Shown one piece after another: positions 1 to 64,000 of a stretch of DNA of 64,000 bases. The notes below the pieces were generated by a model. It ran no database searches, was not told where the DNA came from, and saw only the letters and a list, made by a program, of their open reading frames with translations. The stretch is from NCBI GenBank assembly GCA_016219715.1, contig JACRKX010000024.1, positions 141 through 64,140 on the forward strand. Reading direction: 5' to 3'. This DNA comes from Actinomycetota bacterium (GTDB lineage: Bacteria > Actinomycetota > Thermoleophilia > Solirubrobacterales > JACPNS01). The position numbers and the translations under genes were made by a program. Within the stretch, counting starts at the first letter, position 1. The number at the start of each line of letters is the position of its first letter.

Positions 1-159
1 TCCGAGGCCGAGCTGGTCGCCGGAAATGTGGTGACCGTCGAACCCGGCGTGTACCTCGACGGCAAGTTCGGCGTTCGAATCGAGGATCTCGTCGTCGTGC
101 GCGACGGTGCGCCGCGCGTTCTGAGTAGCTTTACGAAGCGTCTGGTTGTAGTCGACTGA
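1..159 (+). CDS. Xaa-Pro aminopeptidase / M24-family metallopeptidase, C-terminal end (gene enters from the left edge)
   Basis: Frame 1 reads ...[35 protein letters not shown]..., the conserved C-terminal block of M24B peptidases. Stop TGA at 157-159. A pepP-efp neighbourhood is common. Confidence 0.7.
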
Positions 160-172
160 GGATGGATTCACA

Positions 173-610
173 ATGAGTACGCAGACACGCATAGGCATGG
201 CGCTCGCCGGGATCGTGATCTTGATCGCAGCGGCCGCACTGATCAACGGCATCGCGGGAGACGACGATCAGCCGCAGCAAGGCAACGGCGCGACAGCGGC
301 CACGGCCGCGACCGGTGCCTCCGGGGCAACTGAGCCGACCGGTCAACCCAAATCGCGCCGCGTCGATCCGGGGCCGCTGCTCGAACCCGGCTCGGTCACG
401 ACCGTCAAGGCGGACAAGGGCGAGACCGTGCGGTTCCGTGTGCGCTCGGGCGAGGTCGACGAGCTGCACGTCCACGGCTACGACCGCACCGTCGAGCTGC
501 CCGCCGGAGAGACGGTCAAGGTCAAGTTCAAGGCCACGCTCGACGGCGTCTTCGAGATCGAATTGCACCACACCGGCGAACAGATCGGCGAGCTGCGGGT
601 CACTCCTTGA
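173..610 (+). CDS. Small membrane-anchored exported protein with a His-rich cupredoxin-like beta domain
   Basis: ATG at 173 is preceded by GAGGATGG. N-terminal hydrophobic anchor (MALAGIVILIAAAALING), a low-complexity linker, then a beta-rich domain with the motifs ELHVHGYD and FEIELHH. The stop overlaps the next start (TTGA at 607-610). Confidence 0.55.
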   Translation: MSTQTRIGMALAGIVILIAAAALINGIAGDDDQPQQGNGATAATAATGASGATEPTGQPKSRRVDPGPLLEPGSVTTVKADKGETVRFRVRSGEVDELHVHGYDRTVELPAGETVKVKFKATLDGVFEIELHHTGEQIGELRVTP

Positions 611-1959
611 TCGTCCTTGCCCACGGGCTATCGGGCCGTTCGGACCTGCCGATCCCCGACTGGCTGTTCGGCTGGGCAGCCGCGCTGGTGCTGGCCGTTT
701 CGTTCTTCGCGTTCGCGGCGCTCTGGCAGCAGCCGAAGCTTGAAACGGCCCGCGCGACCGCGCGGCTACGCATACCGGTTCTGCTCGGCCCACTGTGCGG
801 CGGCACCGGTGTGTTGTTGTTCGCCGGGCTCGTCTACGCGGGTTTCGCGGGCACACAGGTCGAGTCGCTGAACGTCTTGCCGAGCTTTCTGTATGTCTTT
901 GTCTGGTCGGCACTGCCGCTGATCTGCGCTCTGCTGGGCGATGTCTTTCGCGCGTTCAACCCGTGGGCAGCGGTAGGGCGGTTCAGTCGGTGGGTGCAGC
1001 GGCGCGTGCTGCGGCGCCGGCCAGAGGCGTTCTTCGACTATCCCGAGCGGCTCGGTTGCTGGCCGGCCGTCGTGTTCCCGCTGATGTTCGGCTATCTAGA
1101 GCTGATTTCGCCGCACGGCCGCGATCCGAGCGTGCTGGCGGCGTTGATGCTCGCCTACGCAGCCGTGCAACTGGCGGGAATGTCGCTGTTCGGAGTCGAT
1201 CGCTGGCTCGAACGCGGCGATGCCTTCGGCGTCTACTTCGCGTTCTTCGCGAAACTTGCTCCGCTGACGGTCGTCGGATGCCGGCTTGCGACTCGCCTTC
1301 CTCTGTCTGGGCTGACCGATGTCACGTGGGTGCATGGAACGGTCTTCTTCGTCTGTGCCGCGATCGGCGTGACGGCCTTCGATGGCGCCGCCGAGGGCGG
1401 CCTCTGGCAGAGCATCGCCGAGCCGCTGGCGTCGGTGGGCTCGGATCTGGGGATGTCGGTCGTTACCTCGGGTCGCGTCGTCGAAACGCTCGGGCTGATC
1501 GCGATGGTCCTGCTGATCGCCGGCTTCTACCGGCTCGGGGTGGAGGGGATGGTTTCTAGCCATATAGACAAGCCCGCGCGCGAGCTTTCACGCATCTTCG
1601 CGCCGTCGCTGGTGCCGATCATGCTGGCGTACGTCATCGCGCACTACTTCTCGTTCATCGCGTTTCAGGGTCAGGCGTTGTGGCCGCTCCTATCGGACCC
1701 GCTGGGCGACGGGTCCGACCTCTTCGGAACCGCCGGCGCCGGAGTCGACTACGGCTGGCTCTCGAGCGCTGAGATCTGGTACGCGCAGGTCGCGGCGCTC
1801 GTTCTCGGACACGCCGCGGGACTCGCCGTTGCGCACGACAAGGCGCTCGCGGTATGGGGCAAAGCCGGCGACGCCGTGCGATCGCAGCTGTGGATGCTCG
1901 TCGTGATGGTCGGCTTCACTAACCTCGGCCTATGGCTGCTTTCGCAGGCCAATCAGTAG
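607..1959 (+). CDS. Polytopic integral membrane protein of unknown function (paralog A of 24574-26019)
   Basis: 450-aa ORF with many hydrophobic segments. It is collinear with the 24574-26019 product through shared blocks: AHG...PIP-WLF, FNPW, GVDRWL-RG, DPLG-GSDLFGTAG, AHY, GH--G---AHD, SQLWML-VMVGFT. Translationally coupled to the upstream gene. Confidence 0.65.
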   Translation: MIVLAHGLSGRSDLPIPDWLFGWAAALVLAVSFFAFAALWQQPKLETARATARLRIPVLLGPLCGGTGVLLFAGLVYAGFAGTQVESLNVLPSFLYVFVWSALPLICALLGDVFRAFNPWAAVGRFSRWVQRRVLRRRPEAFFDYPERLGCWPAVVFPLMFGYLELISPHGRDPSVLAALMLAYAAVQLAGMSLFGVDRWLERGDAFGVYFAFFAKLAPLTVVGCRLATRLPLSGLTDVTWVHGTVFFVCAAIGVTAFDGAAEGGLWQSIAEPLASVGSDLGMSVVTSGRVVETLGLIAMVLLIAGFYRLGVEGMVSSHIDKPARELSRIFAPSLVPIMLAYVIAHYFSFIAFQGQALWPLLSDPLGDGSDLFGTAGAGVDYGWLSSAEIWYAQVAALVLGHAAGLAVAHDKALAVWGKAGDAVRSQLWMLVVMVGFTNLGLWLLSQANQ

Positions 1960-1978
1960 CTTCCGGCAGCGGGCGGGC

Positions 1979-2194
1979 TTGTCGCCGGCGCGAGTGGACG
2001 TGGTGCCGATGAGTCCGCCGGTCGCACATCCGACCCATTGGATTGCGGGTCTTCTGTACTTAGCGCCGGTGATCGTGCTCGCCTTCGCGATTCTCTGGCA
2101 GCGGCTCAACCCGCGAGCCGAGGGAAACGGCGCTTCGACGCCCGAACAACGCGAACCGCCCAACGACAACGATCGGCCGCCGCACGGCCGGTAG
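1979..2194 (+). CDS. Possible small single-pass membrane protein (VAHPTHW N-terminus)
   Basis: 71-aa ORF with one clear TM segment (WIAGLLYLAPVIVLAFAILW) and GC-rich third codon positions. It sits directly after the membrane protein. No recognisable family. Confidence 0.3.
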   Translation: MSPARVDVVPMSPPVAHPTHWIAGLLYLAPVIVLAFAILWQRLNPRAEGNGASTPEQREPPNDNDRPPHGR

Positions 2195-2256
2195 TCTTCA
2201 GCGGTCTAAACGCAGTCCGCTCAGCAATCGACACGGAAGAACCGCACACCGCACCC

Positions 2257-2817
2257 ATGATCAGCACCAACCAGTTCAAGAACGGCAACCACATCGACGT
2301 CGACGGCACCGTCTACAAGATCGTCGAGTTCCAGCACGTCAAGCCCGGCAAGGGCGGAGCGTTCGTGCGCACCAAGCTCAAGCGCGCCAGCGACGGCAAC
2401 GTGATCGACAAGACCTTCCGCGCCGGCGAGAAGTTCCGTGCGGTGCGCACCGAGGTCAAGAAGATGCAGTTCCTCTACGGCGATGGTGGCGAGGCGCACT
2501 TCATGGACAACGAGACCTTCGATCAGTTGGCAGTCCCTGTCGCAAAGATCGAGGACGAACTCGGCTTCGTGCAGCCGAACTCCGAAGTCGAGGCGCTCTA
2601 CGTCGACGGCGACTTCAGCGGTCTGCAGCTGCCGGCGTCGGTCGAGCTAGAGATCGCCGAGACGGAGCCCGGCGTCAAGGGCGACACTGTCAGCGGTGGC
2701 GGCAACAAGCCGGCGGTGCTCGAGACCGGCAAGACGATTCAGGTTCCGCTGTTCCTGAATCCCGGCGACCGCGTCAAGATCGACACGCGTAGCGGCGAGT
2801 ACATGTCGCGTGCCTGA
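2257..2817 (+). CDS. efp: Elongation factor P
   Basis: MISTNQFKNGNHIDVDGTVYKIVEFQHVKPGKGGAFVRTKLK... is a canonical EF-P sequence. ATG at 2257 lies inside the longer 2038 ORF. Confidence 0.95.
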   Translation: MISTNQFKNGNHIDVDGTVYKIVEFQHVKPGKGGAFVRTKLKRASDGNVIDKTFRAGEKFRAVRTEVKKMQFLYGDGGEAHFMDNETFDQLAVPVAKIEDELGFVQPNSEVEALYVDGDFSGLQLPASVELEIAETEPGVKGDTVSGGGNKPAVLETGKTIQVPLFLNPGDRVKIDTRSGEYMSRA

Positions 2818-2828
2818 GGGCGGCGCGC

Positions 2829-3230
2829 ATGCGTAGATCCGATCAGCGCCGGCTCGCGGTCTTCGCCCTCTACCAGAACGATCTCACCGGTCGCGAGCTC
2901 GACGACCTGTTCGAACGCGATACGACTGAATTCACGCGCCGGCTGGCAGAAGACGTGCTGGCCGATCGTGACTCGATCGATGGCGTGATCCGCGACTACG
3001 CCCGCGACTGGCCGCTCGAGCGGATCGCTCCGCTCGAGCGCAACATCCTGCGAGTCGCGATCCACGAGCTACGCGGCGGCGGCGAAGTGCCGCGCGAGGT
3101 CGCCGTCGACGAGGCCGTCGAGCTAGCTAAGCGCTACTGCTCGGCCGACGCGCCGAAGTTCGTCAACGGTATTCTCGGCTCGGTCCTGCGCGACCTGCCA
3201 CCGGTCGCCGCGAACGGGGAGGAGGCATGA
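2829..3230 (+). CDS. nusB: Transcription antitermination factor NusB
   Basis: 133 aa with the NusB signature ...ERIAPLERNILRVAIHEL...AVELAKRY...KFVNGILGSV. Position after efp is typical. Confidence 0.9.
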   Translation: MRRSDQRRLAVFALYQNDLTGRELDDLFERDTTEFTRRLAEDVLADRDSIDGVIRDYARDWPLERIAPLERNILRVAIHELRGGGEVPREVAVDEAVELAKRYCSADAPKFVNGILGSVLRDLPPVAANGEEA

Positions 3231-3484
3231 TGAACGACCAGCCACAGCAGACGACGTCAACACCCGGTACGCCGACGCCGCCAGAGAACTCCGGCGACAC
3301 GCAGCCGCCGGCGCCGAGTCCAGTGCAGCTCGCCGAACTCGAGCAGCTGATCGCCGAGCTGAAGCTCAAAGTCGCGGACTTGCGATCGAGCGAGTTCGAC
3401 GCGGCGTCGCTTGAACAGCGCCTTCGCGAGCTGAACGAGCTGGCCGTGAAGGCGGCGAGTGCGGTCGACTCGGCCGCGCGGTGA
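3227..3484 (+). CDS. Small Pro-rich / coiled-coil protein, possibly exodeoxyribonuclease VII small-subunit-like
   Basis: 85 aa. ATGA overlap with the nusB stop and GTGA overlap with the next gene indicate an operon. It occupies the xseB position of the Bacillus nusB-folD-xseA-xseB-ispA-dxs order, and LAELEQLIAEL resembles the XseB helix. No xseA gene is adjacent. Confidence 0.4.
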   Translation: MMNDQPQQTTSTPGTPTPPENSGDTQPPAPSPVQLAELEQLIAELKLKVADLRSSEFDAASLEQRLRELNELAVKAASAVDSAAR

Positions 3485-4371
3485 CCGAGTTGGACCAGGC
3501 GATTTTTCCCGACACCAAGCGCTCGGCGGTCGATGCCTATCTGGCCGCGATCGACTTCGAAGTTGAGCCGCCGATCGCCGGCGTAGTCGAGGCGATGCGC
3601 TATTCGCTGCTCGCCGGTGGCAAGCGCGTGCGGCCTGTGCTCGCGCTGAGCACGGCCGCGGCACTCGGTCACGACCCCGAGGCGCTGATGCCTTACGCGG
3701 CCGCGCTCGAGCTGGTGCACACCTACAGCCTGATCCACGACGATCTGCCCGCGATGGACGACGACGACCTGCGACGCGGCAAGCCGACGTGCCACGTTGT
3801 CTACGGCGAGAACGTCGCGATCCTCGCCGGCGACGCATTGTTCGCCGAGGCGCTGCGGCTGGTGACCGCGCGGCAGCAGGGCGATCCCGCCGACATTCTC
3901 GCCGCGCTCGACGAGCTGCTGCACGCCACCGGCGCCGCCGGCATGGTCGGCGGCCAGTACATCGACATCGCCGGCGAGGTTCGAACGGCCGAGCAGCTGA
4001 CCCACATGCACCGACTGAAGACCGGCCGACTGATCGGTGCTTCCGTGAAAGGAGCGGCGCTCACGCTCGGTGCACCGCGCGAGACCGTCGACCGCTTGGC
4101 GGAGTTCGCGGCCGAGTTGGGCGTCCTTTTTCAGATCATCGACGATATCCTCGATGTGACCGGATCCGATGCCGACCTCGGCAAGCCGAGTGGCAGTGAC
4201 GAGCGGCACGGAAAGGCCACATATGTAAGCGTCTTCGGTCTCGAGCGCGCCCGTGCGCTTGCCGACGAGAAGCACGATCGCGTGCGCGAACTGCTCGCGT
4301 CGATCGACTTCCGCGGCGACGCCGGCGATCTCAGGTCCGTGAGCGAATACATCTACAGCCGCGATCGCTAG
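3481..4371 (+). CDS. Polyprenyl diphosphate synthase (farnesyl/geranylgeranyl diphosphate synthase type)
   Basis: Both aspartate-rich motifs are present (LIHDDLPAMDDDDLRRGKPT and FQIIDDILD). Located directly upstream of dxs. Confidence 0.9.
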   Translation: MTELDQAIFPDTKRSAVDAYLAAIDFEVEPPIAGVVEAMRYSLLAGGKRVRPVLALSTAAALGHDPEALMPYAAALELVHTYSLIHDDLPAMDDDDLRRGKPTCHVVYGENVAILAGDALFAEALRLVTARQQGDPADILAALDELLHATGAAGMVGGQYIDIAGEVRTAEQLTHMHRLKTGRLIGASVKGAALTLGAPRETVDRLAEFAAELGVLFQIIDDILDVTGSDADLGKPSGSDERHGKATYVSVFGLERARALADEKHDRVRELLASIDFRGDAGDLRSVSEYIYSRDR

Positions 4372-4401
4372 CGCGACCCGCACCGGCGCGAAGACCCCCA
4401 T

Positions 4402-6375
4402 ATGCCAAAGCAAAGCGATCAACCACCGAAGCCGCTGCTTCCCTCGATCAAGCGGCCGCAGGACCTGCACGACCGATCCGACGCCGAGCTGCAACAGATC
4501 GCTCAAGAGGTCCGTGAGCAGTTGATCGACACCGTCGGCGAGATCGGCGGGCACTTCGGGGCGAACCTCGGAGTCTGCGAACTATCGGTGGCGCTGCACT
4601 CACTGCTCGACTCTCCGACCGACAAGATCCTCTGGGACGTCGGTCACCAGGCATACCCGCACAAGATTCTCACCGGGCGAGGCGACCAGCTTTCGACGAT
4701 CCGCCAGTACGGCGGACTTGCGCCCTTCTGCAACATCGACGAGAGCGAGCACGACATCGCTGGCGCCGGTCACGCGTCGACCTCGATCTCGCTGGCCGTC
4801 GGCATCAAGGAGGCGATGCGTCACGGCGAGGGCAAAGACGGCAAGGTCGTGGCGGTAATCGGTGACGGAGCGATGACTGGCGGCGTCGCTTTCGAGGCGA
4901 TTCACCACGCCGGGGGGCTCGGTACGCCGGTGGTCGTGATCCTCAACGACAACGGAATGTCGATCGCGCCTAACGTCGGAGCGCTGTCGCGCTACTTCAA
5001 CCGTGTTCGCCTGAATCCCAAGCTTTACAAGGCGCGCGACAACGCCGAGAAGGGGCTGTCGAAGCTGCCGGCGGGCATCGGAGCGGCGTTTGAGCGCTTC
5101 GGTCCTCAGTTCAAGGAGTCGGTCAAGGCGTTCTGGGCCCCGGGCCTGTTCTGGGAGGAGCTCGATTTTGCCTACACCGGCGTGGTCGACGGCCACGACG
5201 TTTCCGCGCTGCGAACGGCGATTGGCGAGGCGCTGGCCGCCGATCGTCCCGTGGTCGTGCACATCGCCACGGTCAAAGGCAAAGGCTTCGCGCCGGCTGA
5301 AGAGGGCGGGCTCGAAGGCATGGAGGAGTGGCATGCCGTAAAGCCAAAGGGCATCGTCGACCGCAAGCCCGCCAAGGCCGCCGCCAAGAGCAACGGCGCC
5401 GCCGCGGCCAAGCCCGCGCCGCCGCAGTACACAAAGGTTTTCGGAGAGGCGATCGTCGAAGAGGCGAAGCGCGACCCGCGCGTCGTCGGCATCACCGCCG
5501 CGATGAACACGGGCACCGGGCTGTCGATCATGCAGAAGGAGCTGCCGGACCACTACTTCGACGTCGGTATCGCCGAGCAGCACGCGGTGCTCTTCGCCGC
5601 CGGCCTGGCGTTGCAGGGCATGAAGCCCGTTGCCGCCATCTACTCGACCTTCCTGCAGCGCGGCTTCGATCAGATCGTGCACGATGTCTGCCTGCAGAAC
5701 CTCAACGTTGTCTTTGCGATGGATCGCGCCGGCCTGGTCGGCGACGACGGACCGACACATCACGGCGCGTTCGACATCAGTTACCTGCGCCCGCTGCCGA
5801 ACATCGTGCTGATGGCGCCGCGCGACGAGGCGATGCTCGTCAACATGCTGCACACGGCGCTCGTTTACGACGACGGACCCGTGGGTATTCGTTACCCGCG
5901 CGGTAACGCCGTGGGCGTAGCGCTTCCCGGCATCCCCGAGCCGATCGACATCGGCGTCGGCGAAGTGCTTGCCCGCGGCGACGGGTCGGTTGCGCTGCTC
6001 GGTTACGGGAGCGGTGTCGGCGTGGCTCAGGCCGCCGCTGAGCTGCTCGCCGGAGGCGGGGTAGAGGCGACCGTCGCCGACGCCCGCTTCGCGAAGCCGC
6101 TCGACACCGAGCTCGTCAATGAGCTCGCCGCTGGGCATCGCCTGCTGGTGACCATCGAAGAAAACGTGCTGGCTGGCGGCTTCGGTGCGGCAGTCATCGA
6201 ACACCTCGCCGATAGCGGCCTGCCCGTTCAGACGCTTCGCGTCGGACTGCCCGACCGCTACGTCACGCACGGCGCGCCGTCACTGCTTCACGAGGAAATC
6301 GGGTTTACCGGCGAGGCCGTCGCCAAGCGTGTTTCCGAGCGGCTCGCCAGCCTGACTGGCACGACCGCCACTTAG
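4402..6375 (+). CDS. dxs: 1-deoxy-D-xylulose-5-phosphate synthase
   Basis: 657 aa. Contains GGHFGANLGVCELSVALH, GDGAMTGGVAFEA (ThDP motif) and IAEQHAV... blocks typical of DXS. Confidence 0.95.
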   Translation: MPKQSDQPPKPLLPSIKRPQDLHDRSDAELQQIAQEVREQLIDTVGEIGGHFGANLGVCELSVALHSLLDSPTDKILWDVGHQAYPHKILTGRGDQLSTIRQYGGLAPFCNIDESEHDIAGAGHASTSISLAVGIKEAMRHGEGKDGKVVAVIGDGAMTGGVAFEAIHHAGGLGTPVVVILNDNGMSIAPNVGALSRYFNRVRLNPKLYKARDNAEKGLSKLPAGIGAAFERFGPQFKESVKAFWAPGLFWEELDFAYTGVVDGHDVSALRTAIGEALAADRPVVVHIATVKGKGFAPAEEGGLEGMEEWHAVKPKGIVDRKPAKAAAKSNGAAAAKPAPPQYTKVFGEAIVEEAKRDPRVVGITAAMNTGTGLSIMQKELPDHYFDVGIAEQHAVLFAAGLALQGMKPVAAIYSTFLQRGFDQIVHDVCLQNLNVVFAMDRAGLVGDDGPTHHGAFDISYLRPLPNIVLMAPRDEAMLVNMLHTALVYDDGPVGIRYPRGNAVGVALPGIPEPIDIGVGEVLARGDGSVALLGYGSGVGVAQAAAELLAGGGVEATVADARFAKPLDTELVNELAAGHRLLVTIEENVLAGGFGAAVIEHLADSGLPVQTLRVGLPDRYVTHGAPSLLHEEIGFTGEAVAKRVSERLASLTGTTAT

Positions 6376-6678
6376 GTTCCGACGTCCGGCTTACCGGCCG
6401 GTAGTGAGTGTGCGCCAAATCACACACACATCACACAATCGGACCTACATTATTCCCAGATACGGAAGTCGTCTCCAAGGTTTCAACGGATCGACTCCAG
6501 CGTGGTCAACTCTCTCCCCCCATCGAAGTTGACCGCCGAGACATAGCAGTATCCTCCCCAGAGCAAGGCCCGGCCCAACGCCGGGTCTTCCTCGTTCTCG
6601 AGACGTTTTCGCCACCCGCCAGCCCGTGCCGCGCTGCGCGGTCGCACGCACAGCGGTGCCCGGTCCCGCTTTCGGTGT

Positions 6679-6798
6679 GGCTCTTACATTCAACATCCAA
6701 ACGGATGTTGCCGGCTGCCCGAAGGCGTGCCGACGGTCACATCGCGGCACGTGAATCAAGCGCCAATAACATCCAATCGGATGTTGAATGTCAGAGCC
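6679..6798. repeat. Hairpin-terminated inverted-repeat element, copy A (about 120 bp)
   Basis: Left end: GGCTCTTACATTCAACATCCAAACGGATGTTG. Reverse complement of the right end: GGCTCTGACATTCAACATCCGATTGGATGTTATT. Internal hairpin CGTGCCG-N12-CGGCACG at 6726-6751. The same termini recur at 50178-50371. Confidence 0.8.
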
Positions 6799-6862
6799 GC
6801 TCGGGACCGATGCTCGGGACCTACGCTCGGATAGCGTGCCGATCGAGCCTAAGATCGGCGGC

Positions 6863-7666
6863 ATGGCGAAGCAGCGTGTGGATCAACTTCTGGTCGAGCG
6901 TGGCCTGTTCGAGAGCCGCAGCAAGGCCGCGGCGGCCGTACTGGCCGGCGACGTGTTGCTCGAACGTGGAGGCCGGCGGATCGACAAGCCGGGGCAGATG
7001 GTCGATCCGGCCGAGAAGCTGCGTGTCGCCGAGCGCGAGCGCTACGTCTCGCGCGGTGGTATCAAGCTTGAGAATGCCCTGCGGGCGTTTCCGGCGATCG
7101 AGATCGTGGGCCGCCGCGCGCTCGACGCCGGCGCTTCCACCGGTGGCTTCACCGACTGTCTTCTTCAACGCGGGGCCGATCACGTGATCGCTGTCGACGT
7201 TGCCTATGGCGAGCTGCACATGTCCCTGCGCAACGATCCGCGCGTGACCGTCATCGAACGGCGCAACGTACGTGAACTCGCTCCCGACGAACTTGAATAC
7301 CGGCCCGATCTGATCGTCGCCGACCTCTCGTTCATCTCGCTCGACAAGGTCCTTCCGGCGTTGCTGGGTTGCGCGGCCGAGCGCTTTGACATGCTTGCGC
7401 TCGTGAAACCGCAGTTCGAAGTCGGACGGGAGCGGATCGGCAAGGGCGGGGTCGTGCGCGACCGCGCGGCCCGCGTCGATGCGATCGCCGGTGCGGCCCA
7501 GGCCGCTCGCGATGCCGGATTCTCCGTCGTCGGCGCCTGCTCGTCGGGCCTGCCGGGACCGGCCGGCAACCGTGAGGCGTTCCTCTGGCTGGCCGAGGCC
7601 GGTCGCGCCGGTGCGGCAGACGACTTGCACGCGCTTGCCGAGAGCGTCGAGACGGGCGAGGATTAG
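6863..7666 (+). CDS. tlyA: TlyA-family rRNA 2'-O-ribose methyltransferase (S4 domain + FtsJ-like domain)
   Basis: MAKQRVDQLLVERGLFESRSKAAAAVLAGDVLL (S4 domain), then DAGASTGGFTDCLLQRGA (SAM motif). ATG at 6863 is preferred over the ATG at 6788, which lies inside the repeat hairpin. Confidence 0.85.
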   Translation: MAKQRVDQLLVERGLFESRSKAAAAVLAGDVLLERGGRRIDKPGQMVDPAEKLRVAERERYVSRGGIKLENALRAFPAIEIVGRRALDAGASTGGFTDCLLQRGADHVIAVDVAYGELHMSLRNDPRVTVIERRNVRELAPDELEYRPDLIVADLSFISLDKVLPALLGCAAERFDMLALVKPQFEVGRERIGKGGVVRDRAARVDAIAGAAQAARDAGFSVVGACSSGLPGPAGNREAFLWLAEAGRAGAADDLHALAESVETGED

Positions 7667-7668
7667 GC

Positions 7669-8520
7669 ATGCGCGCAGCCGTCATAACGCATCACTTCCC
7701 ACACGAGCAGGCCGTGCCGGCGATCGCCCGCCTGCGCGAACTGGCGGCCGCGCACGACTGTGAGTTGATCTTTGACGAGATCGAGACGGGCGCCGACCAT
7801 CAGCCGGGGCCGGGCACGATCACGCCGGTGGCCGACTTCGGCGAGGCTGAGATCGACGTAGCGATCGTGCTCGGCGGCGACGGCTCGATCCTGCGGTCGC
7901 TGCGCACCTTTGCCGGGACCGGTGTTCCGACCTTCGGGTTCAACTACGGAACGATCGGCTTCCTGGCAACCGTCGAGCCCGAAGAACTCGAGGACGGACT
8001 GCGCCGGGCGTTGACTGGTGACTTCGAAATCCGCCGGTTGCCGGCCCTGCGCGTCCGCTGTGGCGAGATCGACATGCGTGCCGTCAACGACATCACCTTC
8101 GGACGCGCCCACGAGGCGCGCGTTGCCGACATCTCGTATGCACTGGCCGGTCACACCGTTGGACGCGTGCGCTGCGACGGTCTCGTGGCCGCTACGCCGG
8201 CCGGTTCGACCGGCTACAACCTGGCCAACAGCGGGCCGATCCTGGCCTGGGGCGTGGAGGGCTACGTGGTGAGCTTCATCGCTCCGCACACGCTGACCGC
8301 CAGGGCCCTCGTCGCGGCGCCAGACGATCCGCTTACGGTCGCCAACGGCGCTCGCCGCGACGAGCTCGAGATCATGGTCGATGGATTGATCGTGGGGCGC
8401 CTGCCCGTCGGCGAGAGCGCGGAGCTGACATTCGAGGACGACGTCGCCTCGCTTGCCCAGCTACCCGGCAGCAGCTTCTACGCCCGCTTTCGCGAGAAGT
8501 TCGGGAAGCTGGCGTCGTAG
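7669..8520 (+). CDS. nadK: NAD kinase
   Basis: Contains the GGDGSILR and NYGTIGFL motifs. Sits in the tlyA-nadK-recN order known from mycobacteria. Confidence 0.9.
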   Translation: MRAAVITHHFPHEQAVPAIARLRELAAAHDCELIFDEIETGADHQPGPGTITPVADFGEAEIDVAIVLGGDGSILRSLRTFAGTGVPTFGFNYGTIGFLATVEPEELEDGLRRALTGDFEIRRLPALRVRCGEIDMRAVNDITFGRAHEARVADISYALAGHTVGRVRCDGLVAATPAGSTGYNLANSGPILAWGVEGYVVSFIAPHTLTARALVAAPDDPLTVANGARRDELEIMVDGLIVGRLPVGESAELTFEDDVASLAQLPGSSFYARFREKFGKLAS

Positions 8521-8539
8521 TTCGCCGCCCGGCCTGATA

Positions 8540-8553
8540 CGAACATTTGTTCG
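8540..8553. promoter_or_regulatory. LexA operator (Cheo/SOS box) upstream of recN
   Basis: CGAACATTTGTTCG is a perfect match to the Gram-positive/actinobacterial CGAAC-N4-GTTCG consensus. It lies about 27 nt upstream of the recN GTG. recN is a classical SOS gene. Confidence 0.8.
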
Positions 8554-8579
8554 TCCGGACCGTGGTGTTGAATGGCCGC

Positions 8580-10259
8580 GTGCTGACCGAACTCCGCATA
8601 GAAAACCTCTTGCTGATCGAACGCGCCGAACTTTCGTTCGATTCCGGTTTCAACGCGATCACGGGAGAAACCGGCGCCGGCAAGACCGTGCTTGCTCATG
8701 CGATCGACCTGTTGCTCGGCGGTAAGTCGCGCAAGGGAATCGTCAGGCCTGGGGCGGGGGAGGCCTATGTCGAGGGACTGTTTGCCTTACCACCGGGCCT
8801 GATCGACCGTCCCGAGTTCGCCGAGATTCGCGACCGCCTGCCCGATCCCGAGGCCGACGAGATAGCGCTCGCCCGACGTGTCACTCCGGAGGGGCGCACG
8901 CGCGCCTACATCGAAGGCCGTTCGGCCACCGCCGCGGATCTGCGCGAACTCGGAGGCGCTCTGGTGTCGTTCTACGGGCAGCACGAACACCGCAAGCTGA
9001 CGTTGGCCGGCGCTCAGCTGGCCACGCTCGATGGATTCTGCGGAGAAGCGCACCGAGCACGGGTGGGTGAAGCTGGCGAGCTTTACGAAGCGGCCAGTCG
9101 TATTCGTCGGCGTCTCACCGAACTTGAGGCCGTCGACGGCCGTCGCGAGCGTGAACTCGGTTTGATCGAGTTCGAACTTGCCGAGATCGACGAACTCGCC
9201 CCGGAAGCACGTGATTTCACCGCGCTTTGCGCCGAGCGGGATCGATTGCAGGCCGTCGACCTCCTGCGGGCCGCGTGCGACGCCGCGCTGACGGCTCTCG
9301 ACGACGAGGAATCGGGCGGTGCGAGCGGGCTCGTGGCAAGCGCCTCCTCCCAGCTCTCGGTCGTTGAGGGCAGCGACGCGAAGCTAGACGCGCTTGCGAA
9401 GCGCGTTGAGACCTTGTCGATCGAGCTTCAAGATGCGGCCGCCGACCTCCGCCACTATGGCGAAGAACTCGCCTCCGACCCTGAGCGCCTCGCCGTCGTC
9501 AATGAGCGCCTCGACGGTTACGAGCGGCTGATGCGCAAACACGGCGGGACGATCGAATCGGTGATTTCGCACGGCGACCGCTGCCGCGAGGATCGCGATC
9601 GGCTGTCTGGCTCGCGTGAGGAGATTGCAGCCGCGACCGAGCAGCTCATGAGCGTCGAGGTTTCTCAGCGCGAGATCGCCAAAGCGATTTCGAAAGCGCG
9701 CGGTAAGGCCGCTCCGAAACTGGCGACCGCCGTGCGCGAGCGCCTGGCCGAGCTGGCGCTGGCCGATGCTTCGTTCGAGATCGCGATTTCCACAGACCTC
9801 AGCGACCTGCGGCCCACCGGTGGCGACGCGGTCGAGTTCCTGATTGCTCCGAATCCCGGCATTGCGGCCATGCCGCTGCGCGATACCGCTTCGGGCGGCG
9901 AGTTGTCGCGCGTGATGCTTGCGCTGCTTACCGCCTCCGGCGCGAGCGGAGACCAAACGTATGTCTTCGACGAGATCGACGCCGGAATCGGCGGCCACAC
10001 CGCGCGTGCCGTGGGCGAGCAATTGAGCACGCTGGGAGCAGCGCGCCAAGTGATCTGCATCACCCACCTGCCACAGGTGGCCGCCGCCGCGAGCCGCCAT
10101 TTCCAGATCGAGAAATCGACCGATGGCTCCGAGGCGCGCACCGAAGTTCGCCAGCTGAGCGACACCGCCGTAGTCGACGAGCTATGCCGCATGCTTGGAG
10201 CAGCCGAAGACGACGCGGGCGCGCGGCGTCACGCGAAAGAGCTGCTCGCTACGTCCTGA
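8580..10259 (+). CDS. recN: DNA repair protein RecN
   Basis: (M)LTELRIENLLLIERAEL...ITGETGAGKT (Walker A), with C-terminal SGGELSRVMLAL and the Walker B FDEIDAGIGG. GTG at 8580 gives the canonical N-terminus. The ORF is open from TTG at 8547. Confidence 0.9.
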   Translation: MLTELRIENLLLIERAELSFDSGFNAITGETGAGKTVLAHAIDLLLGGKSRKGIVRPGAGEAYVEGLFALPPGLIDRPEFAEIRDRLPDPEADEIALARRVTPEGRTRAYIEGRSATAADLRELGGALVSFYGQHEHRKLTLAGAQLATLDGFCGEAHRARVGEAGELYEAASRIRRRLTELEAVDGRRERELGLIEFELAEIDELAPEARDFTALCAERDRLQAVDLLRAACDAALTALDDEESGGASGLVASASSQLSVVEGSDAKLDALAKRVETLSIELQDAAADLRHYGEELASDPERLAVVNERLDGYERLMRKHGGTIESVISHGDRCREDRDRLSGSREEIAAATEQLMSVEVSQREIAKAISKARGKAAPKLATAVRERLAELALADASFEIAISTDLSDLRPTGGDAVEFLIAPNPGIAAMPLRDTASGGELSRVMLALLTASGASGDQTYVFDEIDAGIGGHTARAVGEQLSTLGAARQVICITHLPQVAAAASRHFQIEKSTDGSEARTEVRQLSDTAVVDELCRMLGAAEDDAGARRHAKELLATS

Positions 10260-10302
10260 GACCCTTAATACGCCCTTCGCGGTGGTGTTCTAATGTCCAG
10301 CA

Positions 10303-11475
10303 ATGGCCCGCACAACCAGCGAAAACCTTGCCGTGGGGCCGGCACACGCGAAGCAGGTCAGCGGCGTCGTGCGCCCCGGCAAACGCACGAAGTTGCTGAC
10401 CAAGTCGCTCGTTCCCGGCGAGATCGCGTTGATCGACCACAAGGACATCGACCGCGTCTCCGGGGAGGAACTCGTGCGCAAAGGTGTCAGCTGCGTGATC
10501 AACGTCGCGCCGTCTTCGACCGGGGAGTATCCGAATACGGGTCCGGGGATCATCGCGCAGGCAGGGGTGCATCTCGTCGATGCCATCGACGAGCCGCTGT
10601 TCGAGCTGCTTGGCGATGGCGACTCGATCACGGTTCGCGGCGGAGAGGTGCTCAAAGACGGCGAAGTCATAGCGCGCGGTGACGTGCAGTCGCCCGACGT
10701 CGTGGCGGCGAAGTACGAACAGGCAAAGCGTCAGGTCGGTCTCGCGCTCGAACGTTTCGCTGAGAACACTCTGCATCACATCCGCCAGGAGAGCGAGCTT
10801 CTGTCGGGCCGTCTCGACTTTCCGGAGCTCGACACCGTCTTCCGCGATCGCCACGTCCTGATCGTCGTACGTGGCGTCGACCACCAGCGGGATCTGCGCG
10901 CCCTTCGCACATACATCCGCGATGAGCGGCCGCTGCTCGTCGGCGTCGACGGTGGCGCCGACGCGCTGATCGACGAAGGCCACTCGCCAGACTTGATCGT
11001 CGGCGACATGGACAGCGCGCACGACGGAGTGCTCGCCTGTGGCGCCGAGTTGATCGTTCACGCCTACACGGACGGCCGCGCTCCCGGACGCGAGCGGCTC
11101 GACCGGCTCGGGCTCGACTACAAAATCGTCGCCGCACCGGGCACCAGCGAGGACATCGCCATGTTGATGGCAGCCGAAGAAGGCGCGTCGCTGATCGTCA
11201 GTGTCGGCGCGCACTTCAACCTCGTCGAGTTTCTCGACAAGAACCGCAAGGGCATGGCCTCCACGTTCCTCACGCGCGTTCGCGTAGGCGAGATCCTGAT
11301 CGACGCCAAGGGCGTCAGCCGGCTCTACAGGCCGCGGCCATCGGCGCGAGCGCTCTACGCGGTGCTGGGCGCCGGCGTCTTTGCCCTCGGTGTCGCGATC
11401 TTCGCTTCGCCCTCGCTCAACAACCTCGTCGACCTAGTCTGGCTCAAGCTGAAGGTGATCGTCGGAATCGGCTAA
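10303..11475 (+). CDS. steA: SteA-like protein (putative cytokinetic ring protein with a thiamine-pyrophosphokinase-like domain and C-terminal TM)
   Basis: Contains IVGDMDS and GTSEDIAM motifs and a C-terminal membrane helix. Occupies the position after recN, like Rv1697 and Corynebacterium SteA. Confidence 0.75.
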   Translation: MARTTSENLAVGPAHAKQVSGVVRPGKRTKLLTKSLVPGEIALIDHKDIDRVSGEELVRKGVSCVINVAPSSTGEYPNTGPGIIAQAGVHLVDAIDEPLFELLGDGDSITVRGGEVLKDGEVIARGDVQSPDVVAAKYEQAKRQVGLALERFAENTLHHIRQESELLSGRLDFPELDTVFRDRHVLIVVRGVDHQRDLRALRTYIRDERPLLVGVDGGADALIDEGHSPDLIVGDMDSAHDGVLACGAELIVHAYTDGRAPGRERLDRLGLDYKIVAAPGTSEDIAMLMAAEEGASLIVSVGAHFNLVEFLDKNRKGMASTFLTRVRVGEILIDAKGVSRLYRPRPSARALYAVLGAGVFALGVAIFASPSLNNLVDLVWLKLKVIVGIG

Positions 11476-11502
11476 GTCGCCGGTCTGCTTCGATATTCCG
11501 CC

Positions 11503-12360
11503 GTGATCGACTTTCGTTACCACGCGATGTCCCTTGCCGCCGTCTTCGTGGCGCTGGCCGTCGGCCTGCTGCTGGGCGTGACGATCGGCGACACGGAGCT
11601 GCTCTCCAATGTGCGCGGCAACCTCGAACGCTCGCTCAGCGCCGACCTCGACGAGGCGAACCAGCACAACTCCGACCTCGAGAAGCGAGCCAAGCAGCAG
11701 AATGAGTTCGCTCGCGCGGCATACCCGCAGATGGTTGCCGGTCGACTAGACGGCCGCCGCGTCGCGCTGATCGCTTCGGCGGGCGGCACGAGCGGCGTGA
11801 TCGATCCAGTCGCCGGATCGATCGAACCGGCCGGCGGCGATCTCGCGTATTCCGCCGAACTCGTCGCCGAGCCGCGCTACCAGGCGCTGGCAGGAGCACT
11901 TGGGGTGGCCGAGGTGATCGACGGCGCCGAGCCGGACCCGAAGCAGACCGAGAAACTCGGCGTCGCCGTCGGCAGGCGCATGGCGCGCGGCCGAAATCTG
12001 CCACAGCTGCGCCGCTTCGCCTTCCGCCGCTTCAGCGGCGACTTCGGCCGCGTGCGCCTGCTCGCGTTTTCGCGTCGCGAGCCGGCCGAGCCGAAGACCG
12101 ACGCCGGCCGCCGGCTCGACGCCTTCGAGCGCGGCGTCGTGTCTGGTCTCTCGCGTGACGCTCAGCGCGTGGTCGGCGTTGAGGCGATCGAAAACGTTCC
12201 GTCGAGCATCAAGTGGTACAACTCGCTCGGCCTGTCTAGCGTCGACAACATCGAGCAGTACGCCGGCCACTACTCGCTCGTGATGCTGCTCGACGGCGCG
12301 AAGGGCGACTACGGCGTAAAGGACACCGCTGACGCGGTCGTTCCGCCGGTGGCTCCGTAG
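11503..12360 (+). CDS. MctB-like 'copper transporter' family membrane-anchored protein (SteB position)
   Basis: The N-terminus MIDFRYHAMSLAAVFVALAVGLLLG matches the MctB/Rv1698-family start. Located between steA and pyrG, as in mycobacteria. Confidence 0.7.
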   Translation: MIDFRYHAMSLAAVFVALAVGLLLGVTIGDTELLSNVRGNLERSLSADLDEANQHNSDLEKRAKQQNEFARAAYPQMVAGRLDGRRVALIASAGGTSGVIDPVAGSIEPAGGDLAYSAELVAEPRYQALAGALGVAEVIDGAEPDPKQTEKLGVAVGRRMARGRNLPQLRRFAFRRFSGDFGRVRLLAFSRREPAEPKTDAGRRLDAFERGVVSGLSRDAQRVVGVEAIENVPSSIKWYNSLGLSSVDNIEQYAGHYSLVMLLDGAKGDYGVKDTADAVVPPVAP

Positions 12361-12362
12361 CC

Positions 12363-13241
12363 TTGGCTAACTTCCAGCTCGTGCAGGCGCTTCCCCTCGT
12401 ACTGGCCTTCGTATTTGCGCTTGCGGTCGCGCCGCTGCTTCTGCGCGGACTGTTCGAGGCCGGTTGGGTGCGCCGCAACTACGCCGGGCGAGAGGTGCCG
12501 GTGCCATCGGGCATGCTGATCCCGCTGGCGGCGTTTGGCGCGCTTGGTGTGGCCGCTCCGCTCGACCGCCTTGTCGACGACGATGTCCTCGGCGGGCCCG
12601 GACTTGCCGGAGCGATGCTCTACGTGGTCGGCGTCTGCCTGCTGGGCGTGATCGACGACCTGATCGGCACGCCGGCGATCGAGGAGGGCCTCGGACGCAA
12701 GGATCCGCGCGGCCTGCGCGGCCACGCGCGGGCAGTCGTTGGCGGCGGTTTCTCGACCGGCGCAGTCAAGGCGATCGGTGCGCTCGGACTCGCGGCCTTC
12801 GCCGTCGGGCTGATCGTGCCAGGCGACTGGGAGTACCTACTGGCGATCGCGCTGGTCGTGGTCACGACGAATCTCTTCAACCTGCTCGATCTGCGCCCCG
12901 GGCGTGCGCTGAAGGTCTTCTTCGTACTCGTCGCCGGGCTGGCGATCGCAAGCTGGACACTCGCGCCGTTGTGGACGATGGGCGTGTTTGTCGGCTCGCT
13001 GCCGGTGCTCGCCTATTACGACCTCGGTGAGCGTGGAATGATGGGCGACACGGGCTCAAACGCCGTCGGGGCGATCGCCGGACTGTGGATGGTGCTCGTG
13101 CTCGACACGACCGGCCAGGCGATCGCGCTGGCAGTCGTATTTCTAATCACGCTATATGGGGAGTTCCGCTCGATCTCGCGATTAATCGATCGGACCCCCG
13201 TGTTACGGTTCATCGATTCGTTAGGACGGACAAAGGATTGA
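12363..13241 (+). CDS. Polytopic membrane protein, divergent glycosyltransferase family 4 (MraY/WecA-like)
   Basis: 292 aa with multiple TM segments. Contains VIDDLIG and TNLFNLLDLRPG and GDTGSNAVGA blocks reminiscent of polyprenyl-phosphate sugar-phosphate transferases. TTG start. Confidence 0.5.
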   Translation: MANFQLVQALPLVLAFVFALAVAPLLLRGLFEAGWVRRNYAGREVPVPSGMLIPLAAFGALGVAAPLDRLVDDDVLGGPGLAGAMLYVVGVCLLGVIDDLIGTPAIEEGLGRKDPRGLRGHARAVVGGGFSTGAVKAIGALGLAAFAVGLIVPGDWEYLLAIALVVVTTNLFNLLDLRPGRALKVFFVLVAGLAIASWTLAPLWTMGVFVGSLPVLAYYDLGERGMMGDTGSNAVGAIAGLWMVLVLDTTGQAIALAVVFLITLYGEFRSISRLIDRTPVLRFIDSLGRTKD

Positions 13242-14999
<1,758 letters not shown>

Positions 15000-15041
15000 G
15001 CCGCCTGGCGGCTGCCATCGCGTACGGTTGGTGATCTGCTG

Positions 15042-16061
15042 ATGCTCTGTCTCAGGCGCGCCACCGTCATCGAAGTCGAACGCGCCGCGAGCGGCGTGCG
15101 CGGCATCGAATATCTGGTCGTAGAGCTGTCGGATGGTGGCGATCGGCGCGCGGCCTACGCCGATGTCGGGCTGGTCGGCGGCTGCGTAGTCGGAGATGAC
15201 GTGATCGTCAACGTCGAGGCCGTCGAATTAGGCCTTGGCTCGGGAGGCAGCGACGTGGTGCTCGCGAATCTCACGCGTGGACTCGAGGGCGCGGCCGATT
15301 CCGGTTGTCACGTAATGAAGCTCAACTACTCGCCGCTTCAGCACGGTGTCGACCCCGTCGAGCCCGCTGAACTCGAGCTACCGCTCGGCGGCGCCGTAGC
15401 GGCGTTTCAGCTGCACGGGCAACTCGCGCCGGTCGCGTGGGCCGCTGCTCGGGAGCGACCCGGGCTGCGGGTCGGCTACGTGCAGACCGGGGGAGGGGCG
15501 CTGCCTGGGGCGTTCTCCGCCACCGTTGCGGAGCTGCTCGATCGAGAACTGCTTTGCGACCACATCACGGCCGCACCGGCGTATGGTGCGGCCGCCGAGG
15601 CGATGAGCACGGCCGGCGCGTTGCATGCCGGCTTCGCCGAGCGCGGCTGGGACTGTGCGGTCGCCGGCCCCGGTCCCGGCATCATCGGGTCGGCCACGGC
15701 GCTCGGGCACGGCGGCATGGTCGCGCTCGACACACTGCACGCGGCGCTTGCGCTTGGCTGCGCGGGCGTACTTGTGGCCCGCGCATCGAGCGGCGACCCT
15801 CGCGCCCGCCATCAGGGGATCTCGCATCACACCCGCTCAGTGCTGCGGCTGCTGCTTCTCGAGGTCACGGTCGGCCTGGGCCCGCGCGCACCACGTACCG
15901 ACGAACTCGCGCGCCACAACGTCGTCGACACCGACCCTGATCTCGACGCATATGCGGCCAGCGGCCTTCCGGCGCGAACGATGGGTCGCGACCTGCGCGA
16001 AGACGAGCTGTTCTTCGAGCAGGCCCTGGCCGGGGGTATCGCGCTCGCGCGCGCGGCCTAG
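15042..16061 (+). CDS. Conserved hypothetical protein (resembles the DUF3866 family, from memory)
   Basis: 339-aa ORF with coding-like composition. Motifs KLNYSPLQH and GPGPGIIGS. No catalytic family recognised. Confidence 0.45.
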   Translation: MLCLRRATVIEVERAASGVRGIEYLVVELSDGGDRRAAYADVGLVGGCVVGDDVIVNVEAVELGLGSGGSDVVLANLTRGLEGAADSGCHVMKLNYSPLQHGVDPVEPAELELPLGGAVAAFQLHGQLAPVAWAAARERPGLRVGYVQTGGGALPGAFSATVAELLDRELLCDHITAAPAYGAAAEAMSTAGALHAGFAERGWDCAVAGPGPGIIGSATALGHGGMVALDTLHAALALGCAGVLVARASSGDPRARHQGISHHTRSVLRLLLLEVTVGLGPRAPRTDELARHNVVDTDPDLDAYAASGLPARTMGRDLREDELFFEQALAGGIALARAA

Positions 16062-16158
16062 GCGAGTCGACAGCCGCGACCGGCAGACCGGTCACCGGTA
16101 CTTCTCGTTGCGAACCGTGTTCCGATCGGGTGAAGCCGTGTAACTTGAATTCTCCACT

Positions 16159-17541
16159 TTGAGCGCCTCGAAGCCCATATCGATCCGCCCCAGGTACCTG
16201 CTTGCGTTGGCAATCGCCGCCGTGTTGATTGCGCCGGCTGCCGCGGCGGCGGATACCTATGTCGTCGACGACGCGGCCAGCGGCAGCGCTGGCGCCTGCT
16301 CGGTGGGCCCCGGAGACTGCACCCTGCGAGACGCGATCGACGCAGCCAATGCCAATGCCGGTGCCGACACGATCACCTTCGCCGCTGTGGCGATCGTGCT
16401 CGACTCACCGCTGCCGCCAGTCACCGACCCGGTCGCGATCAATGCATTCGGCGTGGCAGTGACCGTCAGCGGCTCGGCCACCTATGCCACCAACTACTGC
16501 GCCACCACCGACTACGCCTTCGACCTGACCGATTCCGGCGCGACGCCGAGCAGCGTGCGCTCGCTGCCGATCTTCGACGTGTGCAACCGTGCAATCAGGT
16601 CAAACGTGGCGCCGCCGACGATCAGGGTCGGTCCGCGCCGTTTTGACAACACGGTCTCGGTCTCCGGAACCGCTGCGGCGGGGGCACAGGTCGACGTCTT
16701 TTCCGCCGATGGCCCGGACACCGCTGCCAGCGAGGGCGAGGCGTTTCTCTTCACGCTTTCGGCACCCAGCGGGACTTTCTCGTACACGCCGGGTAGCGAG
16801 CCCGTCGCCGGCGACAAGTTCACAGCGATTCAGCGGACCGGCGCCGGTGGCTCGAACTTTGCCACGCGCGCCGACACGCCAAGCGATCTCGCCTCTCCGA
16901 CCTTGCAGCAAGCGGTCGCCGTCAGCAATTCGAGCATTCGGCTCGATTTCAGCGAGCCGATCGCGCCGGATTCAGCTACGCCATCCGCGTTTGCACTCTC
17001 CGTCGCCGCGGTGCCGCGAGCGATTTCGTCGGCCACGGTGTCGGGCAGTTCGGTGTATCTCGAATCGAGCGTGCCGTGGCAGACCGGCGAAGCCGGCAGT
17101 GCGGTGCTGACCGGGACCGTGCGGGTCACCGACCTGACTGGAAACGAGGCGATCGGCCAGCCGGGCGTAGACGTGTATGCCGGGCCCGGCGAGGCCACGC
17201 TTCCTCAGATCACGAGCATGCGACTAGCGCCAAACCGGTTCTGCAAGCGCGCAACGCGGCGCTGCCGCCGTGCGAAGTCGACCGTGCTGATCGCCCTCAA
17301 CAAGCCCGCTCGCGTGATCTTCGAGGTGCGTCGTGGGGGCAGGCGCGGCAGGACGATGGTCACGTTCGTGCGCCGTCTCGATGCCGGACGCAACCGCGTG
17401 AAGCTCACGGCGGTCGTATCGGGCAAGCAGCTGCCGGCCACGATTCTGGCTCTGCGTGCGACCGCGCAGGACGTGGCGCGTTCACTTTCGCCGCCGGCCG
17501 AGGCCGTCTTCCGGATCGTCACCGACAAATCGAAGCTGTAA
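16159..17541 (+). CDS. Secreted protein with N-terminal CSLREA-type motif and basic C-terminal beta domain
   Basis: Signal peptide (LLALAIAAVLIAPAAAAA). CTLRDAIDAANANAGADTITF matches the CSLREA-domain pattern. Ig-like repeats follow, with an Arg-rich C-terminal domain. Confidence 0.55.
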   Translation: MSASKPISIRPRYLLALAIAAVLIAPAAAAADTYVVDDAASGSAGACSVGPGDCTLRDAIDAANANAGADTITFAAVAIVLDSPLPPVTDPVAINAFGVAVTVSGSATYATNYCATTDYAFDLTDSGATPSSVRSLPIFDVCNRAIRSNVAPPTIRVGPRRFDNTVSVSGTAAAGAQVDVFSADGPDTAASEGEAFLFTLSAPSGTFSYTPGSEPVAGDKFTAIQRTGAGGSNFATRADTPSDLASPTLQQAVAVSNSSIRLDFSEPIAPDSATPSAFALSVAAVPRAISSATVSGSSVYLESSVPWQTGEAGSAVLTGTVRVTDLTGNEAIGQPGVDVYAGPGEATLPQITSMRLAPNRFCKRATRRCRRAKSTVLIALNKPARVIFEVRRGGRRGRTMVTFVRRLDAGRNRVKLTAVVSGKQLPATILALRATAQDVARSLSPPAEAVFRIVTDKSKL

Positions 17542-17543
17542 GA

Positions 17544-17574
17544 CCAGCGCGCGACCGCGTCGCGACTGGGTTTT
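17544..17574 (+). terminator. Intrinsic terminator-like hairpin with T-run
   Basis: CCAGCGCGCGACCGCGTCGCGACTGG followed by GTTTT. It begins 3 nt after the stop of the secreted-protein gene. Confidence 0.6.
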
Positions 17575-17645
17575 CGACGCAACTCTGATTGCGATCCGGT
17601 CAGGGATTGAAGGTTTGCGCGCGAGATTCCGAAAACTCAGTAACG

Positions 17646-18632
17646 ATGGCTCAGCCCGCCACTACCTCTCATGCCCGGATTGAGCCTCCGCCTCCGACAG
17701 CAACCCGCCCCGGCGCCGCCGCTCGCTTCGAGGACATGCTGCTCGATTTTCTCTCGTACCTCGAGTTCGAGGCACGCTGCGCCGAGAACACGCTGATCGC
17801 ATATCGCACCGACCTGATGCAGTTCGGTGCGTGGATCGGAACGCACGACATCGACGCGTTGTCGGTGACCCGCGCCGACGTGATCGCCTACCTAGAGGAA
17901 CTTGCCGCAACCGGTGAGATCGCCGGCACGACGCTGCACCGCAAGCTGTCGTCGCTGCGCAGCTTCTATGTGCACCAGCGCCGCGAGGGCGCGATCGAGC
18001 ACGATCCGACGGCCGACGTCAAGGCGCCGGCACAGACGAAGAAGCTCCCCAGCGTGCTCAGCCGCGCCGAGGTGTCGCACCTGATCAACCAGATACAGGG
18101 CCAGGACGCGATCGCTCTGCGCGACCGCGCCTTGCTTGAGCTGATGTACGCCAGCGGTCTGCGCGTCAGCGAGGTCGCCGGACTAGAGGTCAGCGACGTC
18201 GACTTCGACGAAGCGATCGTGCGTACGCGCGGCAAGGGCAGCAAGGAGCGCATCGTGCCGGTCGGCCGCGCCGCGCTGCTGGCGATTCGCATCTACCTGC
18301 GCGCCGGGCGTCGCCAGCTGACCAAGGACAGGCCGCAGCGATTCCTGTTCGTGAACTTTCGCGGTGGCCAGTTGACCAGGCAGGGTCTCTACAAGATCGT
18401 CCGCAAGTACGCCGAGCGCGCTGGTCTGGGCGACCAGATGAGTCCGCACACCCTGCGTCACACCTTTGCCACGCATCTGCTCTCCGGCGGTTGCGACCTG
18501 CGGTCGGTTCAGGAGATGCTGGGCCACGCCGACGTGGCCACGACGCAGACCTACACCCATCTCACCACCGAACGCCTGAAGGACGTGTACTTCACCGCGC
18601 ACCCGCGCGCGGTTCTGCACGAGCTGCGCTAA
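17646..18632 (+). CDS. xerD: Tyrosine recombinase XerD/XerC family
   Basis: Core-binding domain (ENTLIAYRTDL) and catalytic motifs (RVSE...HTLRHTFATHLL...LGHADVATTQTYTH). ATG at 17646 lies inside the longer ORF. Confidence 0.8.
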   Translation: MAQPATTSHARIEPPPPTATRPGAAARFEDMLLDFLSYLEFEARCAENTLIAYRTDLMQFGAWIGTHDIDALSVTRADVIAYLEELAATGEIAGTTLHRKLSSLRSFYVHQRREGAIEHDPTADVKAPAQTKKLPSVLSRAEVSHLINQIQGQDAIALRDRALLELMYASGLRVSEVAGLEVSDVDFDEAIVRTRGKGSKERIVPVGRAALLAIRIYLRAGRRQLTKDRPQRFLFVNFRGGQLTRQGLYKIVRKYAERAGLGDQMSPHTLRHTFATHLLSGGCDLRSVQEMLGHADVATTQTYTHLTTERLKDVYFTAHPRAVLHELR

Positions 18633-18637
18633 CAGCG

Positions 18638-19468
18638 CTAGCCGCGCTGGCAGGTCTTGCAGAAGTACGTGCCGCGCCCGGCGACGCGCGTCTTTACGAC
18701 CGGTCCGCCGCAGCCGGGACATGGCAGGCCCTCGCGTCGGTGAACGAGGAATTGATCCTGAAAGCTGCCCTGCACTCCGTAGGCGTCTCGAAAGTCGTCG
18801 ATCGACGCGCCCTTCGCATCGATTCCCGCGGTCAGCGAGTCGCGGATCGCGTCGCGCAGCGCGTCGCACTGCGCGCGCGTCAGCCGCGCCGCGCGGCGAT
18901 GCGGTGCGATGCCGGCCCGGTGGAGTGCCTCATCGGCATAGATGTTGCCGATCCCCGCCACGCGTCGCTGATCGAGCAGCAGCGCCTTGATCGGGGTCTT
19001 GCGGTTGCGCGTGTCGCGGTGCAGGCGCTCGCCGGTGAAGTCGTCGTCGAACGGCTCCGGTCCCAATCGCGCGGCAAAATATGCGTCGACGGCCTCTGGA
19101 GATGCGATCACCTCCGCCGTGCCGAAGCGGCGCGGGTCGGTGAAGGCCAGAGCGGCGCCGCTGTCGAGCAGCAGGGCGCCGCGCAGGTGGGCAGATGGGG
19201 TGGCCGACGCCTCGCTCAGGTACAGCAGGTTGCCCGTCATTCGCAGGTGCATGACAAGCGATGCGCCGTCATCGAGCAGGAAGTCGAAGTACTTGCCGCG
19301 GCGGCCGGCCGATTCGATCCGAGAACCGGTCAGGCGATTGGAGAAGCCGCGCGGCGAGGCCGGGGCCACCCACCGGGGGTCGGTTACGACGACGTTTGTG
19401 ATCCTGCGGCCTTCGAGCATCGGCGCAAGCTGACGGCGGATCGTCTCGACTTCGGGAAGTTCGGGCAC
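18638..19468 (-). CDS. mutM: Formamidopyrimidine-DNA glycosylase
   Basis: (M)PELPEVETIRRQL at the N-terminus and the C-terminal zinc finger CPGCGGPV...GRGTYFCKTCQ. Confidence 0.9.
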   Translation of the reverse strand: MPELPEVETIRRQLAPMLEGRRITNVVVTDPRWVAPASPRGFSNRLTGSRIESAGRRGKYFDFLLDDGASLVMHLRMTGNLLYLSEASATPSAHLRGALLLDSGAALAFTDPRRFGTAEVIASPEAVDAYFAARLGPEPFDDDFTGERLHRDTRNRKTPIKALLLDQRRVAGIGNIYADEALHRAGIAPHRRAARLTRAQCDALRDAIRDSLTAGIDAKGASIDDFRDAYGVQGSFQDQFLVHRREGLPCPGCGGPVVKTRVAGRGTYFCKTCQRG

Positions 19469-19525
19469 GCGCAGATCCTATGAGCAGCAGTCAGGCGCAA
19501 TGCCGCGCGGCGCAATGACGCGAGG

Positions 19526-19843
19526 TCAGGCTGTGGCTTCTAGGGCGGCGCGGATGCGCGGGTTTTGCAGGGCTAGCTGCAGGTCTTCGAAGCCGCCGAT
19601 GTGCTCGCCGCCGATCATTACCTGCGGCAGCGTGGTGCGACCGGTGAGCCGGGCGACGTGGCGCATGCCGTCTAAGTCGCCGGTGAGGTCGATCTCGTCG
19701 TAGCGGGCGCCAGTCGCGTCGAGCAGGCGCTTCGCGCGCACGCACGAACTGCAGTGGTCCTTCGAGTAGATCACGACTGGGGCGTCGCCCGGGCGATCTA
19801 CCGAACGAACGGGGGAGTGGGTGCCGTCGATCGCGTCCTCCAT
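19526..19843 (-). CDS. Glutaredoxin-like protein (CxxC = CSSC)
   Basis: VVIYSKDHCSSCVRAKRLLD...TLPQVMIGGEHIGGFEDL is a glutaredoxin fold. ATG at 19843 is chosen to avoid overlap with the divergent recO. Confidence 0.8.
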   Translation of the reverse strand: MEDAIDGTHSPVRSVDRPGDAPVVIYSKDHCSSCVRAKRLLDATGARYDEIDLTGDLDGMRHVARLTGRTTLPQVMIGGEHIGGFEDLQLALQNPRIRAALEATA

Positions 19844-19907
19844 GACAATCAGATTGTAAGTTCGGTAGTCGCGCGGCCGGCCGGTCGCCGTCACCTGGGA
19901 ATCGACG

Positions 19908-20627
19908 ATGGCGAATTCACTCAAGATAGAAGCGATCGTGCTGCGCAAGCTGCGTTATGGCGAGGCCGACAGCATCCTGCACCTCTACACGCGAGAGCAC
20001 GGCAGGTTGGGGGCGATCGCCAAGGGCGTGCGTCGCTCGAAATCCCGGTTCGGCGGGCGCCTCGAGCCGTTCTTCCGGCTCGAATTGATCCTGCACGAGG
20101 GCCGTGGCGACCTTGCGACGATCACCTCCGCCGAGACGCTAGACGGCTACCCGCGGCTGCGCGGGCGCGCGGCCTCGATCGACGCGGCGGCGAAGACCGG
20201 CGACTTCGTACTGCGCCTGCTCGACGATCGCGAGCGCAACGAGCCGGCATTCAACCTGCTGGCGAACTTCCTGGCCCTGCTCGATGCCGATCCCCACGCG
20301 TCGCGCCGCGAGGTCGGACTTTCGTTCAGGGCGAAGATGCTGCTTGCGGCGGGCTTTTCGCCCGAGCTGGGCGCATGCGTACAGTGCGGGGCCGATGAGG
20401 GCATCGTGGCGTTCAGTCCGTCGGCCGGTGGCGTGGTCTGCGGTGACTGTCGCGAGCAGGGCGACTTCGACTTCGGCGCCGAGGCTCACGGCTTTCTGAG
20501 CGGCGCGATCGGAACGGCGCTCGCCGACGCCCCGGCCGCTTCGCCCGACGCGCTGCGACAGGTCGACCGCGCGATCGGCGAGACCCTGGAGCACCACGCG
20601 CACGTACGAATGCGTTCGTTGATGTAG
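19908..20627 (+). CDS. recO: DNA repair protein RecO
   Basis: IEAIVLRKLRYGEADSILHLYTREHGRLGAIAKGVRRSKSRFGGRLEPF is a typical RecO OB-fold N-terminus. A C-terminal Cys4 (CVQCG...CGDC) is present. Confidence 0.9.
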   Translation: MANSLKIEAIVLRKLRYGEADSILHLYTREHGRLGAIAKGVRRSKSRFGGRLEPFFRLELILHEGRGDLATITSAETLDGYPRLRGRAASIDAAAKTGDFVLRLLDDRERNEPAFNLLANFLALLDADPHASRREVGLSFRAKMLLAAGFSPELGACVQCGADEGIVAFSPSAGGVVCGDCREQGDFDFGAEAHGFLSGAIGTALADAPAASPDALRQVDRAIGETLEHHAHVRMRSLM

Positions 20628-20650
20628 GGGCGATCCCGTCGGCCGCCGGC

Positions 20651-21715
20651 ATGTCCGGTGCCAGGTCTGGCATGCCATTGCTCATGTCAAACTCTCACGA
20701 CATGGAGGCACTGACTCAACCGGACTTCAAATCGCGTATCGAGGCTCGCGAAGACGTCATCCTGCAACCGGCCGCCGTGCGCTCATACCCGGCTCGCAGA
20801 CGCCGCGCAGAGGCCGACTCGCCGGTTCGCACGCCCTTCCAGCGCGACCGCGACCGGATCGTTCACAGCAAGGCCTTCCGGCGCTTGAAGCACAAGACGC
20901 AGGTCTTCATCTCGCCGCAGGGCGACCACTTCCGCACGCGGCTGACGCACACGCTCGAAGTCAGCGGAATCGCCCGTACCGTCGCGCGAGCCCTTCAGCT
21001 CAACGAAGACCTCGCCGAGGCCATCGCGCTCGGCCACGATCTCGGTCACCCGCCGTTCGGCCACATCGGCGAGACGGCGCTCTCCGAGCGGCTCAAGGCC
21101 CGCTTCGATCTCGATTTCAAGCACAACGAGCACTCGCTGCGCATGGTCGACACGCTCGAGCGCGACGGGGCGGGCCTCAACCTTACGGAGCCCGTGCGCG
21201 ATGGCATCCTCAACCACACAGGACCGGTCAAGCCGTTCTCGCTTGAAGGGCGCATCGTCAAGATCGTCGACCGCATCGGCTACATCAACCACGACATCGA
21301 TGACGCGCTGCGCGCCGGTGTGATCGCTCAGGGCGACCTGCCGCACGACGAGATCGCGTTGCTCGGCGCCTCGCCCGGTGAACGCATCGACACGCTCGTC
21401 AGCGACCTTGTCGCCTGTTCGCAGAACCGCGGCGACATCGCCCAGTCCACTGAGATCGGCGGCGCGATGCTGCGGCTGCGCAAGTTCATGTTCGAAAGCG
21501 TCTACCTGGGGCCGCTGGTGCGCGGCGAGGCCGATCGCGTAACCGAGCTGCTTCAGACGTTGTTCGACCACTACGTCGAGAACCCCGACGCGATCGGCGA
21601 CGGCACCGCGCAGGCCGCCACCGACGCCGAGCTGGCTCAGCGCGTTACCGATTGGATCGCCGGTATGACCGACCGCTACGCCTTTCGCGCTTACGACGAC
21701 CTGAAGGGGCGCTGA
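20651..21715 (+). CDS. dgt: dGTP triphosphohydrolase-like HD-domain protein
   Basis: FQRDRDRIVHSKAFRRLKHKTQVF and HFRTRLTHTLEV and GHDLGHPPFGH motifs. Located upstream of dnaG, as in many bacteria. Several alternative ATG starts lie between 20651 and 20702. Confidence 0.85.
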   Translation: MSGARSGMPLLMSNSHDMEALTQPDFKSRIEAREDVILQPAAVRSYPARRRRAEADSPVRTPFQRDRDRIVHSKAFRRLKHKTQVFISPQGDHFRTRLTHTLEVSGIARTVARALQLNEDLAEAIALGHDLGHPPFGHIGETALSERLKARFDLDFKHNEHSLRMVDTLERDGAGLNLTEPVRDGILNHTGPVKPFSLEGRIVKIVDRIGYINHDIDDALRAGVIAQGDLPHDEIALLGASPGERIDTLVSDLVACSQNRGDIAQSTEIGGAMLRLRKFMFESVYLGPLVRGEADRVTELLQTLFDHYVENPDAIGDGTAQAATDAELAQRVTDWIAGMTDRYAFRAYDDLKGR

Positions 21716-21719
21716 GAAC

Positions 21720-23459
21720 GTGGCGCGCTTCACGAATCCCTCGCTTGACAAGCTGCGCGACGCCGTCGACATCGTCGACCTGATCAACGGCTACACCGAT
21801 CTGCGCAGGGCCGGGAGCCAGTACACCGGTCTCTGCCCGTTTCACGAGGAGCGCACGCCGAGCTTCAGCGTCAATCCGACAGAGAAGCTCTACTACTGCT
21901 TCGGTTGCCAGGAGGGTGGCGACGCGATTGGCTTCGTCCAGAAGGCCGAGTCGCTCGACTTCGCGCAGACGATCGAGTGGCTCGCCGACCGCTACGGCGT
22001 AGAGCTCGAATACGAGGAGCTCGACCCCAAGGAGGCCGAGCGCCAGAAGCAGCGCGAACGCCTCTACGAACTGCTTGAACGCGCGACGAAGTTCTATGAG
22101 CGCACGCTGGCCGAGAGCGACGAGGCCGGGCCGGCGCGCGAGTACCTGAAGGATCGAGGCTTCAGCCCCGAGGTGCTGGCCAAGTTTCGCGTCGGATACT
22201 CGCCCAAGGCATGGGACAAGCTGTTCGTCCCGGCATTGCGCCAGGGCTTTACCGAGCAGGAGCTGCTGGCAGCCGGCCTTGCCCAGCGCAACGACCGCGG
22301 CCAGATCTACGACCGCTTTCGCGGTCGCGTGATGTTTCCGCTGTCCGACCCGCGCGGGCGCGTGCGCGGCTTCGGCGCACGCGCGATGCGCGACGGCGAC
22401 CGCCCGAAGTACTTGAACTCAGCCGACGGTCCCGTCTACCAGAAGGGCCGCCAGCTATTCGGCGCCAACCACGCTCGCAGCGTCGCCGCCAAGCGTGGCC
22501 GGGTGATCGCCGTCGAGGGGTACGCCGATGTGCTTGCGCTGCACGACGCCGGAATCGAGGAGAGCGTCGCCGTGATGGGCACGGCGATGACCGACGAGCA
22601 GGTCGTCGAACTCGCCCGTCTGGCCTCGCGCATCTATCTCGCACTCGACGCCGACCGTGCCGGCCGTCAGGCAATGATCCGCGCCGCACGGGTTGCCGAC
22701 CGCCACGGTATCGAGCTGCTCGTCGTTGACCTGCCCGCGGGCAAAGACCCAGCCGATTTGATTGCCGAGGGCGGGGCGGAGGCATTCGAAGACCGCGTAC
22801 GCAAGGCGCTGACCGTGGTCGAGTTCGAGATCGCACAAACGCTCGCGGCGGCCGACCTCGACAGCGCGCGCGGACGCGACGCCGCAATCGCCGAACTACA
22901 GCCGATCTTCGAGCTGATTCCGATCGGTGCCGTGAAGGACGAGCAGATCCGACTCGTCGCCGACAAGCTGAAGGTCAGCGAGAACGCACTGGCGGGTTTG
23001 CGAAACGTGCGCGTGAAACACGATCGCCAGGCAGCCGGAAATGCCATCGTGCCGGGCGCGGCGATTCCGGAGAGCGAAAAATCCGAGCGCCTCTTCTTCG
23101 CTTCCTGCCTCAGTTCTCGCGCCGTCGGACCCGAGTATCTCGAAAAACTCACGAACGATCTTTTGTCTACTCCGTTGATGCGCGAGCTGCGCGACCACCT
23201 GCAGAAGAACTTCGAAAAACCGCTTGCGGGAGCCGCATCGCTAAAGCCTGAGCTACGGGATGCCGTTACAGAGGTAGCGATGCTTTCCGAAAGGGAGAAC
23301 GCCTCACCGAAGGCGATCCAGCTGGGATTTCTTCAGCTTGAAAAGGCAGGTCTGGAGCGTGCGCTAGCCGGCTCAGCGGCAAGTGACAAGGCGAAGATCG
23401 AGCTCAAGCGGCAGGAAGTCATAAAACAGCTTGGTGAGTTGACGGCAGAGTTCGCGTAA
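21720..23459 (+). CDS. dnaG: DNA primase
   Basis: Zinc-binding [36 protein letters not shown] region EGYADVLAL...DADRAGRQA. Confidence 0.92.
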
Positions 23460-23494
23460 CTCATCTCCGCAGCCGGAAGGCGCTCGTCTCAAGG

Positions 23495-24421
23495 ATGACC
23501 CGAGTGCTTCAAGAACCTTCAAATCCCGCGCCCACAAACCCTGCGCTTCCGGCGTTCGACAAGACGCTGGACACGACGCCGGGCGAGGGTCGCGAAGCGA
23601 TCGACACGGTGCGCCTGTACCTCAAGGCGATCGGCGAGCGCAAGCTACTGTCGGCCGAAGACGAGGTGCGCTTGGCGAAGCGCATCGAGCGCGCGGACAA
23701 CGACGCCAAGAACCAGATGATCGAGGCCAACCTGCGTCTCGTCGTCAGTATCGCGAAGCGTTACAACGACCGCGGTCTATCGCTGCTGGACCTGATCCAG
23801 GAAGGCAATGTCGGGCTGATGCGCGCAGTTGAGAAGTTCGACTGGCGCCGCGGCTACAAGTTCAGCACCTACGCCGCCTGGTGGATCCGTCAGGGAATCA
23901 CTCGCGCGATCGCCGACCAGGCGCGCACGATCCGTATCCCGGTTCACCTGCTGCAGAACGTCAACAAGGTGGCAGCCGTGCGCCGCCGGCTCGAGCAGGA
24001 GTTAGGCCGTGAGCCCGCGGAAGAGGAGATCGCCCAGGCGCTCGAAATGGACGTCGAGGACGTCAAGAATCTGATGGAGCTAAACGCCGACACAGTGTCG
24101 CTGGACACGCCGATCGGCAGCGATGAAGGCAGCGCAACGCTGGGTGACGTCGTCGAAGACGGCGCGGAACTGCGCCCCGAAGAGATCGTCGCAGAGCGGC
24201 TGCTCTCCGAGGACATCGATGTCGTGCTGGGCCAGCTCAACGACCGCGAACGCCGCGTGATCGAGCTTCGATACGGCATCACCGGCGACGAGCCGCTGAC
24301 CCTGGTCGAGATCGGCAAGTACATCGGCGTCACGCGCGAACGCGTGCGCCAGATCGAGATCGCCGCGATCAACAAGCTCCGCCGCGGTCACGAGACCGAG
24401 CGCCTGCGGCGCGTGGTCTGA
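23495..24421 (+). CDS. RNA polymerase sigma-70 family factor (RpoD/SigA-like, short N-terminus)
   Basis: Regions 1.2 to 4.2 are recognisable ([56 protein letters not shown]). Follows dnaG, as in the MMS operon. Confidence 0.88.
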
Positions 24422-24540
24422 GCGCCGGCGCGCCGGCAGAGCAGCGGAATTGCGCTCCAGTTCCGCGGCTTTCGCGATCGCTTTTCGCTACGTGACGCCG
24501 GGCGCCTGATCGGGCCCTGCTACAACTTCGCTCCGGAAAG

Positions 24541-24555
24541 TTAGGCAACCCTAAC
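24541..24555. promoter_or_regulatory. Palindromic operator candidate TTAGGCAACCCTAAC (copy 1)
   Basis: GTTAGG-CAAC-CCTAAC inverted repeat ending 18 nt upstream of the ATG at 24574. An identical 15-mer lies at 26076-26090. Confidence 0.55.
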
Positions 24556-24573
24556 TCTAGGGACGGAGATGAG

Positions 24574-26019
24574 ATGATGCAGCGGCGGCGTACGGTGGCC
24601 ATGGCGACTCTGGCGGTCCTGGCGACGACTGCCGTGGTGCCGCCGACGGCGGCGGCTCACGGCTTTTTCGACCGCGTCAACCCGCCGATCCCCCAGTGGC
24701 TCTTCATTTGGGCCGCGGCGATAGTCCTGATCGTGTCATTCGTGGCACTGGGCGCGCTGTGGTCGAAACCGAAGTTCGGCGATGGGAACTGGCGTCCGTT
24801 GCCCGCGATCGTCTCGCGCATCCTGACCGGGCGTATCGTCGCCGTGGTCTGCGGCGCGACCGGCGTGGTCCTATTGGCGACGGTCGTGGTGAGTGGTCTG
24901 GCGGGGCGGCAGGTCGTCGAAGACAACTTCGCGCCGATCTTCGTTTACGTCGTCTTCTGGATCGGGCTTGTTCCGCTGAGTGCGTTGTTCGGCGATGTCT
25001 TCCGGGCATTCAACCCGTGGCGCGCGATCGGCCGCGCGACGGCGTCGCTAAGTCGCGCGATCACCGGCAGACCGCTGCGAGCCCGGCGGGCCTATCCGGC
25101 GTGGCTGGGTCTCTGGCCGGCTACCTGCACGCTGGTCGCGTTCGCGCTACTCGAGTACGTCCACTCCGGCGGTATGCAGCCGCGTACGATCGCTGTTGCG
25201 ACGATCGTGTATTCGGTCGTGACGTTTGCGGGCATGGCACTGTTCGGCGTCGACCGGTGGCTGGATCGCGGCGAGGGTTTCTCGGTGTACTTCAACCTGT
25301 TCTCGCGAGTGTCGGTATTCGAGCGACGCGCGGGAACGATCGGATTGCGTCCACCGCTGGCGGGGCTGGCTGGAGTGCGCCCGCTTCCGGGCATATCGGT
25401 ACTACTCGCCGTGATGATCGGCGCGGTCACTTTCGACAGTCTCGGCGAGGGGCCCACCGGACAGGCCGTGATCGCAGATCTTCAGCGGACTGCCGAGTGG
25501 TTCGGTCTGAACACTGTCGCGGCCACGCAGGTGGCGCTCGTCGTTGGACTCGCGGCGGTGATCGCCGCTGTCCTGGGTTTCTATCGCCTGGGGATTGCCG
25601 GCGTACACAGGGTGTGCGGCGGGCCGTCGTCTAAGCAGTTGGCGGTGGAGTTTGCTCCGACACTCGTGCCGATCGCGCTCGCCTATGTCGGCGCCCACTA
25701 CCTGACGCTGCTGTTGTTTCAGGGGCAGGCGATCTTCGCGCTGGCGTCGGATCCGCTCGGAAACGGCAGCGACCTTTTCGGCACCGCCGGCACGATGATC
25801 GATCGCGGTCTCGTCGGCTCGACGACGATCTGGTACATGCAGGTCGGGCTGGTCGTGGTCGGCCATGTGGCGGGATTGATGCTGGCGCATGATCGCGCGC
25901 TCGTTCTGTACCGGAATCCGCGTGATGTGCTGCGCTCGCAGTTATGGATGCTCGGCGTGATGGTCGGATTCACGGTGCTCGCGCTCTGGCTTCTGTCCCA
26001 GGTGAGCGGCTGGGTGTAG
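24574..26019 (+). CDS. Polytopic integral membrane protein of unknown function (paralog B of 607-1959), with cleavable-looking signal peptide
   Basis: 481 aa. N-terminal signal (RRRTVAMATLAVLATTAVVPPTAAA / HGFF), then the same conserved blocks as paralog A. RBS GGACGGAG. Confidence 0.65.
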   Translation: MMQRRRTVAMATLAVLATTAVVPPTAAAHGFFDRVNPPIPQWLFIWAAAIVLIVSFVALGALWSKPKFGDGNWRPLPAIVSRILTGRIVAVVCGATGVVLLATVVVSGLAGRQVVEDNFAPIFVYVVFWIGLVPLSALFGDVFRAFNPWRAIGRATASLSRAITGRPLRARRAYPAWLGLWPATCTLVAFALLEYVHSGGMQPRTIAVATIVYSVVTFAGMALFGVDRWLDRGEGFSVYFNLFSRVSVFERRAGTIGLRPPLAGLAGVRPLPGISVLLAVMIGAVTFDSLGEGPTGQAVIADLQRTAEWFGLNTVAATQVALVVGLAAVIAAVLGFYRLGIAGVHRVCGGPSSKQLAVEFAPTLVPIALAYVGAHYLTLLLFQGQAIFALASDPLGNGSDLFGTAGTMIDRGLVGSTTIWYMQVGLVVVGHVAGLMLAHDRALVLYRNPRDVLRSQLWMLGVMVGFTVLALWLLSQVSGWV

Positions 26020-26075
26020 ATCGGGCCGCCAGTTTCTTGGTCGATCGAACCTTGCGTTATGATCTGCTCACTTTA

Positions 26076-26090
26076 TTAGGCAACCCTAAC
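26076..26090. promoter_or_regulatory. Palindromic operator candidate TTAGGCAACCCTAAC (copy 2)
   Basis: Identical 15-mer in an AT-rich context (CTTTATTAGGCAACCCTAACTTTATAAAG). It ends 66 nt upstream of the lipoprotein ATG at 26157. Confidence 0.55.
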
Positions 26091-26156
26091 TTTATAAAGA
26101 CTTTCCCAACGCGTCTGCATCTTGCCGACGACCAGAACCTCGGAGGTTCAGAAGAG

Positions 26157-26924
26157 ATGAATAAGTTCCTCGGCCAATCGATCTCGATCTTGCTTGCGCT
26201 GTTGATTTCCGCCGGAGCCCTGGCCGGCTGCGGTAACGACGACGAGGGCGGAAAGACCGCCTCTACGGCCAAGGCCTCGGCGGGGCAGATCGAGCAAGCG
26301 GGCCAGCTGGCGATGATCCGAGCGCACCAGATCGCCTCCGAGAGTCTCTACGAGAAAGGGCAGGTTGCGAAGTCGGCCAAGCACGCCGGCCACCCGGTCG
26401 AGGAAGTCTTCTTCGCGTTGTCGCGCACTCTGCGCTCGAAAGACGCCGCGTTGACCGCCGATCTAAGGACTGCGTTGAAGCGCCCCAATGACGTCATTTA
26501 CGCGCGCGAGCCGGCTGCCAAGCTGAAGACCGCATACAAGGACGCCGGGCGAGAGGTCGAGCGCGCCGAGGCAACGCTTGTGCCGGAAGCGATGCGGGAT
26601 ACGACCGCCTTTCGCGCTCAGGTGATCGCGAATCTGCTGGAGACGGTCCATCACGAGTACTCGGAAGCTGTCGTGAACGGCACTCTGAAGATGGAGCTCG
26701 AGTACCAAGACGCCTGGGGTGCGTTGAAAGTTGCTGACGCCCGGTTCGCCGCCGCGCGCGCGGAATTCGGAGATCAGGCCAGCGAGATCGAGCGAAACCT
26801 TCATGAACTGAACCATCTGCTTCCCGGCGTTGAGCCTCCGGCGCGACTCGCCACTCCCGAGGCCGTAGGGGTGGCGGTCGACGGCGCGGTCGCGGCGCTC
26901 AACGAGGTGGCTCAAGCTCGATGA
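26157..26924 (+). CDS. Lipoprotein, all-helical, unknown function
   Basis: Lipobox LLISAGALAGC at the N-terminus and RBS GGAGG upstream. Helix-rich, His/Glu-containing mature part (HAGHPVEE, VHHEYSEA). Confidence 0.6.
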   Translation: MNKFLGQSISILLALLISAGALAGCGNDDEGGKTASTAKASAGQIEQAGQLAMIRAHQIASESLYEKGQVAKSAKHAGHPVEEVFFALSRTLRSKDAALTADLRTALKRPNDVIYAREPAAKLKTAYKDAGREVERAEATLVPEAMRDTTAFRAQVIANLLETVHHEYSEAVVNGTLKMELEYQDAWGALKVADARFAAARAEFGDQASEIERNLHELNHLLPGVEPPARLATPEAVGVAVDGAVAALNEVAQAR

Positions 26925-27438
26925 TCGGCACGCCTTCGGCTTCGGCGGCGGCGCCGAACATCTCGTAGTCGTAGTCCGAGAAGAGGCAGAACCGGGCCAC
27001 CCGAACCTCAGGGTGGCCCGACAGTGCCTCGTATACGGCAGCGAGCGCGGTCGGTGCGGCCAGCTCGACGGGATAGCCATAGACGCCGGTTGAAATAGCC
27101 GGCAGCGCGACTGAATTGCAGTCGAGCTCGGCAGCCTTCGCGATCGAGTTTCGGTAGGCGGCCGCCAGCAGCTCCTTTTCGCCCTGTCCGCCGCCACGCC
27201 AGACCGGTCCGACTGCGTGGATCACGATCTTCGCGTGTAGCTTGCCCGCGGGGGTCGCGAAGGCGTCGCCGACCGGCACGAACGGCGCTTCGAACGAGGC
27301 TTCGGTCAGTGCCGGGCCGGCGGCCAGCGCGATCGCCCGCGCGAGGCCACCTACGTGTTCGAGATGCGAGTTCGCGGCATTGACGATCGCATCGACTTCC
27401 TGAGCGGTGATGTCGGCTTTGAGAAGTTCGATCGCCAT
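26899..27438 (-). CDS. Macro-domain protein (ADP-ribose / O-acetyl-ADP-ribose binding or hydrolase)
   Basis: ADITAQEVDAIVNAANSHLEHVGGLARAI ... ALPAISTGVYGYP is a canonical macro-domain signature. ATG at 27438. Confidence 0.8.
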   Translation of the reverse strand: MAIELLKADITAQEVDAIVNAANSHLEHVGGLARAIALAAGPALTEASFEAPFVPVGDAFATPAGKLHAKIVIHAVGPVWRGGGQGEKELLAAAYRNSIAKAAELDCNSVALPAISTGVYGYPVELAAPTALAAVYEALSGHPEVRVARFCLFSDYDYEMFGAAAEAEGVPIIELEPPR

Positions 27439-27508
27439 GGTGTGAAGTATGCCTGCCTCCACACAACGACGAAGGCCGCGCCCAGTAGATGGACGCGGCC
27501 TTAAGGAG

Positions 27509-27581
27509 CTCCCCGGGTTGGACTCGAACCAACGACATTTCGGTTAACAGCCGAACGCTCTACCAGCTGAGCTACCGGGGA
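27509..27581 (-). tRNA. tRNA-Asn (GTT)
   Basis: The reverse complement TCCCCGGTAGCTCAGCTGGTAGAGCGTTCGGCTGTTAACCGAAATGTCGTTGGTTCGAGTCCAACCCGGGGAG folds as a cloverleaf. Anticodon loop CTGTTAA. CCA is not encoded. Confidence 0.9.
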
Positions 27582-27639
27582 ATGCGAATGGGAAAGGTAC
27601 CAGCCGGATCGATCGCCCCGGCCTCGTCTGGGTGGGCGC

Positions 27640-28857
27640 TCAGGCGCTGAACGCCTCGATCTCGTCGGCGGCTCGTTCCGCTCCGTTGTTATCGGCCGCC
27701 CACGCGGCGAGTTGACGGGCGCGCTCTGTCATCTCCGGATGGCGCAGAACCTTCTCGACCGCGGCGGCGATCGTGCGACGCGACAGGAAGCGGCTGGGCA
27801 CGGACACGCCGACGCCGGCCCATCGCAGGCGGGCCCCGTTCTCGAACTGATCGCCGCTTGCGGGGATCACGACCGGCACCGTGCCGCTGGTCAGCGCGCG
27901 CATGATCGTGCCGTGTCCGCCGTGGCAAACGATCACGTCGGCGATCGGCATCACCTGCGAATAGCTCACCCAGCCGACGATGACGGTGTTCGCTCCGGGT
28001 TTGAGTGGATGCTCAGGCTCGCGGGCGTTCTTCGTTGCCAGCACGCGTACGGGCAGGTCGCGCAGTCCGCTGACGCTTGCGCCCAGCATGCGGTGCTGTA
28101 AGTCTTGAGCGGTGCTTGGGGCGATGACGACTAGCGGGTCGTCGCCGGGCGGCAGCTCCGTTGGCCGCGACGGCGGTTCCCACATCACCGGACCGATCAC
28201 CTTTACGTGCGGGGGCCAATCGCGCGGCGGCTCGAGCTGGGGAAGCGTTCCAACCAGAACAAGATCCTGCGAGAGACCGCCGTGAACACGGTCGATCGCC
28301 GGCAATCCCACGTGCCGGCGCGTCTCGTTCATCTCGTCGCGGCCGAACTCCAGGGCGCGCCGTTCGAGGCGGCCGAGTCGTTTGAAGAAGGCTCGGGCGA
28401 TTGGGTTGTGCGCCGGCGCCCAGCCGCTGCCAAACGGCACAGTGTCGTCGCCGGTCGCATGCCAGAAGTGAGGTACGAAGCTGACGAGCGGCACGTTGTT
28501 TAGCTCTGATGCAAGCGTTCCCGAAAGCGTCAGCACGTCGCTGACCACAACATCGGGGCGAAAGTCCTGGATCACGCCGGAGAGCTGCCGCGCCGCCAGC
28601 GCCGCGGCTTCGTGAACGTTGGGTGCCGGCTGATCGGGTGGATGCTCGAAGACCGGTGCCTTGAAGAAGCGCATGCCGGCGGCTTCGATGTGCTCCTGCC
28701 AGCGGAACCACGTGTGCAGCCCGACCTCGTGCCCGCGCGCGACCAGCTCTCGGCCGATCGCGATTAGCGGAAAAGCATGCCCGGCCTCGCCGATCGCGAC
28801 CAGCAGGTAGCGGCGCTTGGCGCCCTGCCCACTTGAATTGGCGTTGCCGCGGTTCAC
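27640..28857 (-). CDS. GT1-family glycosyltransferase (MGT / UDP-glycosyltransferase type)
   Basis: RYLLVAIGEAGHAFPLIAIGRELVARGHEV at the N-terminus. C-terminal donor motif VCHGGHGTIMRALTSGTVPVVIPASGDQFENG. GTG at 28857 is chosen; the upstream part of the 574-aa ORF is Arg-rich read-through. Confidence 0.8.
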   Translation of the reverse strand: MNRGNANSSGQGAKRRYLLVAIGEAGHAFPLIAIGRELVARGHEVGLHTWFRWQEHIEAAGMRFFKAPVFEHPPDQPAPNVHEAAALAARQLSGVIQDFRPDVVVSDVLTLSGTLASELNNVPLVSFVPHFWHATGDDTVPFGSGWAPAHNPIARAFFKRLGRLERRALEFGRDEMNETRRHVGLPAIDRVHGGLSQDLVLVGTLPQLEPPRDWPPHVKVIGPVMWEPPSRPTELPPGDDPLVVIAPSTAQDLQHRMLGASVSGLRDLPVRVLATKNAREPEHPLKPGANTVIVGWVSYSQVMPIADVIVCHGGHGTIMRALTSGTVPVVIPASGDQFENGARLRWAGVGVSVPSRFLSRRTIAAAVEKVLRHPEMTERARQLAAWAADNNGAERAADEIEAFSA

Positions 28858-28868
28858 CGGCGGCGCGG

Positions 28869-29906
28869 CTACGCCGCCGCCTCGGCGACCGTCTGCAGGA
28901 TCGTGCGGCGACCGGCCTCGTCGGGCGCCATCGGCGAGATCAGCAGGTTGTCGACGCCGACGTCGCGGTAGGCGGCGATGCGCTCGGCCACCTGCTCCTT
29001 CGTGCCGACCAGCGAGACCAGGTCGATCAGCTCGGCCGGTAGCGCCGCGGCTGCTTCGTCGTACTTCTTGTCGAGATAGAGATCCTGAACGCGCCTGGCG
29101 TCGTCCTCGTAACCGTACGAGCTGACGAGATTGTTGTAGAAGTTCTTGTTGCGCGCTCCCATGCCGCCGATGTAGAGCGCCATGATCGGGCGGATCGTGT
29201 CGCGCAGGGCGTCGATGTCGCCGTCGCCGGTCGAGGCGAAGACGCTTGGCGAGATTGCGACGTCGTCGAGCGAGCGGCCCGCGCGCGCGGCGCCCTCGGC
29301 GAGGTTGGCGTTGAGCTTGGCCGCGTGTTCGGGCGCGTAGAGGTAGGGCAACCAGCCGTCGCACAGCTCGCCGGCAAGTGCCGTGTTGTTCGGGCCGATC
29401 GCCGCCAGATAGATCGGAATGCGCTCCTGGACCGGCGGCAGCATGATCTTCAGGGGCTTGCCGAGCCCATCGGGCAGTGGCAGCTTGTAGATGTCGCCGT
29501 CGTACTCGACGCGCTCACGTCCGAGCATCTTGCGCAGGATCTCGACGTACTCACGCGTGCGCTGGATCTGCTTGGCGAAGGGCTGACCGTGCCAGCCTTC
29601 GGCGACCTGCGGGCCGCTGCTACCGAGTCCGAGAATGAACCGGCCGCCGCTGATGCAGTCGAGCGTCGTGGCCGTCATCGCACAGTTGCCGGGGGTGCGC
29701 CCTGGGATCTGGAAGATCGCCGAGCCGAGCTTGATCCGCTCGGTCTGAGAGGCGAACCAGGCCAGCGGCGTGGCGGCGTCGCTGCCGTACGCCTCGGCCG
29801 TCCAGACGCTGTCGTAGCCGAACTGCTCGGCCGCCTTCACCGTTTGCAGCTGTTCGAGCAGCAGGTCGCGGTTGACCACGTAGCCGACGTGTACTCCAAG
29901 TTTCAT
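28869..29906 (-). CDS. Luciferase-like monooxygenase (LLM) family oxidoreductase, probably flavin/F420-dependent
   Basis: MKLGVHVGY...FGYDSVWTAEAYGSDA...RFILGLGSSGPQVAEGWHG is typical of the LLM class. ATG at 29906 with GGAG upstream. Confidence 0.8.
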   Translation of the reverse strand: MKLGVHVGYVVNRDLLLEQLQTVKAAEQFGYDSVWTAEAYGSDAATPLAWFASQTERIKLGSAIFQIPGRTPGNCAMTATTLDCISGGRFILGLGSSGPQVAEGWHGQPFAKQIQRTREYVEILRKMLGRERVEYDGDIYKLPLPDGLGKPLKIMLPPVQERIPIYLAAIGPNNTALAGELCDGWLPYLYAPEHAAKLNANLAEGAARAGRSLDDVAISPSVFASTGDGDIDALRDTIRPIMALYIGGMGARNKNFYNNLVSSYGYEDDARRVQDLYLDKKYDEAAAALPAELIDLVSLVGTKEQVAERIAAYRDVGVDNLLISPMAPDEAGRRTILQTVAEAAA

Positions 29907-29923
29907 TGGGGGGACTCCAGTCG

Positions 29924-30652
29924 CTAGAAGAGGTCGTCGCCGACGCGCTCGAAGACGATCTCGGGGATTCGCACGTTGGGTGACAGGGAAAGCAGCCACA
30001 GAACGGCGCTCGACAGGTCTTCTGGGCGGATCATCTTCTCGCCGGGTACGCCGCCGTGCTGCGCGAACTCGGTCATCGGCGTCTCGACGAAGGCGGGGGA
30101 GAGGGCCGTGACGCGGATGCCCTCGTTCTGCAACTCCTTGTGGATGCCGTTGCTCCAGTTGGCGATCGCGGCCTTGGTGGCGGCGTAGACCGACAGCCAC
30201 GGCTGCCCGTACCGGCCGGCGATCGACGCGAGATTGATGATGTAGGAGGTCTCGTTTGCCTTGGCGGACTCGCGCAGCATCGGCAACGCCTCTCGCGTGC
30301 AGATCACGGTTGAGCGGATGTTTACGTCGAGCTGCATGTCGAGGTACTTGGTCTGCGTGTCACCGACCGCCGAGCCGATGCCCACCCCGGCGTTGTTGAC
30401 GAGCACGTCGAGGCCGCCGTATCTGTCTTCGTGCGACTGGACGAGCGCGATGACCGACTGTTCGCTCGCTGCATCGCAGACGACGTCGTTGATCTCACGA
30501 CCACCCTCGCGTAGTGCCTCGGCAGCTCCCCGCAACTTCTCTTCGCGGCGACCACTGATCGTGACGGCGAATCCGTCGCCGGCGAGCGCCTTGGCGATTG
30601 CGTAGCCGATGCCGCTGGAGCCGCCGGTGACGAGTGCTGTGCGCTGTGACAC
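29924..30652 (-). CDS. Short-chain dehydrogenase/reductase
   Basis: TALVTGGSSGIGYAIA (cofactor motif), NNAG, and the YAATKAA catalytic motif. GTG at 30652. Confidence 0.85.
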   Translation of the reverse strand: MSQRTALVTGGSSGIGYAIAKALAGDGFAVTISGRREEKLRGAAEALREGGREINDVVCDAASEQSVIALVQSHEDRYGGLDVLVNNAGVGIGSAVGDTQTKYLDMQLDVNIRSTVICTREALPMLRESAKANETSYIINLASIAGRYGQPWLSVYAATKAAIANWSNGIHKELQNEGIRVTALSPAFVETPMTEFAQHGGVPGEKMIRPEDLSSAVLWLLSLSPNVRIPEIVFERVGDDLF

Positions 30653-30736
30653 GAGGTGAAAGATTTCCTGCCGGACGAGGGTGCGAGCAGGCACGCCCTC
30701 CATTGCGTGCGGCATCATATCGGCGTGGCGGCTTCG

Positions 30737-31006
30737 ATGGACGATCTGGTCGAGCGGTTCAGGGCGGAGGCCGTTGAGCGCTTCGAGCGCATTCGCGAAC
30801 TGTCCGTGGACGACACACTCGGCGACGACAGGTACGAGGCGATCCGCGAGGAGGCGCACAAGTTGAAAGGCGCGGCAGGCATGCTCGGCTTCTCCGAGTT
30901 GAAGGAGCGCGCCGCGGAGCTGGAGGATCTCGTCAGGCTCGGTCCCGACTCGGCCTCTGCGCTCGGCGTGGCCGTGGCGAGAATGCACGACGCGCTGCCG
31001 GCCTGA
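30737..31006 (+). CDS. Stand-alone histidine phosphotransfer (HPt) domain protein
   Basis: 89 aa. EAHKLKGAAGMLGFSEL matches the HPt H-x-x-K-G signature in a four-helix context. ATG at 30737. Confidence 0.6.
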   Translation: MDDLVERFRAEAVERFERIRELSVDDTLGDDRYEAIREEAHKLKGAAGMLGFSELKERAAELEDLVRLGPDSASALGVAVARMHDALPA

Positions 31007-31134
31007 CCGTCGCATAAGGCATTCCTAAGCCCCAATCAGGCTGCCCGAACGGACCGCGTCCGCCCGAGAGGCTGAAATAATCAGTCCAATCGACACTCAA
31101 TCGAGCGAAACGCGACGATCGGATCGGAGAAGCC

Positions 31135-31638
31135 ATGCTCAAGCCAGCACTGCAAGACGCCCTCAACGAACAGGTCAAGAACGAGTTCTACTCGGCAAAC
31201 GTCTACCTGGCGATGGTTGCGTGGTTCGAGGACCAGGGCCTTCCCGGCTTCGCCACCTGGATGCGCGCGCAGTACCACGAGGAGCTCGACCACGGCATGA
31301 AGATCTTCGACTTCATCCTCGACCGTGACGGCAAGGTCGTGATCGAGGCGATCGATGCCCCGCCGCTCGAATACGCCTCGCCGCTAGAGGCTTTCGAGGC
31401 GGCCTACGAGAACGAGAAGAAGGTCAGCAAGATGATCGACGACCTCTACGACCTCGCAAACGCCGAACACGACCACGCGACTCAGGTGATGTTGCAGTGG
31501 TTCATCACCGAACAGGTCGAGGAAGAGGCTTCCACGAAGCTCGCGGTCGACAAGCTCAAGCTCGCCGGCAGCGACAGCGGCGCCTTGTTTGTGCTCGACC
31601 AGCAGTTCGGCGCGCGCCAGCCGGGTCAGGAGGCATAA
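31135..31638 (+). CDS. ftn: Ferritin (non-haem, Ftn type)
   Basis: LNEQVKNEFYSANVYLAMVAWF...YHEELDHGMKIFDFI...EHDHATQVMLQWFITEQVEEE carries the ferroxidase-centre residues. Confidence 0.9.
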   Translation: MLKPALQDALNEQVKNEFYSANVYLAMVAWFEDQGLPGFATWMRAQYHEELDHGMKIFDFILDRDGKVVIEAIDAPPLEYASPLEAFEAAYENEKKVSKMIDDLYDLANAEHDHATQVMLQWFITEQVEEEASTKLAVDKLKLAGSDSGALFVLDQQFGARQPGQEA

Positions 31639-31643
31639 GCGCC

Positions 31644-31666
31644 GGGCGCGGGGCCGACCCGCGCCC
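31644..31666. terminator. GC hairpin between convergent ftn and typA (bidirectional terminator candidate)
   Basis: GGGCGCGGG-gccga-CCCGCGCCC, a 9-bp stem. It starts 6 nt after the ftn stop and ends 4 nt before the typA stop. No clear U-tract. Confidence 0.45.
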
Positions 31667-31669
31667 GCG

Positions 31670-33520
31670 TCAGGCCTTCGCCTTTTCGCGCTCCTTCGCG
31701 CGTTTGCGCTCGTGCGGGATCAGTTCGCGTTTGCGCAGGCGCATCGACGTCGGCGTGACTTCGAGCAGCTCGTCGTTCTCTAGGAAGTCCATGTTCTGTT
31801 CAAGGCTGAAGATCGTCGGCGGTGTTAGCTGGACGACGCCGTCGCTGGCCTTCGAGCGGATGTTGGTGAGCTGCTTGGCCTTGCAGACGTTGATCTCGAG
31901 ATCGTCGCTGCGGCTGTTGAGGCCGATGATCTGTCCCTGGTAGACCTTGTCGGTCGGGTTGATGAACACCGTGCCGCGCTCCTGGGCGTTCTCGAGTGCG
32001 TGGGGGGTGGCCGTGCCCGTCTCGAATGCGATCAGCGCGCCATTGCGCTGCTGCTCGAGCGAGGCGCCGAGCGGCTGGTAACCGCTGTGCAGCGAGTTCA
32101 TCACCGCGGTGCCCTTGGTGTTGGTCATCAAGATGCCGCGCACACCCAGCAGTGCTCGCGTGGGAATCTCATAGGTCAGGCGGGTCAGTCCGCCGCTGAC
32201 GTTGTGCTGGTCCTTCATCACGGCACGGCGCTGGCCGAACTCCGTTTGCACGGCGCCGGAATGCTCGTCGGGCACCTCGATCACGACCTCTTCGACGGGT
32301 TCGAAGATCTCGCCCTCGATCTCGGTGGTCACGACCTGCGGGCGGCCGACTTCGAGCTCGAAACCTTCGCGGCGCATCGTCTCGATCAGCACGCTTAGGT
32401 GGAGTTCGCCGCGGCCGCTGACCAGGAAGCCCTTGTCGTACTGGTCGACGCGCAGTCCGACGTTGGTCTCTAGCTCTTTCCGCAGCCGCTCGGCGATCTG
32501 GCGGCTGGTCGTGAAATCGCCCTCGGTTCCCTTGAAGGGGCTGGTGTTGGGCCCGAGGTAGATGCGCAATGTCGGCGCCTCGACTTCGATCGTCGGCAGC
32601 GCGTCGGGCGCTTCGACGTTGGCGATCGTCTCTCCGATCTGCGCGTCGGCGACGCCGGTCAGTTGAACGATGTCGCCCGCGACGCCCTGGTCGACCGGGA
32701 ACTTGGCGAGACCGTGACTCATGAAGACGTCGCCGACCCGCGACTTGGCGATCTCCCCGTCGCGCTTGACCAGCGCCACCGCGTCACCTGACTTGATCTG
32801 GCCGCGGTTGATGCGGCCGATCGCGTACTTGCCCTTGAACGTGTCCCAGGCCAGCGCAGTGACGAGCATCTGGAACGGCCCGTCTGCCTGCACGCGCGGC
32901 GCCGGGATGTACTCGATGATCGCCTCGAAGAGTGGGGTGAGGTCGGCGTCGACAGAGGAATCGGCGGGAGCCTGAGCCCATGCCTTGCCCTCGCGACCGA
33001 TTGCGTAGAACTCGGGGTAGTGCAGCTGGTCGTCGTCGATGGCCAGCTCGAGGAAGAGGTCGGCCAGTTCGTGCTCGACCTCTTCGATGCGGCTCGCCGG
33101 CTTGTCGATCTTGTTGATCACGACGATCGGCTTGAGGCCGTTCTGCAGTGCCTTGGTCAGCACGAACTTCGTCTGCGGCATCGGGCCTTCCTGGGCGTCG
33201 ACGATCAGCAGACAGCCGTCGGCCATGTTCAGCGTGCGCTCGACCTCGCCGGAGAAGTCGGCGTGGCCGGGGGTGTCGATGATGTTGAGCCGGTAGTCGC
33301 CGTACTCGACGGCGGTCACCTTCGCGGTGATCGTGATTCCGCGCTCTTTCTCCTGGTCGCCGCTGTCCATGATCAGCTCTTGGCTCATCTCGGCCTGGTT
33401 GTCGCGAAAGACCTGCGACTGCTTCAGCAGGTGATCGACCAGGGTGGTCTTACCGTGGTCGACGTGGGCGATGATCGCCAGATTGCGAATCTTGGCGGGG
33501 TCTGTGGGGGGCGCAGCCAT
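31670..33520 (-). CDS. typA: Translational GTPase TypA/BipA
   Basis: [27 protein letters not shown] and NKID motifs, with a C-terminal BipA-specific domain. ATG at 33520. Confidence 0.93.
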
Positions 33521-33602
33521 GCGACTAAGACGGTAGCGGGATGGAGGTTGGGTCGGCGTTCGGTGTGTGAAGTGAGGCGGGGTGGAGGCCTTGAATCGCC
33601 GA

Positions 33603-33713
33603 ATTAACAAATATGTGGTTTATGCATTTCGGATCTAGCCAGGTGCACACCAGCCGCCGATCGACGGCATCGGCGGCCTCGACGGCGATGTTATAAAGCG
33701 CATATTTGTTAAT
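33603..33713. repeat. 13-bp perfect AT-rich inverted repeat enclosing a GC hairpin (typA upstream / glnK downstream)
   Basis: ATTAACAAATATG (33603-33615) and CATATTTGTTAAT (33701-33713) are separated by 85 nt. The spacer contains GCCGCCGAT-N7-ATCGGCGGC (33653-33677). Confidence 0.7.
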
Positions 33714-33769
33714 ACGCCTTGTTGACGGCCTGGTCGGCAGGGCGCACAAGGCCGAATGAGCGGCTGGAC

Positions 33770-34135
33770 CTACTCCTGCTCCTGCGAGAGATGCGGCTCG
33801 AGCACGTCGCTGCCGCGTTCGCCGGTGCGAATGCGAATCGTCTCCTCAACGGGAATGATGAAGATCTTTCCGTCGCCGACTTCGCCTGACTTTGCGTTGT
33901 TGAGGATGATGTCCACGACCTTCTCGACTTCGCTGTCGTCGACGACACACTCGATCTTCAGCTTCGGGCGCAGGTGGATCACAAGCTCGGCGCCGCGGTA
34001 GTGCTCGACCACTCCCTCCTGGCGGCCAGAGCCTTTGACCTCGGCTACGGACATGCTGGGCACACCCACGTCGAGCAGGTCGCGGCGGATCGGGTCGAAT
34101 GCCTCGTGACGGATGAATGCTTCGATCTTTTTCAT
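33770..34135 (-). CDS. glnK: P-II nitrogen regulatory protein (GlnK type, downstream of amtB)
   Basis: MKKIEAFIRHEAFDPIRRDLLDVGVPSMSVAEVKGSGRQ...GDGKIFIIPVEE is a P-II fold. Classic amtB-glnK pairing. Confidence 0.9.
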   Translation of the reverse strand: MKKIEAFIRHEAFDPIRRDLLDVGVPSMSVAEVKGSGRQEGVVEHYRGAELVIHLRPKLKIECVVDDSEVEKVVDIILNNAKSGEVGDGKIFIIPVEETIRIRTGERGSDVLEPHLSQEQE

Positions 34136-34194
34136 GCTTGAAAGCTCCTTGACGAGTTGGGTTCAGAAACTATCGGCGTGAACGGCTGGCTGCG

Positions 34195-35673
34195 TCAATG
34201 GCGCGAGGCGATCGCAGCGGCCGTCTGGTAGGAGGTTGCGCCGGGCATGCCGGGATCGGCCAGCTCCGTTGGCGGGATGAAGACCTCGGGGTAGCCGTAC
34301 ATGCCGTGGTCGGAGATGTCGAGTCCGTCGTCTTCCTCGGTGGCGCTGACGCGCATGCCGATCGTCGCCTTGATCGCACCGAAGATCGCGAGGCTCGCGA
34401 CGAATGTGAAAGTCGCGACGATCGCGGCGCCGGCCAGCTGGACGCCGACCTGGCGCAGGCTCCCGGAGTAGACGAGGCCGCCGATGAACTCCTGGCCGTC
34501 TTTCACACCGACTCCGTTGCCCTCGGCGAACCTAGGTAGCGCGAAGATGCCGACGGCGATTGTGCCCCACAATCCCACGGCGCCGTGGGCGATGATCGCG
34601 CCGATCGGGTCGTCGAGCCGTGCGTCGATCCAGCGCAGGCCCTTCACGACGAGCATGCCGCCGATCAAGCCAATCGGAACGGCCGCCCAGACCTCGACGT
34701 AGCCCGACGGCGCCGTGATCGAGACGGCACCCGCGATCGCGCCGTTGCCGATCATCGCGATGTCGAAGTTCCGCTCGTAGATCCAGTTCAGTGCGGCCGC
34801 GCCCAGCACGCCGCAGGCAACCGACATGTTCGTGACCACCGCGACCTCGGCGAAGCGGTTGCCGAGCGCGCCAAAGGTCGAGCCGGCGTTGAAGCCGAAC
34901 CAGCCGAACCAGAGGATCAGTACACCGATGCCGAACATCGGAAGCGAGTGGCCGGGCAGCGGGCGGCTGTGGCCGTCTCTGTACTTACCGCGGCGCGCGC
35001 CGAGCAGCAGGACGCCGGCGAGGCCCGCGACGCCGGCCATCAGGTGGATCGCCGCCGAGCCGGCGAAGTCTTCCATGCCCCACTGCTGCAGGAAGCCGCC
35101 ACCGTAGACCCAATGGGCGACCAGCGGGTAGATGACGGCGCAGAAGAGAAAGCCGTAGACGATGTAGGTGGTGAACTTGACGCGTTCGACCAGCGGGCCC
35201 ATCGCAATGCCGAGCGCCACCGCGGCGAAGGCGAACTGGAACAGGAACTTCGCGTAGATCGACGCGTCTGAGGCGCCCATCGCCGGGAAAGCGGTCAGCG
35301 GATCGTCGAAGCCAGACAGGAAGAATCCGGTCGTGCCGAGGATCTCGCCCGTGCCGTCGCCGCCACCGCCGAATGCGACCGCGAAGCCGATCGTCCAGAA
35401 CGCGATCGCCGCAAGCGCCGCGTTGAAGACGATCTTGGCGACGATCGATCCCGCGTTCTTGCCGCGCACCAGCCCGATCTCGAGCGCGGCGAGGCCGCCG
35501 AGCATCAGGAAGACGAGGAAGGCGCAGATCATCACCCAGAGAGTGTCGATCGCAGAGTTGGATTCGGCGAAGCTGCCGGCGCCATCGGCGGCCGTTGCCA
35601 TGGCCGGAAGCGCGAATAGGGCCAGCAGGGATAGGACAGGCAGCGCGAGCGCGCGGCGACGATGGCGAAGCAA
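34195..35673 (-). CDS. amtB: Ammonium transporter
   Basis: DTLWVMICAFLVFLM, AIHLMAG and FGWFGFNAGS motifs with an N-terminal signal peptide. TTG at 35673 is preceded by GGGGGAA. Confidence 0.9.
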   Translation of the reverse strand: MLRHRRRALALPVLSLLALFALPAMATAADGAGSFAESNSAIDTLWVMICAFLVFLMLGGLAALEIGLVRGKNAGSIVAKIVFNAALAAIAFWTIGFAVAFGGGGDGTGEILGTTGFFLSGFDDPLTAFPAMGASDASIYAKFLFQFAFAAVALGIAMGPLVERVKFTTYIVYGFLFCAVIYPLVAHWVYGGGFLQQWGMEDFAGSAAIHLMAGVAGLAGVLLLGARRGKYRDGHSRPLPGHSLPMFGIGVLILWFGWFGFNAGSTFGALGNRFAEVAVVTNMSVACGVLGAAALNWIYERNFDIAMIGNGAIAGAVSITAPSGYVEVWAAVPIGLIGGMLVVKGLRWIDARLDDPIGAIIAHGAVGLWGTIAVGIFALPRFAEGNGVGVKDGQEFIGGLVYSGSLRQVGVQLAGAAIVATFTFVASLAIFGAIKATIGMRVSATEEDDGLDISDHGMYGYPEVFIPPTELADPGMPGATSYQTAAAIASRH

Positions 35674-35795
35674 GGTGATTCCCCCTGAAAATTGTTCGGA
35701 CCGGGACAGAACAACACCGCGCGTGGGAGGCACGGAAGGGGCAAGTCTAATTGGCGGCTGGCCGGAACCGCGGGCCGGTGCCCGCGCCCGCCTGA

Positions 35796-36284
35796 TCAGG
35801 CGATCTGCTCGATCTTTCCGCCGTGTACGTCGAAGATGAACTCCCCGACTTCGATCCCCTCGGGGAACAGCTCGCAACTGCGTAGTCGCTCGGCGTCGGC
35901 GTGAAGCGTTTGGACCTGATCGTCGATCGTCATGAAGTCGATCTCGGCGGCGGAGTTGCCCGTTGCGGCCGAGACGATCTGCTCGATCGACTGCTGGGTG
36001 TTGTTGGCCACACCGCAGTCGGTGTGCTGCATCAGCGCGATGCGGTTCACGCCAAGCACGTGGGTGGCGATGATCAACGTACGCAGCACGTCGTCGGTGA
36101 CGCGCGCGCCGGCGTTACGGATGATCTTGGCGTCACCGGTTATCAGGCCCAGCGCCTGCAGCGGCTCGATGCGCGAGTCGATGCAGGTGACCACCGCGAG
36201 ACCGCGGCGAGCGCGACCGCTGGCGAGTTCTTCGTGGCCTTCCGCGTAGGCGGCGTTGGCGGTGAGGATGTCGTTGAAGGGCAA
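35796..36284 (-). CDS. Beta-class carbonic anhydrase
   Basis: Zinc ligand motifs CIDSR and HTDCG. About 162 aa, similar in layout to mycobacterial CanA-type enzymes. Confidence 0.85.
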   Translation of the reverse strand: MPFNDILTANAAYAEGHEELASGRARRGLAVVTCIDSRIEPLQALGLITGDAKIIRNAGARVTDDVLRTLIIATHVLGVNRIALMQHTDCGVANNTQQSIEQIVSAATGNSAAEIDFMTIDDQVQTLHADAERLRSCELFPEGIEVGEFIFDVHGGKIEQIA

Positions 36285-36311
36285 GGTGGCTCTCGGTGAC
36301 GAATTGTTCGA

Positions 36312-36385
<74 letters not shown>

Positions 36386-36542
36386 GTGGCGGTGATCTTA
36401 TGTGCGCCGCAGGCCGGTGTGGGCCATTTGCCGCCATCGGCGCGCGGGGTCAAACTCATTCATGCGGTTTGCAGCAACTTTTTCCGTCCGGAGGTCGATT
36501 CACCGGAAGGAGTACCCCGCGGATACGTCGAAAAACCGGCCC

Positions 36543-37481
36543 ATGAAGCAAGCTGCCGTGCTCGACGCCCCGGCCGACAAGGCCGTCAAGAACAAGACCT
36601 CAGCCAAGGCCGACTCGCCGATCAAGGCGCGCAAGACCGTTAAGCCCGAGGCCGAGAAGCCACTGACCCTCAGTGAGCTGATCCGCTCGCGGCTCGATGG
36701 TTGCTCGCGTGCCCAGCGCGACGTCGCGCTCTACATCATCGACCATCTCGAAGAGTCGGCTTTTCAGACCGCTGAACAACTTGCGGCTCAGGTCCAGACT
36801 TCGTCTTCGACTGTCGTGCGCTTCAGCCAGGCGCTCGGCTTCGAGGGATTCCCCGAACTTCAGACCGCTGCACGCGAGGAGTACCGCGCCGAGCGCCGCG
36901 AGCAGGAGACCGGCGGCAACGGCACGCTCTTCGGGCTCGACCCAACGGCGGCCGAGTCGAGCGTGATGGCCGATCAGATCAACATCGAGGAGACGGCGCG
37001 CCGCATGGACCGCGCCACCTTCGACGCAGCGATCGAGGCGATCACCGGCGCACGCAACATCCTCGTAGTCGGCACCGACCAGATGGCTTTCTTTGCCAGT
37101 TACATGCGGCACATGCTGATGCTGCTCGACCACCGTTGCGAACTTGTGGCGAGCCCATCTCAAGACTCGATCAGCCGTGTGGCGCGGATCGACGAGGACA
37201 CACTTGTGATCACTTTCTGCGCCGGACGCCCGCACACGATCGTCACCCGAGCGATGCGTCTGGCGAACACGCGTGGCGCGAAGTCGATCGCGATCACCGA
37301 CGCGTCGATGAGCGAGATCGCCAAGCTTTCCTCGCATCACATCTACTACTCGTCGACGAGTCCGTCTTTCGTGCGCTCGCACACCGCGCTGCTGGGGATC
37401 GTGCAGGGTCTGGTGCACGGGCTCTACGACAGCAACACCGACGTGTACGGCGGGCGCATTCGCGCCTATCGCGGCAAGTAG
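36543..37481 (+). CDS. MurR/RpiR-family transcriptional regulator (HTH_6 + SIS domain)
   Basis: RAQRDVALYIIDHLEESAFQTAEQLAAQVQTSSSTVVRFSQALGFEGFPEL is an RpiR-type HTH. A SIS domain follows. ATG at 36543. Confidence 0.85.
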   Translation: MKQAAVLDAPADKAVKNKTSAKADSPIKARKTVKPEAEKPLTLSELIRSRLDGCSRAQRDVALYIIDHLEESAFQTAEQLAAQVQTSSSTVVRFSQALGFEGFPELQTAAREEYRAERREQETGGNGTLFGLDPTAAESSVMADQINIEETARRMDRATFDAAIEAITGARNILVVGTDQMAFFASYMRHMLMLLDHRCELVASPSQDSISRVARIDEDTLVITFCAGRPHTIVTRAMRLANTRGAKSIAITDASMSEIAKLSSHHIYYSSTSPSFVRSHTALLGIVQGLVHGLYDSNTDVYGGRIRAYRGK

Positions 37482-37482
37482 C

Positions 37483-40395
37483 TCAACCCGCCGGCCCCGC
37501 CGCCTTCTCGAACGACACGTTCGTCTGCCTGTCGGACTGCGACGGCGACCAGCTCCAGAGGCTGTACTCGTAGTGCCGGTATCCGCCGGCGAAGTGCAGG
37601 CCCTTCGGTGGTCCGGGCAGCAGCTTGTCCTGGGACTTCCAGCCGGGGTGCTGGTACGGCTCCCATGCGTGGTAGATCACCAGCTGGTCCGGCCGCACGC
37701 AGGCCGATAGCTTCGCGCGAACGATGAACTCGTCGTAGTCGTTGAAGACGCGGATGAAGTCGTGGTCTTCGATACCGCGAACGGCCGCCTCGCCATCGTT
37801 GATGAACGCGAACGGCTCGCCGCGGTGCAGCTTCATCATCTGTTCGCTCGTGTGCCAGACGCCGTGGACGCTCCAGCGCACGTGGCCGCCGGTCAGGCGC
37901 TTGTCGTGGCGGCGACCGCCGATCGACGGGGGCACCTTGTACTTGACGAGGTGCTCGTCGGCCTCGACGAACCAGGGATGGTCGGCCAGCAACTGCATGC
38001 GCCGCGTCGTGGTCTTGTAGGGGATCTTTTGTTCGATCTGGTCGCGGAATGGATAGAGCACCTCTCCGGCGATCTGATCGCTGTTGAGCGCGGCCGACGC
38101 CTGCCACGGCGGCCGTCCGGTCGCCCAGGCGACGCCGTCTTCGCGCAGTGTGTCGAGACCGACGACGCCGTCGCCGTCGACCGACTCGATCCAGCCCATC
38201 TTCGATAGTGAGTGCAGCGCGTCGTCGACCATGCGCTCCTCGTCGGCATCGGTTTCGCCGTATCGCCCCCCGACGGTTGCGCGCCAGTACATCTCATCGA
38301 CCACTATCTCGCGTTCTCCCGCGAAGTAGTTTTCGACGCCGCGCTCCTGGAGGTGCTTCTGGACGGCCTTGACGATGCCCAGCACGATCATGCGATCGGA
38401 CTTCGACTCGGCCAGCATGCCGGCGGCGTTGTCTGTGAAGACCATGAATCGGGTCGTCGCCGTCGTGTACTTGGTGTCGGCGTACTCGTAGTAAGAGGCC
38501 GCGGGCAGCACGTAGTCGCTCATCAGTGCGGTCGTGCTCCAGCGCGTGTCGGCCGTGTAGACGAGCTCGAGCTGCGGCCAGACGTTCTCCTGAAAGCTGC
38601 GTCCGCGGTGCCGGCGTAGTGGGTTCGAGCCGCTGACGAACATCGCTCGCGGCTGCACGTCGGCCGCCGGCTTGTCCCATGGCTCGGTCCATCCCTCGCG
38701 CTTGGCCTCGGCCGCGTAGTCGTCGATCGAGCGTTTGGCGTCAGGATCGTCGAGATGCTCGCGCCAGACGTCTCGGTAGCCGGCGTGATTCATCCAGAAG
38801 TGAATCGGTTGAGCGAGTGTGCCGGCCATCTTCATCAGTTCGCGCATCGCGCCGAAGACGGCCTCGGTGTACGGCATTGACGGGTCCATCTTCACGCGCT
38901 CGCGGTAGTCCTCGATCAACATCAGGATCAAACTCAGCGACGTGCCTACGGGATCGGGCGATTCGATCACTTCCCTGGGCATAGCCGAGACCAGCGGCAT
39001 GCTGGCCAGGAAGTCGAAGCCGGCACTCATGCCGCGCGTGCCGCTGCCGGGCCGGCCGACGTTGCCGGTCAGCGCCATCATGTAACAGAATGCACGCTCG
39101 ACGAGATCGCCGTGGTAGAGCTTGCCGGTGTTCGGGTTGCTGAAAACGAACACCTTGCGTTCGGGACGGCAAGACTCGGCGATGTAGCGCAACTGGCCGG
39201 GGTGCACGCCGGCCATCCGGTGGACTTCCTCGGGCGTGTAGTCGACGAGGCGCTCGGTGAGCATGTTGTAGACGGTCGTCAGTTCGACGGTCGAGCCGTC
39301 GGCCAGCGTGACCGACGTGCGTCCCGTCAGGTCGTAATCGAATGCGAGCTCGAGCGTTCCGGTCGGTATTTTGCGGGCCTCCGAAGTGCTTGCGTCGATC
39401 GCGTAGAACTGTTCGTCGCTGCCGTCCTCGACCAAGTCGGACTCGCGCAGATAGCGCTTCGTGTCGGCGCGCACCGCGATCGGCAGGTCGGTCTGCTCGC
39501 GCATGAAGTCCTTGTCGACCCAGCCCTCGTCGATCAGGATTTTGCAGACTCCCAGCCACAGCGCGGGGTCGGCCGTCCAGTCGACGGGCACCCACTGGTC
39601 GGCGAACTGCGCGGTCGGGTTCTTGTCGGGGCAGATCGAGATGATCCGTGCGCCGCGGTAGCGGGCCTCGAGGAAGTAGTGGATGTCGGGGATGTTCGCG
39701 TAGACCGGGTTGCTGAGCATGATGATCGTGTCCGGCAGGAACCAGTTCTCGATGCCCGAGACGGCCTCGTACTGGCCGAACGTCAGGAAGATCCCCGGGT
39801 TGAAATCTCCGGTCAGGAAGTTGAGGTCGAAGGCCGTGCCGCCGAGCAGTCCCATCAACGCCGGCGCCGTCGCCTCGCCACCGCCGCGCATCACACCGAT
39901 GCCGTTGGCCGAGTGATCGTCGATCAGCGCTTCGGGTCCGTGCTCGATGATGATCTCGGCCAACTTCTGGCCGATCTCATCGAAGGCCGTGTCCCAGCTG
40001 ATCTGCTGCCAGTCACCGCTGCCGCGCTCGCCGACCCGCTTCATCGGATGACGGATCCGGTCGGCGCCGTACATCGCCTTGCTGTGCTGCCCACCCTTCT
40101 GGCAACCTCGCGGGTTGTAGTCGGGCACGCGGTGATCGGGGTCCTCGAACGGCCGGTAGTTGCACGCCAGTTCCTCGCGCACGACCTCGCCGTCTTTGAC
40201 GTACACACGGAACGGACAGCCGCCCGGGTAGCAGTTGACACGGTGCGTACCCCACTTCCAGGAGTCCCACTTCCAGTAGTCCTCGGTCTTGACGGTGACT
40301 GGGCTGACGTGCGATCCAATCGGGCCGTCGTGGCCGGAAGCCACACCTGGCACCGGGGGCCGAGAGGCGTCGTCTCGGTCGGAATCAACACTCAT
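37483..40395 (-). CDS. Molybdopterin (bis-MGD) oxidoreductase catalytic subunit, NarG-like / type II DMSO-reductase family, no Tat signal
   Basis: 970 aa. The N-terminal THRVNCYPGGCPFRVYVKDGEVV...NPRGCQKG parallels the NarG FS0 cluster region (HGVNCTGSCSWKIYVKNG...EPRGCPRG). ATG at 40395. Confidence 0.8.
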   Translation of the reverse strand: MSVDSDRDDASRPPVPGVASGHDGPIGSHVSPVTVKTEDYWKWDSWKWGTHRVNCYPGGCPFRVYVKDGEVVREELACNYRPFEDPDHRVPDYNPRGCQKGGQHSKAMYGADRIRHPMKRVGERGSGDWQQISWDTAFDEIGQKLAEIIIEHGPEALIDDHSANGIGVMRGGGEATAPALMGLLGGTAFDLNFLTGDFNPGIFLTFGQYEAVSGIENWFLPDTIIMLSNPVYANIPDIHYFLEARYRGARIISICPDKNPTAQFADQWVPVDWTADPALWLGVCKILIDEGWVDKDFMREQTDLPIAVRADTKRYLRESDLVEDGSDEQFYAIDASTSEARKIPTGTLELAFDYDLTGRTSVTLADGSTVELTTVYNMLTERLVDYTPEEVHRMAGVHPGQLRYIAESCRPERKVFVFSNPNTGKLYHGDLVERAFCYMMALTGNVGRPGSGTRGMSAGFDFLASMPLVSAMPREVIESPDPVGTSLSLILMLIEDYRERVKMDPSMPYTEAVFGAMRELMKMAGTLAQPIHFWMNHAGYRDVWREHLDDPDAKRSIDDYAAEAKREGWTEPWDKPAADVQPRAMFVSGSNPLRRHRGRSFQENVWPQLELVYTADTRWSTTALMSDYVLPAASYYEYADTKYTTATTRFMVFTDNAAGMLAESKSDRMIVLGIVKAVQKHLQERGVENYFAGEREIVVDEMYWRATVGGRYGETDADEERMVDDALHSLSKMGWIESVDGDGVVGLDTLREDGVAWATGRPPWQASAALNSDQIAGEVLYPFRDQIEQKIPYKTTTRRMQLLADHPWFVEADEHLVKYKVPPSIGGRRHDKRLTGGHVRWSVHGVWHTSEQMMKLHRGEPFAFINDGEAAVRGIEDHDFIRVFNDYDEFIVRAKLSACVRPDQLVIYHAWEPYQHPGWKSQDKLLPGPPKGLHFAGGYRHYEYSLWSWSPSQSDRQTNVSFEKAAGPAG

Positions 40396-40546
40396 CGCTG
40401 CTCCATTCAGTCGTACGGCAGGCGTGAACGGTGCACAGGGTGATTCCACCCTACCAGTCAGTAGGAATTGCGGGGCGGTTTGTGTGCGGGGCGCATTTTC
40501 GGGCCGGCGGTCACGGGTCGGCCGGTTGTTATTAGACTCCGCGCCA

Positions 40547-41200
40547 ATGAAGGAACTCGCTGACGGCGTGTGGCAGCTTTCGGGCAGGCCGGCCGACAAC
40601 ATCAACATTTACCTGCTGGGCGACGTGCTCGTCGACGCCGGCACGGTGCTTGACAGAAGCCGCATCTTCAAGCAGCTCGATGGGCGCGACGTGAGCGCTC
40701 ATGCGCTGACGCACGCGCATTTCGATCACTTTGGCTCCAGCAAGGCCGTCTGTGAGCGCTACGGAGTCGAGTTCTGGGCCGGCGCCGACGACGTTGAGGC
40801 GATCGAGCGGGGGAAGATGGTCGGCAAGGTTCCCGGTCTCGGCCGGCGCATGCTGCCTGCCGCGCCCGCGCTGAAGGTGAACCGTGCATTGCGCGAGGGT
40901 GACACCGTCGGCGATTTCGCGGTGCTTGACACGCCCGGTCATTCGCCCGGCCACGTGTCCTTCTGGCGGGAGTCCGACGGCGTGCTCGTCTGCGGCGACG
41001 TGATGTGGGGATACAACCCATTCTTGATGCGCGGCGGCGTTCGCGAGCCGTATCCAGCCGTCAGTCCCGACCACGCGCTGAACCGCGAGTCGGCCCGCAA
41101 GCTCGCGGCTTTGCGGCCGCAGCTAGTGCTGTTTGGTCACGGCGCACCGTTACGCGACACCGAGCGCTTCGTGCACGCCGTCGATCAACTGCCGACCTGA
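40547..41200 (+). CDS. Metallo-beta-lactamase-fold hydrolase
   Basis: Contains the THAHFDHFG motif (HxHxDH) and the downstream TPGHSPGH motif. 217 aa. Confidence 0.8.
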   Translation: MKELADGVWQLSGRPADNINIYLLGDVLVDAGTVLDRSRIFKQLDGRDVSAHALTHAHFDHFGSSKAVCERYGVEFWAGADDVEAIERGKMVGKVPGLGRRMLPAAPALKVNRALREGDTVGDFAVLDTPGHSPGHVSFWRESDGVLVCGDVMWGYNPFLMRGGVREPYPAVSPDHALNRESARKLAALRPQLVLFGHGAPLRDTERFVHAVDQLPT

Positions 41201-41261
41201 TCGCTCTTTCAGCGCAGCCACGCTGGTAGATTGGCCGCTATCCGATGCGGAAGCTGATCTG

Positions 41262-42887
41262 ATGCGGCGCTGGAACGGTTGGGGCGACGAGGCCGACGAC
41301 TTTCCGCTGAAGTCCGGCGGGCGTGCGTTCCTGCGCGAAAAGCTCGGCGAGGCCCAGCCGCTTCCCGACGCGAAGCTCGACGACGTGATCGCCACGGTCC
41401 CCGCTTCCCGGCTGCCTGGGCACCCGCTGATCGACACCGACGCCGAAGATCGCGTGCGCCATGCGCGCGGGCAGAGCTTCGGCGATTGGGTCGCGATGCG
41501 CAGCGGCGAGTTCGGCACGTTTCCAGACGGCGTCGCCCATCCCACCAGCTCGTCCGAGGTGCGTGAGCTGATCGACTTCTGTGCACGCGAAGGGGTAGAG
41601 GCGATCCCGTACGGGGGCGGCACGTCAGTCGTTGGCCACCTCACGCCTAACGGCGGCGATCGCCCCGTGCTGTCGATCGACATGGGTTCGATGAACAAGC
41701 TGATCGCCCTCGATCGGACCAGCAACCTCGCGACCTTCGGCGCCGGCACCGCGGGGCCGGCGCTCGAAGCGCAATTGCGCGAGAAGGGGTACACGCTCGG
41801 ACACTTCCCGCAGTCGTTCGAGCTCTCGACTCTCGGTGGTTGGGTGGCGGCCCGTTCGAGTGGTCAGCAGTCGCTTCGCTACGGGCGTATCGAGCAGCTC
41901 TTCGCCGGTGGTCGTCTGGAGTCGCCGGCCGGCACCCTCGAGATTCCGACGTTTCCGGCCAGCGCGGCCGGCCCTGATCTGCGCGAGATGGTGCTCGGCT
42001 CCGAGGGTCGGCTCGGCGTATTGACCGAGGTGACGGTGCGCGTCACGCCCCTGCCCGAGCACGAGAGCTTTCACGTGGCCTTCATGCCGAACTGGTCGGC
42101 CGGGCGAGAGGCCCTGCGGAGGCTGGCCCAGGACAGGATCCAGCTATCGATGCTGCGCCTCAGCAACGCCGCCGAAACGCAAACCCAGCTGACGCTGGTC
42201 GGCAAGCCGAGATTGGTCGGAATGCTCAAGGGTTTCCTCCGCCGCCGCGGGCTAGACGCCGATATGTGCATGCTGACCTTTGGCGTCACCGGTTCGAAGG
42301 TGGAGTGCGACGTGGCCCGCGCATTCGCCAAGCAGCAGATCAAGCTAAGTGGGGGAGTGCTGACCGGCACGGCACTCGGCAAGCGATGGGAAGAGACGCG
42401 CTTCCGCTCGCCCTACGTGCGAAACGGCATGTGGGAGCGTGGCTATGCGATCGACACGCTCGAAACCAGCACCGACTGGAACAACGTCGGTCCGCTCGGC
42501 GAGTCGATCGAGGACGCCCTGCGCGAGGGCCTTGCCGGCGAGGGCGAGCGAGTTCACGTCTTCACGCACATCTCGCACGTTTACGGACAGGGGTCGAGCC
42601 TCTACACCACCTATGTATTTCGCGTCGGTCGCGACTACGGCGCGACGCTCGATCGCTGGCGCAAACTCAAAGGTGCGGCCAGCCGGGCGATCGTCTCCGG
42701 CGGCGGCACGATCAGCCATCACCATGGTGTCGGCACCGATCATGCGCCCTACCTGGTTGCAGAGAAGGGCCAGCTGGGCATAGCGGCGATCGAGTCACTG
42801 CTCAAAACCTTCGATCCCGACGGGATCATGAATCCCGGCAAGCTGGTCGAGACCGGTGCGCCGGTGACCGGAGACGCGCTCGCGTGA
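41262..42887 (+). CDS. FAD-linked oxidase, alkyldihydroxyacetonephosphate-synthase-like (AGPS/GlcD superfamily)
   Basis: N-terminal MRRWNGWGD is typical of bacterial AGPS-like proteins. FAD-binding PCMH domain (IPYGGGTSVVG). C-terminal GGTISHHHGVG. Confidence 0.8.
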   Translation: MRRWNGWGDEADDFPLKSGGRAFLREKLGEAQPLPDAKLDDVIATVPASRLPGHPLIDTDAEDRVRHARGQSFGDWVAMRSGEFGTFPDGVAHPTSSSEVRELIDFCAREGVEAIPYGGGTSVVGHLTPNGGDRPVLSIDMGSMNKLIALDRTSNLATFGAGTAGPALEAQLREKGYTLGHFPQSFELSTLGGWVAARSSGQQSLRYGRIEQLFAGGRLESPAGTLEIPTFPASAAGPDLREMVLGSEGRLGVLTEVTVRVTPLPEHESFHVAFMPNWSAGREALRRLAQDRIQLSMLRLSNAAETQTQLTLVGKPRLVGMLKGFLRRRGLDADMCMLTFGVTGSKVECDVARAFAKQQIKLSGGVLTGTALGKRWEETRFRSPYVRNGMWERGYAIDTLETSTDWNNVGPLGESIEDALREGLAGEGERVHVFTHISHVYGQGSSLYTTYVFRVGRDYGATLDRWRKLKGAASRAIVSGGGTISHHHGVGTDHAPYLVAEKGQLGIAAIESLLKTFDPDGIMNPGKLVETGAPVTGDALA

Positions 42888-44383
42888 GCGGCGGTCTCGG
42901 CTCGCGCGCCGACGCCCTCGCGCGGCTGCGCGACCCGGCCGGGCGGTGGGACGTGCTGGTCATAGGCGGGGGCATCACGGGCGCAGGCATCTTGCGCGAG
43001 GCCGCGCGGCGCGGGCTGCGCGCGGCGTTGATCGAGGGCAACGATTTTGCCTCCGGCACGTCGAGCCGCTCGTCGAAGATGGTTCACGGCGGTCTGCGCT
43101 ACATGGCCCAGGGCGCCTTCACGATGACGCGCAAGGCCGTCAAGGAGCGCGAACGGCTGCTGCGTGAGGCGCCCGAACTGGTCACGCGCATGCCGGTGGC
43201 GTTCACGCTGCGAAAGGGAAAGTTTCCCGGGCGCAGGGTGTTCGGCGCCCTGATCGGCGTCTACGACCGGATGGCCGGCATCAACGACCACCGCTTCCTC
43301 TCAAACCGTGAGCTCAGCGATCGCAACCCCGGCGTCGACACCTCGCAGCTCGCGGGCGCCTACTTCTACACCGACGCGCTCACCGACGACGCGCGCCTTG
43401 TGCTCTGCGTGCTCGAGGCCGCTGTGGCAGATGGAGCCACCGCGGTCAACTATGCGCGCGCGATCGAACCGCTGCGTTCGGACGGGCGTGTAACGGGGGT
43501 GAGTGTCGCGGCCGATGGCGAGACCTTCGAAGTTGCGGCGAACGTGGTGGTCAACGCAACGGGAGCCTGGGCCGACGAACTGCGCGCCGGAATCGCCGGC
43601 GAACGCCGCATGCGGCCACTGCGAGGCAGTCATTTGATCGTGCCGCATGAGCGCCTGCCGGTCAGCGACGCCGTCACCTTCTTTCACCCCGACGACGGTC
43701 GGCCGGTCTACGCCTACGAATGGCTGGGCGTCACCGTGATCGGTACTACGGATCTCGACTTCGAAGGCGATCTCTCCGGCGAACCGGCGATTACCGAAGG
43801 CGAAGTCGAATATCTGCTTGCCGCGGCTGCCAATCAGTTCGGCAGCGCCGCAATCGGGCGCGACGACGTGATCTCGACTATGTCGGGCGTGCGGCCGGTC
43901 GTCGACAGCGGCAAAGACAAGGATCCCTCAAAGGAGACGCGTGAGGAGGCGATCTGGGTCGACGAAGGGCTGGTCACCGTAACGGGAGGCAAGCTGACGA
44001 CGTTCAGGCCGATTGCTATGGCGACGCTGAAGGCGGTCGAGCCACTGCTGGGACTGGAGGCGCCGTTGCCGCTCGATGAGCGGCCCGTATTCGACACACC
44101 TCCTTCGCGGGAGCGGGCTGACCGCGCGCAACCGATCGACGGCACGCCGTACTCGTGGGCCGATCTGCGCGCGGCCGTCGACAGCGAACAGGTCGAACAC
44201 CTTGACGACCTTCTGCTGCGCCGCACCCGGATCGGCAATCTGCTTCCAGGCGGCGGCGACGCGATCGCGACCGAAGCCCTTCAGCTATGCCGCCAGCGCC
44301 TCGGCTGGGGCGACGAACGCGTCGCCGCGGAGCGGAGCCGCTACGAGCGGATCGTTCTCGACCACTACTCGCTGCCGCAATGA
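42884..44383 (+). CDS. FAD-dependent glycerol-3-phosphate dehydrogenase/oxidase-like protein
   Basis: DVLVIGGGITGAGILREAARRGL...GTSSRSSKMVHGGLRY is a GlpD-type N-terminus. GTGA overlap with the upstream stop. Confidence 0.85.
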   Translation: MSGGLGSRADALARLRDPAGRWDVLVIGGGITGAGILREAARRGLRAALIEGNDFASGTSSRSSKMVHGGLRYMAQGAFTMTRKAVKERERLLREAPELVTRMPVAFTLRKGKFPGRRVFGALIGVYDRMAGINDHRFLSNRELSDRNPGVDTSQLAGAYFYTDALTDDARLVLCVLEAAVADGATAVNYARAIEPLRSDGRVTGVSVAADGETFEVAANVVVNATGAWADELRAGIAGERRMRPLRGSHLIVPHERLPVSDAVTFFHPDDGRPVYAYEWLGVTVIGTTDLDFEGDLSGEPAITEGEVEYLLAAAANQFGSAAIGRDDVISTMSGVRPVVDSGKDKDPSKETREEAIWVDEGLVTVTGGKLTTFRPIAMATLKAVEPLLGLEAPLPLDERPVFDTPPSRERADRAQPIDGTPYSWADLRAAVDSEQVEHLDDLLLRRTRIGNLLPGGGDAIATEALQLCRQRLGWGDERVAAERSRYERIVLDHYSLPQ

Positions 44384-45969
44384 CCTCCGCGTCAGACGCG
44401 AAACGCGATCCGCTGCTGCTTGCGATCGACAACGGCACCCAAAGCGTGCGTGCGCTCGCGTTCACGCTCGGTGGCGAGCTGGCCGGTGTCGAGAAGGTCG
44501 CGATCGAGCCGTACTTCAGTGAAAACCCCGGGTGGGCCGAGCAGCACGTCGAGGTGTACTGGGACGCAGTCTGCGAGGCGTGCCGGGGGTTGCTTGGCGC
44601 GCTTGGAGTAGACGCCGCCCGGGTGGCGGGGCTGGCCGTTACCACTCAGCGTTCGACGCTGGTCAACCTCGACACCGATGGACGTCCGCTGCGACCTGCG
44701 ATCGTCTGGCTCGATCAACGGCGTAGCGCCAACCCGCCGCGCATGTCACGAGTGATCGAAGCCGGCGCGAAGCTCACCGGGCGGGGGCAGATCCTGCGCG
44801 AACTGCGTGCCGAGGCAGAGTGCAACTGGATCGCCGAATACCAGCCCGAAGTCGTCGCCGCGACGCGCAGATTCGTTTTTCTCTCCGGGTATCTCAACTG
44901 GCGGCTGACGGGTGCTTTCGTCGACTCGGCGGCGGCTCAGGTGGGATACGTGCCATTCGACTTCAAGAAGCGGCAGTGGGCCGGAGACGGCGATCCGCGC
45001 TGGCGAGCGCTGGCTGTCGAGCGTGAGTGGCTGCCGGAGCTGACGCCGGCCGGTGGCCGGCTCGGCGAGCTGACGGCCGACGCAGCCACTGCCATGGGGC
45101 TTCCGCCAGGTCTGCCGGTGATCGCGGCCGGCACTGACAAGGCATGTGAGTTGCTTGGTTCGGGGTGCCTAGATCCGTCGACCGGCGGCGTCAGCTACGG
45201 CACCACCGCCACGATCAACACCGTCAACAACCGCTACGTCGAGCCGATCCCGCCGCTGCCGGCGTACCCGGCCGCACAGCCGGATGCATGGAACAGCGAG
45301 GTGATGATCCGTCGCGGGTACTGGATGATCGAGTGGTTCAAGCGAGAGCTCGGCAGCGATGTACTCGGAAACACTGATTTCGATTCGCCCGGGGCTGGCG
45401 AAGAGGCGTTCGCGCGGCTCGAACAGCTGCTCTCGGAAACGCCCCCCGGCGCGGACGGCTTGCTGCTGCAGCCTTACTGGGGTGCCGGCACGCCGTTCCC
45501 TGGACCAGAGGCGCGCGGCGCGGTGATCGGCTTTGGCGACATGCACGGCCGTTCGCACATGTACCGCGCGATCGTCGAGGGGATCGCTCACGCGTTACGC
45601 GATGCCGGAAAGCGGCTGGCGAAGCGCAACGGCAGGTCGCTCGAGCGCCTGCGGGTGGCCGGCGGCGGCGCGCGATCCGACGCCGTAATGCAGATCACCG
45701 CCGATGTCTTCGGATTGGTGGCCGAGCGTCCGCACGTCACCGAGGCGAGCGGGCTGGGAGCCGCGATCAACGTCGCCGTCGGTCTCGGTCTGCAGCCCGA
45801 CTACGAGACTGCCGTCGCCCGCATGGTGCGAGTCGGCGACGCCTTCACGCCGGATCCGGCGAGTCACGCGCTCTACACCGAGATTCACGAGCGTGTTTAC
45901 AGCGGCATGTACAAGCGTCTGGCGCCGCTGTACCGGTCGATTCGTGAGATCACCGGGTATCCGCCTTAG
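44380..45969 (+). CDS. FGGY-family carbohydrate/polyol kinase
   Basis: LLLAIDNGTQSVRALAF (FGGY N-terminal motif) and the C-terminal LRVAGGGARSDAVMQI. ATGA overlap with the upstream stop. Confidence 0.85.
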   Translation: MTSASDAKRDPLLLAIDNGTQSVRALAFTLGGELAGVEKVAIEPYFSENPGWAEQHVEVYWDAVCEACRGLLGALGVDAARVAGLAVTTQRSTLVNLDTDGRPLRPAIVWLDQRRSANPPRMSRVIEAGAKLTGRGQILRELRAEAECNWIAEYQPEVVAATRRFVFLSGYLNWRLTGAFVDSAAAQVGYVPFDFKKRQWAGDGDPRWRALAVEREWLPELTPAGGRLGELTADAATAMGLPPGLPVIAAGTDKACELLGSGCLDPSTGGVSYGTTATINTVNNRYVEPIPPLPAYPAAQPDAWNSEVMIRRGYWMIEWFKRELGSDVLGNTDFDSPGAGEEAFARLEQLLSETPPGADGLLLQPYWGAGTPFPGPEARGAVIGFGDMHGRSHMYRAIVEGIAHALRDAGKRLAKRNGRSLERLRVAGGGARSDAVMQITADVFGLVAERPHVTEASGLGAAINVAVGLGLQPDYETAVARMVRVGDAFTPDPASHALYTEIHERVYSGMYKRLAPLYRSIREITGYPP

Positions 45970-46005
45970 CCGACCGCGCCGTCTTCCTGCTGCGAAACTT
46001 GTGCC

Positions 46006-47097
46006 TTGCGATTCCTTCACGTGATCGAAGGCGGCGTGGTGGCCGCTGCGCTTGCCGCGGGGGCGATCTTCGGCGGCGGCGACGAGACCGCCGGTCCGAG
46101 CGCGGCCGAGCAGGCTGCGAGCCGGATGACCACAAGCGAGTTGGTCGGTCAGCGCATCGTCACTGGCTACGTCGGCGCCAAGCCATCCTCGGCGCTGCTG
46201 AACTCTGCCCGGCGTGGCCGGATCGGCGGCGTGATCCTGTTCAAGGACAACATCCCGTCGGTGACCCGGGCGAAGCGATCGATTCGCGCCCTACAGCGCG
46301 AGGCGCGAATCGGAGAACAGCCTAAGTTGTTGGTGATGATCGATCAGGAGGGCGGAATCGTCAAGCGGATCGAATCGATTCCGCCGCGACGCAGCCCACG
46401 TCAGATCGGCCGCTCGGCCGACCCGGCCGCGGCCGCGCGCGCCGAAGGCGAGGCCACCGGCGCCGCGCTGGCCAAGCTCGGATTCAACGTCGATCTGGCG
46501 CCGGTGGCCGACGTGCCCGATCGCGCCGATTCCTTTCTCGACACGCGCGCCTTCTCGCGCGACGCCGGAACCGTCGCCGAGGCCGCCTGCGCCTTTGCCG
46601 AGGGCTTGAACACGGGTGGCGTGGCGGGTGCCTTCAAGCACTTTCCTGGGCTCGGCCGGGCCCGCGCCAACACCGATCTGCAAAGGGTGCGCGTCGATGC
46701 GACCGAAGTCCAGCTGCGCGCCGATCTTGAACCGTATCGACGCTGTCCCGCCGAGCGCCGGCTGACGATGATCGCGAGTGCGAAGTATCCAAGGCTCGGC
46801 ATCTCGTCGCCGGCGGTGCTCAATCGCGAGGCATACGATCTTCTCGCCGAGACCGGTTTCACGGGGCTGACGATCAGCGATGCTCTCGACACTCCGGCGA
46901 TCGCCGGGCGCGCTCGCCACGAGTACCGCGCCGTCCGCGCCGGCCTAGACCTCCTGCTCTACGCCCAGACACGGGGTGCGGCGACCCGCGCCTACAAGCG
47001 GCTGGTGAGCGAGGCAAAGGCCGGCCGGCTCTCGCGTACGTCGCTCGAGGCCGACGCGGCGCGCATCGTTGAGTTCAAGACGGCACTGGCTGACTGA
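46006..47097 (+). CDS. Glycoside hydrolase family 3 N-terminal-domain protein (NagZ/LpqI-like beta-N-acetylhexosaminidase)
   Basis: MIDQEGGIVKRI, NVDLAPVADV and KHFPGLG motifs. N-terminal anchor or signal sequence. Confidence 0.8.
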   Translation: MRFLHVIEGGVVAAALAAGAIFGGGDETAGPSAAEQAASRMTTSELVGQRIVTGYVGAKPSSALLNSARRGRIGGVILFKDNIPSVTRAKRSIRALQREARIGEQPKLLVMIDQEGGIVKRIESIPPRRSPRQIGRSADPAAAARAEGEATGAALAKLGFNVDLAPVADVPDRADSFLDTRAFSRDAGTVAEAACAFAEGLNTGGVAGAFKHFPGLGRARANTDLQRVRVDATEVQLRADLEPYRRCPAERRLTMIASAKYPRLGISSPAVLNREAYDLLAETGFTGLTISDALDTPAIAGRARHEYRAVRAGLDLLLYAQTRGAATRAYKRLVSEAKAGRLSRTSLEADAARIVEFKTALAD

Positions 47098-47175
47098 GGC
47101 GCGCTGCCTGGCTTCGCTTTTCGCGGGCTGGCGGGTCAGCGTGCCCGGCCGAGACGTATGTCTAAGATCACTTGA

Positions 47176-48072
47176 ATGAGCAGCGATAACGGATCCCAAG
47201 CAACTTTCCGAGTAAAAGCCGGCCTGGCAGAGATGCTGAAGGGCGGCGTGATCATGGACGTGGTCACCCCTGAAGAGGCGAAGATCGCCGAAGAGGCCGG
47301 CGCTTGCGCCGTGATGGCGCTAGAGCGCGTGCCAAGCGACATCCGCCGCGACGGCGGCGTGGCGCGCATGAGCGACCCCGAGATGATCCGCGGCATCAAG
47401 CAGGCCGTCTCGATCCCGGTAATGGCTAAGGCCCGTATCGGCCACTTCGTCGAGGCCCAGCTGCTCGAAGCGCTCGACATCGACTACATCGACGAGTCCG
47501 AGGTGCTGACCCCGGCCGACGAGGCCAATCACATCGACAAGCATCCGTTCAAGATTCCGTTTGTCTGCGGGGCGACGAATCTCGGTGAGGCCCTGCGCCG
47601 AATCGGCGAGGGCGCCGCGATGATCCGCAGCAAGGGCGAGGCCGGCACCGGCGACATCGTCGAGGCCGTGCGCCACCTGCGCCAGATCCGCAGCGAGATC
47701 CGTCAGCTGCAGGGCATGGAGAACGACGAGCTCTTCGCCGCGGCGAAGAACCTTCAGTCGCCGTTGTCGCTCGTACAGGAGGTCGCTGAGACCGGCAAGC
47801 TACCGGTGGTCATGTTCAGCGCCGGAGGCGTAGCTACGCCAGCCGACGCGGCTCTGATGATGCAGCTCGGCGCCGAGGGCGTGTTCGTCGGCTCCGGCAT
47901 CTTCAAGTCGTCCGACCCGGCGAAGCGCGCCAAGGCGATCGTCGAGGCCACCACGCATTTCGCGGATCCCGAGCGCGTGCTTCACGCCTCCTTCGGCCTC
48001 GGCGAGCCGATGCAGTCGATCGAGAGTCGCAAGCTCGACGAGTCCGAACTGCTGGCGCAGCGCGGCTGGTGA
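47176..48072 (+). CDS. pdxS: Pyridoxal 5'-phosphate synthase subunit PdxS
   Basis: [42 protein letters not shown] is a canonical PdxS sequence. Confidence 0.95.
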
Positions 48073-48668
48073 GCCGGCGCGCCGGACCGGTCGGCGTGCT
48101 CGCCCTGCAGGGCGGCTTCGAGGCGCACGAAAGACTCCTCCGGCCGCTTGGCGCCGAAGTTCGTCAGGTCCGCATGCCTAGCGACCTCGATGGCCTCGCC
48201 GCGCTGGTGCTGCCCGGTGGCGAATCGACGACGATGATGCTCGGCATCGAACGTGAAGGTCTCGCCGCGCCGCTTGCCGAGTTCGCCGCGTCTGGCCGCC
48301 CGGTCCTGGCCACCTGCGCCGGCGCGATCATCCTCGACGACGAGCACCTTGGATTGATCGACCTTCACTGCGAGCGCAACGCCTACGGCGGCCAGATCCA
48401 CAGCTTCGAGGCCGACCTGAAGTTCGACGGCGCCGGCGACGACCCGTTTCGAGGCGTGTTCATACGCGCGCCGCGCTTCACGCGACTTGGCGATGACGTC
48501 GTCGTGCTGGCCGAGCACGATTCGGCGCCCGTCGCAGTACGCGAGCGCAACATCTTCGCCATGAGCTTTCACCCGGAGCTCACCGCCGACGACAGGATCC
48601 ATCGCCGGTTCATTGAAATGAATCTCGTCAACAACGTCACCGACATCGATCGAAAGAAGGCCGCATGA
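48069..48668 (+). CDS. pdxT: Pyridoxal 5'-phosphate synthase glutaminase subunit PdxT
   Basis: [13 protein letters not shown]...[11 protein letters not shown]...TCAGAI...FHPE motifs. GTGA overlap with pdxS. Confidence 0.92.
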
Positions 48669-49768
48669 GAGACCCACGCGTAGACGCGCTCGCCAACATT
48701 CTGGTCAACTACTCGACCGGCGTGAAGCCGGGGGAGACCTGTGTGATCCAGAGCGAGGTGGCCGCCGAACCGCTCGTGCAGGCCGTTTACGAAGAGGTGC
48801 TCAAGGCCGGCGGCCTGCCGATCGTGCAGCTGGCGCTGAGCGAGGGCGCTCCGGCGTTTTACAAGTACGCCAACGACGAGCAGCTCACGTGGATCCCGCC
48901 AACCGCGCAGTGGATCGCCGAGAACATCGACACCCGCATCGCGATCATGGCCGACACGAACACGCGCGCGCTCAGCAACGTCGATCCCGAGAAGCAGACG
49001 AAGGTCAGCACGGCGCGCAAGCCGCTGATGGACGCGTCCATGAAGCGCTCCGCCGCCGGCGACTACCGCTGGTCGCTAACGCTGTTCCCGACCAACGCAT
49101 ACGCCTCAGAGGCCGGGCTGTCGCTCTCGGAATACGAGGACTTCTTCTACAACGCCTGTCTCGCCGGCGACCCCGATCCGCTTACGGCCTGGCAGCGCCA
49201 GAGCGACATGGTCAAGAAGCTGGCGGCGTGGATGGAGGGCAAGAAAGAAGTCCACATCAAGGCTCCCGGAACCGACATAACGCTCGGCGTCGAGGGCCGC
49301 ACCTGGATTCCGTGTGTCGGCACGCACAACATGCCCGATGGTGAGTTCTTCACCGGCCCAGTCGAAGACAGCGTCAACGGCGTCGTCGAGTTCAGTTTCC
49401 CGGCCACCTACGGCGGCCGCGAGGTCAGCGGCGTGCGCTTCGAGTTCAAAGACGGCAAGATCGTCGACGCCTCGGCCCAGCAGGGTGAGGATTTCCTGTT
49501 GAAGATGCTCGACACCGACGACGGCTCGCGCCGGCTCGGAGAGCTGGGAATCGGCACCAACTACGGCATTACGACCGGTACCAAGGAGATCCTGCTCGAC
49601 GAGAAGATCGGCGGCACCGTTCACATGGCGATCGGCATGAGCTACCCCGAGAGCGGTGGCACGAACGACTCCGCGATTCACTGGGACATGGTCTGCGACC
49701 TGCGCCAAGGCGGTTCGATCACGGTCGACGGCACCGAGTTGCAGCGCGACGGCAAGTTTCTCGTCTAA
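48665..49768 (+). CDS. M29-family aminopeptidase (AmpS/PepS type)
   Basis: LANILVNYSTGVKPGE... and C-terminal GTNDSAIHWDMV are typical of thermophilic-metalloprotease M29 aminopeptidases. ATGA overlap with pdxT. Confidence 0.8.
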   Translation: MRDPRVDALANILVNYSTGVKPGETCVIQSEVAAEPLVQAVYEEVLKAGGLPIVQLALSEGAPAFYKYANDEQLTWIPPTAQWIAENIDTRIAIMADTNTRALSNVDPEKQTKVSTARKPLMDASMKRSAAGDYRWSLTLFPTNAYASEAGLSLSEYEDFFYNACLAGDPDPLTAWQRQSDMVKKLAAWMEGKKEVHIKAPGTDITLGVEGRTWIPCVGTHNMPDGEFFTGPVEDSVNGVVEFSFPATYGGREVSGVRFEFKDGKIVDASAQQGEDFLLKMLDTDDGSRRLGELGIGTNYGITTGTKEILLDEKIGGTVHMAIGMSYPESGGTNDSAIHWDMVCDLRQGGSITVDGTELQRDGKFLV

Positions 49769-50187
49769 TCGACGACTTCGCTGCGAGCGCGAAGCGCGGC
49801 TCGCCGTTTGCGCAGCATCGCAAGCCCCTGCAAGCGGCGCTCGCCGCCGTGCCGGCCATCGATACCGAGCAGTTCTAGGGTGGCCGGCGCCGGGCTCGGC
49901 GTGGAGCGAAGTTTGGCGGGCTGACGAAGGCTGGCGTCAAGCTCTTGGCGAAGCGCGAGCACTGCGATCAGATCCCACCCGCACGCCCCGACGGCGCGCA
50001 GCACGTTGGCGAAGCTGGGCTCGCGCCGGCCGCTCTCCCAGCGCGCAACGGTCTGTTGCGGAACCCCAAGCCGCCGCGATAGTTCGGCTTGAGAGATGAC
50101 CGATCGCTCCCGTGCGACCCGCACCAGTCTTCCGCCGCCGCCCTCGGCGGTGATGTGGGTTGGACCGATTCCGAGCACCTCGGGCAT
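49765..50187 (-). CDS. XRE-family helix-turn-helix transcriptional regulator
   Basis: ISQAELSRRLGVPQQTVARWESGRREPSFANVLRAVGACGWDL is an XRE HTH. The ATG at 50187 lies inside the repeat terminus and has a poor RBS. An internal GTG at 50124, preceded by GGAAGA, is a plausible true start. Confidence 0.75.
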   Translation of the reverse strand: MPEVLGIGPTHITAEGGGGRLVRVARERSVISQAELSRRLGVPQQTVARWESGRREPSFANVLRAVGACGWDLIAVLALRQELDASLRQPAKLRSTPSPAPATLELLGIDGRHGGERRLQGLAMLRKRRAALRARSEVVD

Positions 50188-50371
50188 TCAACATCCATTT
50201 GGATGTCAGGAGTGAGACGAGTCGCGCCAATTCCGCGACGAGATCGCAACGATCTGCACAGTCACGGTGCCGGGGGCGGGCCAGGGGATCGTCGTGGAGG
50301 CAAGATGCTCGCCGCTCGGCACCATGCCGCTGAGCAAATTCAACATCCAATCGGATGTTGAATGTCAGAGC
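50178..50371. repeat. Hairpin-terminated inverted-repeat element, copy B (about 190 bp)
   Basis: Left end: CCTCGGGCATTCAACATCCATTTGGATGTCAGG. Right end: ATTCAACATCCAATCGGATGTTGAATGTCAGAGC, with a perfect 11-bp stem. The right end is identical over 27 nt to the right end of copy A (AACATCCAATCGGATGTTGAATGTCAGAGC). Confidence 0.8.
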
Positions 50372-50546
50372 ACTGGCGCAATGCCTCGCGCCCTGCGGTC
50401 AACACGACGCGCGCCGAGCGGCGGACGAAAAAAGAAAGTTCGTTCGATTGCATGAAACGATGTATTATTCGCGGCCGTAGCTGGCGCCGTATGCAATAGC
50501 GTCCGCTTCCCCCGTAGATCGTCCCCCAGCCAAGGAGCAGCTGCGC

Positions 50547-51383
50547 ATGTCCGGTTTCGAAGTGTTCAACAACAAAGTCGCCGTCATCACCGGTGCCGCG
50601 TCTGGGCTCGGTCAGGGATTCGCGACCGTGACGGCAGCCAATGGCGCCACGGTCGTTGCTGCCGACATCAATCTCGAAGGCGCGGAGAAGACCGCCGAGC
50701 GCATCACTGCCGCCGGTGGCAAGGCCACGGCGAAGCAGGTCGACGTTCGCGATGCCGCCGCCGTCGCGAAGCTCGTCGATGACGCCGTAGCCGAGCACGG
50801 GCGAATCGACTACATGTTCAACAACGCCGGAATCGCGGTGCAGGGGCCGATGCAGGAGATCCCGATCGAGCACTGGGACGAGATCATCGACATCAACCTA
50901 AAGGGTGTCGTGCATGGCACGTCGGCCGCGTACAAGCACATGTACAAGCAGAAGAGCGGTCACATCGTCAACACTGCCAGCCTCGCTGGCCTGGTCCCGT
51001 CTCCGCTCCTGTCGCCCTACAGCGCGACGAAGTTCGGCGTGGTCGGCTTGTCTGACTCGCTGCGCGTCGAGGCGCAGGGGACGGGCGTGAAGGTCACGGC
51101 GCTGTGTCCGGGATTCATCGAGTCCGGCATTTACGACTCCGCGCGTTACAGCGGCGGACTCAACGCCGAGATCGGGCGTAAGCAGATTCCTCTGATCGTG
51201 CCGCTCGAGGAGGGCGTCGACAAGCTGCTCAAAGGCGTCGTCAAGGAAAAGCGCGTCGTCACGCTGCCGCTGTATGGCTACCTGTTCTGGTACGGCTATC
51301 GCGCCACGCCCGTCGCGGGCATCAAGCTCAGTGGCTTTCTGGCCCGTCGCCAGATGAAGGCGATCAAGAAGGCCGCTAGATAG
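50547..51383 (+). CDS. Short-chain dehydrogenase/reductase
   Basis: VAVITGAASGLGQG, NNAG and YSATKFGVVG motifs. Strong RBS AAGGAG. Confidence 0.85.
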   Translation: MSGFEVFNNKVAVITGAASGLGQGFATVTAANGATVVAADINLEGAEKTAERITAAGGKATAKQVDVRDAAAVAKLVDDAVAEHGRIDYMFNNAGIAVQGPMQEIPIEHWDEIIDINLKGVVHGTSAAYKHMYKQKSGHIVNTASLAGLVPSPLLSPYSATKFGVVGLSDSLRVEAQGTGVKVTALCPGFIESGIYDSARYSGGLNAEIGRKQIPLIVPLEEGVDKLLKGVVKEKRVVTLPLYGYLFWYGYRATPVAGIKLSGFLARRQMKAIKKAAR

Positions 51384-51444
51384 GCGAAAGCCGGCCCGGC
51401 GAAGCTCGCCAGGCCGGCTCTCATTTGGCTGGGCTTCGTTGCTC

Positions 51445-52887
51445 TCAGCCGGTGAACTGCGGTGTGACGCGTCTCGCGGCCGCGCGGACCCGGCACTTCG
51501 AGATCCGTCGCGTTGCCGACGCGCTGCGGCCGTCGGCGTAGGTTGTGACCACGCGCACGCGGTGCGTTCCCGGTTTGTAACCGCGCAGGTTGATGACGAA
51601 CGTCGGCTTCGACCAGGACACCTTCTTCTTGAGCTTTCCATCGACGTACAGCGAGACGGTCGACGGCGTGCCACTGGCGTAGCTGGGTGAGATCCTCAGC
51701 CGGCTGCCGCGCAGGCACTTATTGCTCGTTGAGAAGCTGACCGTCGGCGACGCGGCGGCGACGGTCGGGATCACCGGTGCGTCGACCCACGTCTTGGTCA
51801 CGCGGTTCGATCGCTGCGTCCGTTCGCGGTCGTCGACGAACGTCGCTTCGATCGTGTCGGTTCCGATCGCGGTACCGGTGTAGGTGAACGTTGCGTTGCC
51901 GCTGGCGTCGGTGGTCCCGGTTCCCGTCAGTCCGGCGTGCGGGCCGTCGATCACTTTGAAGGTGACCAGCTTGCCGGCAACCGGTTCGACGGCGGCGATC
52001 GTCGGCTCGTCGTTGGTGACCGTTGCCGTGACGGTGTGTGGCGTCCCGATTGGGTTGGTCGCCTCCTCAGGTGAGAGGCGGATGTCGGAGATCACCTCCA
52101 CGCCGCGCGCGAGGATGTACGGCGTCCCGACGCTTCCGTCTGGCGCCGTATAGGTGTTGCCGATGTCTTCGGCGATCGCCAGCACCTCGAACGAGATCGG
52201 GAAGCTGTCGAATGCCTCGTGTACCGAGCAGCTCCAGTTCGACAGAGTCGTGTCGGTCAGGCCGACCAGCGCCGGATGCGTCGCCACGATGTGAGCGTCG
52301 TTGTAACAACCGACTCCTGTCGCCGTGAAGGTGCCAAAACCGCTCAACAAAGGCACGGGTGTCATTGGCGCGGTGTCGTGGTAGTAACAGCTGAGCGAGA
52401 TGTATGCGCCCGTCTTGCCGGCCTCGGCGACGCTGAACGCGGCGGCCTTCTCCATTAGATCGGTACCACCTTGGCCTTGGTGGTAGGTCTCGTCGGTGCC
52501 GATGATGATTACGTTTCCGTCGACGACGGAGGACCACAGCGCCGCGTTGGCCTGTGCCGCCGCGGCGGGGCCGAGTGAGGCGCAGGTCGGATCGCCGAGC
52601 ACGATGCCATCGAAGGCGTCGAACTCGGCCGAACTCATTGCCGACCACTCGCCCGGTGTCTTCAGGATCGGAGTCTTTCCGGCCGCCACGAACTTCTGGG
52701 CGAGTGTGCTCGATACGCCGCCCGAGACGGTCGTGTCGAGGATTACAACCTCGCCGGGGGCGGCTTGTGCCGGCGTGGCAAACAGCGCGAATGCCAACGT
52801 TATGAGCACCGAACATAGGGCGGCGCCGATCGACGGTCTAGCGGCGCCCCGGCTGCTCAAGGGCGGCGCTGCGAATGCGAAGATCAT
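51445..52887 (-). CDS. Secreted protein with Ig-like (Big-type) domain and basic C-terminal beta domain
   Basis: Signal peptide ending FATPAQA/AP. A central unassigned domain, then ATNPIGTPHTVTATVTN...ASGNATFTYTGTAIGTDTIEATF (bacterial Ig-like). Lys/Arg-rich C-terminus. Confidence 0.55.
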   Translation of the reverse strand: MIFAFAAPPLSSRGAARPSIGAALCSVLITLAFALFATPAQAAPGEVVILDTTVSGGVSSTLAQKFVAAGKTPILKTPGEWSAMSSAEFDAFDGIVLGDPTCASLGPAAAAQANAALWSSVVDGNVIIIGTDETYHQGQGGTDLMEKAAAFSVAEAGKTGAYISLSCYYHDTAPMTPVPLLSGFGTFTATGVGCYNDAHIVATHPALVGLTDTTLSNWSCSVHEAFDSFPISFEVLAIAEDIGNTYTAPDGSVGTPYILARGVEVISDIRLSPEEATNPIGTPHTVTATVTNDEPTIAAVEPVAGKLVTFKVIDGPHAGLTGTGTTDASGNATFTYTGTAIGTDTIEATFVDDRERTQRSNRVTKTWVDAPVIPTVAAASPTVSFSTSNKCLRGSRLRISPSYASGTPSTVSLYVDGKLKKKVSWSKPTFVINLRGYKPGTHRVRVVTTYADGRSASATRRISKCRVRAAARRVTPQFTG

Positions 52888-53118
52888 TGGTGGAACCTTT
52901 CTGGGAGTGATTAGTCGCCCGACCTTCGACGTTTTTGCGCACGACGACGGTCGGGACGATTCATCGGATTCGACTGAGCCACCGGGATCGCTGCCGAGTG
53001 ATTCCGGGTGGCCTGCCCGAGTGATCGGTCAGCGCAGGGCGTGACCGGGCATTGCCAGCATCCTCCCAGAATTGAGTGCCGCGCGCAGTGGCGTCGCGAC
53101 GAGCGGCTCTGAGCGGGC

Positions 53119-53868
53119 TTACTCCGCGGCTAGCGCCGCGAGCGCCTCTTCGGAGACGTCGAAGTTCGCGGCGACGTCGTTCACGTCGTCGTGCTCTTCG
53201 AGCGAGTCGATCAGCTTGAACAGCCTGGCGGCGTCCTTGTCGTCTAGCTCTACGCGGTTCTTCGGGCGCTGCACGATGTCGGCGCTTTCGAACTTGACGC
53301 CGGCCTCTTCAAGGGCAGCGCGCACGGGGCCGAAGTCGCTGGGCTCGGTGACGATCTCGAAGACGTCGTCTTCGGGATTGATGTCTTCGGCGCCGGCGTC
53401 GATGGCGATGAACAGATCGTCCTCGCTGTAGGCGGCCGCATCGACGATGATTACGCCCTTCTTGTCGAAGTTCCAGGCAACCGAGCCCGGCTCGCCGAGA
53501 CTTCCGCCGCCCTTGCCAAGCAGATGCTTGACGTCGCTGCCGGTGCGGTTGCGATTGTCGGTGAAGCAGTGGATCAGCATCGCAACGCCACCGGGGCCGT
53601 AGCCCTCGTAAACGATCTCCTCGACGGCCGCGGCATCCTTGTCGAGCCCGGCGCCCTTGGCGATCGCGCGCTCGATGTTGTCCTTCGGCATCGAGAAGTC
53701 CTTGGCCTTCTGGATGGCGTGGGCGAGCGATGCATTGCCGTCAGGGTCGGCGCCGTCGCGGGCCGCGATCGTGATCGCGCGCGCCAGCTTCGTGAACAGA
53801 GCACCGCGCTTCGCGTCGGCGGCGCCCTTCTTGTGCTTGATCGACGCCCATTTGGAGTGGCCAGACAT
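53119..53868 (-). CDS. yebC: YebC/PmpR-family DNA-binding regulatory protein
   Basis: MSGHSKWASIKHKKGAADAKRGALFTKLARAITIAAR is a canonical sequence. The gene is on the opposite strand to ruvCAB. Confidence 0.92.
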   Translation of the reverse strand: MSGHSKWASIKHKKGAADAKRGALFTKLARAITIAARDGADPDGNASLAHAIQKAKDFSMPKDNIERAIAKGAGLDKDAAAVEEIVYEGYGPGGVAMLIHCFTDNRNRTGSDVKHLLGKGGGSLGEPGSVAWNFDKKGVIIVDAAAYSEDDLFIAIDAGAEDINPEDDVFEIVTEPSDFGPVRAALEEAGVKFESADIVQRPKNRVELDDKDAARLFKLIDSLEEHDDVNDVAANFDVSEEALAALAAE

Positions 53869-53889
53869 AGCGGGACTAGTGTACGAACG

Positions 53890-54081
53890 ATGAACGACTC
53901 CGCGCGTCCGGCCGGCCGTTTCGGGCTCTGTGACACCTGCGTCAACGCCAAGTTGATCCGTAACACCCGCGGATCCGTATTCCTGATGTGCAATCTGCAC
54001 AAATCCGACGATCGGTACGTCAAATACCCGCGTGCGCCGGTGCTCGAATGCGCCGGCCACAAACAGCCATCCGACGAATGA
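53890..54081 (+). CDS. Small conserved-looking Cys-rich protein (CxxC ... C ... C)
   Basis: 63 aa: RFGLCDTCVNAKLIRNTRGSVFLMCNLHKSDDRYVKYPRAPVLECAGH. High third-position GC content. It ends 22 nt before ruvC. From memory, similar small proteins exist in other high-GC bacteria. Confidence 0.45.
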   Translation: MNDSARPAGRFGLCDTCVNAKLIRNTRGSVFLMCNLHKSDDRYVKYPRAPVLECAGHKQPSDE

Positions 54082-54098
54082 CGCATGATCCTCAGGTA

Positions 54099-54112
54099 GG
54101 AACATGCGTTCG
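54099..54112. promoter_or_regulatory. LexA operator (Cheo/SOS box) overlapping the ruvC start
   Basis: GGAACATGCGTTCG contains GAAC-N4-GTTC. The ruvC ATG (54104) lies inside the spacer. ruvCAB is SOS-regulated in mycobacteria. Confidence 0.7.
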
Positions 54113-54649
54113 TATCTGGAAAACCGAAGCGTGATCGTCATCGGCATCGACCCGGGCATCTCAAACACCGGCTACGGCGTGGTCGAGCGTCGTGGCGCGC
54201 AGCTGCTCGCGCTCGACGGCGGGGTGATCGTCACGTCGCCAGACACGCCCCTCGAGTTGCGCCTGGCAAGCATCGCCCGGCGTGTCGCGGAGCTGATCGA
54301 CGAGCACGACCCCGCCGAGATGGCGATCGAAAGCATCTACTTCGGCAAGAACGCCGAGACGGCTTTCCTGGTCGGCCAGGCGCGCGGCGTGGTTCTCGCC
54401 GAGGCCGGCCGCCGCCGCATTCCCGTCGCCTCGTACACACCGCAGCAGATCAAGCTCGCGGTCTGCGGCAGCGGCGGCGCAGAAAAGGACCAGGTGCAGC
54501 GCATGGTCGGCGCGCTTCTGAATCTCCCGCCCGACCCGCTTCCGCCCGACCACGCTGCCGACGCGCTCGCCGTCGGTGTCTGTCACATCAACGGCACGCC
54601 GCTTGCGGCGGCCGTCGCAAATGCCGCCGTCGTCGGGAATCGCGCATGA
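54104..54649 (+). CDS. ruvC: Holliday junction resolvase RuvC
   Basis: [17 protein letters not shown]...[11 protein letters not shown]...[18 protein letters not shown] is a canonical RuvC sequence. Confidence 0.92.
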
Positions 54650-55239
54650 TCGCGTCAGTCAGCGGCAAGGTGCTGCACAAGGCAATAGACCACGTCGTCG
54701 TCGAGGCGGCGGGCGTGGGGTACCGGCTCAGTGTCAGCGGTCACACGCTCGACGCGGTGCCGCAGTCGGGCGGTCACATCACCTTGATGGCCGAACTAGT
54801 CGTACGCGAAGATGCGATGCAGCTCTACGGCTTCGCCACTGCCGACGAACGTCAGGTCTTCACGCTTCTCACCAGCGTCAACGGCGTCGGCCCCAAGGTC
54901 GCCCTGGCCGTACTCAGCTCGATGTCGGTGACAGAAGTCGAGACCTCGCTGGCCGCCGGCGACGCCCCCCGCTTCCAGAAGGTGCCCGGCATCGGCAAGC
55001 GCACCGCCGAGCGTCTGATCGTCGAACTGAAAGACAAGGTCGTTCCCAGCGGCGAGCCCGTCGTGATCCGCGCCGTCGCGCCCGACGAGCCGCTTGCCCT
55101 TGCCCGCGAGGGCCTGCTGGGTCTCGGCTACAACCCGGCCGAAGCCGACGCCATGCTCGCGTCAGCTACCGGCGAGACCGCCGAAGCACTCATATCTTCG
55201 GCGCTGCGCACATCGGCGATCGGCGGGGCCGCAGCCTGA
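54646..55239 (+). CDS. ruvA: Holliday junction branch migration protein RuvA
   Basis: MIASVSGKV...GVGYRLSV...[17 protein letters not shown]...[21 protein letters not shown] overlap with ruvC. Confidence 0.92.
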
Positions 55240-56246
55240 TGCGCATCCAGTCGGCCACGATCGCCGAGGGTGAAGACGCGATCGATCGCTCGCTGCGCCC
55301 TCGCCGGATCGACGAGTTCGTCGGTCAGCAGAAGGTCAAAGACCAGCTCTCGATCTTCATCGAGGCTGCCCGCCGCCGGGGCCAGCCGCTAGACCACGTG
55401 CTCTTCGCCGGACCACCGGGTCTCGGCAAGACCTCGCTCGCGCAGATCGTCGCCGAAGAACTGGAAGTGCCGTTCATCATGACCGCCGGGCCCGCGCTCG
55501 AGCGCAAGGGTGACGTAGCGGCGTTTCTCACGGCACTAGAGCCGCACTCGGTCTTCTTCGTCGACGAGATCCACCGTCTGCCGCGCGCGCTCGAAGAGAC
55601 GTTCTACCCAGCCATGGAAGACCGCAAGCTGCCGATAACCGTGGGCCAGGGCGCCGGCGCGCGCGTCGTCACGCTCGATCTGCCTCCGTTCACGCTGATC
55701 GGCGCCACCACCCGTACCGGGCTGCTCACCACACCGATGCGCGACCGCTTCGGCGTCTTCCACCGGCTCGAGCACTACGACATCGAAGATCTCGCCACTA
55801 TCGCCCAGCGCAGTGCCGGCATCATCGGCTGCGACCTACAGCCCGGCGGCGCGATCGAAATCGCGCGCCGTTCGCGCGGCACGCCGCGCGTCGCCAACCG
55901 TCTGCTGCACCGCGTGCGCGACTACGCCGAGGTCAAGGCCGATGGCCAGATCACAGAGCAGGTTGCCGCCGAGGCCCTGAACCTCTTCGAAGTCGACGCC
56001 GAAGGGCTCGACCGGCTCGACCGCACGCTGCTTCAGGCGATCTGCGCGAAGTTCGGCGGCGGCCCCGTCGGACTCTCCACGCTCGCCGCGGCAGTCGGCG
56101 AAGCCGAGGACACAATCGAAGACGTGATCGAGCCGTATCTACTCGGTCAGGGGTTCCTGCAGCGCACTCCGCGCGGCCGGGTCGCCACGCTGGCCGCCTT
56201 CGAGCACCTCGGCGTTGAGGCCCCCGTCGAGGCCGGCCTGTTCTGA
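55239..56246 (+). CDS. ruvB: Holliday junction branch migration ATPase RuvB
   Basis: [19 protein letters not shown]...[18 protein letters not shown]...[12 protein letters not shown]-type overlap with ruvA. Confidence 0.93.
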
Positions 56247-56304
56247 CGCTCGCCGAACGGGCAGGTACTCGCTCGCCGTTGTCTAATCTGACCCTCGATT
56301 CGCC

Positions 56305-56751
56305 ATGCCGATTTTCATCTGCCCGCAATGCGGCACCAGGACCAATCACGGTGATCGCACCGCCGGCTTCAGCAACCGTCCGCGCGGCTGCAACAAGTGC
56401 GGCTACGGCTTCGTCTTCGAGCTGCTCGACGACTATTACCCCGCCAGCGGCGCCGCGTTCTTCGTCTGCGACCAGGAAGCTCGCATCATCGGTTGCGGGC
56501 GCGGTTCGTACGAGCTGACGGGCCTGACCGACATGGACGTCTTCGGCCGCCCGGTGCGTGACGTTCTCGGCCTCGAGTTTGCCGACGAGAACGATCCGAT
56601 CGACAAGACGCTCGAATGGGGAGTGCGCTCGACCGGCCACGATGTGACCGTTAGAGCCGAGGGCGATTTGGAGGCCCAAGCAGTTGCCGATATATTCCCT
56701 GCTTACGACGAGGACGGGGGGCTGTTGCTCGTACTCACGCCACAGGTTTGA
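56305..56751 (+). CDS. Zinc-ribbon + PAS-like domain protein, unknown function
   Basis: N-terminal CPQCG...CNKCG zinc ribbon. It is followed by a segment (AAFFVCDQEARIIGCGRGSYELTGLTDMDVFGRPVRDVLG) resembling a PAS core. Occupies the slot between ruvB and secD. Confidence 0.55.
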   Translation: MPIFICPQCGTRTNHGDRTAGFSNRPRGCNKCGYGFVFELLDDYYPASGAAFFVCDQEARIIGCGRGSYELTGLTDMDVFGRPVRDVLGLEFADENDPIDKTLEWGVRSTGHDVTVRAEGDLEAQAVADIFPAYDEDGGLLLVLTPQV

Positions 56752-56887
56752 TCCAGTGGCGGCAATAGCCGCGCCGCGCGCCGAACCACCGCGTCTAACG
56801 ACAACGGGTCCTCTGGCCGTCCGCCCTTGACAAGAACCACTTCACCACAGACACTTCAACTCAACCCACAAACGGAAACCTCGAACT

Positions 56888-58867
56888 TTGGCCAACAAGC
56901 GCAGAAACCTGATCGTTCTCTCACTCGTAGTGGCGCTGCTGGGCGCCTCGGTTGCCGTGATCCTGATCAAGCCCACGAGGCTCGGTCTCGACCTTGCCGG
57001 CGGTATCTCGCTGGTTTACCAGGCAACTCCGAACGATCCCACGCGCGAGCCCACCGACCGGGAGATGCAGAACGCGATCAAGGTCATCAACGACCGCGTG
57101 AACTCCCTGGGTGTCACCGAGGCCGAAGTGCAGGCAGCCGGAAACGACCTGATCGACGTCTCGCTGCCCGATGTGGACGATCCCGACGAGGCCAAGAGCC
57201 TGGTCGGCTCCACCGCCAAGCTCCTCTTCTACAAGTGGGAGGACAACGTCGTCAAGGGCCCCGAGCGCAGCGATGAGATCACCTCCGAAGACGCCGCCTC
57301 CAACCGTGGCTACACCAACCTTCACGAGGCCGTCACGCTCGCCGCGAAGCAGAAGGGCAGCACGACCAGGGCCGAGAAGGCGAAGAACGGCGTTCCCCGC
57401 GCGTCGTACTACCTCTTCGACGACAAGGACAAATTGATCGCCGGCCCGGCGCCTACCGAGGAAGAGCTGCTCAGAAGCGACAACCTTCGCACCGACAAGA
57501 ACGACCCGCTCAAGGGCGAGAAGCCCGAGGGAAGCACCATCTACACGGTGCCTCAGGGCATTCAGATCGTCTCGTATGACCCGGTTGCCAACGAAGAGAG
57601 CAAGCCTCAGTACTTCGTGATCCGCGACCTGCCGTCGCTCTCGGGCGACGACGTCAAGAGCGCCGCGCAAGGCACCGATCAGACCGGTGGCGCCGCCGTC
57701 GACCTGAACTTCACCGGCAAGGGCGGAGACATCTTCCATCGCATCACGCGCGAGTTGCGCGAAGACGGCGAGAACGAGCCCGTGCTCGGCAACAAAGAGG
57801 CGGCCTCGCACCGTTTCGCGATCATCCTCGACGGCAAAGTCGTGTCGCTGGCCTCGATCAGCGCCACCGATCCATCGCTGCGCGACGGCATCTCCGGCGG
57901 CCGTGCGCAGATCACCAATCTTTCGGTGTCCGAGGCCCGTGAGGTCGCCAAGAAGATCGACCTCGGTGCGCTGCCCGTCGACCTGAAGTTGATCTCCCAG
58001 ACGCAGGTTTCGGCCTCGCTTGGTAAGCAGGCGCTCGACGAAGCACTGCTCGCCGCGCTGATCGGCTTCGGCCTCGTGTTCTTCTTCTTGCTTGCTTTCT
58101 ACCGCGTGCTCGGTGTGATCGCCGGCATCGCGCTGATCGCCTACGGCATCCTGTTCTTCGCGCTCACCAAGCTCGTTGGTTTCACCTTCACCCTGCCGGG
58201 CATCGCCGGTCTCGTGCTGACACTTTCGGTGGCGGCCGACGCCAACATCGTCATCTTCGAACGAATAAAGGAAGAGATCCGTGCCGGACGCTCGATGAAG
58301 GCGGCAATCGCGACTGGCTACCAGAAGGGCTTCAGCGCGATCCTCGACGCCAACGTCGTCACGATCCTCGTGGCCTTCATCCTGTTCGTGCTCGCTACCG
58401 CCGGCGTGCGCGGATTCGCCGCTGCGCTCGGTCTGGGAACGATCGTCTCGCTGTTCACCGCGGTCATGGCCACCTCGGCGATCCTCGGCTTACTGTCCGG
58501 CTCGAAGCTGCTCGATCGTCCGTCGGCGCTCGGCGCCTCACAGACGACCAAACGCCGCTGGCAGTTCGACTTCTTCGGCAATTCAAGGAAGTTCTTCTCA
58601 GGTTCAGGAGTGATCCTCTTGGTAGGAGCTTTCGCAATCAGGTCGACGCCGGCGACGCGAAGATCCAGCGGATCTCCGGCAACGTCGAACTCGGTAAAAC
58701 CGCCTTCCAGATCAGCAGCGACAAGATCGGTCCCGAAGACGTGCCGATCGTGCGCGGACAGTTCGACGATCGTTTCGGTATCCGTGGCGACACGCGCGAC
58801 GACCAGCGCTTCGAGGTACAGAGCGTCGGGCCGACATTCGGCGCTGTCGTTGCCCGCAGCGCCGTGA
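56888..58867 (+). CDS. secD: SecD fused to the N-terminus of SecF (ORF as it stands; tail after about 58639 is out-of-frame sequence)
   Basis: The SecD N-terminal TM, periplasmic domain and C-terminal TM bundle (LDANVVTILVAFILF...) are all present. Without a stop it continues into KRRWQFDFFGNSRKFFSGSGVILLVGAFAI, a SecF-type N-terminus. The frame then degenerates into an R/S/T/P-rich tail. Confidence 0.8.
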   Translation: MANKRRNLIVLSLVVALLGASVAVILIKPTRLGLDLAGGISLVYQATPNDPTREPTDREMQNAIKVINDRVNSLGVTEAEVQAAGNDLIDVSLPDVDDPDEAKSLVGSTAKLLFYKWEDNVVKGPERSDEITSEDAASNRGYTNLHEAVTLAAKQKGSTTRAEKAKNGVPRASYYLFDDKDKLIAGPAPTEEELLRSDNLRTDKNDPLKGEKPEGSTIYTVPQGIQIVSYDPVANEESKPQYFVIRDLPSLSGDDVKSAAQGTDQTGGAAVDLNFTGKGGDIFHRITRELREDGENEPVLGNKEAASHRFAIILDGKVVSLASISATDPSLRDGISGGRAQITNLSVSEAREVAKKIDLGALPVDLKLISQTQVSASLGKQALDEALLAALIGFGLVFFFLLAFYRVLGVIAGIALIAYGILFFALTKLVGFTFTLPGIAGLVLTLSVAADANIVIFERIKEEIRAGRSMKAAIATGYQKGFSAILDANVVTILVAFILFVLATAGVRGFAAALGLGTIVSLFTAVMATSAILGLLSGSKLLDRPSALGASQTTKRRWQFDFFGNSRKFFSGSGVILLVGAFAIRSTPATRRSSGSPATSNSVKPPSRSAATRSVPKTCRSCADSSTIVSVSVATRATTSASRYRASGRHSALSLPAAP

Positions 58868-59601
58868 TCGCGATCATCTTCTCGCTGCTCGTGATCGGCG
58901 CTTACGTGTCGCTCCGATTCAGCCCGAAGTTCTCGGTCCCGGTGCTGATCGGTCTCGCGCACGACATCCTGATTACCGTCGGCGTGTACGCGCTGCTCGA
59001 TCGCGAGGTAACCAGCGCCACCGTTGCGGCGTTGCTAACGATCCTCGGTTTCTCGCTGTACGACGCGATCATCGTGTTCGACCGAATACGAGAGAACATG
59101 CCGCGTATGCCGCGTGCCGCGTTCTCACAGATCGTCAACCGCTCGATGAGCGAGGTGCTGACGCGTTCGCTGGCGACGTCGTTCGTCACCGCGCTTCCGG
59201 TCACGGCGCTTCTGCTGTTCGGCGGCGAAACGCTTCAGGACTTCGCCTTCGCGCTGCTCGTCGGAACGATCTCCGGCGCGTACTCGTCGATCTTCATCTC
59301 CGCTCCTGTGCTTACGCATTGGAAGGAGCGCGAGCCGATCTTCCAGCAGCGCCGTGAGCGCATCATGTCCGAGAACAATGGCGTGGTTCCGGCCTTTGCG
59401 GTCGAGACGATCGGCGGTGTATCCGTACACGATGAGCCGGGCGCTCCCGCTGCCGGCGAAGTCGTCAGCGAGCCTGCTTCCAACGGGGTCGAGCCGTCCG
59501 AAGAGCCGGCCGGCACTGTTCAGTCAGGGGGCGTCGCGCGCCCCACAACAAAGGCCGAGCGCCGTGCCGCGCGGGCGCGTCGCAAGCACGGCCGCCAGTA
59601 G
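58741..59601 (+). CDS. secF: SecF, C-terminal five-sixths (frame open from about 58639; first start codon at 58741)
   Basis: VGPTFGAVVARSAVIAIIFSLLVIGAYVSLRF...LLTILGFSLYDAIIVFDRIREN is a canonical SecF TM2-TM6 region. TM1 is encoded in the other frame upstream. Confidence 0.8.
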   Translation: MPIVRGQFDDRFGIRGDTRDDQRFEVQSVGPTFGAVVARSAVIAIIFSLLVIGAYVSLRFSPKFSVPVLIGLAHDILITVGVYALLDREVTSATVAALLTILGFSLYDAIIVFDRIRENMPRMPRAAFSQIVNRSMSEVLTRSLATSFVTALPVTALLLFGGETLQDFAFALLVGTISGAYSSIFISAPVLTHWKEREPIFQQRRERIMSENNGVVPAFAVETIGGVSVHDEPGAPAAGEVVSEPASNGVEPSEEPAGTVQSGGVARPTTKAERRAARARRKHGRQ

Positions 59602-59626
59602 GCGTCCACGAACGGGGATTCGAATT

Positions 59627-59896
59627 ATGAGCATTCTTGCTTGGTCAATGATGGGAATCGCAATCTGGCACTTCGCCGTGTTCGTGCCCGACCGCTTTCT
59701 CGGCGGCATCGTCGGCGCGTTCTTCGCGGCCTGGCTTGGCGCCGTTGCGGTCGCATTCGTACTCAACGGCTTCGACGCGCCCGGCAAAGACGACACAGAC
59801 TTGATCCAGGCGTTCCTGGCGATCCCGGGCGCAGTGGCCGGTCTCGGCCTTTTCTACTGGCTTGGCGTTCGCGCCGAGGGCAATCCAGAAGCCTGA
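59627..59896 (+). CDS. Small membrane protein (possibly GlsB/YeaQ/YmgE-like)
   Basis: 89 aa with three hydrophobic segments: MSILAWSMMGIAIWHFAVFVPDRFLGGIVGAFFAAWLGAV.... Confidence 0.5.
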   Translation: MSILAWSMMGIAIWHFAVFVPDRFLGGIVGAFFAAWLGAVAVAFVLNGFDAPGKDDTDLIQAFLAIPGAVAGLGLFYWLGVRAEGNPEA

Positions 59897-59969
59897 CAAA
59901 CGGGTTTCCCGGTCGATTTCGTGCCGGTTTTCGCGGTCGCTTAGCATCCGCTGCCGGGCGTAGTCTGGC

Positions 59970-62255
59970 TTGATGGGAATACTTCAGACCGAAGACGTGC
60001 CTGACCTGTCTGCCGGGCTAGCTAACAGCGGCGAACTGGCGGTTGAAGAGCGCGATCTTCCGGCCGATATCGCCCCGGCAGACGCCCTGGTCGAACTGGC
60101 GCCCTGCGATGCCGATGCCGTCGAACTACTGGGCTCCCGGCTCGATCTCGACCCGTTAGTCGCCCAAACGCTCGTGCGTCGCGGCTTCGACTCACTCGAA
60201 GCGGCCGAACGGTTTCTCTCTGGCGGCGAGATTCGCGAAGCTGCCCAGTTGCCCGGCGCACGCGAGGCGGCATTCGCGATCGCCGCGCACGTACGCGCCG
60301 GGTCGCGCATTGCCGTGCACGGCGACTACGACGTGGACGGTGTGTGCTCGACCGCGATCCTTGTCCGCACGCTGGCGCGGCTTGGCGCCGAGGTCACCTG
60401 GCACGTTCCTAGCCGTTTCGGCGATGGCTACGGACTCTCGCGCGCGGCGGTCGACAAGCTTGCCGACGATGACGCTTCGTTGATCGTCGCCGTCGACTGC
60501 GGAATCACCGCCGTCGAGGAGGTCGCGCACGCACGCGCGAGCGGGGTAGACGTCGTCATCTGCGACCACCACGCCCCCGGCGAGGCACTGCCCGACGCAC
60601 CAATCGTGCACCCAGGGCTTGCCGACTACCCCTGTCCGGCGCTGTGCGCGGCGGCCGTGGTCTACAAGCTTGCCGAGCTGCTGGCAGTCGAGCTCGGCCA
60701 GCCGGCCACGTTCGTCGACAGCGAGCTTGAACTCGCGGCCCTAGCCACCGTCTGCGACGTCGTGCCCCTTGTCGACGAGAATCGCGCGATCGTGCGAGCC
60801 GGCCTGACGGCGATGCGCACGACGCAACGCCCCGGCCTGCGCGAGCTGATGCGGGTGGCAGACGTCGATCCGCTGCGACTCGACGCGTCATCATTCGGAT
60901 TCCGGCTCGGCCCGCGCATCAACGCGGCGGGCCGCATGTTCTCAGCCGAGCCGGCCGTAGAACTGCTGCTCACATCCGACGAGCGTCGCGCGGTCGAGCT
61001 GGCCAACGACCTGAACGGCGCAAACGCGCGGCGCAAAGACGTCGAGCAGACGGTGCTCTTCCAGGCCGAGACGCAGGCCCGTCGCCAGCGCGACCACTTC
61101 GCGATCGTCGTCAGCGGCGAAGACTGGCACCCCGGGGTCCTTGGCATAGTCGCCGGCCGCATCGCCGAGCAATACCGCAGGCCCTGCGTAGCTCTTTCGG
61201 TCGATGGTGGTGTGGCCGCCGGCTCTGGGCGGGGCGGCGGTGTCTACGACCTGCTGGCCGGTCTGACAGCCTGCAAGGACCATCTAATCCGCTTCGGCGG
61301 CCACAAGGCCGCCGCCGGGCTCGAACTCGACGAGTCGGCCCTGTCTGCTTTCACGCGTGACTTCCAGGCGCACGCAGAGTCGGTACTCACGCCTGACGAT
61401 CTACGGCCGCGTGTGCGCGCCGACGCCTTGGCAACGCCTTCACAGCTCACGCTGCCGGCCGCGGAGGCGTTGCTTCAGCTCGGCCCGTTCGGCAATTCGA
61501 ACCCCGAGCCGGCGCTGATGGTGCCGGGCGTAACGGTCGTTCACCTGCGCAAGATGGGGGCAAGCGGTCGCCACTTCAAACTCAGTGTCGCCGGTCGGGG
61601 TGGTCGCGCCGGGGTGGTCGCCTTCAGCTGGCAGCAGGCGATCGCTCACGGCGACGATGCGCCGGTCTCGAACATCGTCGTGAAGTTGCGCCCCAACGAG
61701 TTTCGCGGGGTGGTAGAGGGCCAGTCACAGTTGATCGCACACGCCGAGCTGCCTACGGCAACCGGTCAGACCGCCTTAGACGGCTGGCACGACGCCTTTC
61801 AGGCCGCCTTCGCCAGCGAGCCGCCGCACATCGCCGAAGGCGGCACATTCGCACTGCACGCCGTGCGCGAGCGCGCAATCGAGCGTTCACACGTCGTCGC
61901 GGCCTACCGTACGATCGGCGACGCCGGCGATGGCCCGCTCTCAGAACTGGGTATTCGTCTCGCCGAGGCGCTTCCCAATGGCGTCCAGGCCGGTCTCGCG
62001 GTGCGCGTATTGCACGAGCTCGGGCTCGTTGGGGTCGAGCGAAACAACGAATCTGTCGAATCATTGAAAGTGGCCGACGCCGAACGAACCGAGCTTGAGC
62101 GTTCGGCGACATTCCGCTCCTATAGTGAGATCAAGGACCAATCGCAGCTATGGCTCGCCCAATCGACACCCACACCGGCAACACCCGCTCCGGCAGCACC
62201 CGCGCCGGCAACGCCCGCGGCGCCGGCGGGCACAGCGCCCCTCGCGCTGACGTAG
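59970..62255 (+). CDS. recJ: Single-stranded-DNA-specific exonuclease RecJ, with long C-terminal extension and Pro/Ala/Thr tail
   Basis: DHH motifs IAVHGDYDVDGVCS, VDCG, ICDHH; DHHA1 GGHKAAAG. 761 aa ending in PTPATPAPAAPAPATPAAPAGTAPLALT. Confidence 0.88.
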   Translation: MMGILQTEDVPDLSAGLANSGELAVEERDLPADIAPADALVELAPCDADAVELLGSRLDLDPLVAQTLVRRGFDSLEAAERFLSGGEIREAAQLPGAREAAFAIAAHVRAGSRIAVHGDYDVDGVCSTAILVRTLARLGAEVTWHVPSRFGDGYGLSRAAVDKLADDDASLIVAVDCGITAVEEVAHARASGVDVVICDHHAPGEALPDAPIVHPGLADYPCPALCAAAVVYKLAELLAVELGQPATFVDSELELAALATVCDVVPLVDENRAIVRAGLTAMRTTQRPGLRELMRVADVDPLRLDASSFGFRLGPRINAAGRMFSAEPAVELLLTSDERRAVELANDLNGANARRKDVEQTVLFQAETQARRQRDHFAIVVSGEDWHPGVLGIVAGRIAEQYRRPCVALSVDGGVAAGSGRGGGVYDLLAGLTACKDHLIRFGGHKAAAGLELDESALSAFTRDFQAHAESVLTPDDLRPRVRADALATPSQLTLPAAEALLQLGPFGNSNPEPALMVPGVTVVHLRKMGASGRHFKLSVAGRGGRAGVVAFSWQQAIAHGDDAPVSNIVVKLRPNEFRGVVEGQSQLIAHAELPTATGQTALDGWHDAFQAAFASEPPHIAEGGTFALHAVRERAIERSHVVAAYRTIGDAGDGPLSELGIRLAEALPNGVQAGLAVRVLHELGLVGVERNNESVESLKVADAERTELERSATFRSYSEIKDQSQLWLAQSTPTPATPAPAAPAPATPAAPAGTAPLALT

Positions 62256-64000
62256 CGCCAGACACACGCGCGCGCTTCGACGAGCTGCTCGCGGTCATCG
62301 AGGAGCACGCCGGCGAGACGATCGCGCCGATCGAGATCGACCGCGTCCGCGAGGCCTTCGAGTTTGCGGCCGGCCGTCACGGCAAGCAGGTCCGCCGCAC
62401 GGGCGAAGACTTCGTCGTGCACCCCGTTGAGGTGGCGAAGATCTGCGTCGGCATGCGCCTCGACACCGAGACGCTGTGCGCCGCCCTGCTGCACGACACA
62501 GTCGAAGACACATCGACCACGCTCGACGAGATCCGCGACCACTTCGGCGAAGAGACGGCCGTACTGGTCGATGGCGTGACCAAGCTGACTGGCATCACCT
62601 TTCAGAGCCGCGACGAGGCTCAGGCCGAGAACTACCGCAAGATGATCGTCGCGATGGCCCAGGACATCCGGGTCATCCTGATCAAGCTTGCCGACCGTCT
62701 GCACAACATGCGCACGATCGGCGCGATGCCCAAGCAGAAGCAGATCGAGAAGTCACGCGAAACGCTCGACATCTTCGCCCCGCTGGCCCACCGCCTCGGT
62801 ATCCACGCGATCAAGTGGGAGCTTGAAGACCTTGCCTTCGCCACGCTGCACCCGCGCAAGTACGCCGAGATCAAGGCGCTCGTCAGCCAGCAGCGCGACG
62901 ACCGCGAGCACTACGTCAACGAAGCCGGCGAGTATCTCGCCGCTCAGCTCGCCGAGAGCGGGATCACCTCGATGATCACCGGTCGCGCCAAGCACTTCTA
63001 CTCGATCTACGTGAAGATGACCAAGAAGGGCCGCGAGTTCAACGAGATCTTCGACCTCACCGCGATGCGCGTGATTGTCGAGAGCGTGAAGGACTGCTAC
63101 GGCGCGGTCGGCATCGTCCACAGCATCTGGAAGCCGCTGCCCGGGCGCTTCAAGGACTTCATCGCAATGCCCAAGACCAACATGTACCAGGCCCTGCACA
63201 CCACCGTGATCGGGCCCGAGGGCCGTCCGCTCGAAATTCAGATTCGCACGCGCGAGATGCACGACATCGCCGAATACGGCGTTGCCGCTCACTGGGCATA
63301 CAAGCAGCGCGGTTACGAAGAGCAGGGCGCGCCGCGCGGCGTGATCGCCGGCAACATGGACTGGGTGCAGCGCCTCGTCGGCGACCCGACGGCCGAAGAC
63401 GGCGGCAGCGAAGAGATCAACGGCAAGATCGTGCCGCTGCACTACAAGCTCAAGAGCGGTGACATCGTCGAGATTCTCACCTCCAAGCACGAGCGCGGCC
63501 CGTCGCGCGACTGGCTCGGTCTGGTCAAGACGACCCGTGCCCGCAACAAGATCCGCGCGTTCATCAAGCGCGAGCAACGCGAGGGCAGCGAGCACCGTGG
63601 TCGCGACCTGCTGCAGGAGGGTCTGCGCAAGAAGGGCCTGCCGTCACAGAAGATCACCGGCTCCGAGATGCTCGCCGAGGTGATGCGCGAGGTCGGCTTC
63701 CGCAAGACCGAGGAGTTCTACATCGCGATCGGCCAGGGCAAGATCAAGGCCGAGATGGTCGTCGACAAGGTGATGAACCGCCTCGCCGCCGGCGAGTCGG
63801 CCGTCGTCGAAGAGACGCTGCCCGAGAAGCGCGACCACATGCGCCGCCGCTCGGTCGCCTCGTCGGGCTCGTTCGGCATCACCGTCGACGGAGCCACCGA
63901 CGTGATGGTGCGCATGGCGAAATGCTGCCTGCCGGTCGCCGGCGATCCCATTGTCGGATATGTATCGCTGGGCAGGGGCATCACCGTCCATCGCAAGGAC
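62150..64000 (+). CDS. relA: Bifunctional (p)ppGpp synthetase/hydrolase RelA/SpoT homologue (3' end beyond window)
   Basis: HD domain (GEDFVVHPVEVAKI...LLHDTVEDT), synthetase domain (GRAKHFYSIYVKM...LEIQIRTREMHDIAEYGVAAHWAYK) and TGS (LHYKLKSGDIVEILTS). The only in-frame ATG/GTG/TTG after the upstream stop (62126-62128) and before the HD domain is ATG 62150. This ORF is not in the supplied track because it lacks a stop in the window. Confidence 0.85.
   Translation, partial: MARPIDTHTGNTRSGSTRAGNARGAGGHSAPRADVAPDTRARFDELLAVIEEHAGETIAPIEIDRVREAFEFAAGRHGKQVRRTGEDFVVHPVEVAKICVGMRLDTETLCAALLHDTVEDTSTTLDEIRDHFGEETAVLVDGVTKLTGITFQSRDEAQAENYRKMIVAMAQDIRVILIKLADRLHNMRTIGAMPKQKQIEKSRETLDIFAPLAHRLGIHAIKWELEDLAFATLHPRKYAEIKALVSQQRDDREHYVNEAGEYLAAQLAESGITSMITGRAKHFYSIYVKMTKKGREFNEIFDLTAMRVIVESVKDCYGAVGIVHSIWKPLPGRFKDFIAMPKTNMYQALHTTVIGPEGRPLEIQIRTREMHDIAEYGVAAHWAYKQRGYEEQGAPRGVIAGNMDWVQRLVGDPTAEDGGSEEINGKIVPLHYKLKSGDIVEILTSKHERGPSRDWLGLVKTTRARNKIRAFIKREQREGSEHRGRDLLQEGLRKKGLPSQKITGSEMLAEVMREVGFRKTEEFYIAIGQGKIKAEMVVDKVMNRLAAGESAVVEETLPEKRDHMRRRSVASSGSFGITVDGATDVMVRMAKCCLPVAGDPIVGYVSLGRGITVHRKD

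Follow-up and report, generated by a model that had tools for sequence, protein, structure and literature searches.

What kind of sequence is a 120-bp segment bounded by inverted termini, lying between dxs (4402-6375) and the tlyA-nadK-recN-steA genes (6863-11475) of a Thermoleophilia genome? The window (the whole 64-kb stretch of DNA that was analyzed) had previously been read from its letters and open reading frames (ORFs). That sequence-only reading described the segment as a small element with hairpin-containing ends that recur elsewhere in the window, and it proposed a MITE-like element, a family of protein-binding palindromes, or a structured RNA, with a loose resemblance to integron attC sites. 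The stakes are modest: the organism is an uncultured Thermoleophilia MAG, known here only by its sequence. The features of the window on which the argument turns are these.

6679-6710, plus strand: unit A-left; extension GGCTCTTAC, arm ATTCAACATCC, centre AAAC, arm GGATGTTG
6711-6766, no strand assigned: pair A spacer, unlike the pair B spacer; holds the hairpin CGTGCCG-N12-CGGCACG (6726-6751)
6767-6798, minus strand: unit A-right; GGCTCTGAC ATTCAACATCC GATT GGATGTTA (minus-strand reading)
6863-10259, plus strand: tlyA-nadK-recN, presumed newly recruited target downstream of pair A
49765-50187, minus strand: XRE-family HTH_3 regulator of 140 aa (P0001), clade-specific and fast-evolving, the presumed binding protein
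50178-50208, plus strand: unit B-left, proximal to the XRE gene; CCTCGGGC ATTCAACATCC ATTT GGATGTCA
50338-50371, minus strand: unit B-right, distal; perfect palindrome ATTCAACATCC-AATC-GGATGTTGAAT plus extension GTCAGAGC

Paired inverted units at two loci

The sequences and coordinates given earlier for the 120-bp segment and its inverted termini are correct, and the inner hairpin reported at 6726-6751 is present. What recurs is a unit of ~32 nt, GCTCTGAC·ATTCAACATCC-N4-GGATGTTG, which occurs exactly four times in the 64 kb as two outward-facing inverted pairs, pair A (6679-6798) and pair B (50178-50371). The claim of a small element therefore holds for the repeat, which is real, but not for the whole 120 bp, which never recurs intact. 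Each terminus had been described as an ACATCC-N4-GGATGT hairpin, and this core is perfect at 4/4 sites in the window. The 12-mer CATTCAACATCC matches exactly at 6687-6698 (plus), 6779-6790 (minus), 50185-50196 (plus), and 50353-50364 (minus); at 50337-50348 there is a fifth match, with one position mismatched, which supplies the remaining arm of a perfect 11+4+11 palindrome (50338-50363). Five matches were thus observed against 0.13 expected, a count reached in none of 100 shuffles of the 64-kb window, in agreement with the earlier claim that four copies of the 12-mer exceed chance. The 18-nt extension plus arm (CTCTGACATTCAACATCC), allowing up to three mismatches, gave four matches against 0.03 expected, at the same four places. 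A repeat search returned the inverted arms of pair A as 6679-6709/6768-6798 (31 nt, 87% complementary) and those of pair B as 50179-50206/50343-50370 (28 nt, 86% complementary). The finding is real and non-random, and it is functional-looking.

Alignment of nine units from the window and its relatives in one orientation gave the consensus (G)GCTCTGAC-ATTCAACATCC-(A/T-rich N4)-GGATGT(T/C)(G/A). The aligned unit is short and imperfectly palindromic, with conserved sequence on its flanks and a 6-4-6 geometry, and its centre is A/T-rich in all nine cases despite the GC-rich genome. Conservation across the nine is lopsided, extending over 18 nt on one side and 6 to 8 nt on the other. The ACATCC-N4-GGATGT motif itself is new. 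The outermost units of each locus are opposed, their extensions pointing outward, and this arrangement gives them their resemblance to terminal inverted repeats. The earlier observation that the termini of pair A recur at 50178-50371 around an unrelated interior was confirmed: neither the interiors nor the outer flanks of pairs A and B, nor those of the pairs in relatives, were more similar than expected by chance (local alignment against shuffles, all p > 0.05). Because the interior is not shared, A and B are not copies of one element. Searches with patterns and with a weight matrix built from the nine units found no further unit in the 64-kb window, and no units were found elsewhere in ~76 kb of relatives' DNA (L001, L067-L071).

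Measured from start to start, the palindromes are 76 bp apart in pair A and 152 bp apart in pair B, exactly twice 76. The corresponding values in relatives are 40 and 78 bp (L001) and 99 bp (L009). A spacing of ~76 to 78 bp and its double thus recur, and none of the values corresponds to a whole number of helical turns. The extension conserved on one side, (G)CTCTGAC, holds CTGACA, a 5/6 match to the -35 hexamer; it may provide a further contact or form part of a promoter. Next to the units no convincing sigma-70-type promoter was detected and no matching -10 was found; by eye, a leaderless XRE mRNA would be without a -10 hexamer. The extension was also considered as a Tn3-family terminal repeat (GGGGTCTGAC...) and rejected in that role; only TCTGAC, which we take to be Tn3-family terminal-repeat sequence, is shared, and there is no 5-bp duplication.

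Termini of this kind could function as RNA. The units would then be cis-acting structures in the tlyA and XRE leaders, either one hairpin per unit or a long rod. The 120 nt of pair A do fold as a single rod (-65.8 kcal/mol for the plus strand and -74.7 for the minus strand, z about -9.4), a stability that the inverted repeats build in, and the hairpin of the unit proximal to the XRE gene would sequester both the GGA and the ATG of its mRNA. Variation in the units does not follow this pairing, however. Five of the six inner pairs never vary, and one innermost pair is broken without compensation (unit L009-1); in the outer stem pairs breaks predominate over compensation, and all covariation measures equal those obtained with shuffled partners. 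The lack of covariation in the stems suggests that sequence, not pairing, is conserved. Structures in the interior are not conserved either: self-complementarity is borderline in the spacers of pairs A and B (z -1.8, p about 0.05; for 6714-6763 in pair A, z -1.77, p 0.05), and those of L001 and L009 show no excess. Rfam returned nothing at gathering score or at E<=5, save one match at chance level. With an invariant core and a decaying 3' arm, the units are very unlikely to be conserved as structured RNA.

Two forms of site-specific recombination were also weighed. Inverted repeats of 28 to 31 nt that flank short segments directly upstream of genes are what an invertible promoter switch would look like, with a recombinase flipping the segment between them. 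Against such a switch, the orientation is the same in the window and two independent assemblies of its strain, and likewise in four assemblies of the L001 strain. Each inverted repeat is itself a palindrome, L001 has three units of which two are direct, and the only recombinase in the window is XerD, so that we regard inversion as highly improbable. This tyrosine recombinase (17589-18632) passes the XerD equivalog model (339.6 > 329.6) and fails the integron-integrase model (152.9 versus 265 required), a result that also bears on the proposed likeness to attC recombination sites. That likeness is supported solely by ATTCAAC...GTTGAAT, which fits the RYYYAAC/GTTRRRY cores loosely. The window contains neither an integron integrase nor a cassette array, the surrounding genes are housekeeping genes, and the termini are self-palindromic and about 90 to 100% identical between copies, unlike attC sites. 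We reject the attC idea, the chance of which we put at next to nothing.

The XRE gene beside pair B

Pair B lies directly upstream of the XRE gene, between this ORF and an SDR gene (50547-51383), at a distance of 43 kb from pair A. The XRE protein matches PF01381 HTH_3 (E 2.8e-11; 43.7 bits, cut-off 23) and PF13560 (HTH_31), has only a handful of relatives in databases, and passes none of the curated family models. Its predicted structure has a mean pLDDT of 63.6 and contains a confident five-helix HTH (pLDDT 86-94 over approximately residues 20 to 70), followed outside the HTH by a disordered linker, a basic C-terminal helix, and low-confidence tails. The model shows no recognizable oligomerization domain and no informative C-terminal domain. 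The nearest solved folds are those of the XRE repressors ClgR, Stl, restriction-modification (R-M) controller proteins, DdrO, SinR, and P22 C2. The XRE start codon (ATG, 50187-50185, minus strand) is located inside the outer arm of B-left, and the GGA in the other arm of this unit is at Shine-Dalgarno distance from it.

The same arrangement is found in relatives. The contigs of XRE orthologues with 78% and 70% identity keep the synteny, with pdxS-pdxT-M29 peptidase-XRE on one side of the unit-bearing region and SDR-yebC-ruvCAB on the other, and they carry units at this position. Further copies in related genomes, which the sequence-only reading had made a test of its claim, are thus found at the XRE locus, though not in the dxs-tlyA spacer. 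The relevant positions are as follows.

L001, 9859-9884, 9899-9924, and 9977-10002: three units upstream of the XRE gene
L009, 631-656 and 730-755: two units upstream of the XRE gene
Window 50160-50187 (minus strand), L001 10001-10030, and L009 754-783: near-frozen 5' codons of the XRE gene
L084 8176-8267, L085 11107-11199, and L086 11107: M29-SDR junctions where the XRE module is absent, compared with window 49765-50420

In L001 and L009, too, the XRE start codon is inside the proximal arm, GGATGTTGAATGtcagag. Two of the three units in L001 are in direct orientation; across the window and its relatives, units thus occur singly, in tandem, and inverted. In a three-way alignment of the window, L001, and L009, the conserved blocks are the units, one block near the SDR gene, and another, short one upstream of XRE; between the units the sequence is unalignable, and their number and spacing vary. 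Between the window and L001, identity at four-fold degenerate sites is 0.67 for the M29 gene, 0.51 for the SDR gene, and 0.41 for the XRE gene, values close to saturation for this GC3. Orthologous units of the same two genomes match at 19/19 positions over the extension plus 5' arm and keep GGATGT intact, differing only in their N4 centre and outer 3' arm. Retention of the units under near-saturated four-fold divergence shows purifying selection on their sequence at the XRE locus. As a separate observation, synonymous sites in the first ~8 XRE codons (GAG GTG CTC GGA ATC GGT) are almost frozen between genomes, against a four-fold identity of 0.41 in the rest of the gene, so that the constrained DNA reaches ~20 nt past the unit into the coding sequence.

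Matches of TlyA and M29 assign the lineage to Thermoleophilia/Solirubrobacterales. The XRE gene is restricted to one clade. It is missing from contigs whose M29 is 91%, 88%, and 82% identical, in which SDR comes immediately after M29. By M29 identity, the genomes that bear XRE group as a clade (98.6% between the window and L001, 95.4% between the window and L006). Within it the XRE protein is only 78% (L001) and 56% (L006) identical, far below the neighboring M29. Relative to the outgroups, the XRE module is an indel whose ends are not definable. The 3' tail of the XRE ORF overlaps the M29 stop codon by 4 nt and, by eye, runs through the region that corresponds to the M29-SDR spacer of L084. 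Elsewhere in this neighborhood, L001 has a DNA photolyase gene (4388-5758) between ruvB and PAS/secDF, which is not so placed in the window, L085, or L086.

The divergent allele of L006 (P0004, 56% identity) has a different repeat. The recognition helix, GVPQQTVARWE, is identical in all three proteins whose loci share the ACATCC motif, and in P0004 it reads GTSRQVVNRWE. No ACATCC palindrome is present at the L006 XRE locus. There are instead four copies of a different unit with the core TTGACAAATGTCCGATACG, three in tandem at 61 to 62 bp and one inverted (3528-3868). The outermost arms (33 nt, 94% complementary) have the same outward-facing layout as the ACATCC family; these units form no hairpins and are found only upstream of the P0004 XRE gene. 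Each contains a perfect -35-like TTGACA, and with the 5/6 match CTGACA in the ACATCC extension this suggests that a unit may act as promoter and operator at once. Repressor-operator co-evolution would predict such a pattern, in which either allele has a repeat family to itself and the layout stays the same; with only two alleles compared, the support for it is limited.

Of the readings proposed at the outset, a family of protein-binding palindromes is the one best supported by these sequence comparisons, in view of the tie between the units and the adjacent XRE gene and of purifying selection at that locus. The protein bound could nevertheless be a different one, such as a nucleoid-associated, recombination, or segregation protein, which would fit the same sequence-level conservation of the units. 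Such a protein would not account for the XRE gene being co-located in every motif-bearing genome, for the overlap of a unit with its start codon, or for the repeat family changing along with the XRE recognition helix. We give another binding protein a slim chance. The association with the XRE gene comprises few independent observations, since one ancestral locus was inherited by three genomes and one divergent allele is added to these.

On balance, then, we lean toward the units being putative autoregulatory operators of the XRE protein, a second pair of which was copied before tlyA-nadK(-recN). We infer binding, repression, looping, and a regulatory effect on tlyA as follows. An XRE dimer would read the 6-bp half-sites ACATCC and GGATGT, which are separated centre to centre by 10 bp, with 4 A/T-rich bp in the middle. 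Since the proximal unit spans the start codon and ribosome-binding region of the XRE gene, its occupancy would turn off the protein's own expression (negative autoregulation). The distal unit or units, 40 to 152 bp upstream and facing the opposite way, could then serve cooperative binding or looping. Pair A would represent two units of the distal type copied into the hypervariable dxs-tlyA spacer in this lineage only, placing tlyA-nadK, with read-through into recN, under the same XRE regulator; recN would keep its own LexA-controlled start. The upstream position of the units in XRE orthologues and the constant location of the XRE ATG inside the proximal arm favor operators. Other points speak against them: the asymmetry of 18 nt versus 6 to 8 nt is not explained by a simple symmetric dimer, the search beside the units gave no convincing sigma-70-type promoter, and the spacings of 40, 76, 78, 99, and 152 bp are not helically phased.

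Autoregulated Cro/CI (XRE) repressors such as 434, P22 C2, SinR, ClgR, and the C-proteins are the closest parallel to such an arrangement. The protein is the same kind of small HTH_3 protein, with fold and sequence matches to members of this group. Its putative sites each pair two inverted half-sites at a distance of one helical turn around an A/T-rich centre, two or three of them lie upstream of its own gene with the proximal one over the translation start, and the sites change with the recognition helix. Features not shared with those systems are a conserved 8-nt extension on one side of each unit, outer units opposed in the manner of terminal inverted repeats, and the copying of a second pair to an unrelated locus. 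The XRE protein also differs in having a disordered linker and a basic C-terminal helix with no recognizable oligomerization domain.

Gain of pair A upstream of tlyA

Pair A is a gain specific to this lineage, since none of five orthologous dxs-tlyA spacers (L067-L071) contains units. The TlyA proteins of these contigs are 91% (L067 and L068, which are one sequence assembled twice), 86%, 82%, and 80% identical to that of the window; L068 comes from the same sample as L001. In an alignment of the spacers, the 5' half is highly conserved and the 3' half varies in length and sequence. Compared with L068, the window has ~160 extra nt in an unalignable hypervariable stretch, more than the 120 nt of the proposed element, so that pair A has no clean boundaries. 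A-right, which ends 64 nt before the tlyA ATG, is identical to B-right at 30/30 positions including the unconstrained N4 centre, in which the orthologous distal units of L001 and L009 differ from B-right. The AAAC centre of A-left is as in the L001 distal units. Identity at 30/30 positions without homology in the flanks indicates that pair A is recent and consists of distal-type units copied without their surroundings. Two near-perfect 32-nt units at tlyA are beyond the reach of point mutation, and a copying mechanism is required. Descent of pair A from the XRE 5' region as a segmental duplicate was rejected, because Smith-Waterman scores against shuffles were non-significant for all flanks and interiors.

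Copying of this kind raises the main rival to the operator reading, namely, that the units are a REP/REPIN-like (or MITE-like) non-autonomous mobile doublet served by a transposase in trans, the XRE link being incidental or secondary. A REPIN consists of two inverted REPs, each a palindrome with flanks, around a hairpin-forming spacer variable in length and sequence, with a total of ~90 to 120 bp (PMC3337134). The anatomy of pair A closely fits that description (PMC3337134), since palindromes with a conserved flank form inverted doublets whose variable spacer can fold into one hairpin (Bertels & Rainey, PMC3337134). Pair A folds as one rod with its interior included, and the self-complementarity of the spacers is borderline in A and B (p about 0.05). 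Both pairs (120 and 194 bp) are extragenic, and presence differs between close relatives, the dxs-tlyA spacers of relatives being empty in 5/5 cases, one of them at 91% TlyA identity. The 30/30 identity of A-right and B-right speaks for recent copying without flanking homology, and units occur singly, in tandem, and inverted.

Several observations weigh against a mobile doublet. Neither pair has a target-site duplication (pair A is flanked by ...CGGTGT|GGCTCT and AGAGCC|GCTCGG, giving GGTGT and GCTCG as the adjoining pentamers), and the ~160 extra nt at tlyA fall in a hypervariable stretch without clean boundaries. The ~45 other ORFs of the window are housekeeping genes, with no transposase or RAYT among them. 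The spacers of L001 and L009 are not hairpins. Pattern scans of collections in which this lineage is absent gave no genuine unit matches: 57 single matches in the genome collection, from unrelated phyla, at about the chance level and none with the extension, and 2 in the metagenome and 8 in the viral collection, all chance-like. Three further properties are unexpected for selfish repeats, namely, conservation at one orthologous locus under near-saturated neutral divergence, overlap with a start codon, and replacement by a non-palindromic family beside the divergent XRE allele. Unlike REPINs, the units have a link to a regulator gene, and purifying selection keeps them in a 5' regulatory position that is orthologous between genomes. 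REP families comprise tens to hundreds of dispersed extragenic copies and a cognate RAYT gene, usually flanked by REPs; the 64 kb has four units at two loci, with none in other intergenic regions, and a single-copy RAYT gene could lie elsewhere in the genome. Descriptions of REPIN-RAYT systems come mainly from Gammaproteobacteria. We judge a mobile doublet whose link to the XRE gene is incidental or secondary to be possible but unlikely.

As for MITEs, the likeness comprises terminal inverted repeats of ~30 nt, small size, the absence of coding sequence, and an empty site in relatives; unlike MITEs, the pairs have no target-site duplication, no clean boundaries, no cognate IS in the window, and no shared interior. 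The MITE-like reading proposed at the outset thus retains its empty tlyA sites and REPIN-like anatomy and loses its support where a duplication, defined boundaries, and an autonomous partner in the window are concerned. Such inverted pairs should not be called MITEs from sequence alone.

The two main readings can also be combined. The units might be both XRE operators and REPIN-like mobilizable doublets, with a regulon that grows by transposition-like copying of operators. Identity at 30/30 positions without flanking homology, outward-facing doublets, and empty sites are compatible with this combination, to which we assign a low probability. If true, it would represent the first REPIN-type system described in Thermoleophilia (Actinomycetota).

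Since recN is downstream of pair A and ruvCAB is near the XRE gene, DNA damage regulators were considered as well. The resemblance to the DdrO/IrrE (RDRM) and LexA SOS systems comprises an XRE-type protein, sites before the recN operon, and a gene near ruvCAB. The units do not match the LexA box CGAAC-N4-GTTCG, and canonical boxes are located at recN and ruvC.

8540-8553: perfect LexA (Cheo-type) box CGAACATTTGTTCG, exactly at the recN start
8627-8640: perfect LexA (Cheo-type) box CGAACTTTCGTTCG, 80 nt further into recN
54099-54112: near-perfect LexA (Cheo-type) box GGAACATGCGTTCG, just before ruvC

We therefore rejected the units as LexA boxes. The second recN box suggests that annotation may have placed the TTG start of this gene too far upstream. 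A DdrO-like regulon was also rejected. The sequence similarity to DdrO is non-significant and the fold match is that of a generic HTH, no COG2856-type protease is adjacent, the tlyA pair is absent in relatives, and recN and ruvC have ordinary LexA boxes.

If the units are operators of the XRE protein, as we favor, they would provide a clean natural example of regulatory rewiring by a young, clade-specific, fast-evolving XRE regulator. The operators would have stayed constant amid drift, and two of them would have been copied, in one lineage, before an operon encoding an rRNA methyltransferase, an NAD kinase, and recN. The second pair before tlyA would then illustrate, on a modest scale, how sites of a regulator come to be copied to a new gene. 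P0001 with its ACATCC-N4-GGATGT units and P0004 with its TTGACAAATGTCCGATACG units would offer a specificity pair for the study of repressor-operator co-evolution.

Other features of the dxs-tlyA spacer were recorded alongside pair A. The flank of A-right looks like the first XRE codons, yet this similarity is non-significant against shuffles. The reading frame of tlyA also takes in an ATG within A-right (6788; GAATGTCAGAG), which precedes the conserved start at 6863 by 25 codons and mirrors the XRE start (ATG TCA GAG in L001 and L009). It may be a coincidence, the chance of an open in-frame stretch being ~0.15. The TlyA homologues P0012 and P0017 have annotated N-terminal extensions, though their spacers contain no unit. 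Directly after A-right is a 13-nt tandem repeat (GCTCGGGACCGAT / GCTCGGGACCTAC / GCTCGGATAGCG, 6799-6830) that is absent from the spacers of relatives.

Between dxs and pair A, a 195-nt non-coding element (6407-6601, plus strand) is conserved in 5/5 Thermoleophilia spacers. A search of Rfam with 6407-6601 returned no match even at E<=5. RNAalifold predicts a long-range helix and an internal stem, in which six compensatory pairs close a C-rich loop (CUCCCCCC); a second CCUCCCC stretch and then a terminator hairpin follow. This element is a candidate sRNA or leader with anti-Shine-Dalgarno-like loops.

Follow-up and report, generated by a model that had tools for sequence, protein, structure and literature searches.

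The window (the whole stretch of DNA analysed, 64,000 nt) has its closest protein matches, by source name, in Thermoleophilia/Solirubrobacterales. A gene for an XRE-family helix-turn-helix (HTH) regulator of 140 amino acids is located at 49765–50187 on the minus strand, with the start codon ATG at 50187–50185. The divergent neighbour is a short-chain dehydrogenase (SDR) gene, identified by Pfam, at 50547–51383. Pfam assigns the XRE protein to HTH_3 (E = 2.8e-11) and HTH_31 (E = 4.3e-9), in both cases with a score that exceeds the gathering threshold. Its best profile matches are phage regulators and HipB/MqsA/RstR-type proteins, all below the family cut-offs. The AlphaFold model is characterized by confident helices at residues 17–88 (pLDDT 86–94), disordered residues 1–15 and 89–118, and a basic C-terminal helix at 114–139 that follows the disordered linker. 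Close relatives of the protein in the protein database number only three, at 78% (L060), 70% (L064) and 56% (L066) identity. All three are syntenic, between an SDR gene and an M29 aminopeptidase gene. The neighbours of XRE are the same in all lineages: the M29 aminopeptidase, pdxT/pdxS, the SDR gene, yebC and ruvCAB. The gene-bearing sample consists of four lineages (the window, L060, L064 and L066), and the outgroups are three.

The window contains the palindrome ACATCC-N4-GGATGT at exactly four places, 6693–6708, 6769–6784, 50191–50206 and 50343–50358. The expectation by chance is 0.07 (dinucleotide shuffles), and none of 100 shuffles contained four. Each palindrome is part of an asymmetric 31-nt unit, GCTCTGACATTCAACATCC-N4-GGATGTTG, defined by alignment of the four window sites and five sites from relatives. 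Across window and relatives, GGATGT is invariant in all nine units and ACATCC is present in eight. The 4-nt centre is variable, with A or T at 30 of 36 positions in the nine units, in a genome of 66% G+C. Invariant half-sites around a variable, A/T-rich centre are the usual signature of an operator of a dimeric HTH protein. Two further motifs lie in the outer arm of the unit: ACATTC, which nearly repeats the half-site and stands 7 bp before ACATCC, and TGA-ATG-TCA, a small second dyad whose counterpart in L066 is GACA-AA-TGTC. To our knowledge the sequence fits none of the LexA-type SOS box, the PafBC/RecA-NDp motif, the dif/Xer site and the ClgR box. A literature search with the half-site sequences returned primer matches only.

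The four units form two inverted pairs, copy A (between dxs and tlyA-nadK-recN) and copy B (between the XRE and SDR genes), with total sizes of 118 and 194 bp. The long conserved arm is directed outward in each unit pair, in relatives as in the window. The interiors are 56 nt in copy A and 131 nt in copy B and are unrelated by sequence comparison. The terminal inverted repeats are 87% complementary over 31-nt arms in copy A and 86% complementary over 28 nt in copy B (pairs I8 and I19 cover both copies). The right unit of copy A and the distal unit of copy B are identical at 30 of 30 positions (6768–6797 and 50342–50371, repeat family D6). Within them GGATGTTGAATGTCAGAGC is identical at 6779–6797 and 50353–50371 and faces a plus-strand gene at both places. 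The initial annotation had described the palindromes, this identical right end and the orientation of the facing genes, and all of these sequence statements are confirmed.

The proximal unit of copy B, CCTCGGGCATTCAACATCC-ATTT-GGATGTCA (50178–50208, plus strand, 45.8 bits), is the proposed autorepression operator. Measured from the XRE ATG, its palindrome has its centre 11.5 nt and its near end 4 nt upstream. The start codon itself (CAT at 50185–50187 on the plus strand) lies within the unit, inside the conserved TTGAATG, so the earlier statement that the left terminus of copy B overlaps the annotated ATG is correct. The distal unit, GCTCTGACATTCAACATCC-GATT-GGATGTTG (50341–50371, minus strand, 55.5 bits), is the proposed auxiliary operator. 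Inside it is a perfect palindrome with 11-bp arms, ATTCAACATCC-AATC-GGATGTTGAAT (50338–50363). The distal unit is 152 bp from the proximal one, centre to centre, and 176 nt upstream of the SDR ATG. L058 and L059, independent Logan assemblies from the same organism, both contain the two palindromes upstream of XRE, and copy B is therefore not an assembly artefact.

An internal GTG at 50124 had been proposed as the real start of the XRE gene, which would have placed the proximal unit about 60 nt upstream of it. The comparison does not bear this out. L060 has GTC at this codon, L064 and L066 have ATC, and the preceding 21 residues are kept in frame with synonymous changes (MSEVLGIGPT...GGG.L.R). 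With no start codon at this position in the orthologues and an N-terminus that is conserved from the ATG onward, the start is the ATG at 50187. An in-frame TGA stop codon directly precedes it.

A short dyad, AGATCG-TTG-CGATCT, is present between the copy B units (50241–50255, minus strand, XRE-sense), in a conserved block of about 40 nt. In a three-lineage alignment its counterparts are GAATTG-CGT-CGATTC in L060 and GAATTG-TCG-CGATTT in L064. Pairing is kept, and the arm changes in L060 and L064 retain it on the XRE-sense strand only. The dyad could belong to the promoter or 5′ UTR of XRE, or be bound by a different factor; with only three sequences the evidence is weak. A promoter scan of the XRE-SDR spacer placed no sigma-70-like promoter, and a hand search for a TANNNT −10 element positioned for a leaderless XRE mRNA revealed none. 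No promoter having been located, the overlap of the proximal unit with the promoter is deduced from the position of the unit at the start codon. An ORF of 46 amino acids between the copy B units (50206–50346, minus strand) was considered and rejected; it is not conserved in L060 or L064. On the SDR side of the spacer, the promoter/leader region 50430–50546 is strongly conserved in all XRE-bearing lineages and recognisable in the outgroup L078. It contains TTGCAT-N7-TGTATTAT and the inverted repeat ATTGCAT...ATGCAAT, to which a separate regulator may bind.

The initial annotation had raised the question of whether orthologues of the gene carry the palindrome upstream. They do in L060 and L064; L066 carries a related, distinct unit instead. 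The layout common to the window, L060 and L064 is one unit over the ATG and one or two upstream, inverted. The proximal unit has the same position relative to the ATG in all three. L060 has three units, a tandem of two distal ones at a distance of 40 bp and a third over the ATG, and L064 has two. The distal unit is thus kept in both lineages, tandem-duplicated in L060, with diverged flanks. In the alignment of the three lineages the intervening DNA differs in sequence and in length, and the units are retained. One half-site is changed in L064, to ACATCG from ACATCC; the change is unpaired and uncompensated. No window-type unit is present upstream of the XRE gene in L066. At the orthologous place L066 has four near-identical copies of GCGTATCGGACATTTGTCAAYCG, one forward and three in a reversed tandem array with a 61–62-bp period (L066 positions 3704–3858). 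The 40-bp tandem in L060 and the 61–62-bp repeats in L066 indicate that the arrays grow by local duplication. The recognition helix is PQQTVARWE in the three proteins that go with the window-type unit (P0001–P0003) and SRQVVNRWE in that of L066 (P0004, 56%). Units that are alike within a genome and differ between genomes in step with the protein behave as repressor and operator do, not as decaying transposon ends.

In the three outgroups, with M29 identities to the window of 91% (L077), 88% (L078) and 82% (L079), the M29 and SDR genes are direct neighbours, separated by 90, 91 and −1 nt. Neither an XRE gene nor a unit is present at the M29-SDR locus of L077, L078 or L079. Within the XRE-bearing clade the M29 identity is at least 95.4%. 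The gene and both units are contained in a lineage-specific insertion of about 650 bp (49769–50425), which extends from the M29 stop codon to the conserved SDR promoter region. The absence of gene and units together from three outgroups points to one insertion, in the ancestor of the gene-bearing group.

The XRE gene has dN/dS values of 0.13–0.26 overall and 0.075–0.15 in the HTH, which indicate a functional gene under purifying selection that is nevertheless fast-evolving. Between the window and L060, dN is 0.17 in XRE versus 0.009 in M29, and dS is 1.25 versus 0.48. The nonsynonymous rate is 15–20 times that of the neighbouring M29 gene, and the synonymous rate is also higher. In XRE codons 2–18 (17 codons only) dS is 0.45 versus 1.4–1.6 in the rest of the gene, a depression at the 5′ end that fits an overlapping constraint at the DNA level. 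On these comparisons the XRE gene and its putative sites entered one Thermoleophilia sub-lineage together and then evolved quickly, in step.

The copy B palindromes are probably the XRE protein's own binding sites and control region. The initial annotation had put them forward as a possible operator pair. As predicted operators they gain support from four properties of the units, which are conserved in position, co-vary with the recognition helix, are absent where the gene is absent and, copy A apart, have no further occurrence in about 186 kb. XRE would be a Cro/CI-type HTH protein that binds ACATCC-N4-GGATGT as a dimer, the half-site centres being 10 bp apart across an A/T-rich, non-conserved centre. 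Occupancy of the proximal unit would block initiation or early elongation of XRE transcription, resulting in negative autoregulation; its palindrome stops 4 nt short of the ATG, which is itself part of the unit, so that a bound protein would stand in the way of XRE expression. The distal unit or units would provide cooperative or stabilised binding. Looping between the palindromes, suggested earlier, is not borne out: the centre-to-centre spacings of 152, 76, 118, 78, 40 and 99 bp have no common helical phase, and phased looping is thus unsupported.

Cro/CI-type autorepressors with multipartite dyad operators are represented by lambda and 434 CI with OR1–3 and OL1–3, which are adjacent 17-bp sites. 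The present locus is similar in the small HTH_3 protein, in two or three dyads upstream of the gene with one at its start, in conserved 6-bp half-sites around a variable A/T-rich centre, in the variable number of sites, and in the joint divergence of repressor and operator specificity. It differs from lambda and 434 CI in that the window XRE has no prophage, Cro partner, peptidase or sensor domain, and in that the predicted sites are asymmetric, inverted 31-nt units 76–152 bp apart rather than adjacent 17-bp operators.

Copy A consists of a left unit, GCTCTTACATTCAACATCC-AAAC-GGATGTTG (6680–6710, plus strand, 54.2 bits), and a right unit, GCTCTGACATTCAACATCC-GATT-GGATGTTA (6767–6797, minus strand, 55.4 bits), which faces tlyA (ATG at 6863). 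It is contained in extra DNA at 6655–6830, between a conserved non-coding element (6396–6600) and tlyA, found in the window lineage only. The dxs-tlyA spacer of the window is longer by about 190 nt than in relatives. No unit is present in the dxs-tlyA spacer of L071/L072/L073, L074, L075, L080 and L081. The closest of these lineages, L071/L072/L073 (from the same samples as L060), does have units at its XRE locus. Absence from five relative lineages indicates that copy A is a recent gain and that tlyA-nadK-recN is not a conserved target. The small regulon including this operon that had been envisaged is therefore not conserved, with units upstream of tlyA in none of the five relative lineages.

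By this comparison copy A is a recent copy of two units, present in this lineage only. The route of copying was possibly MITE- or REPIN-like movement or insertion by recombination. Target-site duplications were not seen at the edges of copy A, where the empty-site boundaries are fuzzy and the spacer has diverged. Segmental duplication of the region upstream of XRE was rejected as the origin of copy A, the interiors and flanks having no significant similarity. The outer flank of the unit and the first eight XRE codons agree at 11 of 16 positions in the best pair, with a faint consensus over the nine units. As a single strand copy A folds into one long hairpin (−75.2 kcal/mol, z = −8.0). If XRE binds the units, tlyA-nadK-recN would newly be under its influence.

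Several further features of this spacer were recorded. A promoter scan upstream of tlyA detected none on the plus strand, the sole match being on the minus strand at 6477–6449. An ATG in the right unit of copy A (ATGTCAGAGCC...) opens the tlyA frame over 6788–6862 and would add 25 residues, MSEPLGTD... The in-frame position is probably due to chance (1 in 3); it would be relevant in the case of a leaderless start within the unit. Outside the right unit, 6798–6835 contains three tandem copies of about 13 nt, GCTCGGGACCGAT, GCTCGGGACCTAC and GCTCGGATAGCGT, which resemble a sequence inside the XRE coding start, GCTCGGAATCGGT. The non-coding element at 6396–6600 (plus strand, about 205 nt) is highly conserved in the window and the five relative lineages. 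It has one internal hairpin with a C-rich loop and compensatory changes, and ends in a GC-rich, terminator-like hairpin that in relatives lies about 30–130 nt before the tlyA ATG. An Rfam search with the element gave no match at E <= 1. The element looks like an undescribed leader of tlyA-nadK-recN (attenuator- or riboswitch-like) or a small RNA. Elsewhere in the window, 932–1948 and 24986–26002, which are 24,054 bp apart, are 78–79% identical (families D4 and D10) and may hold two paralogous genes for membrane proteins.

Further copies were sought in the window, in relatives and in public collections. Position weight matrices for both unit types detected nothing further, either in the window (64 kb) or in the 122 kb of DNA from relatives. 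In the roughly 186 kb scanned, units are thus confined to the upstream regions of XRE genes and to copy A. Occurrence of the element in many unrelated contexts, named earlier as a sign of a MITE, is accordingly not found beyond copy A in 186 kb. Among 185,579 species genomes, ATTCAACATCCNNNNGGATGT has 57 single matches, in unrelated taxa and mostly in coding sequence, none with the GCTCTGAC flank. About 70 chance matches are expected, so the genome scan is uninformative on relatives. In JGI metagenomes the 19-base pattern has two matches, both in the same Bacteroidaceae coding sequence. In IMG/VR the motif is at chance level, and the XRE protein has matches over only 26–30 HTH residues. The exact-pattern scans of genomes, metagenomes and IMG/VR argue against a widespread, high-copy repeat family. 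A plasmid collection contained no DNA match and nothing with unit ends. The best relative of XRE in it, 46% identical, is on a Miltoncostaea megaplasmid and has no comparable repeats upstream. Searches of Rfam with the copy A and copy B loci gave no match.

Bacterial MITEs, such as the Neisseria Correia elements, and REPINs mobilised by RAYT transposases occur in dozens to hundreds of copies per genome. The units may be the ends of such a non-autonomous element with its transposase elsewhere, XRE adjoining an old insertion without binding it; this is rather unlikely. Copy A is similar to these elements in its size (about 120–175 bp), non-coding character, inverted 31-nt repeats each with a palindrome, folding into one long hairpin (z = −8) and presence or absence between close relatives. 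Both pairs, of 118 and 194 bp, are inverted with the long arm outward. Copies A and B share units identical at 30 of 30 positions in one pair and are alike in the units only, not in the interiors, as are MITEs defined by terminal inverted repeats and REP doublets. Asymmetric, outward-oriented units of 31 nt exceed the needs of a simple dimer site and look like terminal inverted repeats. For an old insertion, however, neutral decay is expected, and the units are instead kept at orthologous positions while the interior has diverged; at the XRE gene they are conserved in the manner of functional sites. Within a genome they are near-identical, from one genome to another they change along with the recognition helix of XRE, and their number varies by local tandem duplication (40 bp in L060, 61–62 bp in L066). 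The known elements further differ in copy number and mobility genes: units are present at only two window loci (186 kb scanned) with unrelated interiors, public collections contain no further copies, and no transposase or RAYT is associated with them. The only gene flanked by units encodes an HTH_3 protein, not a Y1_Tnp, Y1/HUH or DDE transposase. The outgroups lack gene and units together, and no target-site duplication is seen at copy A, whose boundaries are fuzzy. The suggestion that XRE acquired a mobile element as its neighbour by chance is accordingly disfavoured for copy B and stays live for the origin of copy A. In view of copy A, of the asymmetric, outward 31-nt units with a near-repeat and a second dyad in the outer arm, and of the failure to place a canonical promoter, the units themselves may have a MITE- or REPIN-like origin.

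A combination of the two readings is also conceivable, if unlikely. The unit pair would be a portable operator cassette, a MITE- or REPIN-like doublet recognised by XRE and copyable elsewhere. If true, the regulator and its mobile sites would co-evolve, and new operons such as tlyA-nadK-recN could be wired in a single step.

The short, XRE-type C proteins of restriction-modification systems (with their C-boxes) and the antitoxins HigA, HipB and MqsA repress their own promoters via overlapping palindromes and are often carried on mobile, fast-evolving cassettes. The present locus shares with them the short XRE protein, the palindromes at its own gene and the cassette behaviour. The block might thus be what is left of a larger mobile or defence module (phage immunity region, controller protein of a restriction-modification system with its C-box, or type II antitoxin with its operator) after loss of the partner genes, with an orphan repressor that still binds its sites and lacks any cellular target, but this is quite improbable. 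The gene is inserted and absent from the outgroups, evolves 15–20 times faster than M29 nonsynonymously and also faster synonymously, and has the below-cut-off profile matches to phage, HipB/MqsA and RstR-type regulators given above. Repressor and site specificity diversify jointly here, as they do in phage immunity regions. Unlike such systems, the locus has no adjacent restriction, methylase or toxin gene in any lineage, no phage gene nearby in the four lineages, and NCBIfam scores far below the cut-offs. The XRE flanks are housekeeping genes, and IMG/VR, with chance-level matches only, contains no related locus or matching motif. Purifying selection acts on the gene in four lineages. The binding mechanism would be the same as for an operator of XRE, and the difference concerns origin and purpose only.

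It is very improbable that the palindromes act in RNA, the proximal hairpin, in the XRE 5′ UTR, exerting translational control by hiding a Shine-Dalgarno-like GGAUG next to the AUG, and the hairpins of the pairs affecting mRNA stability, as the long hairpins of some bacterial MITEs do: the proximal hairpin is separated from the AUG by 4 nt and holds the only purine-rich stretch there, unit pairs fold better than shuffles (z = −8.0, −3.8 and −7.5), and the pairing of the mini-hairpin in the interior is kept via G-U-compatible changes on the XRE-sense strand only, but the unit occurs in both orientations, so that half the copies are read as the complement, the stem is invariant without co-variation, ACATCG in L064 breaks a pair uncompensated, the 12–13 conserved nt outside the stem have no RNA explanation, and no Rfam family matches.

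The locus is most likely that of an ordinary self-regulating repressor, with the exception of the second pair of putative sites recently copied before tlyA-nadK-recN. XRE proteins that regulate themselves through palindromic operators are very common, and no general view is changed. If XRE binds the units, the locus would be a natural example of a repressor gene that arrived with its operators, of a recognition helix and sites that shift in step between close relatives, and of a site pair copied before a conserved operon, which would be useful for studying the growth of regulons.
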